Source: Eledone cirrhosa (lineage: Eukaryota). From it: 64,000 nt of DNA. Positions 1-64,000 of the stretch are shown in pieces. Positions within the stretch are counted from its first letter, which is position 1, and the number at the start of each line of letters is the position of its first letter. The notes under the pieces were generated by a model that did no database searches, was not told the DNA's origin, and saw only the letters and a program-made list of their open reading frames with translations. Location: the NCBI GenBank assembly GCA_964016885.1, contig OZ024743.1, positions 42,160,001 to 42,224,000 on the forward strand, written 5' to 3'. The translations under genes were made by a program, and so were the position numbers.

Positions 1-928
1 GTTAATAATATAGAGAAAACTTATCAAATTTGTAAAGGAACAATACACACGAATTAACCTGATATTAATTAGATGAAGCGTGAAAAAGCATGTTTCTATT
101 TCAAAATCAGAGAAATGTTGAAGTGGGAAACATTTAAATTAAGAAATAATATATTGCCCCCAATACTAACTTCACACCAAAATAACAAAACAAAATATAA
201 ATGCCTTCTTTAGTTTGGGTGAATTAATTAAGTAATTGCGATAGTACATTAATGTCAATATTTCTAATTATCTGTAAATACACAGCATATCTGGATCTTC
301 TATTGTTCGCTGGAGAAAAAAAATGATTTTGCGGACACACTTATAATTTATAAGTGCGTTCGCAATTTTTTTTTTTTTTTCTCGTTTATAAGTTATTACC
401 ATACATATATGTGCGTGAAACCGCCCGCGGCCAGGGAAACCTACTCATACAACTTCTGATGTACCATTAGCAAATGTCAACTAACAAAGGGAAACTGTCA
501 ATGAGAGGCATATAGGGAACGTAAACACAAAGAATACAAACATCAACAGGTGATGTGGTCTGGTGTAGGGTAATATGGGTACTTGTTGAGGTAAGCGAGA
601 GGGATACACTTTTGTTTAAACCTTGAAGTGGGGGCAATATAATTGTCTGTATATCTAACCATGAATCTATGAGCAAGCCATGCATTGCCGAATTGTTTGC
701 ATCTTACTGTTTATGAACTAGTCAAGAAGATTGAATATGCTGCTTAAAACATGTCACCATAAGCTCAATAATTCCATTTTAACGGCTTTAATTACAATAT
801 ATGTATATATAGCTATATTAGATTTTATTAACTTCACAACATTCAATGCCTAGTTGGAGTAAACATGTTTATACAACATTGATCAAATCGGCTACTACAG
901 TTGCTGTAAACACCCCCCCCCCCACACG

Positions 929-973
<45 letters not shown>

Positions 974-3900
974 ACACACACACACACACATACGCACACA
1001 TATTTACACACAAACACAGCATCAAACCCATTTACTTATTACAATTTTTAGATTAATTTACACTTCTGTAATGCTTTTTTTATAGATATATGTGAGTTAG
1101 AGATTCTTTATGTGTTAGTGTTTCGTTTATAATTCAGTTTATAACAGGTGTGTAGTGTACAATATTTTAATATGTTCATTCATCTTAAAATATGTTATTA
1201 TAATATTATAAATCTATATATACATATATATCCTCCTTAAATTTCATTTCATTCAAACTTTAAAAACGTTTATCAATACTTTTTGCAAATATTTTAAATT
1301 AACTTGTGTTTATTCATATTTTAAAATAAATTATCAGTAGCTTACCCCACATTACATTATGTTGTCATACACCATATGCTGTCATACACCATATGCTGTT
1401 TTTAATTCACATTACATTTGGCTGCCAGTTTAATATATTCCGGATAGTTATATGTTCATATACATCATATACATCTTATACATCATATACACACGTCTAT
1501 ATTAGACAGATTTACTTTAGCATTCAGCCATAAAAGATGGTTTTGATCTTTTCATTGCTTGAGATGTGGTACATATTTTATCGATATATCAATATTTTTC
1601 TATTTCTATATAATATATAATTTCTTGCTATGTTGCATTCATATTTACAATCATCGATATTTGGTGCTATATTTTAGTGGTAATTCTACCAACAGTCTAT
1701 TGAATAACATCGTCCGAACACATTTATATGGCATGTTGGGCGCTGGGTTGTACCAGATCATTAGGGATAGTTAGCTTTTCTATTGGAAACACATGTCCTG
1801 TTCTCTCGGGAAGAAGATTGTCGTCCAACATTTTTGGCATCTATGTTTCTCCTTTTGTTCTAATAGGGTGATGCATTTTGAATGGACACGTCTCTGCAGA
1901 TCTTTTCTGGAGGTGGAATACCTTAGCACGAGACGGTTAATCAGGGCAGTTTGACCAGAAGAGAGCAGAAGTTGGTGCACCTGTCCGTAAATTAGTTCCA
2001 GCAAGTTTTTTTTTTTTCACCTATGTGATTTTATATAGGTTTCGAGTAACTTATACATTATGTATATAACTTCTTTAACAAATAAATAGAATTACAGGTC
2101 GTGTTGATTTTATTAATAATTTAATACATGACAATATACACCATGCATAAAAATAATAATGTAAAATTCATTCCGATAATGTTTGTAAAGCCTATCACAT
2201 GGGAATGTACAATAGAAATAAAAAATAACCATATGAGTACGTGGCATAAAAAACTAGTTTTTGAAGCTCCTACATAACGATAAAAGGGGTAAAATAATAT
2301 CTGTGAATCGAGAAAATGATCATAGATACATTTATATATGCGGTCGCAATAACACGAGAAAAACAGAAAATAGGTGTCACAAACTCCTAAACATTAAAAT
2401 GGGATATAATCGTAATATAATATATAGAAACATGGCGATTTCAATGAAATATATACGAGCATGTAACTGCACACAATTCATTTAACAGACAGGACTATTT
2501 TATATATTGCGGTTGAAAGTGGGAAATAGTATTTAATCATTACGAATACGTTATTCAAATTATTTTGTAAAATACACTTATTAAGCGATTATATTTCTGA
2601 AGACAACATTTTTATCTCTTTTATATTTAAAGCGAAAAATATATTTTAACTTACGATACAAAAATAACTAATAAAAATAAATGTTTAATATTACGTTATT
2701 GAATTAAATGTCTTCTTCTCTACATTCTCAACTACATATATTTATTATGTATAAACAGAGACTTAACTATGTAGTCAACATTTATCATGAAGCAAACTTC
2801 ATATTATTAAATAAGCGACATCGCATTAACTATTAACCTGTAAACGAAAGCATCGTGTTTTATTAAAAGTTCATGTCTTCTTTCAAAATTTAAGATGCAA
2901 ATTATATGATTTATTATTTTAAAATCAAGATGGCAGTTATATTAATTCTTTTCCTCCTGAAACCATATGCAAGAATAGAAGGTTATGATATCGAAAACCG
3001 ATACAGTTCCTTCCTTCGTGAAATGAAAGAGATAAATTTGCATATATAAATGAAAGAACATTCAAAAGAAAACATTAGTCTTAGCCTTTAATGATAAAAT
3101 ACTAAAATTAAGATACAAGTAATAATACCTTATTTTATTTATTTATTTATTTTTATTTCATGCAACAGCTGAAGCGAAATCTAATAATTCTGTTGTAAAA
3201 CGAAATAAAACCTAAATAAAATTAAAAAATAATTAAATAAATCATACTTCTTCTGAATTTAATATTCAGCCAATTCATCACTAAATCATATGCTAATGTA
3301 TTTTTACCCAGTGTAGGGAAATGGTTTTATTGCAGAGTTGTTAACAATGCTCCTATTAATATAACATAAGGCGTTTCCGATAATATGAAATTTTACACTT
3401 TCAAAAGAATATTCAATTATCTGATGAAACTGATACGGCTCTCAGAATTTGAGTGCTAGCTATATTTTAATATGCCTTAACATTCAATTTAATAAGCGCT
3501 TCATCCGTTACACCCACATAATTTAATGGAATAATAAAATATTAAGTTAGACATAAGTAATGTTCTATAGAGATATACAACTATTCTCAAACATAATTTC
3601 ATATAAACATCCACGTAAATTATGCTACAGTGCCGGGATGATCTATTAATTTATTTCATATTTGAATTATCTATACATTTTATACTTTTAAAATTCTGTT
3701 AAAAAGATATCCAAATTAATTTATATATTCGTGAAGTTTAATTTCAATAATAGTTTAAATTATTTTTCTCAACGCAAAATATATGAATCAAATTATAATA
3801 GTTTAAAATCGGTTTTATTGCGTAGGTTTTCATATAGAGACATGAATAAAATGTACTATCACCCACGATGTAACTCATGTGTTTTTCTTTTCTCATAGTT

Positions 3901-4074
3901 GTAATGCATTGCCTAACTTAAGTTAACTAAGCCATGGTACTACTCTTTGTGACACGTCTTAAATTAAATATCTGAACTGTATAATTTATAATGTATCTTA
4001 AAAAAGATTTTTTCATTAATTAGATAGCATATTTTGAAACATCAGGAATATTATATAAATATATATATATATGT

Positions 4075-4335
4075 ATGTATACGTACATTCATATATGTAT
4101 ACAGACGTACAGTAGTATGTATATATATATACATACATGCACACATATATATATATATATATATATATGTACGTATGGATTCACCGAACATTTATTATAA
4201 TACTCGGTGTGTTCGAGCATTATAATAAATGTTCGGTGAATCCATACGTATATATATATGTATATATGTGTGCATGAATGTATATATATATACATACTAC
4301 TGTACGTCTGTATACATATATGTATGTACATATAC
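4075..4335. repeat. Imperfect ~260 bp inverted repeat (palindrome) in TA-rich sequence
   Basis: tacgtatggattcaccgaacatttattataat (~4170-4201) is the reverse complement of attataataaatgttcggtgaatccatacgta (~4219-4250). The outer arms tatacagacgtacagtagtatg / catactactgtacgtctgtata also match. Confidence 0.85.
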
Positions 4336-4401
4336 ATACTTATATTTAAGTAACAGCCGTACTAAGAGTGAGAAATGAAATTTCGTTTCATTTTTTCCGT
4401 T

Positions 4402-4433
<32 letters not shown>

Positions 4434-4606
4434 TATGTCTGTGTGTATGCGTGTATGTATGACTGTATGTATATATATTCTCACTTTTCAGGTAAATGAG
4501 AATGACAGTTTTAAATATATATACTTTTCCTTTTCTGTACACATCACTTTATACATATGCACAGCATATTCTAAGAAAGCTATCTATCCATCTATATATC
4601 TCTCTC

Positions 4607-4657
<51 letters not shown>

Positions 4658-4661
4658 CTCA

Positions 4662-4718
<57 letters not shown>

Positions 4719-4815
4719 TATGTTTATTAAAATAACTCTACAGTTCTTATATATTTCATATATATTTATCCTTATCGAGCCCACTTTGGATTTTAGTCTT
4801 CAAGTTTATTATTAT

Positions 4816-4860
<45 letters not shown>

Positions 4861-4863
<3 letters not shown>

Positions 4864-5580
4864 TCATCATCATCATCATCAACGTTTAACGTCCGTGTTC
4901 CACGCTTGCATGGGTTTGGACGGGGGTAGTCCCACTTGAGGCAAGAGTGATTGTCTTGCTCGCATAGGACTGTCTGGCAGGTTTTCTACAGTTGGATGCC
5001 CTTCCTAACACCAACCACATTTACAGTGTGGGTCTGGGAGGTTTTTACCGTGTTGCCTACACGGCCACATTACAGCGTGGACTGTGTGTTTTTTTTGTCG
5101 TGACACCTACACGATCTCATTTGTTTCGGCCTGGATGGCGCGGCACCAACATAACTTTACATAGAACGGGGTGGTGTGGATGGGGTGGGGGTGGTGGTGG
5201 TGGGACGGGGTGTATTTTGTTAGAGATGCCTACTGGCTGGAGTAGGTTTTACTATATATTTAGGTAAGGTGGGTCTTCTCTGTTACTGGGTACCGCCAAG
5301 GGTCTCGGTCCAGTGACATTGTCTTGGAGAGGTGTAAGTGTGTGATGTCGGAGTTTATCAGCTCGTCCCAGGTTTTTCTAGGTCTGCCTATTCCGTGACT
5401 ACCGTCTATCTTTATTGCCCTGCACTTTGTTATACAGCTATCGACTTTCATGCGCATCACGTGTCCATACCAACGTAGCCTTCTCTCGAGTAAACAACAT
5501 CTGATACCTCTTATCTCTAATTTTTTCCTTAGTTCGTTTATGCTTTGCCGTTCACGTATATTACTGTTACACATCCAGCT
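4861..5580 (-). mobile_element. 5'-truncated RTE-clade LINE 3' end
   Basis: ORF 5260-5601 has RRLRWYGHVMRM...GRPRKTW, typical of RTE RT C-termini. The 3' UTR ends in a (TGA)n tail (tcatcatca on +) at 4861. Confidence 0.75.
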
Positions 5581-5640
5581 ATATATACATATATAATCCA
5601 TACGCCGAAATCACGAACACATGACACTTTAAATTATAAT

Positions 5641-5825
5641 CGTTTCTACTTTTGGCACAAGGCCAGCAATTAACCAGTACATAACTGGTACATTATTTTA
5701 TCGACTCCGTTAGGAGGAAAGGCAAAGTTAACCTCGGCGGGATTTGAACTCAGACCGTAAAGAGACGTAACTATGCTGCAAAGTATGGCGTCCGACTCTC
5801 TACCGATACTGCCAATTCACCGCCC
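5641..5825 (-). mobile_element. Full-length tRNA-derived SINE with target-site duplication
   Basis: Minus strand has an A-box-like tggcagtatcgg and a B-box gagttcaaatccc, then a central gcctttcctcctaacggagtcgataaaat motif. The direct repeat ctttaaattataat flanks it (5627-5640 and 5826-5839). The family recurs many times in the window. Confidence 0.85.
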
Positions 5826-5943
5826 CTTTAAATTATAATGGTATCTAGTAATATATGTCGAACAAGAGGGGGTGTATAGATGCAAAATTTATGTTAAATA
5901 TATGAGTCTCAATGTTATCGTAAAACTATGAATATATGCCTGA

Positions 5944-6003
<60 letters not shown>

Positions 6004-6005
6004 TT

Positions 6006-7480
6006 ATAGGAACGAGTAGGACCCCGACGGCTGAGCTCAAGCCGTTTCGACGGCTAACTCTGGACTAAATGAAAATGTTTCTCCTGGTATTTGAATAGCC
6101 AAGCTTCTCAAGGGGTAATTCCATATATGGTAAAGGTGATTGTCACAAGGATTGGTGAAAGGTTTGTTGTTGAGACAATAATTCTATGAAGGCAATTTGT
6201 GGCGGGAGGGGGTAGCTGAACCTGCCAGTAGGAGAAAGAGGGAGAGGGGTGGAGGAGACCCAGTCATGCATTGATAGTGCCGACTACAGCTGGGCATGAG
6301 GTCAAAGAAGATACTAGGGAGGGAGGAGGGGGAGGAAGTCGAAACAGTAAGTAAAACAATATGGGGTAAATATATAGAAAAATACCGAGAGTGTTAAAAA
6401 GCAATTGAATGTAAAAAAAAAAAATAAAAGAATGTTCTGGTTACTCTGACCTAAGTCTCTCACTGGTACTGCTAGGCTAAAGAAAGGTTTACTAGGTGGG
6501 ACGGAATTATAATGAGACCCTTTTAAGAGGTATAAGTAATAAACCGAGTATATCTTACGGTGACGGGTCAACAAGTTAGGGGCCAAAATATTAAAGAAAC
6601 TACCACGAAATAATAAATAAAGGTTTCTACCCCAGGCACAAGGCCAGCAACCACCCAGTGCAAAAAAGTAAACTAATACGAAATAATAATTCAGAATCCC
6701 GAAAAAGAATACTAATACTATCTCTGAGGGTGCCGCCACGATACAAAAGTTCCAGTGCAAACTACATAAACGCTCGTACGAGGTATATGTAAAATTCAAA
6801 ACGGAAAATTAATTCATAATCCCCCCCCCCCCCCACAAAAAAAAAAAAAATAAAGACTGATATACGAGAAATTAAAGCAAAGATACCACTAAGAAATATA
6901 GAAAGCACGGAAAAGGGGCAGCGGTCGGATAAGAAGGCAAGTATCCGGGGTCTAACACATCTGCTATAAAAGCGGAGTCGGCCAAATCTATCATAGAATA
7001 GGGGAAGGGGGTGGGGGTACTGAGACTACAAAGGACCGAGGGGCTGCCTCGGGTGGTCTAGAAAATGAAAAGGACGACGACAAAGAAAGAGGACTGGTTT
7101 GGAAGGACTAGGGAGGGATGGGTGGAAGAAGGAAATATAGAGGAAGCGATAAAAAGATATAAAAGCAGATATTACGTCTACCGTTGCAAGCAGGGGTTAC
7201 CCATTACAAAATCAGCAAGTGGGGTGTTATAGCCCTAGTCTACCCCCCGGATCATTATGAGGTTTGAGGGCGAGGTAAGTCCTACGCAATCTGTCTTTAC
7301 ATGCAGTAACCAGTTCATATTTCTTGTTTAGGAGTTGGTCCGTCGAAAACAACATTTGTAAAGTTTCCTCCGAGCATGAATTGCACGGACGGCGTCCTCC
7401 CGTGTAAGAGTTGGCTCTGGACAGTAAGCTCCAAGTGAGATCATAGGTAACGTTGTTATACTTGAGGTCCCATATGACCC
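6006..7480 (-). mobile_element. Inverted 3' copy (GIY-YIG C-terminus + pLTR) of the adjacent Penelope-like element
   Basis: Reverse complement of ~10070-11488. It joins the forward copy at gacccg (~7476) and its outer end abuts (TA)n. Confidence 0.92.
6021..6116 (-). ncRNA. Type I hammerhead ribozyme, U3-A8 variant core, long helix II
   Basis: Minus strand reads acccc TTGAGAA gcttggctattc...gagttagccgtc GAAA cggcttgagctcagccg TC ggggt. Helix I is acccc/ggggt, helix III is acggct/agccgt, and the cleavage triplet is GUC. Confidence 0.75.
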
Positions 7481-8158
7481 GTCACCGTAAGATATACTCG
7501 GTCTATTACTTATACCTCTTAAAAGGGTCTCATTATAATTCCGTCCCACCTAGTAAACCTTTCTTTAGCCTAGCAGTACCAGTGAGAGACTTAGGTCAGA
7601 GTAACCAGAAATTGTTTATTTTTTTTTTTTACATTTAATTGCTTTTTAACACTCTCGGTATGTTTCTATATATTTACCCCATATTGTTTTACTTACTGTT
7701 TCGACTTCCTTCCCCTCCTCCCCCCTAGTATCTTCTTTGACCTCATGCCCAGCTGTAGTCAGCACTATCAACGCATGACTGGGTCTCCTCCACCCCTCTC
7801 CCTCTTTCTCCTACTGGCAGGTTCAGCTACCCCCTCCCTCCACAAATTGCCTTCATAGAATTATTATGTCTCAACAACAAACTTTTGACCAATCCTTGCT
7901 CGGCTATTCAAATACCAGGATAAACATTTTCATTTAGTCCAGAATTAGCCGTCGAAACGGCTTGAGCTCAGCCGTCGGGGTCCTACTCGTTCCTATTACC
8001 CACTCTAAGTATTGAGTACTTTGGTGCGTTATGGTTCACCTGGTTCCTTACCACATTTCCTCCTTTATCTAGCTCCTATTCCCGTAGTAGAGCACTTTCC
8101 GACCCTACCACGCCGTATCCAGACTTTTCCGCTAAGCTCTAGTTCTTTCACCCGCACC

Positions 8159-10323
8159 ATGTGAAAACACAACATTGACTTCTCTACCAAGAACATCCCA
8201 GTCCCACCGAAAAAAATTTACCTTCGGATGCTCACGCAAAAAATCGATCTATTTGCGAAAAGACTTAGATGGAGAACTTTTTTCTACGACAGATATTGCG
8301 ACAATCAGGACTTCGGTACCAAGGAGAGATTCGGATTTATTACCTACAAATCTCCCCCTCCGAACCCTATGCTCTCACCCCTCGAGAATGACCTTTTCCA
8401 ACTGGTCAAGAACATTAAATTCAAACCCAGACACAACCGATTCCTACAAAAACTCCGTAGCAACTTAACAGAGTATGATAACACCAATGACATCATGGTG
8501 CACTCGGATAAAACTGGTAATCTCTATTTTGTCAACCCCGACAGATACCACACACTGATCAGGAGCAGCCTAAACTCCACCTATAAAAAGGCTAACCACT
8601 CATGCATCGGGGACATAAATCGAGATGGACAACAAATTACCTCCAGCCTCGGGGTCGCCGACCGCACGGAACCCCTAGACCCATAGACACCCTACTTCAC
8701 ACTGAAGGACCACAAATCCGATTTCGACCGTAAACCTTCTATCAGGCTTATAAACCCAACGAAGTCCGACATAGTGAGAATCAGCAAAAAAACCTAGACC
8801 GCGTTATACCAAAAGTTAAGCAACACGCCCGACTTAGCCTATGGTTCAACACCCAGGAAGTAATCTCATGGTTCAGCAATATGGAGGAAAAACGAGACAC
8901 TAAATTTCATCCAGTTTGACATAGAGAGTGACTATGCGTCAATCACCTTACCGCTACTTACGGCTGCCTTGGACTTCGCCGAAGCACTTGTGCCCATCAC
9001 CCACCAGGAAAGAAACATCATCCTCCACGCCAGGAAGACAGTCTTACTCTTCGACAACTCAAAATGGATAAAGAGAGCTTCCGACTCACCCTTCGACGTC
9101 AGCATGGGCGCGACGGATTCGGCTGAGGTCATAGATCTTATAGGATTATTCCAAATAGCCAAACTCACCGATATGTTTCCTGCATTCGGCGGTGGATTGT
9201 ACCGTGATGATGGGCTCCTTACCCCTAAAGGGTAAAACCTCAGTAGTACAGATCGTGTCCGTAAACAATTAATCAGCTTCTTCCGCGACTGGGGATTTAA
9301 AATATCCCTACAAACGTCGCTGACCCGAGTAAACTTCCTGGACGTTACCCTTGACCTCGATAATGATTTGTACTACCCATACAGGAAACCTAACGACAAC
9401 CTGCACTACATCCACCGCCGGTCAAACCATCCTAGGAACATCACCAATAACCTGGTTAAAAACATCTCCCTCCGCATATCCCGTTTGTTAGCTAATGAGC
9501 AGATATTCGAGGAACATGCGCCGTATTACATCCAGGCCCTCAAGCGGAGTGGTTTCCGGGAGGAAATATCCTACTGTCCAGCTTCCATTAGCGGAACCAG
9601 CAGGCGACACCGCCGCTCACGCAATGTAACATGGTTCAATCCTCCCCACAACGCCGAGGTGACAACTCCTATCGGGAAAATCTTCTTTAGGCTCATTGAA
9701 AAACACTTCCCACTACAACAACGCTACCACAACATAATTTAAAAAATACCATCAAACTCTCTTACAGCACCACACCAAACTTTGCACAAAGCATCGTCTC
9801 CTCTGACAACAAAAAACACAACCCCTATGGAAGAAATAACCTAAATAGCAGCGGAGAGCCGACCAGGAGGTGCAACTGTCCTGATGGATCCATTTTCCCC
9901 CTCGACAACAGATGCAGAGATCGTAATGTGATCTACCAGTGCAACGTGAGGACGGACACCTCCAACAAGGCTTATATAGGATTAACCGCATGTGACTTCA
10001 AGACCCGGCTATACCAACATAGACATACCTTCCGAAACCCGGCCCGGCATCACGCCACTACACATTCGGGCCACATATGGGACCTCAAGGATAACAACAT
10101 TACCTATGATCTCACTTGGAGCTTACTGTCCAGAGCCAACTCTTACAGGGGAGGACGCCGTCCGTGCAATTTATGCTCGGAGGAAACTTTACAAATGCTG
10201 TTTTCGACGGACCAACTCCTAAACAAGAAATATGAACTGGTTACTGCATGTAAAGACAGATTGCGTAGGACTTCCCTCGCCCTCAAACCTCATAATGACC
10301 CGGCGGGTAGACTAGGGCTATAA
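8159..10323 (+). pseudogene. Disrupted PLE reverse transcriptase + GIY-YIG endonuclease ORF (~720 codons)
   Basis: Fragments FSTKNIP, RLRWRTFF, DKTGNLY, DIESDYASI, SMGA, GGGLYRDDGL, NFLDVTLDL, YRKPN, CNC linker, IYQCNV...YIGLT...FKTRLYQH and CNLCSEE, with several stops and frameshifts. Confidence 0.92.
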
Positions 10324-11377
10324 CACCCCACTTGCTGATTTTGTAATGGGTAACCCCTGCTTGCAAAGGTAGACGTAAGATCTTCTTTTATATCTTTTTA
10401 TCGCTTCCTCTATATTTCCTTCTTCCCCCCATCCCTCCCTAGTCCTTCCAGCCCAGTCCTCTTTCTTTGTCGTCGTTCTTTTCATTTTCTCACCCACCCG
10501 AAGCAGCCCCTCGGTTCTTTGTAGCCTCAGTACCCCCACCCCCTTCCCCTATTCTATGATAGATTTGGCCGACTCCGCTTTTTATAGCAGATGTGTTAGA
10601 CCCCGGATACTTTCCTTCTTATCCGACTGCTGCCCCTTTTCCGTGCTTTCTATATTTCTTAGTGGTGTCTTTGCTTTAATTTCTCGTATATCAATCTTTA
10701 TTTTTCCGTATCAAATTTTACATATACCTCGTACGAGCATTTATGAAATTTGCACTAGAACTTTTAAATCGTGGCGGCACCCTTAGAGATAGTATTAGTA
10801 TTCTTTTTCGGGATTCTGAATTATTATTTCGTTTTAGTTTACTTTTTTGCACTGGGTGGTTGCTGGCCTTGTGCCTGGGGTAGAAACCTTTATTTATTAT
10901 TTCGTGGTAGTTTCTTTAGTATTTTGGCCCCTCACTTGTTGACCCGTCACCGTAAGATATACTCGGTTTATTACTATACCTCTTAAAAGGGTCTCATTAT
11001 AATTCCGTCCCACCTAGTAAACCTTTCTTTAGTCTAGCAGTACCAATGAGAGACTTAGGTCGTAATAACCAGAAATTGTTTTTTTTTCAATTGCTTTTTA
11101 ACACTCTCGGTATTTTTCTATATATTTACCCCATATTGTTTTACTTACTGTTTCGACTTCCTCCCCCTCCTCCCCCCTAGTATCTTATTTGACCTCATGC
11201 CCAGCTGTAGTCAGCACTATCAACGCTTGACTGGGTCTCCTCCACCCTCTCCCTCTTTCTCCTACTGGCAGGTTCAGCTACCCCTCCCTCCACAAATTGC
11301 CTTCATAGAATTATTATGTCTCAACAACAAACTTTTGACCAATCCTTGTGACAATCACCTTTACCATATATGGAATT

Positions 11378-11473
11378 ACCCCTTGAGAAGCTCGGCTATT
11401 GTAATACCAGGATAAACATTTTCATTTAGTCCAGAATTAGCCGTTGAAACGGCTTGAGCTCAGCCGTCGGGGT
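11378..11473 (+). ncRNA. Type I hammerhead ribozyme (U3-A8 core) in the 3' pLTR
   Basis: acccc TTGAGAA gctcggcta...tagccgtt GAAA cggcttgagctcagccg TC ggggt; same motif as 6021-6116. Confidence 0.72.
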
Positions 11474-11565
11474 CCTACTCGTTCCTATTACCCACTCTAC
11501 TACCCTAACTATTGAGTACTTTGGTGCGTTATGGTCCACCTGGTTCCTTACCACATTTCCTCCGT

Positions 11566-11632
<67 letters not shown>

Positions 11633-11899
11633 TATGAATTTTACCTGCTGATATCCGAATTCTCATGAAAACAGCTTTTCTAAAATACTAATTGAATAAT
11701 CGTTAAATGCTGCACATATTTCTATAAACTAAAAAAAAATAAATAAATAATATTTTAAATTAAATAAAAGAGAAAAAAGAAATCATTTACACAAATGTTT
11801 GTCACGCTTTCCATCCGATGTTGATGCGATTGATGTCATATATCTAATCTTGAAGAACATCACACGGCGTCTGACAGAGATACTCGCGTACAGGAAACT

Positions 11900-12150
11900 A
11901 TATGGCCGCCATTAGGAGAGGATATGAACGAATCGTCAAATCAGGAAAAAAAAAAATATATTCTTAATGGTCTTTGCTTTGCCGACAATATCTTCCCTTT
12001 ACATCTCCTGGTAGAAAGACAACAAGTAATAAAATTGATAGGGAAAGATTCCGAGTTTCACATCAAGCCAATGACACAATATTTCCATTTGTCCCTTCAT
12101 TGTTGATAATATCTAACAGGCACACCTCATGACAGAAGGAACAAAATAAG
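11900..12150 (+). mobile_element. Highly decayed LINE RT remnant (RTE-like)
   Basis: ILNGLCFADNIFPL resembles the LxFADDI catalytic motif region. There is little else to support it. Confidence 0.35.
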
Positions 12151-12760
12151 GAGAGGAAAGAGGCTAATCGTCAAATTAGACCAAAGACAAAGAGTTTCTA
12201 TTACCGTGCCGTTGCTGATTCTCTCCGACGTTTACACTTCCTGACAGAATGTTCAATGTGAAATGAATTAATAAACGATAAGTGGCGGGGGTCAAATCGG
12301 TCCAGGAAATAATAGTTCATTTGTACATTTCATTGCTGATTATATCTTTCGTTAGCAACCTTTGTAGAAGAAAGCAGCCTGTGACGAATAAAGGAAATGT
12401 TTCGCTCCAAAACAGAAAGGGCCGCCAAGTCATTGACACGAAACTAAAATATATTGATTCTGAATTTGAACCCCTAACCATGTAATTTCGAATGGCAGCG
12501 ATTTAACATCATCTAATGTGCTATATCTTGACAGATATCAACTGGTAATGTGTTAATGTATATCGACTGTTAATAAATATACATTCATGATTAAATATCT
12601 TGTACAAATATATATGAACTCATTTATAACATTTCTGATATATCAAAAGCTGAAACGAAGACTAAAGGTTTTACAGTAAATTTATATTACATTTAAGATA
12701 TATCTCTATGCGCTCGTTTGGATGTAGCTGTCCGTATCTTTATATATATGAGTATCTATA

Positions 12761-13010
<250 letters not shown>

Positions 13011-13296
13011 CTCACTACCTTTCTATTGGTCAATTCAAAACCTGTCCCCAAACAGACCTATTATATTAAATCTTTGTTGGTTTTTTTCAATAAACAAATA
13101 TCATTATTTCTGAAGACAGCATATATATGTGTAGGTATTCCCTCTGATAGTTTGTAAAAATGTTACATAGATCTATATGATATACATACCAACACAAACA
13201 TATATATCCTAGAAACGATCGTAAAATGATGAATTTTTTAATATAAGGAACTGTTTCTTTGTTTTTATTAATTATTTTTATTAATTATTTTTATTA

Positions 13297-13367
<71 letters not shown>

Positions 13368-14039
13368 TAAATAAATATATATCTGTGTATGTGTGTGTGT
13401 TTGTGAATAAGTGTTACGTTGAGTGTTTGTCACTCTCTTTATTTATATATATACATGTGTGTGTGTGCGTGAGTGTGTATGTGTGTGTTTGCTTGTTTGT
13501 CTATTATGAGAATATAGATATTTAACGTTTAAGACTTCATCAATAATTAAAGAAACGATGATTTATCAACAGAAATGATATATCACATATACTATTACGA
13601 GTGACATATCAGTGAATTAAAATCTTAATTAAATCAAGATTTCAAGTGTCATATTGTCCAATGTTATATTTGAAAACATGAAAATAAGAATATTCTCTCC
13701 GAATGTGTCGTATATGGAAGCTGTTGAAAGCCAAGAAAATAATAATGGTCTGCCAAGGCAAAAACAATTACACACACACCACACACATTCATACACATGC
13801 ACACGCACATATGCACACACACATATACATGTTAACCTACCCTTTTCTATAAATGTGTAATTAACTACCCTTTTCTATAAATGTGTTAACCTATGTTACT
13901 CGCACATCTGCAAATTGGAGGCTAAGGACACACACTTTCTCACTTTTATTTCCTATTCTTATTCTCGTCATTTTTCAATTATTTGTTTGCCTCTCATTCT
14001 TCTAATGGACACATATTTCCTCGCATAGATACATACATA

Positions 14040-14327
14040 CATGGTGGCTACCAACTCGTTTTCGAGAACGTCCACTACTTTATATCCATGTAGGAGAACT
14101 CCTACCTATGCACTGAACGAGTGACATTTTAGTCCAGCCAGCGACTTGAAAACTCTGGTACAAACACTACACTTGTGACAATTATTGACACATAGTGCTG
14201 GGCCCATGGTACCATGTGACGACAAGTGCAGAGAGATCTCCAGATATAAAGCAATGCCTGTGCCGTGAAGCTGTTATAGTGAGCAAAGGCACTGCACAAA
14301 GCCAGTCCCACTCTCCTAACCAAGATG
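14040..14327 (-). mobile_element. Short non-autonomous RTE-related element (5'-truncated copy)
   Basis: Reverse complement of ~60120-60410. Its 3' end ctcgaaaacgagttggtagccaccat resembles the RTE 3' terminus at 15640-15685. Confidence 0.7.
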
Positions 14328-14370
14328 CATACATACATACATACATACATACATACATACATACATACAT

Positions 14371-15540
14371 ACTCAGTGTTACTGGGAACTTTAACATCAA
14401 TGGTGATGTGGATAGGCTATACTTCTCACGCAAGGAAGGTGGCCGGGGTCTAAAATCAATATTAACAACATATGAGACCCGGATAGTGACACTGAAGCAA
14501 CACCTTCAACAGAGGAAAAAGGTTGGCAACCATCTTGCCCAGGTTTATGACCATGAAAAAAGAAATATCATTAGAATAGCGACTGATCTGGAGGAGAGAT
14601 ATGGAATAAAGCCCGATATAAATCTCTCACCCAGAGAAATCGGAAGATCCTATTCAATGTTCAAACAAGAAAAAAAAATTGACCAATTTACAGAAAAAGT
14701 TGTGCATGGATACTTGAGGCGTAAAACACAGACCATAGAGGGGATAAACCACTCAAAAAGCCTGGCATGGAGTTCCGACAAGTTTATGACATCACACCTT
14801 GAGGGATATCTCTATGCAATACAGGAACAAGAACTCCCGACCAAATATCTGCTGCACAAAAGAGGAGGGCCAGCAGCTGACAATAAATGTAGGCTATGTA
14901 AAACAAAGATCGAGGATGTAAGCCACATTGTTGCCAGCTGCGAAAGAATGTCATCTCGCTACTACCTCCCATGAGACACGATGGGATAGCTAGAACCATC
15001 TGGAACGCACTTCGGAAAACAAAATCAACAACAAACGAGGAAGAATATATTGAGACAGATGGCACTAAGGAATACTGGTGGAACCTGAAAATAAAAACTG
15101 CCACCAAATTAAAGTACAACCGGCCTGATATTGTAGTTTGGGACCACACATTGAAAACGTGTTCTGTTGTGGAGATCAGCTGCCCACTTGATGTAAACGT
15201 TGTCAGAAAAATACAGGAGAAGGAGGACATCTACGGACCATTGATGAGGAGTTTACAAATCCAGTATCCAAGATACACCTTTAGCTTCATACCCATCATT
15301 ATTGGTGCTACGGGTTATATACCAACCCGCTTGGACCAAAGTATGACTGAACTTGGATTTGCGGACAAAAAGCGCAGCTCCCTAATTCATAGTCTACAAA
15401 TGGCTGCGATAGCTGGCACCTTCAAAATTTGCAAAACATTCTTGCGATTCAAGGGATGACAATTTCTTTTCTTTTACAACCTTGCCACCAGGAAGGTGAC
15501 CGGTCAAAAAATATACTCAAAATTAAGAGAAAGAGAAAAC
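14371..15540 (+). mobile_element. 5'-truncated non-LTR element with CCHC zinc knuckle + restriction-like endonuclease (R4/Dong-like)
   Basis: RLYFSRKEGGRGL, AIQEQEL, CRLC...EDVSHIVASC, RHD, RPDIVVWD...VEISCP, K...Y, with one frameshift at ~14970. (TACA)n flanks both sides. Confidence 0.85.
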
Positions 15541-15639
15541 ATACATACATTAATATGTACATATATAATATACCCATGCATACATACATACATACATACA
15601 TACATACATACATACATACATACATACATACATACATAC

Positions 15640-15821
15640 ATGATGGCTGCCCCCTCGTTATCGAGTATGGTCATTGCACGAGAAGAAAAAAAAAAAAAAA
15701 ATAAATAAAATAAAATAAAATAAAATAAAATAAAATAAAATAAAATTAAATAAAATAAAATAAAATAAAATAAAATAAAATAAAAAAAAATAAAAATAGT
15801 AAAAATAATAATAAATAAATT

Positions 15822-15867
<46 letters not shown>

Positions 15868-16039
15868 CATACATATATACATACACACATACATACACAT
15901 ACACTCACACATATACACACACATACATTAATAACAATAATAATAATAATAATAATAATAGCAATAATAATAATAACGACAACAACAATAATAATATACA
16001 TATTCATATATATATACACACACACGCACGCACTTAAGC

Positions 16040-16101
<62 letters not shown>

Positions 16102-19100
16102 TAGCAACTAACAGTGCTGCGATCGAATGTGGCTTTTTAGCCCAGCCAATGATCTAAAATGTCTTGCACAGAGTCGGCAACCAAAACATTCACTGGGAAT
16201 AGTCGGCTGTGGTTGGAGTTCGTGTACTTTTGCATGTCGCTTGAGCCCTCCTGCTGATTTACATTCTCTACAACATGTTTGGCAATCATGATGAGTAGCA
16301 TCTCCAACAGCAGCCTGGTAGTCAACCACTGGTCTTACTTTATGACTGCGAAGATGACTTTCGAGTCCAGCTTTGCTTAAGCAGAGTCTCGCACAGACGC
16401 TGTATGTCAGCACCATAGGAGGACCCTCGCCGTCTGGAAGTGCAACAGCAATGCCCTTCCTCACGTCCCGCTTTACTTTCTCGTGTGCGATTCGAGATGC
16501 CTCAAAGGCAACTTTTCCCTCATATACAGTCTTTCTCCATTTATTACGATCAGCAGCAATATTTTCCCATGTATCAGCAGAGATGTTAGCGTCTTTCAGA
16601 GAGGCTTTCAGGGAATCCTTATACCTCTTTTTTGGTTTATGTGGCGGTCGTTTTCATTTAACCAACTCTCCATAGAAGAGTTGTTTTGGTATTCTAGAAT
16701 CCTTCATCCTGGCAAGGTGACCACTCCAACGGAGTCGTTGCTTAAGCACAAGAGCTTCTATACTGTCACACATAGAGCTTTCCAAAATCTCGACATCACT
16801 GATGTGGTCCCTCCAGTGAACGCCATGGATCCGTCTGAGGCACATCTGATGGAAACGCTCCAATTGCTTAAGGTGGCGTCGATATGTGACCCAGGTCTCG
16901 CAGGCATAAAGAAGACAAGAGAGTACACATGCCCTGTACACATTTACCTTTGTCCTCCTGCATATGTCTCGCCGACCCTAGAGTCGCCTTTCTAGCTTTC
17001 CGAAAGCATCACCTACTTTTCTAATCCTAAGTCAGATTTCACTGTCAAGGTTGCCATATCGATTGACAGTGCTTCCCAGGTAGACAAACTGATCAACCAC
17101 TCCAAGTCGTTTGCCATACACATAGATGTTTGGTTCAGTGTACTGCTTACTAGGGGCAGGTTGGTACATGACGTCGGTTTTCTTGAGACTGACAGTCAAA
17201 CCCAGGGCAGTGCAAGCGTCAGAAAATGCATTCAAAATGTGCTGCATATCACTCTCTGTGTGCGCTACAAGATCGCAATCATCTGCATACAAGAGGTCTC
17301 TTATGACTGATGTAAATACTTTTGTCTTCGCAGCAAAGCGCCTGAAGTTAAATATGCTGCCTGAGGTTCGATATCGGATGTAAACACCATGCTCGCAATT
17401 CCTGAATGCAATACAGAAAACCATTGCAAAGTATATGGCAAACAAGGTCGGTGCTGGAATATCCACCTGTTTCACTCCATTTTTTCCTGAGATAGGCTCC
17501 GACATGCTACCCCCGACATTAACCCAAGCCTTCATGTCGTCATGGAAAGACCTAACTAAAGCAAGGAACTTATCAGGGCAACCAAGTTTCTGGAGAACCT
17601 TCCATAATGCATCTCTGTTGACAGTATCGAAAGCCTTTGTCAGATCGACAAAAACCTCATACAGATCCAAGCCTTGTTCAATGCACTTCTCCTGGAGCTG
17701 TCTAGCTGAGAAGATCATATCAGTAGTGCCGCGTCCAGCACGAAAACCAGATTGACTTTCAGGAAGGACACTATCTGCAATGTGTGTCAGCATACGGTCC
17801 AGAAGCACCCTACATAAAACTTTCCCTACGACAGAAAGCAATGATATACCTCTGTAGTTCCCACAATCATTCCTGTTACCCTTTCCCTTGTACAAGACCA
17901 CCATTACTGCATCTCTCCAGTCCTCAGGCACGGATTCATTAGCCCATATCTTTCCAAACAAAGAGTGAAGATGTTGCAGGAGTCTCTCACCACCATATTG
18001 TAGGAGCTCAGCATGTATGCCATCCCTACCTGGAGATCTTCCACTGTTCAGCTTCGAAATAGCCACTGCAACCTCCACAAGCGTCGGAGGTTCTGCGAGA
18101 GCTATTTTCACAGGACTTTCCGGAATGAGATTGAGGAAATCTTCACTGATGACAGACGGCTGATTCAAAAGATCATCAAAGTGCTCTCGCCACCTTCGTA
18201 GAATTCCCTGTGAGTCACGAAGAAGTTCTTTGCCATCCTTGCTGCGAATCGGTGTCACCAGAGAAGAAGACGGTCCATAAACCTCACGCAAGAGACTGTA
18301 CAACAGCTTTGTGTTATTGGAATCAGACGCAGTTTGTATCTCACCAGCCTTCTCACTCCACCACTGATCCTTAATCTGAGAAAGACTTCGCCTAACACGT
18401 GATTTTACATCCCTGAGCTCCTCATGCAACGTATCCCTCTCCTGTGGTTTTGCCGTCAAGTAGCGTGACAGAGCACGCCTCTTTTCAGCCAACAAGTCTT
18501 CTATATGTACATCATTCTCATTAAACCAGTCCTGATGTTTTCTCAGAACACGTCTGCCTACATCATAAACCGTCTTTTTAAGGGTCGGCCAATCCTCACC
18601 AAGATCTGCAGCCTGCATCTCTTCTTCCAATGTTCTCTTCACATTTTTATCCTTAAGACGAGCAGCATTCAATCTTTTGGGCAGGGTAACACCAGGAGCC
18701 CGGATTTTACGTTTGGTGATTAGATTCACTTTTGCGCGTACCAGGCGGTGGTCCGTCCAGCACTCAGCTCCACGAAGAACACGAACACACTGCACATCCT
18801 GTCTGTCACGCATCCTGACTAGGACGTAGTCCAAAAGATGCCATTCCTTAGATGCAGGATGCATCCATGTGGTCTTGAATTTGTTCTTTTGTTGGAACAT
18901 GGTGTTGGTAACACACAGATCCAGCTCCTTACACATCTGCAGCAGGAGCATACCATTGTTGTTACACTTTCTCACCCCATGCCTTCCGATTACATTCCAT
19001 GTGTTAAAATCCCTACCCACTCTAGCATTAAATCACCAAGCACGATAACTTTGTCTGCCTGAGGGATATTTCTTAAAACACCTTTCAAGGCATGATAAAA

Positions 19101-19950
19101 GGACAGTTTTTCTTCATCGACAGAATTCATAGTTGGAGCATACACACTCACCAGGGTAGCATATCTTCCCTTGTCCAGCGGAACTCTCATGGACATAAGA
19201 CGCTCACTAATCCCTACTGGTTCCTTCATCTCTTCCTTTCCAGAAGAATGTATATTCTCCACAAAATTCCGTAAGATGACCATCTCCAGCTAACCTCGTC
19301 TCAGATAAAGCCACGATGTCAAGATCGTAACGTCGAAGCTCCTTTGCAACAAGAGCGGTCCTTCGTTCAGGACGCTCCAAAGAATCTCTGTCAAGCAGCG
19401 TCCGTACGTTTCAGCAGCCAAGACTAAATGCCCTGTTTGGCTCTATTACAATGGCACGATGACGGACAGGCCCAGGTTGTGATAACTTGGGGCCCCTGCC
19501 CTTATTGCCAATGATCTTTTTTGTTCCAGAACCTAAATTGGCAATTATCTCGTTTGCATTGTTCTGGAACATCATTGAATTGGAAAAAAAAAAAAAAAAA
19601 AAAAAAGAAATAATAATAGTAATAATAATAGTAATAATAATAATAATAATAATAGTACACTATTAATAATTATTAATGCACTCGTGCAATGCCTGTGCGT
19701 GACGAATATTTTTAAAGTGAGGAAAGACTGTGCACTGAGCCAATCCCACTCTCTGAGCGACAGTAGCTATAACCCGAAAAGAAGAAAAGATCAACATCAT
19801 CGGTAACTACTGAGCCGCAGGTTTTATATCGGAGTTAACCCAGTTTCCTGAGATGCCTTCTCCTAGAAGAATGCCCTGACAAGGGCTAGGGGTTCTTCAC
19901 TCCCAGTGGTTTAACTGCGCGATCGGGCATCCAGCCCGATTATTTCTATG
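15640..19950 (-). mobile_element. Near full-length RTE-clade LINE (APE + RT + C-terminal C2H2 fingers)
   Basis: APE: NVRTL...DIVALSETRL, SVYAPT, LDYVLV, TDHRLV. RT: NYRGISLL, QSGFR, DLTKAFD, LLYADD, YLGS, LRWSGHLARM. The 3' terminus ctcgataacgagggggcagccatcat is followed by (GTAT)n at ~15640. The putative 5' UTR is 19690-19950. Confidence 0.92.
16108..19450 (-). pseudogene. RTE ORF (endonuclease-reverse transcriptase), frameshifted
   Basis: ORF pieces 18990-19283, 17032-19020 (662 aa), 16654-16941 and 16108-16464 are collinear parts of one RTE protein. Confidence 0.9.
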
Positions 19951-20708
19951 TCCCCGCGCGCAAAAAAAAAAAAAAAAAAAAATCACTTACTGACACTTAT
20001 ACGTACGACATACACACACACGCATACATATGCGCGCACGCAGCAACACTCATACATACAACAAACACACACACACGCAACTCTACTCACTTACACGCAC
20101 ACACACACATATATATATATATATTACCGTCATTACTGATACAAGATTACAAGATTATGTCAAATGTTGACTTTCAAGAGTTTGTATAGTTGAAGCCGAT
20201 CGTATTACAGTCCAGTATTACTATAATTGCTTTGCAGCATAGAGTTATGGCTCTCCACGGAGTCAACAAAAGAGAGTACCAGTGATGCGCTGGTCCAGTC
20301 GCTGGATCCGTGCCAAAAGCAGAAAAATTATTATTAAAGTTGTTTTCTTAAGGCCAGGTCGCTGGGGATGGTGATGGCGGCGGCGGCGGTGGTGGTGGTT
20401 GTGGTGGCAGTTGATGTTGTTGTTGTGTTGTGTGTGTGTGTGTGTGTGTGTTTTGTTATTTTGAGTTTTGTTTTTCTTTTCTTTTTTTTTTCTTTTCCCT
20501 TCCCCGTTTTTTTTTCTTTTCCCTTACTTTTTTTATGTTTTGATGCCGCTGTTGTTGTTGTTGTTGTTGTTGTAATTGTTGTAAATGTTCATTTCAGTTC
20601 ATTCTGAAGCTGTTGTTGCAGTAAACATTAGTGCCGGTGTTGTTGTTGTAGATGTTGGGGTTGAAATCTGGTCGTTTGACTGAGTGATGTATATACACAC
20701 ATATACAT

Positions 20709-20739
<31 letters not shown>

Positions 20740-21198
20740 CACATTCAACAGAGAGTAGAGAGTTTGACAACAAGTCGATGACTTTAGTCTAGATAGGGTA
20801 TGGTATGGTATGGTAATGACATGTGATGGTGGGGAGAGAGTGTAGACGTTATTGTGGTGGTGGGGACAGTGAGATGTATCTAGTTCATTTGACCGTTTTC
20901 TTCTCTTAGCAAAATTTGAATTTTAGCCATGTTATATTGAGATGTAAGTAAATGTAAAATGTAAAATATAAATAAGGATTGCTCTGCTAAAATATACTAA
21001 AATATTTGTGTAACTTCCACAAACTTCTGTCGTGACATTCCCGAGTCCAGTGACCAAAAAATTGTTGTATTTTGATGTTTCAGAATACAAAAATTAATTA
21101 AAAACTTACCCCACGAAAAGACAGCGTGTGTTGTCCTATCTATAAGCTCCCTCATACATACATACATACATACATACATACATACATACATACATACA

Positions 21199-21229
<31 letters not shown>

Positions 21230-21277
21230 GTACATATATAATGTACACATGCATACATACATACATACATACATACA

Positions 21278-21311
<34 letters not shown>

Positions 21312-21678
21312 CATACATATGTACACATATAATATACACATGCATACATACATACACACATACATACATACATACATACATATATACATACATATGTACA
21401 TATATAATATACGCATGCATACATACATACCTACATACATTCATATATACATACATACATATATACATACATATATACATACATATGTACATATATAATA
21501 TACACATGCATACATGTAAATGTACATTCATACATACACACATATACATACACAAAACGCCAGCGCCAACAGTTTTGCAAGAGATGTCAACATGAATGGA
21601 CCTGTTAATTTTATCTAAAGACATTTGTTTCCAATTCCAACACGCCCAACCCCTCAATCTATCTTATTTCTCATTCTT

Positions 21679-21714
21679 TCTTCTGGTGAAGGACTAACGT
21701 CCGAAACGTTAAGA
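21679..21714 (+). ncRNA. Minimal type I hammerhead-like motif (A6G, probably decayed)
   Basis: tctt CTGGTGA a ggac taac gtcc GAAA cg TT aaga, with a palindromic helix III aacgtt. Confidence 0.55.
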
Positions 21715-21795
21715 CCCTTTTTTTGCTATATCAAGCGTTAACCTAATATAACCCTTCCATATACTGTACCGATTGTGTTGTTATTTCTGTTTACC

Positions 21796-21880
<85 letters not shown>

Positions 21881-22319
21881 CACACACATTCGAAAGTACG
21901 ATTTTTTAATATGTTCCATACGGTTAAGTATTTGGGAAAGAGAATGCAATCGGAATCTTTCAGAAGGATTGTTTCCAAAATAACTCTTCGCCGGTGGAGA
22001 GACCGGGAGGATCACTAATAATCGGAATATTTAATGCATAGGTAGATGGAGAGGGGGTATAGAGACTGGTAAAATCTCGACCTACAGACTTTATTAAGTT
22101 TGCTGAAACCGCTTGCCGTCGTGGTCTGGATTTTACATCGGTCCCTCTCTCTCTCTCTCTCTCTCCCTCTCCCTCTCACTATATCTTCCCACATCTCACT
22201 CTCTCACTCTCTCTCTCTCTCTCCCTCTCTCTCTCTCTGAAATAAAGAATACAAATCGATTTAGAGAATATGCGATAATCTAAAACACCACAATTAAATA
22301 TTATCTAGAATCACATATC

Positions 22320-22560
22320 CTAATTTCCTCAAATACCGGTCGCTCTCAGACAGGTTTGCGATTGTACCCTTAGCATTGGAGACTTCTGGTGTACTCGGCC
22401 CTAGAGCTACCTCCCTACTCACCACCATAGGCGCTGAGCTAGCCAGCCGCATGTGTGAGCCCCGCGAGCTTGAATGGCTTTTCAAGCGCGTCTCCCTTGC
22501 CGTCCAGCAGTGAAAACCCTTCTCCATTCTGTCCGCTGGGTCTGTAAGGAGGCCACCAAT
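22320..22560 (+). mobile_element. CRE-clade non-LTR element 3' fragment (RLE C-terminus)
   Basis: Translates as KYRSLSDRFAIVPLALETSGVLGP...WLFKRVSLAVQ; homologous to 52260-52480. Confidence 0.7.
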
Positions 22561-23169
22561 ATGATTGACTGACTTGTCATTTGATCAGTCAGATGTTTTT
22601 TTCTGGTATAACTGTCGATAAAAAATCCTAATTTCTCTTGTTAAATTAATGTCTATTGGGAGAACGTAATATCTAAAACCTGCCAATAAATTACTGTTTT
22701 GCTAGCGGCTGACAGCCTATCATATTATCCAAGCTGAACTGTGAGGGTGGTATTAAATTTGTTGAGAATCATAGTCATTCCCTACCACACGTCTGAAATA
22801 GCCTGCCACGTGAATTGAGATGTCTCGCATGAAATATGCGACCGTTCAACGAGGGGGAATGTAACATACGTAGCACTGGGCTGCTGTGGTCTTTCGGCGA
22901 TGTATTCTTTTACGCCTGCACACAGCGATAGAAACTGATTGAAGCTGATAGGCGAACGGATGACCGCTTCAAAAATATTGTGTTCGTCCGTTCTTTTATC
23001 ACTTTGAACTTCAATTGCCTAAGAAAGGTAACATTCTTATTTAAGAAGCTGTCTGATGAGATCGGGCATTGGATTTCACGCGGAACGTGGCCTCTGCTGT
23101 CATCGAAATACATAACCGCTTTCAATAAAATAATTTTAACATTTAAACTACTTTGTATTTCATTATTTT

Positions 23170-23278
23170 AAATCCGCCGAAGTTGACTTTGCCTTTCATC
23201 CTTATGGGGTCGATAAAATAAAGTACCAGTAATGCACTGAGTAATTGCTGGCCTTGTACCTAAAGAAGAAACAATTAT
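23170..23278 (+). mobile_element. tRNA-SINE, 5'-truncated
   Basis: gttgactttgcctttcatccttatggggtcgataaaataaagtaccag...gctggccttgtacctaaag. Confidence 0.8.
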
Positions 23279-23358
23279 TTTATATATATATTTCATATAT
23301 ATTATTTTACACGCATACACATCACATATGCATATACGCACACACACACTCCCTCTCC

Positions 23359-23390
<32 letters not shown>

Positions 23391-23392
23391 CA

Positions 23393-23594
23393 ATATAACA
23401 AAGGAAATGTGGTAAGCAACCAGATTGACCATGACGCATCAAAGTACTCAATACTTAGGGTAGTAGAGTGGGTAATAGGAACGAGTATGACCCCGACGAA
23501 TGAGCTCAAGCCGTTTCGACGGCTAATTCTGGACTAGTCCAGAATTAGCCGTCGAAACGGCTTGAGCTCAGCCGTCGGGTCCTACTCGTTCCTA
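23393..23594. repeat. Head-to-head pair of pLTR 3' fragments (family of 7476-11568)
   Basis: The left arm is the reverse complement of ~11427-11568. The centre ggactagtcc is at ~23535, and the right arm ends at ctcgttcctat + (TA). Confidence 0.9.
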
Positions 23595-23599
23595 TATAT

Positions 23600-24342
23600 A
23601 CAATATATAGAGAAACACACAGATACAAGCGGACACATACATACAAATGAATATATCCACATATATCCCTGAGTTACTGGTACCAACCTCAACCGATGTT
23701 GCTCTATGAATAACTGGGACAAACCAATCCGAATTGATTAGACTGATTCAGTATCAGGGCTATATAATACATTACAAAGAGAGAAGAAACATTAGATATA
23801 ATTAGTAATAAGGTATATCATACCTAAACTGCTTCTATAGTACCCGACTACGTAGTTTCGTGGCGCATTATGCAAAAATACTACATCATAGATATATAGA
23901 GTTTTTGTGAGGTCTGCCGACTTATCAAGAGGATACCTCATTAAGGGTTTCAAAACACGTCTGTGAGGGGCGAGATAGAATCTCGAAAAGGTGGAGGGGA
24001 AGTCAGTCATGTGATACAGCGGACAAGAAACAGAGCTAAGCCCCTTATAACCGTGGAAAAATACCACGAGGGCGGAGCATGTATGTATATCAAAGCCGTA
24101 GAAGAGGTGGTTTGAGGAGGCGAGAAGTATGAATAATGGTAGCTAGCCAGCAGTCACTACACTTCAAAGTTTACTCGTCCAAAGGGAGTTATAAACAATA
24201 TATAGAGAAACACACAGATACGAGCGGACACATACATACACATGAATATATCCACATATATCCCTGAGTTAGTGGTACTAACCTCAACCGATGTTGCTCT
24301 ATGAATTGGTGCCACTAACTCAAGTTGGTACGACTATCTCAG

Positions 24343-24345
<3 letters not shown>
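23600..24345 (-). mobile_element. Solo pLTR-like insertion with ~110 bp terminal direct repeat (period ~596) and candidate HHR
   Basis: 23600-23710 is repeated at 24196-24305. A candidate HHR lies on the minus strand at 23840-23936. Confidence 0.55.
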
Positions 24346-24405
<60 letters not shown>

Positions 24406-24411
<6 letters not shown>

Positions 24412-25835
24412 TTGTAGCTCTGAAATAGCAATATATATATGGATGTAAATATAATGTATTTTGCAATACACTTTATGCTTAATTAAAAGCATTTTGAAGA
24501 CCGTAAGCTATTGTTTTAAAGTAGTGACAAATTCACTCACTTCGATCTCAGCAAACAGGAGGAGATAAGCCGACATGACATGTTTCGCTTTTGTTGAAGC
24601 TTATCAAGGCCAACTACCCCGCCCGTCTGCTGAGATCAATGATGTTATATTCTTATAGAAATCTAGTAAATAATCAGGAGCTGATTATGCAGAGCGGTTG
24701 TTGGTCAGGAAGAAAGTAAAAATTAGAATTGTAGCTTTGAAATAGCAATATATAGATGGATGTAAATATAATGTATTTTGCAATACACTTTATGCTTAAT
24801 TAAAAGCATTTTGAAGACCGTAAGCTATTGTTTTAAAGTAGTGACAAATTCACTCACTTCGATCTCAGCAAACAGGAGGAGATAAGCCGACATGACATGT
24901 TTCGCTTTTGTTGAAGCTTATCAAGGCCAACTACCTCGCCCGTCTGCTGAGATCAATGATGTTATATTCTTTTAGAAATCTAGTAAATAATCAGGAGCTG
25001 ATTATGCAGAGCGGTTGTTGGTCAGGCAGAAATTAAAGATTAGAATTGTAGCTCTGAAATAGCAATATATATATGGATGTAAATATAATGTATTTTGCAA
25101 TACACTTTATGCTTAATTAAAAGCATTTTGAAGACCGTAAGCTATTGTTTTAAAGTAGTGACAAATTCACTCACTTCGATCTCAGCAAACAGGAGGAGAT
25201 AAGCCGACATGACATGTTTCGCTTTTGTTGAAGCTTATCAAGGCCAACTACCCCGCCCGTCTGCTGAGATCAATGATGTTATATTCTTATAGAAATCTAG
25301 TAAATAATCAGGAGCTGATTATGCAGAGCGGTTGTTGGTCAGGCAGAAATTAAAAATTAGAATTGTAGCTCTGAAATAGCAATATATATATGGATGTAAA
25401 TATAATGTATTTTGCAATACACTTTATGCTTAATTAAAAGCATTTTGAAGACCGTAAGCTATTGCTTTTAATTAAGCATAAAGTGTATTGCAAAATACAT
25501 TATATTTACATCCATATATATATTGCTATTTCAGAGCTACAATTCTAATTTTTAATTTCTGCCTGACCAACAACCGCTCTGCATAATCAGCTCCTGATTA
25601 TTTACTAGATTTCTATAAGAATATAACATTATTGATCTCAGCAGATGGGCGGGGTAGTTGGCCTTGATAAGCTTCAACAAAAGCGAAACATGTCATGTCG
25701 GCTTATCTCCTCCTGTTTGCTGAGATCGAAGTGAGTGAATTTGTCACTACTTTAAAACAATAGCTTACGGTCTTCAAAATGCTTTTAATTAAGCATAAAG
25801 TGTATTGCAAAATACATTATATTTACATCCATATA
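24406..25835. repeat. 317-bp tandem array (3.3 units) plus an inverted 1.2-unit arm; each unit carries a type I HHR (retrozyme-like)
   Basis: Units start at 24406, 24723, 25040 and 25357, with a strand switch at ~25464 and (TA)n at both ends. HHRs lie at 24568-24611, 24885-24928, 25202-25245 (-) and 25660-25703 (+). Confidence 0.95.
25660..25703 (+). ncRNA. Type I hammerhead ribozyme, U3-A8 core (representative of the 317-bp family)
   Basis: ggcc TTGATAA gctt caacaa aagc GAAA catgtcatg TC ggct. Helix I extends via gatctcagcaga...gggg / ctcctcctgtttgctgagatc. Confidence 0.85.
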
Positions 25836-26010
25836 TATATATATATAGTTAACTATTAGACAGGAACAAAAGACAGAGGGGCAGTACAACTGGTAGTTTA
25901 TTAAGTTCACGCTTTTGTGAGTGGGGTGGTGCTGGTGTGGTGGAGTATATATGTGTTTATTAATTAACAGATTAAATTTTAAACAAATAATCGCTGCTTT
26001 CACCCTTTAC

Positions 26011-26060
<50 letters not shown>

Positions 26061-26077
26061 GTAAAGGGTGAAAGCAG

Positions 26078-27207
26078 CTTATATGAAATATAAGAATCAA
26101 AGAACTGTTCAAAACATTATTGTGCTTACAGCTGTTTCCTCCAAACCGAGGTTTGGTTTCTTCGGAGCAATTTAGTACCACATATATACTAGTCCAGAAT
26201 TAACCGTCGAAACGGCTTGAGCTCATTCGTCGGGGTCATACTCGTTCCTATTACCCACTCTACTACCCTAAGTATTGAGTACTTTGGTGCGTCATGGTCA
26301 ATCTGGTTGCTTACCATATTTCCTTTGTTATATTGTATATATATATATAACGTAACAGCCTCCTGTATTGAACTAAAGAACACCAGACTACGATCTCTAA
26401 CTGGATTGTCAAACGCTCAATATCGGATTGTCGTGGATTATGTGAGGGGCATATAATCGAAAAATACACTCCCCTGACCATGAAAATGCCGAAGTACATG
26501 TAATACTTGACATCCCTTCGCTGTGCATCTCCAATACTTTTAACACTTTTAATGCTTGCACTATTTTTAATGCTTATAACATTTCTCCACACACAGACTA
26601 TATCAATCATATAAAGAATTTGCCACCAGATCTACCAACCTAACCCTCTTGTTTACCTACCTAAGTGCCTCTACCACACATATCTCTCTGCCACACTATA
26701 TAAACAAGACGCACATGCGTGTCACACATATAACATTTGCACTATATAACCGCTTATCTTCATGTTGTATTTTAACCTGTATTTTTGATTTTTGATTGTA
26801 CCTCTTAATATAAATGTAATCTCGAAGTGTGTACTGCCACTCTAAATTCTGTAATGAATGTTGACCCACAGTGTTTGAATATGTATCAAGGTTTGAATAT
26901 GTATCGGTATGTCTCTCGGCTGAAAAGGAGGTCATATAACTGTCCATGCATTAATAAATTGCTCCAAAGAAACCAAACCTCGGTTTGGAGGAAACAGCTG
27001 TAAGCACAATAATGTTTTGAACAGTTCTTTGATTCTTATATTTCATATAACTGCTCTGTAAATCCTGTGATGTTTTTACATTGAGCTACTTAACTTACTG
27101 GTAATAAGGTAGTAATACATTACTGCCTACCACTATTTAGGGTGTGTGTAAAATACTTATAACTGCATAAGGTTTTGTATTTACATAACCATAAATAGTA
27201 TAACTAA

Positions 27208-27210
<3 letters not shown>
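26078..27210. mobile_element. pLTR-like insertion with inverted short arm and HHR (U4C)
   Basis: 26078-26173 is the reverse complement of ~26956-27050. HHR tgct CCGAAGA aa ccaaacc tc ggtttgg ag GAAA cagctg TA agca at 26123-26169 (-), with a mutated copy at 26960-27006 (+). Another pLTR fragment (26188-26340) interrupts it. Confidence 0.7.
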
Positions 27211-27271
<61 letters not shown>

Positions 27272-27472
27272 CTTCCAACAGTAATGGTTGCATTATTTAA
27301 GGGTATGTCAATATTTATGTACAAAACTGCTCTATATTATATTTTATGTGATGAAAGCACACCATAATTTAACTTGGTGTCCTTGAAATATTTATAATGA
27401 AATAAATATGGTTTTATAAATATAGTTTCCATTTGTTAATATCGTATATATATATATATATATATATATACA

Positions 27473-27544
<72 letters not shown>

Positions 27545-28075
27545 CATACTAATGTGTATATATAACACTTATGTAGTAATGTTTGGCAATGGGTAGATCT
27601 GTTAATTCCTAGTAGCAAACCATGTTGTAATAAGTTAAAATATCTTAGAAGTGGTATATTATTATTGTGGCAGGGACGGTGTTAAATATTTATTTAAAGG
27701 ACAATAGAAGGCCGGACTCGAAAGGGCTTTTTTTTCTTTTTACTTTGCAAATTCCCAATACGTATTTCTATATTTATATGGCCTGGTTACATCATCCCTT
27801 CTGCTGTACATGTTACAAATTATCGAAAATGAATAAATTAATTTAAGTCGAAACAATAGAAACATTTCATGAGTATACGTGTGTATCTTGGAATATTTGC
27901 GTTTATGTATGAATATCGGAGAGCATGTATGAACGTATATATCCGTGTATGTATTTATGTTTAACATGTGTATCTTTTGTATATGTGTATATTGCAGGAT
28001 TAATGCTGATATATTTATTTGTTCTGTTATAATAGACGGATACTGTAGTACAAAAACACATGTCCTTAAATTACC

Positions 28076-28119
<44 letters not shown>

Positions 28120-28274
28120 TCGGGGGGGGGGGTCGTATATGCATATGTATGTATATGTGTATGAGTGTAAAGTGATAGAGAGTGAAAGAAGGTTGAAATA
28201 TTTTACAACGCAAAATTATATCAAAGTATGATTCGTCTTTCATGCCAAGCATGTATATAATTACACAAACATAC

Positions 28275-28314
<40 letters not shown>

Positions 28315-28599
28315 CACATATATATGTGTGTGTGTGTGTGTGTTAGCCTGTGGGTTTGTATGTGCATGTATGTTTTGTATGTATGTATGTATATAGGTTC
28401 GTCTGGTTTCATTATTTTCATACTGTTTCACCAGTAGAAATAGAGAGAGACTCGGGCTGTAACATAGACACTAGACTGGTTTATTGGAATATAGACAACA
28501 TCAACTAGGTAGATCTATATGCATGTCTGCCTGTTTACTTATGTGTGTAGCTATGAATGCAATTGTATGTGTGGATGTGGATGTTTTGAGATATATGTG

Positions 28600-29050
28600 T
28601 ACATGTGAATGTGTTTTCTATCTGTACGTGAGTACATCCAGTTATTAGATGCAGAATTTTTGTAATGTTTTACATATTTTTAATATTCCATTAATTGATT
28701 GAACTCGTAATTTTCTAAACAGACCTGTTCCTTCTTGTTCTGTGAAGCCCAGCCTTTCACGATTTGTACAGGGGCAGGTACTAACATATCCCAGTGCCCC
28801 GTTAATCACAGCTATAAATCTGAAAGTATAGTCAGGGTGGAGAATCTGCAGGTTTCTCATTAGTTTTGCATAGTTATTCTCCTTTCGCTAATATTTAATA
28901 GTATATTTGCATCTGTAGGGAAGGTGATTTCCTCTCCTGTATTTGCCCTTTTTCCCTATCCCACATTATTATATCTGGTCTGTAATACTTGTATTTTATT
29001 GGAGTTTAGACTGGAGCAGAGCATCCCAACAGTACTCATTCATATTTGTA
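28600..29050 (-). mobile_element. Decayed R4/Dong-like RLE fragment
   Basis: MRNLQILHPDYTFRFIAVINGALGY...KICKT aligns by eye with the C-terminus of ORF 14971-15459. Confidence 0.7.
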
Positions 29051-29474
29051 CGTGTATATCTAGCACATCACTGTAAATTGTAATATGTTTGTTTGAATAT
29101 AGGTATATATGTATGTATGCACGTATGTATGTATGTAAGTGCGTGTGTATGTATGTATGTATGTATGAATGTATATATACGTAAATAATACAAACGTGTA
29201 CGATTTCATGTTAAATAAAGGAAAGCTACTTGTTATTACTGTGTTTTCAATAAAAAGGTTATGATGGAAGTATGCGGAATCGGTTAATATTTGTATGATC
29301 AGGAAATCCTTTGAAGATACCGTATCGCGTTCTCAGTGAACGATTCTTTACCGCCGAATGGACAGACGAATAGGTGCAAACAGCAATACGTATTCATGCT
29401 TGCATGCACATATACACACAGACAAATAAAGAATACACGCATTCACACACTCACACATATGCGCTTTCCTTCTG

Positions 29475-29526
<52 letters not shown>

Positions 29527-29528
29527 GT

Positions 29529-29614
<86 letters not shown>

Positions 29615-29653
29615 CTGTGCCTGTGCGTGTGTGTATATATATATCAAATATAC

Positions 29654-29688
<35 letters not shown>

Positions 29689-30372
29689 CGTGCTCAAGCT
29701 CACTCATATAGACCTGCCCGCACACACACACATGCACGCACTTATACACATTCTACAAGCAGACGTTTCTATTCTTTATAATTCTTTATTTATATAAGTA
29801 AAGTATTATATTATTCGGTTGCATTCTATAACATGTATGAGTTAAATTAAGCATTTTATTATAGTGATTGCAATATGATACTTTACAATGTAAAATGATT
29901 TGGGGCTGTTAACTCTAATAATAACAATGAAAGTAATACTGTGAAATACCTTTTGTGAAAGATATTGTACTTATAACTGCCAGAACTATATTTCATAGAA
30001 ATGAATTTGTTAGCTCTTATATCCAAAAATATTTTGAAAATGTATGTGCATACAATAGTTATATGTCTCTTGTTTTTATCTTTGTCTATTTTTCTCTTCA
30101 TTTTTCTTTTTTCTTTTCTTTTTTTTTTTGCTTTTCCTTCTTCACCAAGCTCTGAAACACAGGAATCACTAAATCAGTTTTGAAAGCGCATACAATTCAT
30201 TACAAATCTTTCTATTTATTACGTTCATAATATCTCAGCATTGTATTCAATTCAGACAGGAAGAAGGCAAATAGCGAGTCAGTGGCGTATATTTAACTCA
30301 TCCTGTTCATTCTGCTTGTTATGATCGAATATCTCCTGCGTTCTTATAATTCAATCTGATATAATAGTCTGC

Positions 30373-30515
<143 letters not shown>

Positions 30516-33500
30516 TATGGGTGTGCGTGTGTATGTGTGTGTATGTGTGTGTGAGTGTGAGTGAGAGAGTGTGCGTGTGTGTATGTATATATATATGTGT
30601 GTTTGTGTTTCAATATAGCATGAATCGATATGTGAGGAATACTGTGCACACGGTAATGCTAATATTAATGTTTCTGAAATCAATATCGCTTTTGTTGTTT
30701 GTTTTCATTATTTTCCTTATTATATTTTTAATAATTTTTTTTTCATTTGTCTTCTGGTTTTATTTTGTGTTTCTCTTATTTTGTTTCCGCCATTTTTTCC
30801 TGTTCAGCATTGAGTTTATCTAGAGTTGGTGCAAATATATAATCGGCTTCTCCTGTCGAATTCATTTAGATTACCGGATATACACATAGTGTCGGTAAAA
30901 TGACTACGTGACACGATGTATTTTGCTCACTGGTAACGTGTTCCATTATTGCCTATGTTTTCCGGGACGTGAAAGTGGTTTATAGCAACAATATGGTTGC
31001 CATAATCTACTTGTTGTGGAGACGATGGTCATCAATGCGTGTAATTTATTTCACGTGGACGATTGTGTGAGCTTACTATGCAGACTGTTACAGTTGGTTT
31101 AATAATGGTCCCACTGAATTTCTACTGACTAAATTCTTCTCATTAGGAAAAGGTCGGGTGTTCTGAATGATATGGTATAGCTATAGTGATTAGAATGAAC
31201 GCTTCCTAATTGTTATTTTGATTCTATCTTTCACAAAAGTAGTCAGATCATCAGTTAGGCACCCGTTAAATATGAACCCAATGGATTTTAAATTGCTGAC
31301 AATATCTGCGGTTTGCAACTCCTGCCAAAATCGTTAGTGCGTTTCCTGTGATTGAAAATGCAATTTGAAATAAAAAACAACCGGAGCGATTCTTTAAAAG
31401 TGCAGCCAACTGGACTGGTACATTATTTATCAATCCGATGGTAGAGCGTCTTATTATAGAGATGTAGCTGAAGTCAGTAACAAGCATAGCAATTAGCCTT
31501 TTGCTGAATATTTTAACACATCTAATTACTCTTCTGAGAAAATGTTTTGATTTGTGCTTGGCTTTTTTTAACGATGTTAAAATAATTCACGTAGTATTTT
31601 CAAATCATATTATAATATTTAGTAATATTGCAAGTGGTGTAAGAAAACATTTGTATTTCCTTCTTCTCAGAGTTTTACTTGTCTGGCAAGTGACTTGATT
31701 TGAAAACATCCGTTTAAACATCTTGGTAATGTCATTCAATTTTACATTAAACTCTACAAATCACATTATATATACAACATATACGACATTGATACCAAAA
31801 CTTTTGCATCAACATGTTATGTATCCTTCCAGCAATTAAAACATTGCATTAGGCCAGGATATATCTTTTCAGTGATAATATATATTTATACAATAAATGA
31901 TGAATATATCAGTGATGAATTTGTGATGAATTGTGTCTGAGACATCTATAAAACAACGTAAATGTTGCTAGAAAATTTGATAAATAGTACATTACTTAAA
32001 CACTTGTAATTTGAAACCATATGAGACAACAACCCACAGCTTTAGATAATCCTGTATTTCATCGATTATATATATATTCTCTTGATAACAATATTTGTTG
32101 CGCATATCTAACTGGTAGGGAATTGGTACTTGACTTTTAAAATCGATTCAGGTTGACAAAGTTTGTGTTTCCTCTCAAAACTATTTGTCTAACCATGATA
32201 ATACACAGAGCACTAAATAAACAATTTCATCAGGAAGAAACAGCGATATATACTGGCAGACAAAGCAGATCTTGCAGTATTATCACAAGAAAAGATTCGC
32301 ATATCTTCCTAGCGTTTGAATGCATCGATTACGATAAAATGAAGATGGTTATGATGATTAAGATTGTTATAATAAGGGAGCTGATTGTTTTTGTTGTGGC
32401 CACTATATACATTTATAAGTAATATTTACAAAAAATACGGTGTGTGTTCAATTATTTTAAACAAAATATAGAAGGTCGACTGATTCAGACTAATAATATT
32501 TTCAAAGCAGGGGTTACGTTTTCATTATTAAATGTCAGTCGTCTTAATGATATTCAGTATATATGATGTAGAGACGAGTATGTATGCGTTCTATATCTGG
32601 TGTTATCAAAATTATTTGATAATGAAAGATGAAGACTAAAATATGTGTTTGTAACAGAAAGAAAATTGATTGCTTCTCACCAGGTTTTGCAGTACCTCTC
32701 TTATTATGAAGAATCAGAGAAAGGAAGAGGGCATTTTCAATAATAGACGATTACAGTAATTTTCCTAACACCTCATTTCCGTTAGCCATGTCACCAATAC
32801 TAGTTCGTTAACTGAGTGTCAAGAGAAAATTAACGGTTGCCGAAACTTGGATTCTATAAAGTAGTTTTTTTTTTCCGCAGGTTGGTTTGGTTATTCCGGA
32901 GTAAATTAAAATAAACTAAAATGAATAAGTCAAATATTTAAAATTAGGCTTCGTTTATTACTGCTATATATATTTCGGTGACAGCCATATTTGGCTGTGA
33001 CCTCTTCAGGCCGTCCGAATTAGTGTGGTAGAGACGAGTACACATGTTGTTGAGGTGTTTAATTTTGTCAATACTCTGATATGCCCAGTTCCTGGTTGGG
33101 TTGTTGTTTCTATGAGGAACTGGAATCATATGAATTTAGACAAACGTATTTCAGCGTCAGAGGACATCCTCTCCTCCCATTGGTCAGTTGTGAGAACATT
33201 CCTCAGTGAAAAGTCTATAAAAATTATTTCTGAGGCGAGGCAATCTGTAGTGGTTGTTTTTGTTATTGTTAAGTACATCTGACCTCTATTTCTGACACCA
33301 TTTCTCGTGGTGGTGGTGGTGGTGGTCTATTGGTGGGGGGCTAAGCATATGAAGAAATAAAAGGCAATAAGATGAAGAAAATAAAAAATAAATAATAAAT
33401 AATAAAAAAAAATAATTGAATGAAATGAAAAGGTAAAAGACTAAAAAATACGAATAAAATAAAGAAAACTGGTGTAAAATAAAATAAAATAAAATCAGAT

Positions 33501-33522
33501 AGGATAAAATAAAATAATATAA

Positions 33523-33840
33523 GATAATTGTTTCTACTATTGGCACAAGGCCAGCAATTATCCCAGTGCATTACTGGTACTTTGTTTTATCGACCCCGTA
33601 AGGATGAAAGGCAAAGTCAACCTCGGCGGGATTTGAACTCAGATCGTAAAGGGAAGTAACTATGCTGGAAAGCATGGTGTCCGACCCTCTACCGATAATA
33701 ATATAAGATAATTGTTTCTACTTTTGGCACAAGGCCAGCAATTAACCCAGTGTATTACTGGTACTTTATTTTATCGACCCCGAAAGGATGAAAGGCAAAG
33801 TTAACCTCGGCGGGATTTGAACTCAGAATGGCAAGGACCG
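33523..33840 (-). mobile_element. Two tandem tRNA-SINE copies
   Basis: ataattgtttctac...gatttgaactcag occurs twice. Confidence 0.85.
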
Positions 33841-34427
33841 TTAATATAAGCAAATAAGTAAACAAAAAAAATGATAAAATGGTAGCAGGAATAAGATGTA
33901 AAACAATAAAATAAGATAATCAAATAAAATGTGTGTGTGTTTTAACCAATCTCAAAGTTAGAAAGATTTGGAAGATCCTCTCCTCCCATTGGTCAGTTGT
34001 GAGACTATTCCTCAGTCAAAAGTGTATAGAAATTCTTTCTGAGGTGAGGCGATCCGTCGTGTTTGGTTTTTGCTATTGTTCAGTACACCTGACCTCCACC
34101 CTGATGTTGGCATTGGTGTTGATGCTGCGGTCAGCATAAGTCTTGCTGTCACTGATTTTAGAAGGATCTGTGTGTTTGTGTTGGCTTCCATCCTACCACT
34201 ATTTCTTGTGGTGGTGGTGGTGGGTGGTTGTGCCAAGCATATGAAGAAATAAAATAAAAAATAAAGAATGAATAAAGAATTAAAATTTAAAAAATGAAAA
34301 AAATGAAGAGAACAATAGAATGAAATGAAAAGGTAAAAGACTAAAAAATAAGAAATAAGAATAAAAAAAAAATAAAGAAGTAAAGTAGAGTAAAATGAAA
34401 TAAAATAATATAAAATAAAATAAAATA

Positions 34428-34808
34428 ATATAATTGTTTCTACGTTAGGCACAAAGCCAGCAAATACCCATTGTATTACTGGTACTTTATTTTATCGACC
34501 CCGTAAGGATGAAAGGCAAAGTTAACCTTGGCGAGATTTGAACTCAGAATGGCAACGGCCGTAACTCTATGCGTCAAACATGGCGTCCGACCCTCTACCG
34601 ATACTGCCAATGAAATAATATAATTGTTTCTACTTTAGGCACAAGGCCAGCAATTACCGAGTGCATTACTGGTACTTTATTGTATCGACCCCGTAAGGAT
34701 GACAGTCAAAATCAACCTCGGCGGGATTTGAAATCAGATCGTAAAGGGACGTAACTATGCTGGAAAGCATGGCGTCCGACCCTCTACCGATACTGCCAAT
34801 CAACCGCC
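34428..34808 (-). mobile_element. Two tandem tRNA-SINE copies
   Basis: Same family as 5641-5825. Confidence 0.85.
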
Positions 34809-37043
34809 AATGAAATGATATAATATAAGCAAATAAGTAAACAAAAAAGTGATAAAATTGTAGAAGGAATAAGATGATAAAAGAATAAAATAAGATATTC
34901 AAATAAAATGTGTGTGTGTTATAACCAATTTCAAAGTTAGAAAGATTGGAAGATGTTGGCCAAATTAGAAAGGCTGTTAGTCAGAATCAATCTCTAGACT
35001 ATCAGGAGCAGACACCTCAGAGCCGGGACCTTCCTCAAGCTATACAGATAATAACAAAACATGCAGCCCCACCATACCGCCTGCTCCGATCGACCCCTGC
35101 GACAACACATACCTATGCATATGTCCATACATGGATACTGTTATTTATGATTGTACATGGACAGATATCTACATGTGTGAGTGCGGTTGGGTGGGTGCGC
35201 ATGGGGATGTACGTGTACGTGTGTGTATGCGGGTGGTGTGGGTGTGTGGGTTTAGAGTGGGGTCATGGGGTATATATATGCGTGTGTGTGGGTGTGCATA
35301 TGCGTGTGTGTGGGTGTGAGCATAGTGGATGCAACAGGACCTGTGCGCGTATGCTTGGAACGATGTGAGTTGACGGACACGGATATGAGCTCCATGCAAA
35401 AATGGGAACTGTAGTCCACCGCATTTCCGGATTTCGACACCCGGGTTATGGGCTATTACACTCCACCTTTGTCTCACCTGCTCTTAATATGCAACACACC
35501 ATGATAGCCTAGACATTGATTCTGACACAGCCTTTCTAATTTGGCCAACATCTTCCAAATCTTTCTAACTTTGAGATTGTTTATAACACACACACATTTT
35601 ATTTAAATATCTTGTTATTCTTTTATCATCATATTCCTTCTACCATGTTATCATCTTTTTTAATTATTTGCTTATATTATATTATTTTATTTTATTTTAT
35701 ATTATTTTATTTCATTTTACTCTACTTTACTTCTTTATTTCTTTATTTTATTCTTATTTCTTATTTTTTAGTCTTTTACCTTTTCATTTCATTCTATTGT
35801 TCTCTTCATTTTTTTAAAAATTCTTTGTTCTTTATTTATTTTATTTTATTTTATTCATTTTATTGCCTTTTATTTCTTCATATGATTGGCACCCCCCCCC
35901 CCCCCAATATCCCCCCCACCCCCACACTCCAACCACCACCACAAGAAATAGTGGCATATGGATACCGACACGCAGGTCCTTCTAAAATTAGTGACAGCAA
36001 GACTTAAGCTGACCGCAGCATCAACACCAATGCCAACATCAGGGTGGAGGTCAGGTGTACTTTACAATAGCAAAAACAAACACTACAGATCGCCTCACCT
36101 CAGAAAGAATTTCTATAGAGTTTGACTGAGGAATGTTCTCACAACTGACCAATGGGAGGAGAGGATCTTCCAAATCTTTCTAACTTTGAGATTGGATATA
36201 ACACACACACATTTTATTTGATTATCTTATTTTATTCTTTTAACATCTTATTCCTTCTACCATTTTATCATTTTTTTTGTTTACTTATTTGCTTATATTA
36301 TCTTATATCATTTTATTCTATCTTATTTTATTTTATTTTACTCTACCTTTCTTTATTGTATTCGTGTTTTTTATTCTTTTACGTTTTCATTCCATTCTAT
36401 TATTTTTTTATTATTTATTATTTATTGTTTATTTTTAATTTTCTACATCTTATTGCTTTTTATTTCTTCATATGCTTGGCACTCCCCCCCCCCCCCCAAC
36501 ACCACCAAAACCACCACCAGGAGAGATGGTGGCACGATAGATGCCAACACAAACACACAGGTCCATCTAAAATCAACAGCAAAGGACTTAAATCTGACAC
36601 CAGCACCAACAACACTACCAGCATAAGGGTAGAGGTCAGATGTACTTAACAATAACAAAAACAACAAACTACAGATTGCCTAGCCCCAGAAATAATTTCT
36701 ATTGACTTTTGACTGAGGAATGTTCTCACAACTGACCAATGGGAGGAGAGGATGTTTTTTGACGCAGAAATTCGTTTGTTTAAATTCATATGATTCCAGT
36801 TCCTCATAGAAACAACAACCCAGCCATTAACTGGGCATATCAGAGTATTGACAAAGTTAAACACCTCAACAACATGTGTAATCTTCTCTACCACACTAAT
36901 TCGGACTGCCTGAAGTGGTCACAGCCAAAGATGGCTGTCACCGAAATATATATAGCAGTAATAAACGAACACTAATTTTAAATATTTGACTTATTTATTT
37001 TATTTTATTTTATATATATATATATAAAGAGAGAGAGAGAAAG

Positions 37044-37090
<47 letters not shown>

Positions 37091-37327
37091 GAGAGAGAGA
37101 GAGAGATGTGTAGGATGTTTAAGCGTAGAAAACCATTGCTATTTCAATGGATTACTATAGAATAGTATATCAAAATCGGGGAAATGCATTTAGTGAGGGA
37201 AAATAAGTAGCGAGCGGCCGCTACATTGAGTAGTACTTCGTAATATCTCAGTCAGCAATAGATTGCTCTCACCATTGAGCTAAAGTAAAGGAAATCTGAC
37301 AACTTCTTACCGTCTAAATTAGGGAGC

Positions 37328-37509
<182 letters not shown>

Positions 37510-37710
37510 TATATAATGATAATAATAAAAGTGAAGACTAAAATCCAAAGAGGGCTCGATAAGGAAAATATATATCAGATATATAAGAACCGAAGAGCAA
37601 ATATTTATTAAAATAACAGTTAAAGTTTAAGCAAAGAATCGCTGCTTTCCCGTTAAGGGTGAAAGCAGCGATTCTTTGCTTAAACTTTAATCTGTTATTT
37701 TAATAAATAC
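37510..37710. repeat. Head-to-head pLTR 3' fragments (family of 43165-44740)
   Basis: aatcgctgcttt | cccgttaagggtgaaagcagcgatt; the strand switch falls at HHR helix II. Other fragments of this family lie at ~4725-4820, 25960-26078 and 59235-59312. Confidence 0.8.
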
Positions 37711-38196
37711 ATATATATATATATATATATGTGTGTATATATATATATATGTGTATGGGGGGGGTGTTTTGTGTGTGTATATATATACATGTGTGTGAGA
37801 TTTGGGTGGCTGTGCGTAAGCATGTACCATGAAATAAATACCCAAGATAAATTCTCCGTGCTCGGCTCATAATATTTCAGTGAGCAAATTTAACGAACCT
37901 TCTCATCAATTATGAATTTTGTTAAGCAAATCCGACATAATGCATGAAAGTGATTGTATAGAGAACAGATGCAATACTGCATCAATATGGCAAAGTTGTA
38001 GGGAAAACATATATTTCAGCTAAAGTAAGCAAATAAATCCTTATGATCTATTAAATATATATAAGATGTGTCTCTATGCAATTTCACCGATCTGACTCAT
38101 ATATTGCATAATTATTTTTGCGCCATAAACGAAGAAAAGAATGAATCTTCGTTTTAGGAAATAACCCTTAAAAAATCACGTCATTATGAATAGAAT

Positions 38197-38297
38197 CCCG
38201 TCGAGGTTGACTTTGCCTTTCATCCTTAGGGGGTCGATAAAATAAAGTACCAGTAATGCACTGGGTAATTGCTGGCCCTGTGCCTAAAGTAGAAACA
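38197..38297 (+). mobile_element. 5'-truncated tRNA-SINE with target-site duplication
   Basis: SINE 3' half flanked by the direct repeat attatgaatagaat. Confidence 0.8.
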
Positions 38298-38599
38298 ATT
38301 ATGAATAGAATACTCACAAGGTACGACATGCAAAACACGCCGTTATTAGTCCATCTTTCATCAAGTCACAGTATATCAAAGGGCTATAATGAGAGATTTG
38401 TGGAAAAGAAAAAAATATATATTAGCAAAAAGGCGAAAAAAGTATACCAAGATGTATATGTTGTGTACGTAACATTAAAAATTAAACGACCAACGCTTCG
38501 CTGTGATATTAGAAACTCTATTAAAGGTTATAAGATTTTCAGAAAAACAACTAGTTAATATAGCGAGTGCTAGGAATTTATAACATTATCATAGTAATA

Positions 38600-39850
38600 A
38601 AAATAAAATGGAATATTAAAAGATCTATAAAAATTACGGGAATATCGGAGAAAATTATAATATAAAAATTATAGATGATAAAATTATTGTTATAGACTTT
38701 TATATTTACCATGATGAAAATAATTAACATTAATTAGGGTACTGAAGTGCTAGTGACGCGTATGATGTTGTATCTTTTCACATCCAAGTATATATATCTG
38801 AATAGAAATATATTGAGAAATCACGAGCTTTACTCTCATGAATATTAGTCAGGCGGTATTTAGGAAAGGAAAAGAATATATCTTTTAGGAAGAATTAGGC
38901 ACTACAGAATAATTACTCACCGGACAGAGTAGACCTTATCATAAACCTAATAAAAATTGACATTATGTCCTAACCACTTCAGAATAATTATTAATTCTAT
39001 AGTTAAAGTCTTTTAAAAAGTGATTTCTAAATTTGCAACAAATTTAGAAATAGTTAACTAGAATGCCGTTCATTATGAGACATTAACTAGGCAACTTATA
39101 CTGATAATAAACATAAGTTTTCGAGGAAGTTTAAAAACAACGCACTCTCCCCTGTAATATAGGTATAATATGTAGATCAATTTTCGGTAATTCTGGATTA
39201 AAAACAAAACAGAGGAGATATTTTATCTAAAGCATTCAATTCAGGTAAAAGTCATACCAAACGGAGGCAGTCATAAAAATCTATCTATCGACATTTTATC
39301 AATTGGAAAAATATCAAGCTTGTGAAGTAAACTTAAATTTAGATATTATTAACTTAAACCCAGCAATAGTTAATGTGCTTAACACCAGGTATATTAAGGG
39401 GGAATGTAATAATGATCTAATGGAAAATAATGATTAAGTACTAACAAACATAATTTAACGACGAAACATTACTTGGAATCCAGATATTGTCAAACTTCCA
39501 CAATCTGTTGCCTTAAACCGGCCACCAAGATTTCCCATTTGTGAATATATAACAGAGGGTAATTAAGAACATCACAATTAAAATATAACTATATTATGTC
39601 AGATGGTAGGTCGAATATAGAAATATGTCTTAATCAATGCCCTCTTGTATGATTTTGAGGGAGAATGCTGTGTACAAATATACCGTTACAAGGCCAAATT
39701 TATGCACATATATATAGGAGCCACACCAATTTCTTTTACGAAGCGGTACTACATACATTCTGTTTGAAAAGAAAAATCTACATCACTAGAAATGGGTTTG
39801 GGTTATAGTGCAATATTCGTTCTATGGAATAGTTTGAAATTGCAATGTCT
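38600..39850 (+). mobile_element. Highly decayed Penelope-like ORF remnant
   Basis: Remnants PYHKPNKN (~38935) and YIGATPISFTKRYYIH (~39710) match the YRKPN and GIY-YIG motifs of the other PLEs. Confidence 0.55.
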
Positions 39851-41941
39851 GATGCATATCTTTACATTTTCAGGCACGAAAACATTTTGAGATTCCTACC
39901 CAATCATCTTAGTTTTTCAATATAAATAGTAAACGTTTGTCATTAACGAGTATATATATAGATAGTCAAGTTTTGTCGCTATCGAGAATTACTATATTTC
40001 TTTAAATTCTCTATAATGAACTCCCTCTACACACATACCTCTCCGACTTTAATAGTTTATCGCAAGTAAATACATTTTGAATAAAATAGTTCTACATTGA
40101 ATATATGCGATCTTACCAGTAATGCTTAGAGAATTAGTGTTAACTTAAGAATGTTAACATAATTAAGGTAATTGCTTTTGTTATATTAACTGTTAAACGT
40201 TTTGTTATATTAACTGTTAAAGGTTTACTGATATATCGTAAGTAATAACTTATTATTACGTTCTAATTACCATAGAAACTCATTTACGTTGTAATTAGGT
40301 TTGTATTATATAGTAGTTTTCGTCTAATATAATATAAGTAATCGTTGTGTACATTAACCACGATAATACCTGATACTTCTACTAACTCTATTACAAACTC
40401 GAACATTGCGCAATTATACAATCACTTTTGACTTTATCGTAACGTGTCATAGAATTTCGAATATTCCCTCTGATGTTACTTTATTTATACTCTCTATTCA
40501 TTAGCTACACTGGTGAATAATCCACTGACTGATTTCCGCTCCTTATATCGCATGTGCACAATGGTTCTGGCATTCGTAATCGTTTAAAATGAATAGTAAA
40601 TTTAGTATTTATGCTTTCGATTATATATGCATATTAATAATATTTTTTAGCAATGATTTTGGTCACAATTTTCAGATATCTCCGTAAATATTAATAGAGC
40701 TTGTAATATTCCAATTATTTTTCATTAATATAATATGGTTACCCTTTCTAAAAAATTTTGTTTTTTTTACAGAATATTTGTTTATGGTTGAATTTAAAAC
40801 CACAGTAATTTAGCGGAAACAAATACTATAGAATATTTATTTCAAGCAATGTCCTCATATTACCACCATTGACATTATTTAAAATACATTTTCGGGTAGA
40901 CATTGAATTCGGACTTAATGAACTCGATATGTGAATTTTTCTACATGTTAGAGACAGAAAAAGCCGCAGGTTACTACAAAAGTAATGGAAATAATCAATA
41001 TTAATACTATTTCTAATTACGAAAAATATAGTCGTCAAATATTTTCAAAATCTTTTTCTATATGCAAAGATCTGTCATTTTTATCTGTAGGGTTGATTGA
41101 TTAACAGGCACTATGCAGTAAAAGTATAATAGATTATTTATTTTGTGACTATGCACTATATTCGTAAATAAAGAGGGAAATCTCTGAAGGAAAATATAAA
41201 GTATTATTTAAGTATTTGTTTCATAGAATAATGGTGTAGATGTAGGTGATTGAAAAATCAGACGATTGTTAAAATGATTTCTTTATCAGCCACACACGCC
41301 TCACATTAAGGACATTTTAAAGACAATACAGGACGATAAAATGTGTTTTTTTTTTCTTTGGTTAGAATACAATTTATTTCACGATTGTGAAAATAAAACC
41401 AAAGAGTATAGTAAATTAAGAGGAAAAATATGTTATTAATGATTACAAGAAATCATCTCCTTGTTTCCATTCAGGGTCAATAAAACTTGCCACTAAATAA
41501 TTAATATCACCCTCAAATCATGGAGTAAATATCTATTGACCGTTGTGTTAAGTACGCTAATTTGGTACATTACAGTTTAACGTAATTATTAAATTTTGTG
41601 CTATTTGCACTTTTCTGCTAATTGTGTTAACTTTTTTTATTTCTCGTCGTACAATTGTTTGCAACATTTATCAGTATTTGAATCATTCAAAGGACTTTTT
41701 ACCATAATCATATTAATAGATACATTTGCAATATTTCAATAACGTTTGCATTGTCAAAAGACAAATTTCAGCAAATTTGGAGCTAGAAAACCTCTCATTT
41801 TATATATGTTATGATTAGAAAATATCATTTTGATCAGTAAAACAACATTACTCAATGTTTCCCCTCCCGTGGATTTACATGCCCTTCATTAGTAGTCAAC
41901 GTCACAACGAACTTTCAACATCCGCTTAATGCTTTCTAAAG

Positions 41942-42093
<152 letters not shown>

Positions 42094-43119
42094 TATATCA
42101 GATTCAAGTAGATACAAGAGACATTTTTAAATACTACATACATGGTAATTGTGAATATGTTTTTCCCTCATAAGCATGGTGTGTCTGGGTCATCGTGATA
42201 CAGCATCCAAAAATAGTCTGGTATTCCCAAAGCCTTCATTCAAATATCCCTGCTATCGTATTTCCATTTCACGAATATCTCTGTGTAAATCGTTTTCATT
42301 CATTGCTAATCGCTTTACACTCCAAGAACTTCTGGTATTTAATCTAGTTATGTTTGTAGGAATTATTTTTTTAAGGGCTCCTGACATCACATTTCTTTAT
42401 AGCCTGGAAAGAGGTCACTATTTGATATTCTATATGCAAGAAAATGATTATTCCGAAGGTTGATTTTTTTTTCTGTATAACCTGTTTAACGTATGTCAGG
42501 ATGTCAGGATTTTATTTATGATTTTGAACATCGCTGAATTATACTTTGCAAACATATTATTTTACGTATGTACTGAAATAGAATTAGATTTAAATTAGTA
42601 ATTGTCTCAACAAAATATTTCATGAACGCAAATGTGATATGCTATCTAAAGAAACATATTTAAGACATGTGAACACCTAACTTTCCCAATAATTGCATCA
42701 TTTAGTAATTTCTTACAATTTATTGTTATATATTTATTGTTATATATTTATTGTTACATATTTTCCAAAGAATTGGCTTTCTTCCACATGTTGACTGGTC
42801 TACTTGCTGCTTGTATATTTCGAAGCATAATCGCGTCATTGTGTTTTGCAAAAATATAATGTTAACACTGCCTGATGACAGCTATTTCGTCATTACTTGA
42901 GATATTAAAATGTAACCGTGAAATAGCTGAAACAATAAACATGAAGGTATAGATCATAAAGTATACAATATTTGTATTTTACTTATTCTGAGGAGTTATT
43001 CTAAAAGGAATGGAAGATTCTGGTTAATCTAACAAAGTATCGTAAATCACTTAAATGCTTTCATTAAAATACATAATAATATTTATTCTTTGTGCATATA
43101 TGCATATATATGCTCTGTG

Positions 43120-43169
<50 letters not shown>

Positions 43170-43276
43170 ATAATAATAAATTTGAAAACTAAAATCTAAA
43201 GAGAGCGCGATAAGGATAAATATATATCAAATATATAAGAACCGTAGACCAAATATTTATTAAAATAACAGATTAA

Positions 43277-43326
43277 AGTTTAAGCAAAAATCGCTGCTTT
43301 CACCCTTACCGGGATCTTCTGAAACT
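43277..43326 (-). ncRNA. Type I hammerhead-like motif, U4A variant
   Basis: agttt CAGAAGA t ccc ggtaa ggg t GAAA gca...tgc TT aaact. Confidence 0.65.
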
Positions 43327-44070
43327 AACAAAGTAAATCTGTGAACGCAGAAGTGGATATTTCAAAAAACGTTGCAACCGGAGGAAGACGGTACTTTGGT
43401 TCCTGGAAACGTTCCTTGGTAAAGAACGGGGAAAAACGAATAATATACGTCATTATTTGGAGCGGTGAAAAACAATTACCCGCAAAGACAAAAGCACGTT
43501 TATGGTATAAAAGAAGTCGTAGACTAATTTTCTATTAGGTGGTTCATAGAGACGTTCTCTGGCAATGAACGGAAAAAACGAAGATAATACGTCATATGTG
43601 GAGCGTGAAGAACAATTACACGCAATGACAAAACCACGTAAATGGTATAACTGAAGTCGTAGACTAAAATTCTAACTAAGAAACCGAATGATTCTCGACT
43701 TCACAGTTAACAATAAAGTAAATAAAATACAGAGGTAAATGAAATTAATTAAATACATACACGCACCCATAAACGTACATACACAAGCCTACGCGAAAAC
43801 ACTCGCCATAGATATACAAATACACGCACATACACAAAAAAAATAAAAATAAAAAATAAACCTCACGCACATACAGAACTCACACAACGCCTGTACCCGC
43901 ACGCATACGAATGTATACACCAAATACACATAAAAATATATATAAAATATATATATATATAGTAATAATAATAAAATTGAAGACTAAAATCCAAAGAGGG
44001 CTCGATAAGGAAAATATATATCAAATATATAAGAACCGTAGAGCAAATATTTATTAAAATAACAGATTAA

Positions 44071-44121
44071 AGTTTAAGCAAAGAATCGCTGCTTTCACCC
44101 TTAACGGGATCTTCTGAAACT
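44071..44121 (-). ncRNA. Type I hammerhead-like motif, U4A variant (second pLTR)
   Basis: agttt CAGAAGA t ccc gttaa ggg t GAAA gcagcgattctttgc TT aaact. Confidence 0.65.
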
Positions 44122-47049
44122 AACAAAGCCAATCTGTAAACGCAGAACTGGATATTTCAAAAAACGTTGCAACCGGAGGAAGACAGGAAGACGATACTTT
44201 GGTTCGTGGTAACGTTCGCTGGCAAAGAACGGGAAAAAACGAATAATACGTCATTAATAGGAGCGGTGAAAAACAATTACGCGCAAAGACAAAACCACGT
44301 TTATGGTATAAAAGAGGTCGTAGACTAATGTTCTCTTAGGTGGTGCATAGAGACGTTCTCTGGCAATGAACGAAAAAACGAAGATAATAAGTCATATGTG
44401 GAGCGTGGAGAACAATAGCACGTAAAGACAAAACCACGTAAATGGTATAGCAGAATCGTAGACTAAAATTCTAACTAGGAGACCAAATGAATCTCCGCTA
44501 CAGAGTTAAGAACAAAGTAAATAAATACAATACAGAAGTAATAGAAACAAATAAATACATATACGCAAACAGATACGTACATACACAAGCATACGCAAAA
44601 CCTTACCATGGGTATACAAACCACGCACATATAAATATGTGCGTGTGTGTATGCTTGTGTCCAAATAAATAAATAATTATATAAGCGTATATAAGTAAAT
44701 AAATACGTATATAACAAGCGCACACGCATACCTACATATAAATACACTTATGTTCGGAGACGTACGTCATTCAAAACACGATGTACACATATACACACAC
44801 CCTACATACGTACTAACCCGCCTACTCACACAAACGCAAAACTCACGTTTACACATAACCAAAAGCATATGTACCAGAAAAAATAATATATACGCCATAA
44901 CATATACAATCAAATATACGTACGAGAAAGTATACGTACTTTCACAAAACAGGTAATATATACTTACCTATACAAATAAGTAATGGTATAAACATAACAT
45001 ATACTTAGCTACCACATCAAGACGTAAAATATCCGCGTATAGTTCGTACTATCCGTTAGGGTATAATGTGGGGCTGTAATACAGGAAAGTTTTGTGCAAT
45101 TTATGTTTACAAGCCGAAATTGCCTCAGATTTTTGTTTAAGATGTGGTCTTGGGCGTAGAGTAAGTCCAAGGCCTCAGCGGCGCAACGGTAAAGTTGTCT
45201 CTTATTTCCGTTATACAATCTGGCCGTAACTAGGATCTCCGAGTGTAACTTATATTGGGTGTGGTTGATATAAGCTGAAAGTGACGTCATATTCCTTCTT
45301 AAAGGGTAACGAAAATAATGCGTATGCATGTAAAGACGCTGCTTGAATCTATTGGCGGTTAACCATATGTAGGCCCTACGGGACGTGGATGTTTCAACCT
45401 TGCATTTGTAGACAATGTTACTAGAGAGGCATTTCCCGGATAGGGGGCAGTCAACCCGATTCCTACAATTACAGTTAGTACTAACTACAGGGTTGCACGT
45501 GTTCCTACGGCTATGTAGTATAGCTAAATTTGAAGCTGTGATGTTATGTGCAAGGTTAAGATTCGTAGAGTAAGAAATTTTAATAGTATTTCTATTAAAA
45601 ATGTTACTATATATTTGTGTAGGGGGAAAATGCTTCATAATAAGGGAGAGAAAGACCTTAGCTAATGGTGTGGCCACCTCCATATTATATGGTGGGTTAT
45701 ACCATATAATGCGTCGGGATCTATTCCTTCTAGGTCTATTCTCGTACTCTGTATATGCTACCTTATCGACAAATCCACTCCGAGCAAGAGCTTCATTGTA
45801 ATATGTGGAATAGTCATTGAAAATATGCTCGTTAGTAGATAGACGGGAAAGCCTCAAAGAAACTTTTCTTACCAGGTTCTTGGTTATGCTGGCAGGATGG
45901 TTATAATGCTTACTTATGTAATTAAGCGTATCATTCGGCTTCCTATACGGGTAATGCAAGCCATTCGATAAATTAAGGGTAACGTCGAGGTAATTAACGA
46001 CCGAGAGATTGGCATCAACCTGTATGGAGTGGTTGGAGCCTTTAAAGAAGGCTGTGAGTTCTTTTCTGAACCTGTCGCATGCAGGTGGGCCCAACTTAGT
46101 CATGATCAAAAGACCATCATCACGGTACAAACCACCGCCCACGTTGGGGAATTCTTCCTAGATAGAGAAAAGAAGGAAAAGGCCGATATGATCAGTAACC
46201 TCCGCAGAATCGCTGGTGACCATACTCACGTCGAATGGGGTACTATTAGATTGTTTAATCCAAATAGAGTCGTCGATATTAATCACCGACTTACAGGCAT
46301 TGAGGTTGACATCAACTCCGAAATCCTTAACCACTGTGAGTGTTTTACCGAAATTGATAGCTCTAAGGAGAAGTGGTAAAGTGATGGATGAGTAGTAATT
46401 ATTGATGTCGAATTGGATAAAACGGCAATGTTCCTTGTTGCATATTCCGTTGAACCAATCAATCACCGCGAAAGAATTGTTCCACAGTGCAAGAGGGGCC
46501 AAACTTCTAATTTCATGTATAATTCTATCAAGAATCCTTTTACTAAGTCTACCTAAATCGGACTTCTAGAGTTAATAAGCCAAATAGAGGGGTTGTTCGG
46601 AAAATTGAATCTGTGATCCTTCAGGGTAAAGTGGGGAGAAATAGGGTCCAGAGGTTCAGTCCGGTCAAGGATTTTGAGATCAGAGGTATATTTTAAACCC
46701 AGCATCGTTGATATCATTTATGACGCTCCGATTAGTTTTACGGTAATACTTAGTTACAGCATTATGTAGCAGTTGATGGTAAGTACTGTGCTCCACTTGA
46801 TATAGTTTGCCATTCAAGATTTCTTCAGTGGGATTTTTTAAATTCATTTTCGACCTGTCTGTCATCGGACTTACTTGCCAAAAACTGCTTTTTCTGGAAA
46901 TGGTGGCGGGGAGGGGTATCGTTGGACTTAAAAATGAGTAACTCTCGGCCGTATAAATTTAAAGAAAATCATTCACTGGGGATCGCCAAAATTTGTTTAT
47001 GCTCGTTTTATTTTCATGTTTTCAATTTATCTGAACTCTAATATAGCCG

Positions 47050-49620
<2,571 letters not shown>

Positions 49621-49631
49621 AATATATATCA

Positions 49632-49718
<87 letters not shown>

Positions 49719-51007
49719 CTGTCGAAAGTATGTCATTTACTAACACAGATATTAAACTATGTATTAGCAATATTTCTAAATTATCTTCCCATAATAATTT
49801 TTAGCGAAACAGAACCATTTTGCGGAGTTTTATTACTTTCATACATTCACTCGAGCTTCGATTTCTATTATAATAATATGTCACAGTAACAGACGTGTGA
49901 AAACTGATAATTGTTCTCGTAATAACAGCAAAACCAAAAGAGAAATGTAAGTACTGGAATTGTAATTCAGCGTGTAAGTTTTATAGAATACAAAGGCAAT
50001 GACTTGTGGCAAAAATAGCAAATGAAAAGGCATTCTAAATATATCCTGCAAACTAAATTTTGAAAGGGAAGTAAATAATTTCACTTTAAATGAAGGGTGT
50101 GTATTATGAGGTTGATGAAGAAGCTGGTAGTGATGCTGGTGATAAAGCTACGAGTAAATAATATATTAAAAATATAGAAATTAGATAGAGATGAAGATAA
50201 ACGTTAGAATATATAAAAAAACTTCACGAGAGCACTTCTTTAAGGGAAAACCTATTGGGAAATAGTTTTCAGAAATATATACATGCCTATAAAATTCCCA
50301 GGTTAGCTAGAAAGGTATTTGGAAGTCACGACATCATGCAACATTTGAATGAAATCTTCTCGGGGGGCTTTCTAAAAACAAATTATTTTTATATATTCAT
50401 TGATATCATTTTCAGTTGGAAATAAGGCTGAGGGAAACACACGAACATGTTATAGAATAAAATAACACAAGATAGTTTAAATAAATATAGAAAGTGATAT
50501 TTTAGGGAACGTAACAAATCAGAAACAATTCCATTCCACATGTTTCAGCACCCGGAGATTGTAAGGAGGAAGTAGCTGAAGGGTGCGTGTATTCAAAATC
50601 ATAATAAGGAAGTTGGTGATGATGAAGATGATGCTGTTGATGTTGGTAATAATAACGGTACGGAGAATGCTGATGATAGCAAAGAGGATTAGGATAATGA
50701 TGGCGATTATGATCATGATGGCGATAGTGATGCTCTAGATGATGATGATAGTGTGGATGACATTAATGATAATAATTAATTAGTCAGTTAATTAGGACTG
50801 GTTTACATGGTGAGATAAGCCATGTCCACACTACTTTGCTAAACACCTGGGTATATTATAAGGAAATATAAAACAGAATGTCGAAAATCATTCTGTGTCA
50901 ATTATTTAGATTTTCAATTGGTTGCATCGATTCCAGGTCAGTATTCCTGTCTAACACCACCCACACCGGATTTCTGCAAGAGACCGAATAGTAGAGAGAG
51001 AGGGAAT

Positions 51008-51325
51008 ATTCTTCTTCTTCTTCTTCTTCTTCTTCTTCTTCTTCTTCTTCTTCTTCTTCTTCTTCTTCTTCTTCTTCTTCTTCTTCTTCTTCTGTTATCC
51101 AGTCATTTTGCTCGGGATCTACCCACGGGTTCCCTGCCCTTTGGTGTCGTCCGTAAAATCTGCCCAACGATTCTTTCCCGAGATATTTTAACTGCATGAC
51201 CGTAACATAGGATTTGTGGCGTCTCAGTTCGGTGAAGGAGAATCTCTACCTTGAACGACTCTCTGATCTCTGAGTTACGCACAAAATAAACTAACGTTTC
51301 TCTTGATCGTATGCTTACATTCATT
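51008..51325 (-). mobile_element. Decayed LINE 3' end with (GAA)n tail
   Basis: YGHAVKI...PKGREPVGRSR resembles the RTE-type GH.RM...GRPR C-terminus. The (TCT)n tract is at 51008-51092. Confidence 0.55.
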
Positions 51326-51889
51326 ATAGAGGGAGATTCGACTCCAGTATTTTACTGGTATTTACTTGTCGACCTAAAAATTATGAAAGGCAAATTGTTT
51401 AGTTGGGTGGGATTTAATGTCAGAAAGTAGAAAGCTGAACCTAGTACAATCAATTCGCCGTATATAATGAATAATTCACCTGATCATTTAAGTCCGATAA
51501 GCTGTCTTAAGTGATTGGCGATATGTTGGCTATGCGGACAAAATGTATGAACATTTTGAGCCGTTTATATTATAGGCAATTTAGTACACAAAGAAATATA
51601 TTTTTAATACACCGAAAGGCTCAAGTCAACGACTGTGTTTCAGCAATACTCCTCAAAGTTTTAATACAATCATCCTAATCTACCTCAAGTCACTTGCATT
51701 TTATTAATCGTTATTTCCGCTCAAACCTGACCACGAAACCTCGCCTTAATATTTCGTTCATTTATTATTTTTCATTGCATTGCGTTTTGCTCATGATTAA
51801 CATATTTTAGAGTTAACAGTTTAAGCAGATGTTGTGGCTAAACATTTTGAGGGAATTGCTTTTAATTCTTTGAGTAAATTGGATAACGA

Positions 51890-52510
51890 TAGCCTACGAA
51901 TCGATGTTTCCCTGATTCTCGGCCGTCGAACACAAATGTCGCTGCGAATCCACCGTAGACATTTTCGGCCTCCAACCATTGTCCTCTAGCCACAGTATCT
52001 GCTATGTTCCACGCCATGTTACTCTAAACGAAATCATGAAGCATAACTTGGTTGTTGCAGGCTTCTTCCATCTCGAGCCTGCGGGGCTGGACTGAGTGGA
52101 CGGCAGAATGTCAGACAACATGACCATCTTCCCGTTCCGCGGTTGCAAAGCCCTTATCTGCGATGCCACTTGCAGCGACACTTTCTCCAGGTATAAACCG
52201 GTACTCTCTGCGACTAATCCAGGCTGTGCTGCACTTTGGACCGAGGATTGAAAACTCTCCAAAGATCGTTCGCTCTCGGACAAGTTTGCAGTAGAGCCCG
52301 TAGCAGTGGAGACTTCAGGTGTGCTTGGCCCTAGGACCGTCTCCCTACTCACCACCATCAGCACAGAATTGGCTACCCACAGGTGTGAGCCTCGCAAGCC
52401 GGTATGGCTCTTTCAACGCGTCTCCATCCCCATCCTCTGGTAAAATGCCTTCACTATTCTGTCCACCGGGCCCACGGGGTGGCCAACTCGTGGGCGCCCA
52501 TTTGTTTATA
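51890..52510 (+). mobile_element. CRE-clade non-LTR element 3' fragment (zinc knuckle + RLE)
   Basis: CRCESTVD...PRHVTLNEI...EPAGLD.VDGRMSDNMTIFPF..KALICDATCSDT...AVETSGVLGP...RVS. Confidence 0.75.
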
Positions 52511-54463
52511 ATAGTGAGAGAAGGGGAGAGTGAAAGAGACGGGGGGCAGTGCCAATGGGAATGTATTTCCATTATGTTCAGACCTAATATTTATGTATAT
52601 ATGTGCAGGTTAATAGGTAATTAAATGCAGGATATAAATGAATAGGGAAAAACGTTGAGTAGCTTAGGCAGACAACTACGTATTAAAAACTATCGATAAT
52701 TAGTAAATTGGTTGCTATGTGTTTTTATTCTTTTTTCATAGCTATATGTTATTTCTTACAAATGCTACCGTCTGAAAAGATGGGAAAGGCAGATTGCATA
52801 ATATAGTCATATATAAATTACTCACCAATGGAAAGTCTTTGATCCCATGCATGTTTAGTCATGACCCCCTCTGTATTAAACAACATCTATTATACCTACA
52901 AGAGCAATGGCAACTCTTAACAACGAAGTGCATTGAATCACATTAGAAACTTATTACAATATAGATGTGGCAGCAGCATGTTTAAAAATCTATATGCCTA
53001 CTAATATATCTCGTTACAACAAAAATCCATTTCGTATAGGTTAGTTTCTTTGTAATTATACCAAGAAAGAGTTAACGTAATCCGTGTACAGATCTCTCGC
53101 TAATAAATATTTTAATTAAGAAAATATTGATGAATATATTCGATAGAAGAATATGGGATTGTAATAGTGAGTTTAATTTAGTGTACTTAATATGTCTATG
53201 TTCTTCGGTGAAAGTCAGACACTCCAGTGATGGTAGAATTGTTAAGCGTATGAAGAATTTTAATTTTAAATATAAACAGATATGGACACATATACAGTGT
53301 TTATAAATATTATCATATATATATTATTACTTTGACTATTCTAATGCGTGGTAATATAGATATACGTTGATAACGGGCTATAAGCAATGTATTCATCCAG
53401 TTCGAATTAATATTTGCCATCAAAACTCGCATATCAGAGCGTAACATTCTTACAGCTAAAGTAAATGCATATTTATGAAACATAGTGTATATTTATTTTG
53501 AATCATGCTGTATTAATCTGATCATTAATAAATAGACTTGAATACCAGTTCCTAAAAGAATGTTCATCTCCATTTACTATGCTATGATTAAAAAGAGAAT
53601 TGTACATAGCTGTTCCTACATTGCGTAAGCATTTGTCAAAATTATTCAATATTAAAAAGGTGGACGAATTGGCACAGTCGTTACAACGTCAGATAAAATA
53701 CATTGCTGTATTTGTTCTGGCTCGAGGTCAACTTTGCCGTTCATCGTTTCGAGATCAATAAAAACGTACCATTCCAATACTGGGATCTCTCATATGTTCT
53801 ATCCTTATCTGGAAGAAATTTGCTGCGTTCAGACCAATAAGATGGATGGTTGCCTCTAGGCTTAACATGGCGAAGAGACACTGGATTCCACTACGGTGGC
53901 CCTCCGAAATACGGGACCAAACATAATATTATGTGCTTTATTCTAGGGTGGTGAATTTTCACAGCTTTTAGAACGTCGGTTCAAATAAGTTGCAGAATTA
54001 TTCTCAGAGCTCTGCATTCTTAGATCAAATCACGCCCATCCCAGCTTTGCATTTTATCTTTTCGAGGCCAATAAGTAAATTACTGGTGCAGTACTGGGCA
54101 TGAAACTTCCTGCATCTCACCGTCTCTCTTTATCTCACTTTTGTTCCTTCTCTGTATGAAATAAACACTGATCAGACCTACAGAGCCGAAAGATTTACTA
54201 GCTTTAAAATGTAACAGCAAGTGGCATTTCATGCGAGTCCCCATTTGATGTCATCAAGAATACATGGCTGGTTGAATCAATGGATGTTTATCCTGTTGTG
54301 AGTCTGTACATGGTGGTAGAATGATGCTGTTGCAAGGTGAAAAGCATTTAACCCAGTGCTTTACGTTTATTCACATACAAACAACGGAAGTAGTTATTTG
54401 GTTCATTAACTAAATCAGAGTTCATTGCGGCTAGACAAGGAGAAAAGTAACTAAAGAAAATCA

Positions 54464-54572
54464 CTCCCGCCGAGGTTAACTCTGCCTTTCATCCTTACGG
54501 GGTCGATAAAATAAAGTACCAGTAATGCTCTGGAAAATTGCTGGCCTTGTGCCAAAAGTAGAAACAATTATG
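54464..54572 (+). mobile_element. tRNA-SINE, 5'-truncated
   Basis: cccgccgaggttaactctgcctttcatccttacggggtcgataaaataaagtaccag...ccaaaagtagaaacaatta. Confidence 0.8.
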
Positions 54573-56340
54573 TTGGATCGAATCGTAATTGACCAACTAA
54601 CCTGTTAGTTAGAATGGGATTAGGTCTCATAGAGAATCCCTATGATGTAGACGTTCTACTGCTTTTACATCTAACTTATATATTTTTTTATTAGATATCA
54701 TATTGAATTTTTAGGAAAATTGTGTGGTCATCATGTTAGTAGGCTATATTGCATGCAATCAAAGGCACGAATGCTATATAACATGTAGATGGCAGAGAAG
54801 TGTAAGAAAAGTAGATAGTAATAGAATGTATTATATAATGCTAATGTAATATCTAAGGAACCACGTTAGTAGTAAAAAAGGTACTGTTTCCGTGTGGAAA
54901 AAAATAAAAAATAAAATATCGAACATTACATCTTCGTTATATTTGCAATGCTAAATATAGAGGTCACTTTCTTTCATCTTAAAGAAAAAATATTATTTAT
55001 TGATCGTAATGACAAAATATATATAAACACAGACATTTATAAAGGAAATAATAACTCACTCAATAATTGTCTGAAAATCGTTATTACTATTTCTTAATTG
55101 AAAATTGTTTTCGTTAGTTATTTTTATGCATCGATATAATATGAATTATAGCAGTGATGGCTCCTCAACGTTATGTGTATGTGGTTACGATGCATTTTAT
55201 ATAAGCCAAAGTTGGATGTATTTAGCAATAGATTATAAGATATGTATACGAGATGGTTCTGATATCAATATTGCCGTTAGGAATGGAGGTTTAGTCAAAG
55301 TCGGTTGCGAGTTTAGCTAGCGGAACATACAAAATAAACAATAAATTTAGGTTAGACCAGTAGTATCTTTTTTAAAATGTTAATGTTGCCGCCAGTAACG
55401 TTTCTGAATATTAAGCGAGCCTGTCGAAAATGTAGATGACGGAAGTATTGGTCTTGGAAGTATTTTTGGCGGCTGTAATTTTATCGCTGACAATGGTATA
55501 ATAATTTATTATCAGAAATAGGATTGTACCGGAAGTAAATTGTTGGAAATAATACAACCGAAAGCAAATATTTCTGAAGAAATGCAGATGGACTTTATGA
55601 CAGCCAAACTGAATGATGCCGTCTGAATATGTAGATCAAGTAAAAATGGTTTTATATAATGGTATATTGCCCTTCTAGATTATGGAAAATCGTTAGTTAA
55701 GTTTGAAAGATAAAATTGTATTTCGTTTCTTTGCACAAATGTTGAAGCACACAATGTCAGAGACGTTTGGATTTCTTCTATTCCTTCCTGGTGTCAAATC
55801 TAGTCACTAAATGCATGAAAGAGCTCCTACGTTATAATACGATTTCACCCGGGATAATGATGTTTCTGAATAATAATTCTACTGATATGAGATAAGACAA
55901 GCAATTAAAATACTTCCTATTGATCATATCATCATTAGCGTGTGTCTAAATTTGGATATATAAATCCTCAAAATGCTAAGAGTATATCAATTATTTCTTG
56001 GAATTGATAAAGCAACAACATTGAGATTATCCGTTACTGTATACACAACAGTATCTAGTCTGACACTGCAGGATTACATTCCACGTAAATCATAAATTAA
56101 GCAGTCTATAGCTTATAAATTCTAAGAATTATAGCTATCAGATATCTGAGCAACACACGTAATCTGACGAAATGATATGGGAGTGTAGGAAATGATGGCT
56201 AGTCATCCAGTAAAGAGAAAAATGTAATTCTACAGAGTAGTAAACAATCCGACGACAAAGACATCTAATTAAAAGGATGTAGCAAAACATATGCATATAT
56301 ATATGTTATGCATGTATATATATATATATAGAGAGAGAGA

Positions 56341-57227
<887 letters not shown>

Positions 57228-57397
57228 AAATATTATTTCGCTTCAAGCATAGCTTTATACAATATGTATAAATATTTCGTATTCCTAAAGAAATACGATT
57301 TTAGGAAGCCGTAGCTATGCAAACACCGGGTGGGCTAACGCCCTCTGATATATATATATATATATATGTATAAATATATTTATATATATATATACAT

Positions 57398-58172
57398 ATA
57401 TGAATGTACATATAGTGTATTTTGCAATACACTGTATGCTTAATTAGAAGCATTTCGAAGACCTTACACTATTGTTTTAGAGTAGTGAAAGTCTCACTTA
57501 CTTTAAATTTTCAGCAAACAAGGGGAGATAAAGCTGACAGATCTCTATTTCATACTTTTTGGTACTTATCAAAGCTAAGTACTCCACCTGTTTGGTGATA
57601 ATCATGAATGTTTGATTCTTATAGAATTCTAGTAATAATCAGGAACTGATTATACAGAACGGTTGCCGGTCAAGTAGAAATTGAAAATTAGAATTCGTTC
57701 TCTGAAACAGCGATATATATATGAATGTATATATAGTGTATTTTGCAATACACTGTATGCTTAATTAAAAGCATTTCGAAGACCTTACGCTATTGTTTTA
57801 GAGTAGTGACAGTCTCACTTACTTTAAATGTTCAGCAAACAAGGGGAGATAAAGCTGTCAGAGCACCAATTCTAATTTTCAAATTTCTGCTTGACCGGCA
57901 ATTGCTCTGTATAATCAGTTCCTGTTTATATCAAACATTCATGATTTTCAGCGAGCAGGTGGAGTACTTAGCTTTGATATGTACCAACAAGTACGAAACA
58001 GAGCTCTGTCAGCTTCATCTCCCGTTGTTTGATGAAAATTTAAAGTAAGTGAGACTGTCACTACTCTAAAACAATAGCGTAAGATCTTCGAAACGCGTCT
58101 AATTAAGCATACAGTGTATTGCAAAATACACTATAAATACATTCATATATATCGCTATTTCAGAGCACCAAT

Positions 58173-58174
<2 letters not shown>
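57398..58174. repeat. 321-bp-period tandem + inverted array, diverged member of the U3-A8 HHR repeat family
   Basis: atgaatgta(c/t)atatagtg at 57400 and 57721, with a strand switch at ~57860. HHRs at 57532-57576 (-) and 57970-58014 (+). Confidence 0.88.
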
Positions 58175-58213
<39 letters not shown>

Positions 58214-58215
<2 letters not shown>

Positions 58216-58894
58216 GAATTCTCGACAGTTGGATTACGTAACTGTCTTTATCCCATTGCAGAAACTAATTAGTTGGAGTGTAAATTTAAGTAAGTAAGTA
58301 AAAATTTTTTTAAAATTTTTTTAAAAATATTTTCTTATTTTACGTCTTTTATATTATTGTTCTGCACCCTCCTGCATTGAACCACCTAGGTACTATGACA
58401 TAACCTGTGTATTTGCTGGCATGGACGTGCATCTGTGCGCCTATGTTAGTTGATATATTAAATTATCTATATTTATCTCCAAATCACTGATTTGTCGAGC
58501 AAACCTGCCAAAACCACTTCTAAATTTTGTTAGGGTGTTAGTAGGCGTCAGTCATCTTACCATCCCATTCCTTCTAACTAGCCTCTGTGTCACGTGATTG
58601 ATTCTTTAGAATCGGCCATTTGACTAGAAGCAGTGAGAATTTCAGTACATAGAATCCAGTCCTCGCCAGCTGTTCTTTCTACCGAATTATTATTATTTTT
58701 ATATGAGCCGCCAGTGTCCGCGCATTGCCTGGAGACTCAGCTGAGAATAGACTCCCTGATGACGCAATGAATTCTCGACAGTTGGATTACGTAACTGTCT
58801 TTATCCCATTGCAGAAACTAATTAGTTGGAGTGAAAATTTAAGTAAGTAAAAAATGTTTTTTAAATATTTTAAAAAATATTTTCTTATTTTACG

Positions 58895-58900
<6 letters not shown>
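58214..58900 (+). mobile_element. Solo pLTR-like insertion with ~135 bp terminal direct repeat (period 553)
   Basis: atgaattctcgacagttggattacg at 58214 and 58767, with (TA)n on both sides. A degenerate HHR-like tcc CTGATGA cgcaat GAA...gga lies at 58753-58786. Confidence 0.6.
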
Positions 58901-58961
<61 letters not shown>

Positions 58962-58964
<3 letters not shown>

Positions 58965-59166
58965 GAGGAAATGTGGTAAGGAACCAGGTGGACCATAACG
59001 CACCAAAGTACTCAATACTTAGGGTAGTAGAGTGGGTAATAGGAACGAGTAGGACCCCGACGGCTGAGCTGAAGCCGTTTCGACGGCAAATTCTGGACTA
59101 AACATTTTTTAGTCCAGAATTACCCGTCGAAACGGTTTGAGCTCAGCCGTCGGGGTCCTACTCGTT

Positions 59167-59170
<4 letters not shown>
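58962..59170. repeat. Head-to-head pLTR 3' fragments (family of 7476-11568)
   Basis: Centre ggactaaacattttttagtcc; arm ends identical to those of 23393-23594. Confidence 0.9.
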
Positions 59171-59211
<41 letters not shown>

Positions 59212-59306
59212 AATATAATACGTGATTATTTGGAGCGGTTCTCAAATATTTGATATATATTTATCCTTATCGAGGCCTATTTGGATTGTAGTCTTCAAAT
59301 TTACTA

Positions 59307-59353
<47 letters not shown>

Positions 59354-59760
59354 TCAGAATATGAACATTCTGAACAAAGAAAGTAAAACAAAAATCAGAT
59401 ATGGTTTATGAAGAGTACGTCATTGTTTTACGATCATATCCGAGAGCTGATTCATCATGCTGAAGCGAATGTAGAAGCACTAGTTAGTGGGATAGAGCAC
59501 CACCAATTTTTAGTGCCGGTAATCGAAATGAATCACTTCGTCTGCCTCAGAGGCAGTGAAATATGATTTCATTAAATCTTTATAGAAGGATTTCCAACGA
59601 ACCACTCCGTACTAAAAAACAATAATTTCATGCAATCACAAGATTCATAAAACATGTATATTCTACGAACCTAAATAACCTGAATGCGTGTATCTGTGCG
59701 TATTTCTATGTATGTTTATATGACAATAGCTATATTGACACATTCTATATTCGGAGGAGG

Positions 59761-59891
<131 letters not shown>

Positions 59892-60009
59892 TATATATAT
59901 ATATAAATATATGTGTGAGTGCATCTCTCTGTCCTTCTGAACATGTATATAGTTCTACCCACAAAATTATGCCGCATATCTGTATGCATGTATCTATGTA
60001 TGATGATGA

Positions 60010-60410
60010 GATGACCCCTTAGCCTTTGTCAATGCAGAATTCTAGAAGGAAAACTGATATAACACCTGCAACCCTGATGGTATCCAATGATGTTGACTTG
60101 TTCTTCTTTTTGGTAAATATGATCTTGGTTAAGAGAGTGGGACTGGCTTTGTGCAGTGCCTTTTCTCACTATAAAAGCTTCACGGCACAGGCATTGCTTT
60201 ATATCTGGAGATCTCTCAGCACTTATCGTCACATGGTACCATGGGCTCAACACTATGTGTCAATAATTGTCACAAGTGTAGTGTTTGTACCAGAGTTTTC
60301 AAGTCGCTGGCTGGACTAAAAAGTCACACGCGTTCAGCACATCGGTAGGGATTCTCCTACATGTATATAAAGTAGTGGCCGTACTCGAAAACGAGTTGGC
60401 AGCCACCATA
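60010..60410 (+). mobile_element. Short non-autonomous RTE-related element (RTE-like 5' UTR + RTE-like 3' end)
   Basis: The 5' part resembles the minus strand of 19690-19900 (ccc.tagcc.ttgtca...ctag.agga; gatgttga...ttctt; agagtggga.tggct..gtgcag). The 3' end ctcgaaaacgagttggcagccaccat resembles the RTE terminus at 15640. Confidence 0.7.
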
Positions 60411-60448
60411 TTCGTATCTATCTACACATACACATACATACGCACACA

Positions 60449-60513
<65 letters not shown>

Positions 60514-60514
60514 G

Positions 60515-60933
60515 TATTAATAAAAGGAATTCCAACTTTGTCTGATTTACTCGTTTTATTTACAATCCTTTAAAATTTATAATGTTATTAGAATGAAATA
60601 GTATGCTAGAATATTAAATGTTAAGTGTTAATCGAACAAGTACTTTCATGCTTTCGCAATCTTCAGGTTCACATTCTTTGGGGACAGTCAAGTTTGCAAA
60701 TTTCAAATGTGGAAATTGCAAAATTGATTGTCACCACAGAATATGAACCTGAAGATTGCGAAAGCATGGAACTACTTGTTCGATTAACACTTAACATTTA
60801 ATATTCTAGCATACTATTTCATTCTAATAACATTATAAATTTTAAAGGATTGTAAATAAAACGAGTATATCAGACAAAGTTGGAATTCCTTTTATTAATA
60901 TAATCTTCTATACACAATCATACACACCCGTGT

Positions 60934-60935
<2 letters not shown>
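60515..60935. repeat. Inverted repeat (~158 bp arms) carrying type I HHRs
   Basis: 60515-60672 mirrors 60743-60900. HHR gaac CTGAAGA t tgc gaaa gca t GAAA gtac TT gttc at 60634-60670 (-), with a mutated copy at 60745-60781 (+). Confidence 0.85.
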
Positions 60936-61012
<77 letters not shown>

Positions 61013-61564
61013 TACATATATGTATATATACATATATGTACTTAGAACTATATTAACAATCCTCAGAGGAAAGTCGGGAATTATAGTTTGTGGTGAAATG
61101 TTTCACTGAAATATATGGATTACCTTCAGCTTAGATTATGATTGCTAATCCTGCATCTTAAACACAGAGTTTATTTCGAGCGAATATGTTTTTTTCTGGC
61201 TCTTGTATTTTCCACGTTTCATATATGTTGACTTTTATTTAACAAAATAGACAAAAAAAACGAAAATCGATCTAAAGGAAATAATTCATGGAAAATTAAA
61301 CTTAGAAATTGAGTACCTCTGATTAAATAAACTTGTTTTCAATATTTCACGCCCCAAATAACATTTAAATAAAGGGGATACTATTGGAGACACCCTGAAA
61401 TGAACATAGTTATGTTTCTATATTATTATACCCCTAAATTTATTCAGACTCGCATTTCCTCAAGTATAAAAGGGCTCAAATAATTCGAGATCATATCTCA
61501 TTCGGAACTATTGTAAGAGAATAAATATGGGGTTTTAATGAAGGAAGTATAATTTTCCATGTAT

Positions 61565-61718
61565 TGGCACTATAGGTAGAGCATGGAGTTATGGCCCTTT
61601 ATATTCTGAGTTCTAACCCGCCGACTTTAACTTTGCCTTTCACCCTTACGGTGACGATAAATAAAGTACCAGTCATGCACTGGTTAATCGCTGGCCTAGT
61701 TCCAAAAGTAGAAACAAT
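61565..61718 (+). mobile_element. tRNA-SINE copy (diverged)
   Basis: tggcactataggtagag...gagttctaacccgccga...gcctttcacccttacgg...ccaaaagtagaaacaat. Confidence 0.75.
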
Positions 61719-61889
61719 ATATGTATATATGCGAATGCGCATGTAGATATGTGCCTATGTATGTGTACATGCATATATATTTGGTTTGTTATATATTTAT
61801 CGTGATAGACAAGATGAAGACTCTATGATTATAATTCATCTCTGTGTCCGTGTGTGCAGGTCCGCATTTTAGGTCTATGTACGTGTATA

Positions 61890-62420
<531 letters not shown>

Positions 62421-62430
62421 TATATATATA

Positions 62431-63089
62431 TTAGAATTGGTGCTCTGAAATAGCTATATATATATGAATGTATATATAGTGTATTTTGCAATACACTGTA
62501 TGCTTAATTAAAAGCATTTCGAAGCCTTATGCTATTGTTTGAGAGTAGTGACACACTCACTTACTTTCATTTTCAGCAAACAGGGGAGATAAAGCTGACA
62601 GGGCCCTGTTTCGCATGTATTGATGCTTATCAAAGCCAACTACTCCTCCTGTTTACTGAAATCATGGATGTTTGGTTCTTATAGCATTCTAGTAAATAAT
62701 CACGAACTAATTATACAGAGCGGTTGCCGGTCAAGCAGAAATTGAAAATTACAATTGGTGCTCTGAAATAGCTATATATATATGAATGTATATATAGTGT
62801 ATTTTGCAATACACTGTATGCTTAATTAAATTCTGCTTGACCGGCAACAGCTCTGTATAATCAGTTCCTGATTATTTACTAGAATGCTATAAGAACCAAA
62901 CATCCATGATTTCAGTAAACAGGAGGTGTAGTTGGCTTTGATAAGCATCAATAAATGCTAAATAGGGCCATGTCAGCTTTATCTCCCCTGTTTGTTGAAA
63001 ACTAAAGTAAGTGAGTCTGTCACTACTCTAAAACAATAGCATAAGGCTTCGAAATGCTTTTAATTAAGCATAAAGTGTATTGCAAAATA

Positions 63090-63095
<6 letters not shown>
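62431..63095. repeat. 318-bp-period tandem + inverted array, third member of the U3-A8 HHR repeat family
   Basis: Unit starts at 62431 and 62749, with a switch at ~62828. HHR ggct TTGATAA gcat caatac atgc GAAA cagggccctg TC agct at 62593-62637 (-), and a mutated copy at 62934-62978 (+). Confidence 0.9.
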
Positions 63096-63139
<44 letters not shown>

Positions 63140-63147
<8 letters not shown>

Positions 63148-64000
63148 AAACGTAAAATCAGTGAAGCATCTGAACTCAATTTATTGTGTGTTACAATTGT
63201 TTCGCCGGCAGACAGCTCGAGACGCGATCATTGTGTGGTTCTGTCTGATTCTGGATCTGCAGGTTCGACGGACACTTCTAATAACTTCGCATCAAATTTT
63301 CTCACTCTCTTAAAATTTGATACATAATGGATATCCGAGCTTTTCTAGGTACATATATTTCGGTCCTATCATCTATTCCTAGCCCCGTCACTATTTTTTT
63401 GGTCGTGGCGTTAATGTTATCTAGGTTGTCCTGTCCTGTGGTCCTGTAATTTTTCCTAATCCCTTTCCCGATGCAGTCGTTGTATGTAAAACGGTCAAGC
63501 ATGTATACATTACCAGTTTTGTCCGATCGCAGAAGTAAATCCTGGCATTCTTCCATGCTTTTGATTGTGGAGCTTAAACTCCGGAGGTAATCCGTATGTC
63601 GTGTATTATTCCTTCGGAACTAGATGTTTCGGACGATATTGATGATACGATTTTCAAATTCTTCCAGCTGTGCGTTATGTGGTGGGTGTCGTCTAAATCC
63701 AAAGATCCGCTTTAGGCCGTCCTGTGGATTATCGGGTGCGTGTTGTTGTGTCCTTCTGTCGTGGTGAAATGCGCGCCATCTCATGCGTCTAACGAAAGAG
63801 TTGGTGTGGTGTATCAGTAAGCTCATGTACGTGTTGTGAGACGGGATCAGGATGTCCTTTAAAGAGGAAGAGTAATTGAATGTTTCCATGGCGAATCGCT
63901 GTGAGCGCTCTACTTGTGGAGGAGCGTAATATATATGTGTGTCTGATGGTAGCTAAGATGCTTCCATAGGTGGTATGCCGGTTGAGCACTCTATGTTCTA
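63140..64000 (-). mobile_element. Internally deleted Penelope-like element (ORF N-terminus + pLTR end)
   Basis: METFNYSSSLKDILIP...FVRRMRWRAF and DKTGNVY...DRTE are homologous to 8159-8686. The ORF stops at ~63300 and is followed by a degenerate HHR (63188-63275) and (TA)n. Confidence 0.85.

Follow-up and report, generated by a model that had tools for sequence, protein, structure and literature searches.

A conserved long-armed hammerhead motif with a U3-A8 core in a Hydra-type Penelope lineage of Eledone cirrhosa

The stretch of Eledone cirrhosa DNA analysed here (64,000 nt; assembly GCA_964016885.1, contig OZ024743.1, positions 42,160,001 to 42,224,000; hereafter the window) contains a motif resembling a hammerhead ribozyme with an unusual core, and raises the question of whether it is one and, if so, how far the retroelement that carries it depends on its cleavage. 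A preliminary description of the sequence had placed a type I hammerhead, with a U3-A8 core and a helix II domain of about 55 nt, in a Penelope pLTR at 6021-6116. The anatomy of the motif and the element around it bear out this assignment. The reading preferred here, with a probability of about 0.62, is that a Hydra-type Penelope lineage has kept a type I hammerhead fold, for which cleavage after GUC is predicted chiefly in the dimeric state, and that this cleavage is likely useful for the spread of the element without being strictly required. The relevant features, in window positions, are these:

6021-6116, minus strand: type I hammerhead with a U3-A8 core and a 56 nt helix II domain, in an inverted, 5′-truncated element copy
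6116-6112, minus strand: helix I, 5′ strand (5 bp)
6111-6105, minus strand: core, UUGAGAA
6104-6049, minus strand: helix II domain (56 nt)
From 6048, minus strand: GAAA
6045-6040 with 6032-6027, minus strand: helix III (6 bp, 7 nt loop)
6026, minus strand: C17 of GUC, with the predicted cut between 6026 and 6025
6025-6021, minus strand: helix I, 3′ strand
11378-11473, plus strand: sense-strand hammerhead in the 3′ pLTR (core at 11383-11389, G10.1 at 11390, G12 at 11446)
11402-11434, plus strand: loop II region, the 3′ part of which (about 11414-11434) is where most short genome copies start
11449-11467, plus strand: helix III and loop III, an 18 nt palindrome with one extra U; predicted dimer interface
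6006-7476, minus strand: inverted, 5′-truncated copy of the 3′ end of the element, ending 20 nt beyond the predicted cut and adjoining (TA)n
7475-8068, plus strand: upstream partial-tandem pLTR copy, containing a hammerhead without a core
8136-10323, plus strand: decayed ORF for an RT with a C-terminal GIY-YIG domain, in three frames with stops and with the Hydra-type motifs DKT, YRDD, RWR and CxxC
11489-11568, plus strand: ‘tail’, present on one arm only and followed by (TA)n

The type I architecture is present, with three helices round the core and helix I open-ended. The core letters U4 G5 A6 N7, A9, G12 A13 A14, the A15.1-U16.1 pair and H17 are all found, and the 3-8 pair is a Watson-Crick U3-A8 in both window copies. 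In their family no extra base separates A9 from G10.1, and helix III has five to six pairs. The second copy announced in the preliminary description does exist at 11378-11473, but in the opposite orientation: it lies on the plus strand, which is the sense strand of the ORF, with its cut predicted after 11468, while the first copy is on the minus strand. The plus copy carries a G10.1·U11.1 pair where the minus copy has G10.1-C11.1 (the state of 52 of 58 aligned rows, G·U occurring in the other six), and helix II of the minus copy has a private U·G pair. The long helix II domain stood up as described; at 56 nt it is indeed long, and it covaries between families. Helix III, by contrast with the same description, does not enclose the palindrome tgagctca: loop III is only 7 nt, and the 8 nt palindrome overlaps the helix. 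The longer palindrome at 11449-11467 was read directly from the sequence, and its putative role as a dimer interface comes from cofolding the majority sequences of subfamilies. In a third window copy (7898-8007, with its hammerhead at 7898-7980) a deletion of about 42 nt has removed the core and the 5′ strand of helix I. No contact between loops I and II was identified; a conserved UUAGUYC in loop II could pair with a GGA upstream of helix I, forming six pairs in family D and three to four in A-C, and this pairing passed no covariation test.

Judged from the sequence, the window copies lie in the pLTRs of a decayed Hydra-type Penelope element with a unit length of about 3.5 kb. The inverted segment at 6006-7476 matches 10074-11488 at 91.9% identity, and the decayed ORF is 88-92% identical in amino acids to the majority protein of subfamily B; a Pfam search gave no match for any of the four window ORF fragments. 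In two subfamilies the majority sequence has an open ORF, of 683 and 726 codons respectively; these ORFs encode an RT (YRDD) followed by a C-terminal GIY-YIG domain, and carry DKT (in place of DKG), CxxC and CxH. The CxCX5C linker was found in subfamilies B and C, a regular-expression search giving none for A2, and RWR stands where the Hydra-clade RWK motif is expected. The insertion target is (TA)n, as in the Hydra clade. The same layout was found in 20 further loci, in which one arm usually ends at the equivalent of 11488 and the other near 11586-11590. Compared by eye, the protein of the element resembles Hydra-1_Obim; the designation Hydra-type is based on the protein motifs and this comparison. 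The window copies themselves are decayed insertions that have probably been under no selection since landing.

A descriptor for long-armed type I hammerheads matched the window once, at the minus copy, and had no match in 200 locally shuffled windows. An exact-flank pattern that left the core open found 2,194 places in the genome (the reversed control found none). Patterns for related families added 2,287 matches (a sister family) and 196 more, and a separate long-armed family contributed 63; the retrieval patterns for all of these fixed several core and stem letters, and that for the separate family also fixed letters of its helix II. The expectation that searches based on CUGANGA would miss the motif was borne out. 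Rfam gave no hammerhead match at E ≤ 1 at either window copy, nor any in five of five loci from four long-armed families. Thus at least 2,194, 2,287, 196 and 63 matches, with small overlaps among them, escape both Rfam and CUGANGA descriptors in a single genome.

The many copies allowed the register of the core to be fixed. Position 7 is G, U, A or C depending on the subfamily, while U4, G5, A6 and A9 are constant; since the varying base is the fifth of the seven, the core reads U3 U4 G5 A6 N7 A8 A9, as had been proposed, and the alternative CUGA-GA register (position 7 deleted and an extra A) was rejected. A YUGANAA core was found in 1,832 of the 2,194 copies. In an alignment of 58 distinct copies from five subfamily groups, 89.6% of the cells of the hammerhead structure pair. 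The alignment across genomic copies that the preliminary description had suggested thus shows helix II pairing to be both kept and covarying: three helix II pairs are double-changed between families (in 11, 8 and 8-9 sequences), and double-change cells number 39 against 16.8 in shuffles. Helices I and III of the window's family are conserved and gave no useful covariation in this alignment. When RNAalifold was run on the same 58 copies, the hammerhead did not emerge: five helix II pairs were kept, but A9-G10.1-Y-U-C paired with loop III. A strand-swapped fold was considered as the conserved structure and rejected, as it shows only scattered double changes (two cells per helix of its own) and breaks in 10 sequences at a pair that covaries in helix II; it likely stays as a competing state. 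The most diverged family, D, keeps the long-armed fold and has, about 0.9 kb upstream at two loci, ORF pieces 29-45% identical to the family protein. In the separate long-armed family (19 aligned of 20 fetched loci), double changes occur at the 3-8 pair and in helices II and III. The motif is thus genuine and conserved, a long-armed hammerhead belonging to a Hydra-type Penelope lineage, its cleavage function being predicted.

How a single copy of the motif would fold is another matter. The preliminary description credited it with a stable helix III and, by implication, with activity as a monomer. For the monomer running from 6116 to 6021, folding predictions gave a mean pairing probability of 0.02 for helix II and 0.05 for helix III, against 0.90 for a rival hairpin that hides GAAA and closes over CGAA, which does not support that claim. 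The probability of this hairpin was 0.84-0.90 for the window copies and 0.57-0.83 for the majority sequences of A1, A2 and B, whose minimum is 0.7-2.7 kcal/mol lower in energy than the hammerhead. As the same strands (CGGCU/AGCCG) serve both helix II and helix III, single copies are predicted to waver between the hammerhead and the strand-swapped fold. When two copies were cofolded, the minimum was an exact double hammerhead for four of five majority sequences (A1, A2, B and D), and the fifth came within 0.6 kcal/mol of it. The A1 dimer was calculated at -70.3 kcal/mol, compared with -55.2 kcal/mol for two monomers, although such dimer energies favour any palindrome and disregard concentration. 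Since the monomer is predicted to sit mostly in the rival hairpin, activity would more likely come from the dimer. Efficient cutting by monomers with a stable helix III would agree with the five to six pairs of that helix and with families C and D, whose majority sequences are predicted to take up the hammerhead fold as monomers (helix II 0.84-0.91, helix III 0.81-0.85); given the strength of the rival hairpin in A1, A2, B and the window copies, we regard it as very improbable.

The 3-8 pair tells a more complex story than the window copies do. The preliminary description had named a lack of UUGANAA conservation across copies as a refutation, and this conservation was found only in part: the exact UUGANAA core occurs in 970 of the 2,194 family copies, and 862 copies have CUGANAA instead, that is, a C3·A8 mismatch. 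Position 8 is other than A in only 20 copies, two of them C3-G8. A further 14 C3·A8 cores were seen among the first 100 of the 2,287 sister-family matches, and the core of family E is U3·G8 in both of its copies. C3·A8 is a subfamily trait. Its copies share an open majority ORF of 683 codons (nine copies), and dN/dS between C3·A8 and U3-A8 majority ORFs was 0.06-0.14 in five comparisons; two short comparisons within family C gave 0.27-0.36. In a 28-row tree built from the final kilobase of the ORF, without the window's own ORF, C3·A8 forms a grade between the older U3-A8 family C and younger U3-A8 subfamilies. A single clade for the 11 A-type C3·A8 rows was rejected (AU test, p = 6.1e-5), and dS between early and late C3·A8 groups was 0.21. 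A tree of the motif rooted on D gave the same order with weaker support and placed the U3·G8 family E near the base; the window copies fall in a nested U3-A8 group, as does the upstream pLTR sequence. These trees rest on decayed copies and a close outgroup, and recombination could bend them. The order along the protein-coding lineage is thus U3-A8, then C3·A8, then U3-A8 again. To call the window motif simply a functional variant was therefore an overstatement, since a protein-coding C3·A8 grade is ancestral to its U3-A8 subfamily.

Published work bears on what this order implies for cleavage. Single changes at positions 3 or 8 reduce or abolish cutting in the hammerheads tested (PMC11167929, PMC9901934). 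In a Penelope element of the anole, single mutants at 3 or 8 showed no cutting and retained insertion in vitro, cutting there needing protein (PMC11167929). A deep mutational scan of a type III hammerhead found that only the G3-C8 swap rescued the 3-8 pair, so U3-A8 itself may be weak (PMC9901934); U3-A8 has also been cited as active in vitro and as occurring in nature (PMC3088659). Because a protein-coding C3·A8 lineage spread hundreds of copies, cutting appears helpful but not strictly needed.

The same observations can be read in two other ways. One holds that cutting is essential and that C3·A8 cores still cut, through a wobble, through help from a dimer or protein, or in trans by heterodimers with U3-A8 copies. 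When protonated, an A·C pair resembles U·G in shape. Both non-Watson-Crick states found as subfamilies, C3·A8 and U3·G8, are of the wobble type, with no purine-purine or pyrimidine-pyrimidine subfamily seen. Moreover, A1, A2 and B do not differ in helix III or its palindrome, which would allow heterodimers. The low or absent activity of the published single mutants argues against this, as does the fact that, among the sampled copies, much of the C3·A8 interval has no coexisting U3-A8 branch, and we consider it quite improbable. The other holds that the fold has ceased to cut and is kept for a structural job, such as binding a protein or marking where reverse transcription stops or lands, its core persisting by descent or as a protein-binding surface. 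The C3·A8 copies of the family and its sister, the U3·G8 core of family E, and the finding that cutting is dispensable for insertion in vitro in another element (PMC11167929) all favour this. Against it, the other unpaired core letters are fixed while loop II turns over: across the majority sequences of eight subfamilies, variation was seen in 2 of 14 core columns and in 24 of 33 loop II columns (p = 3e-4), a contrast that is inflated and partly circular because the retrieval patterns fixed core and stem letters. In addition, U3-A8 came back and is the state of the youngest subfamilies, and in the separate long-armed family 59 of 63 matches retain the 3-8 pair (counted by eye: 40 U3-A8, 19 C3-G8, four U3·G8 and no C3·A8).

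Further evidence on a structural role comes from short copies of the motif. Its 3′ half occurs 51,168 times in the genome, about 10 times the number of full motifs counted. For 81 arms at 70 loci (the first places on one contig), 62 begin 12-32 nt before G12, that is, inside loop II; eight begin 4-11 nt before G12, two at 53-56 nt, and nine run through the core. As many as 64 of the 81 arms are joined to an inverted arm, and such paired arms are not independent. Arms that start 20 nt downstream of the cut and arms that start about 120 nt downstream of it end alike in this loop II stretch, which indicates that the stop depends on position and not on distance. In sequencing run X3, whose kind is unrecorded, summed contig depth rose about ninefold at 11430 and showed no step at the predicted cut. 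Both the loop II ends and the missing step fit a fold that no longer cuts; weighed against the conservation of the core and the return of U3-A8, we find this reading rather unlikely, and the useful but dispensable ribozyme described above remains preferred. The stubs would be compatible with a nick or a transcription start in loop II, or with a roadblock at the helix II apex.

Several other origins for the stubs were rejected. Splicing at an AG 11 or 16 nt before G12 does not match ends spread over 4-32 nt, and neither splicing nor cuts at the loop II GUC accounts for the 64 arms joined to an inverted arm, which share no exon. In family D, which lacks that GUC, stubs end (by eye) in the same stretch. 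Amplification of one short family is unlikely, as nearly all junctions differ. The stubs may point to a position-specific reverse transcription stop inside the ribozyme arm. The window has stubs of its own, at 23374-23609, 26188-26349, 56565-56895 and 58900-59206; they are fold-back or single, begin in loop II and are flanked by (TA)n.

Under the preferred reading of a ribozyme acting mainly as a dimer, two copies in a transcript of a tandem element would, according to the folding models, join at the helix III palindrome to form a double hammerhead. By analogy with other Penelope elements, the cuts may release unit-length RNA, possibly with the assistance of a protein, and reverse transcription would start about 20 and 100-120 nt downstream of the cut, on both strands of the (TA)n target. 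Assembled contigs of two RNA runs (X1 and X2, which look like one data set) covered 0.05 of the words and left the motif uncovered, matching only 11014-11153 at <90% identity; assembled contigs cannot show RNA ends.

Both unusual traits of the motif, the U3-A8 pair and the long helix II, have published precedent. U3-A8 Penelope hammerheads were reported in 2014, with about 1,300 matches in Schistosoma (PMC4209133). Like the window motif, the Cercyon hammerheads of Schistosoma mansoni are of type I, lie in pLTRs and combine U3-A8 with a longer than usual helix II, and the Cercyon/Penelope motifs share a palindromic helix III, proposed dimers and pairs on opposite strands (PMC4209133). They differ in their helix II stems of 7-8 bp, compared with a 56 nt domain here, and in having no helix III or one of 1-2 bp, compared with 5-6 bp and an 18 nt palindrome; the minimal hammerheads of that report also have an extra base between 9 and 10.1 that is absent from the window motif. 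Elements of the Hydra clade, such as Hydra-1_Obim, likewise have a C-terminal GIY-YIG domain, DKT, CxCX5C, CxxC, CxH and (TA)n targets, together with a 3′ hammerhead with a paired helix III, although most are <3 kb; the Hydra hammerheads listed in File S2 are all CUGANGA with a helix II of 3-7 bp and loops of 3-10 nt, unlike the window motif (PMC8557442). The hammerhead of PLE-X1_sMoe, in the supplement of the same paper, has a comparable 53 nt helix II domain (9 bp and a 35 nt loop), but with a canonical C3-G8 pair and a 2 bp helix III, in a plant element from a different clade. The Poseidon element PAc, from Anolis carolinensis, also has two reverse transcription start sites downstream of its hammerhead that give a ‘tail’; it differs in belonging to the Penelope/Poseidon clade and in having a compact C3-G8 hammerhead that overlaps the ORF start (PMC11167929). 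Action as dimers has been proposed for the hammerheads of metazoan Penelope-like elements (PMC4209133; PMC6765202) and shown for axolotl retrozymes (PMC7229834), and a 2026 preprint ties animal retrozymes to the pLTRs of these elements (10.64898/2026.07.22.740005). In the literature covered, no paper was found that combines a long arm with U3-A8 or that describes a C3·A8 subfamily or a loop II stop.

Other hammerheads and elements were noticed along the way. At 24394-25840 lies a retrozyme-like 317 bp tandem repeat (three minus-strand copies and one inverted plus-strand copy), each unit of which carries a compact type I hammerhead with a U3-A8 core; these motifs, at 24549-25722, match Rfam HH9 weakly (29-32 bits). 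There are related repeats at 57355-58152 and at 62419-63121, where a U3-A8 core lies near 62639, and the hammerhead of a further relative (locus L210:1500-1720, minus strand) combines a CUGAGGA core with a helix II that holds an insert of about 40 nt. A compact canonical CUGAUGA type I hammerhead, in which a palindromic UGCA replaces helix III, is found at 48977-49016 (plus strand), and at locus L208:1500-1690 (plus strand) another long-armed, hammerhead-like U3-A8 motif, whose helix III is palindromic, is directly duplicated. The separate long-armed family (loci L303-L322) has a fully palindromic helix III and a 10 nt word in common with loop II of the window's family; two of its 20 loci have RT pieces, 52-60% identical, close by on the opposite strand. 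ORF pieces at 45132-46811 (minus strand; 45% identical over 574 residues to the protein of the element) and 63326-63658 (minus strand; 31% over 111 residues) are likely Hydra-type Penelope copies. Those at 14189-15459 (plus strand) and 16108-19032 (minus strand) belong to other non-LTR retrotransposons, judging from RT-like motifs in their translations.

As a tentative proposal, the C3·A8 lineage may be a dated record of a ribozyme crossing a fitness valley, lasting about 0.2 synonymous substitutions per site, spanning at least 862 copies and ending with U3-A8 regained, with a sister family passing from C3-G8 to U3-A8 via U3·G8. Wobble cores might then cut when rescued by a dimer or a protein, or the long helix II arm might have a second job, as a reverse transcription stop signal through which most insertions become the 50,000 short fold-back stubs. 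On the role of Penelope hammerheads, this family offers U3-A8, C3·A8, U3·G8 and C3-G8 as natural alleles in one scaffold. As these alleles are matched, each with many copies and a tree, their cleavage rates could be compared with the spread of the subfamilies that carry them.

Follow-up and report, generated by a model that had tools for sequence, protein, structure and literature searches.

The 317-bp non-coding repeat in the 64-kb window (the whole stretch of Eledone cirrhosa DNA analysed here) is probably a non-autonomous, non-LTR retrozyme, whose RNA would be cut by its own hammerhead ribozyme, re-ligated to a circle and copied into DNA by the reverse transcriptase (RT) and endonuclease of a Penelope-like element (PLE). 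The main new evidence of our analysis is the anatomy of the insertions, the arms of which nearly all end at one of two fixed sites within the repeat unit, S1 and S2. Two further parts of this reading, which the initial annotation had also raised, are known already. The U3-A8 core is a natural hammerhead variant (Perreault 2011, PMC3088659) and has been reported in the hammerheads of Schistosoma PLEs (Cervera 2014, PMC4209133), and the mobilisation of animal retrozymes by PLEs was proposed in 2020 (Cervera & de la Pena, PMC7229834) and is supported in Xenopus by pLTR homology in 24/57 families (Li, Clavereau & Pollet 2026 preprint, 10.64898/2026.07.22.740005). A search of the literature found neither this family nor any retrozyme with a tail signature; Dfam, Repbase and some supplements lay outside its scope and may describe it. 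As presented in a 2020 review, retrozyme repeats show no motif that would indicate a helper. For cephalopods, the giant squid genome paper gives 235 hammerhead hits, and the main text of a paper on Octopus vulgaris repeats does not mention hammerheads.

The 317-bp repeat and its relatives

The focal locus consists of an array with a period of 317 bp and 3.4 head-to-tail copies (98% matches), followed by an inverted arm that briefly overlaps it at the junction, with (TA)n on both sides (Table 1). In the ORF list of the window no ORF of at least 150 aa overlaps the repeat, and the combined RT and GIY-YIG ORF of an autonomous PLE is absent from it. The tandem-repeat and descriptor results agree with the initial annotation on the head-to-tail units of about 317 nt with one U3-A8 type I hammerhead each, on the (TA)n flanks and the missing ORF, and on C17, which the descriptor places at 25699 on the plus strand. 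The two relatives that had been noticed near 57398-58174 and 62431-63095 are real, and show 72-83% and 82-88% identity, respectively.

Table 1 Features of the window. Unit positions are numbered from the predicted cut site.
Feature	Position	Strand	Remarks
PLE1, Hydra-clade-like, inverted 5' arm, TA flanks	6009..11568	+	ORF region 8153-10299 broken in the window copy
(TA)n target tract, left flank	24345..24405		
Arm 1, 3.4 tandem units, 1066 nt	24405..25471	-	L001; 3' end at S2 (unit position 167), 5' end at position 53; three ribozyme cut sites crossed
Type I hammerhead motif	24546..24635	-	U3 at 24607, predicted cut after 24572
Type I hammerhead motif	24863..24952	-	U3 at 24924, predicted cut after 24889
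Type I hammerhead motif	25180..25269	-	U3 at 25241, predicted cut after 25206
Arm 2, inverted, 378 nt	25463..25840	+	Begins (5') near unit position 81 and ends (3') at S1 (131-141), where the TA tract of the unit runs into the target
Type I hammerhead motif	25636..25725	+	U3 25664, A8 25669, predicted cut after C25699 (C17); helix I long and bulged, helix II of 4 bp closed by a 6-nt loop, helix III palindromic
(TA)n tract, right flank, overlapping S1	25831..25848		
Subfamily B insertion, 321-nt unit, two opposed arms	57392..58175		Motifs 57572 (-) and 57974 (+, A9 to U)
Subfamily C insertion, 318-nt unit, opposed arms (S2 and S1)	62430..63115		Motifs 62633 (-) and 62938 (+, G12 to U)

By the features examined in silico the repeat would belong to the metazoan non-LTR retrozymes, which are described as tandem non-coding units of 150-450 bp with one type I hammerhead each, a GC content below 50% and PLEs in the same genome; the units found here are 317-321 nt long with a GC content of 0.32-0.35. 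They differ from the retrozymes as described in their U3-A8 core and in forming mostly two-armed, inverted insertions in (TA)n with two fixed 3' ends. Since the flanks are themselves (TA)n, a target-site duplication (more than 4 bp in retrozymes when present) is indistinguishable from them.

The three window copies (subfamilies A, B and C) were used as DNA queries against the genome (3.0 Gb in 1796 contigs), which has an octopod-like repeat landscape by its appearance, giving 1175, 3332 and 1756 first-look candidates, respectively, which are not copy numbers and may overlap between queries; the best 40 were scored per search. Altogether 80 distinct sites on many contigs were analysed (65 plus 15 new ones). 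No copy of A-C was present in 20 arbitrary 10-kb stretches, which held one copy of a fourth family, D, so the three copies in the window overstate the density of the repeat. Units of A-C are 82-93% identical to each other and 60-67% to D. Family A units are only 0.8% apart between sites, and the divergence within sites is only slightly below that between sites. The A-C repeats are thus dispersed and young.

Family D has a unit of 346 nt (one copy measured) and gave 752 candidates, 75-82% identical to the query. Beyond the ribozyme its resemblance to A does not reach significance (score 66 versus 53 ± 9), for which reason we rejected D as a homologous subfamily and kept it as an older look-alike with the same architecture. 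Judged by eye, 5/19 of its copies end at positions 135-141 and 4/19 at 183-185, next to TA-rich sequence, while the remaining 10/19 copies end elsewhere, several of them at the interruption by a 190-bp SINE-like repeat. In loci L149-L165 the AAT-rich tract of D is often split by this SINE-like repeat, which in the window is found in tandem at 34419-34800.

The window also contains fragments of two other non-LTR retrotransposons, at 14189-15459 (+) and 16108-19032 (-), with zf-RVT and RVT_1 matches. Near-perfect inverted repeats at TA tracts (61988-62380, 25960-26077 and 56316-56558) are probably short two-armed insertions of PLE ends.

The U3-A8 hammerhead motif

Both strands of the 64 kb were searched with a type I hammerhead descriptor that accepted any Watson-Crick 3-8 pair. 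All six matches are U3-A8, and all lie within the three loci named above. As read from the sequence, the motif has the 3-8 pair, U4 G5 A6, A9, G12 A13 A14, A15.1-U16.1, H17 and the three helices expected of a type I hammerhead. The annotation had counted eight motifs in the window with U3 and A8 retained throughout; this holds for 8/8, but only 6/8 have an intact core, the other two being damaged elsewhere (57974+ and 62938+ in Table 1). Over a larger sample, U3-A8 is present in 143/144 aligned copies.

Rfam family HH9 (RF02275) matches all four focal motifs over its full length with 29.4-31.9 bits (E values 4.5e-4 to 2.8e-3 on 64 kb), but even the best score stays below the gathering score of 52. 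The motif may work like HH9 without being classified in it. As in the known U3-A8 hammerheads, U3-A8 replaces C3-G8, and the helix sizes and loop 2 are HH9-like. The Schistosoma U3-A8 motifs, as described, are minimal PLE hammerheads and mostly single, whereas those found here are of canonical size and in tandem, with a 4-bp helix III. Rfam matches to microRNAs were rejected as artefacts of the TA repeats.

The strands of helix III, of the acatgtcatgt type as annotated, are 11-12 nt long and palindromic. This corrects the annotated helix: within a monomer they would form a 4-bp stem with a 3-4-nt loop, and between two units a duplex of 10-12 bp, so that monomer and dimer folds are both possible.

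In the majority rows of four families 12/12 core positions are identical, compared with 29/65 non-core positions; within families the conservation of the core is weak (Fisher p 0.02-0.28). We analysed the covariation of the helices, which the annotation had pointed out, in an alignment of 30 rows (4 A, 7 B, 8 C, 1 intermediate and 10 D) picked for parseable cores and with chimeric rows excluded. Both sides have changed in 7/12 helix pairs and 95% of the cells are paired. None of 500 shuffles reached the observed percentage paired or covariation score, while two pair-count measures among the five shuffle measures are not significant (117/500 and 488/500), and the result is drawn from only 4-5 lineages. 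The fixed core and covarying helices suggest that the ribozyme is under selection at the level of the source elements.

Folding with ViennaRNA places the catalytic three-way junction 3-5 kcal/mol above the minimum-energy fold, and in the predicted fold of the circle this junction is improbable, with a pair probability of at most 0.25 for the proximal part of helix I. Circular folding gave z values of -5.0, -5.1 and -1.5 for A, B and C, which are weak indications since the antisense strands are partly as stable. Ribozyme activity is accordingly a prediction, to which the hammerhead fold, the conservation of the core and the known retrozymes point.

Anatomy of the insertions and the nature of the template

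In 65 merged A/B/C sites, 93/102 3' ends lie at S1 (positions 129-142, 53 ends) or S2 (165-173, 40 ends), and of the nine that do not, some are alignment breaks. Two of these sites (L098 and L099) resemble one duplicated insertion. One S1 arm and one S2 arm are combined in 27/38 inverted sites. A more precise count was made for family A in 27 out of 28 sites, leaving out L030 with its run of N and nested copies; 15 of the sites came from an independent search. Here 48/49 arms have their 3' end at S1 (141) or S2 (167-172) and one at 157, and the spacing between S1 and S2 is 26-31 nt. Two arms are present at 22/27 sites, and S1 is paired with S2 in 20/22 of them (binomial p 6e-5). As the sites are top-scoring matches, they are biased towards long intact copies and short ones are under-sampled.

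The other end of the arms behaves differently. Family A arms are 124-1678 nt long and their 5' ends are distributed uniformly over the unit (KS p 0.39), with 3/49 falling within 10 nt of the ribozyme cut site compared with 3.1 expected. A total of 81 cut junctions are read through and carry no scars (1 indel base in 1300 versus 45 in 21360 elsewhere). The target is TA at the 3' ends of the arms, where poly(A) or any other tail is absent. At one site (L016) a private variant is present in 9/9 copies and in both arms, and likewise at L021, L104, L097, L111 and L128; in a few cases a variant is carried by only part of the units of an array.

These ends support the Penelope-style insertion that the annotation had claimed: there are two fixed 3' ends, inverted 5'-truncated arms and a microsatellite target. 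The "terminal inverted arm" of the annotation is, on the other hand, not an appendage but one of two arms that appear to be primed at different fixed sites. The pattern of two sites, one per arm, matches the PLE "tail" signature of internal priming. In the work of Frangieh 2024 (PMC11167929) a PLE protein cleaves AT-rich DNA on both strands, extends each of them and begins RT at two adjacent internal sites, leaving a tail of 30-40 bp that is described as unique to PLEs. Craig 2021 also describes the inverted 5'-truncated arm and the tail, as well as the Hydra clade, which targets (TA)n and bears hammerheads. Compared with Poseidon of Anolis (PMC11167929), the repeat shares the two adjacent internal starts, the AT-rich target, the extension of both strands and a hammerhead upstream of the starts, and differs in having no ORF, a tail of 26-31 nt and a template of repeating units that is read several times.

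Taken together, we propose the following course of events. Arrays would be transcribed as multimers. In these the U3-A8 hammerhead would cut after GUC, either within a monomer or in a dimer held together by the palindromic helix III, and so release monomers of 317-321 nt. These would then be ligated into circles, as suggested by the fold, the core conservation and the known retrozymes. A PLE RT/GIY-YIG protein presumably nicks both (TA)n strands, and target-primed reverse transcription would start inside the RNA at S1 and S2, one per strand, in line with the observed ends. The RT would circle the putative template for 0.4-5 turns across the ligated cut site and stop at random. Joining of both cDNAs at their 5'-truncation points would give opposed arms between TA tracts, and one-armed copies would give plain tandem arrays. 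Copying of a cut and ligated circle is the simplest reading because it accounts for both a selected ribozyme and the scar-free read-through of its cut site.

The serious rival is a non-autonomous PLE derivative copied by the same enzyme from the same priming sites, but from uncleaved linear multimers without any circle, the hammerhead being a slow or protein-dependent relic of the pLTR. We regard this as rather unlikely, but it has real points in its favour. Read-through of the cut sites is equally expected from it, and the few variants that only part of the units of an array carry also speak for it. For the element PAc, insertion in vitro is described as not needing hammerhead cleavage, unprocessed RNA being the main substrate (PMC11167929). 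In Xenopus 8/9 retrozyme dimers were not cleaved (10.64898/2026.07.22.740005), and Chlamydomonas MRC1 is a known head-to-tail non-autonomous PLE derivative (PMC8557442). What speaks against it is a core that stays fixed, with covarying helices, between families that are 61-93% identical, a hammerhead of canonical size with an HH9-like loop and bulge, unlike the minimal PLE form, and the finding that a single private variant may run throughout arms of up to five turns.

Part of the unit is also contained in six sequencing runs from four organisms, of which four runs were analysed. One contig of 347 nt (X1) spans the unit and two others (X2 and X3) join the end of the unit to its start. They fit tandem DNA and a circle equally well and were not counted as evidence.

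Far less probable is the copying of linear cleaved monomers by an RT that jumps from the end of one template to the next, or by a non-PLE retroelement of the LINE/RTE kind. R2-type RTs can jump end-to-end between templates, and other RT ORFs are present in the window (RVT_1 17032-19032 and zf-RVT 14189-14974). Such copying should however have left its marks at the cut junction, which shows neither scars nor an excess of 5' ends and by this fidelity largely refutes the idea. Moreover, the 3' ends lie mid-unit and away from the cut site, poly(A) or another tail is missing, S2 and the pairing of the arms go unexplained, and a two-site tail is described as PLE-unique (PMC11167929). It is hardly credible that the repeat is a plain minisatellite which recombination or repair of DNA has spread among TA tracts and which resembles a hammerhead by chance: S1 is an internal TA tract and homology to the target could account for ends there, but S2 shares only 2-3 nt with TA and yet provides about 40% of the ends, and neither the strict S1/S2 pairing, the short arrays spread over many chromosomes nor the compensatory changes around a fixed catalytic core would be expected.

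PLEs of the same genome as candidate helpers

Returning to the retrozyme circle copied by a PLE enzyme, we consider it likely, if somewhat less so than the reading as a whole, that the helper is a PLE of the Hydra clade. The genome is rich in Hydra-like PLEs: first-look searches gave 49490 and 90679 candidates, there are open frames of 713-795 aa, and about 21 groups of PLE fragments occur in the loci analysed. The co-resident PLEs show the Hydra-clade features, i.e. a CxCX5C linker, a C-terminal endonuclease, insertion in (TA)n and a hammerhead, although the last Cys of the linker is altered in the window's copy of PLE1. Pfam gave nothing useful on the PLE proteins.

The annotation had named a co-resident PLE with the same U3-A8 core as the copier of the repeat. 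The core is indeed there: PLE1 has a U3-A8 hammerhead at 11383 (+) with a cut after 11468, and an inverted core at 6111 (-). PLE1 also keeps the rule of one site per arm, with ends at +16-28 and +98-100 in L143, L144, L145 and the window copy. Its role as the copier of this particular repeat is only putative: its helix II is extended (about 55 nt), its end sites are about 80 nt apart compared with 26-31 nt in the retrozyme, and no sequence is common to the PLE1 ends and the 317-bp repeat. PLE1 is therefore taken as a candidate for the class of helper only. A second PLE family with U3-A8 has a compact motif (L002), and other PLE families are C3-G8.

Among the PLEs searched for a partner, which were four full-length families (PLE1, PLE2, L197 and L223) and a few fragments (PLE3-PLE8) out of the approximately 21 groups, none has an end homologous to the unit. 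In this the repeat differs from the 24/57 Xenopus families, for which a homologous pLTR is reported, and also from the Hydra-clade PLEs of Craig 2021, which are autonomous and of which the families examined here have no end sequence in common with it and, in PLE1, a tail of about 80 nt. A single hybrid insertion (L082), in which a retrozyme arm is joined to a PLE3 3'-end arm between TA tracts, is only a lead.

Several other loci were considered as evidence for a partner and not accepted. PLE ends adjacent to the repeat at many sites were rejected because both share TA hot spots, and L109 is ambiguous. At L140 (698-2755) a subfamily C array lies within a fragment coding for a PLE endonuclease, as part of a block of about 1.8 kb that is tandemly duplicated; here the retrozyme lies inside the PLE fragment and was duplicated with it later.

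By eye and post hoc, a short GAGC(A)-type motif was seen between S1 and S2 of the retrozyme, and it also occurs between both end sites of several PLE families (L197, L215, L223 and the window's PLE1), just upstream of the ORFs. It is possibly an RT-binding signal.

Further hammerhead-like motifs were observed in passing. The PLE3 end, with about 2267 first-look candidates and copies in the window at 63147-63922 (-), in L141 at 1142-2306 and in L082 at 1845-1948, can be folded like a hammerhead with a long helix II; its core would have C at position 4 and U at position 6, an unusual variant if real. PLE2, a Hydra-like element at 43145-46980 (-) in the window, is broken here and has open 713-aa frames elsewhere; a 140-bp tandem repeat in its 3' region comes before a hammerhead-like motif, which is C3-G8 and has A at position 4. 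A canonical C3-G8 type I hammerhead is found in another repeated element that ends at a TA tract (48974-49020 (+) in the window, L072 9459 and 9824), and at least six further hammerhead-like families were seen in 200 kb of arbitrary sequence (L061-L080). Judged from sequence, the genome appears to carry a large and varied set of PLE-type ribozymes.

Until now the helper of animal retrozymes, and the circle as its template, have been based on co-occurrence and recently on pLTR homology. The A-C family adds mechanistic footprints, namely PLE-type priming at two fixed sites, each arm using one, 5' ends at random positions and a ribozyme site that is read through without scars, and its value lies in these more than in the core variant. 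More tentatively, the repeat could be a circular RNA of viroid size, living as a satellite of PLE enzymes with which it has no sequence in common, where a dimeric RT-endonuclease primes both nicked strands on one circle, at sites 26-31 nt apart, in a two-headed rolling-circle reverse transcription. If so, the rule of one site per arm would be a genomic read-out of integration by the PLE dimer, and the circle of 317 nt would serve the PLE integrase-RT as a minimal template in trans. A retrozyme lineage can apparently persist with a U3-A8 core over several waves, and descriptors restricted to C3-G8 would overlook such retrozymes. A single small RNA, a target of TA and a PLE protein from this genome, in which young open frames exist, would be enough to put the question of the helper to the test.
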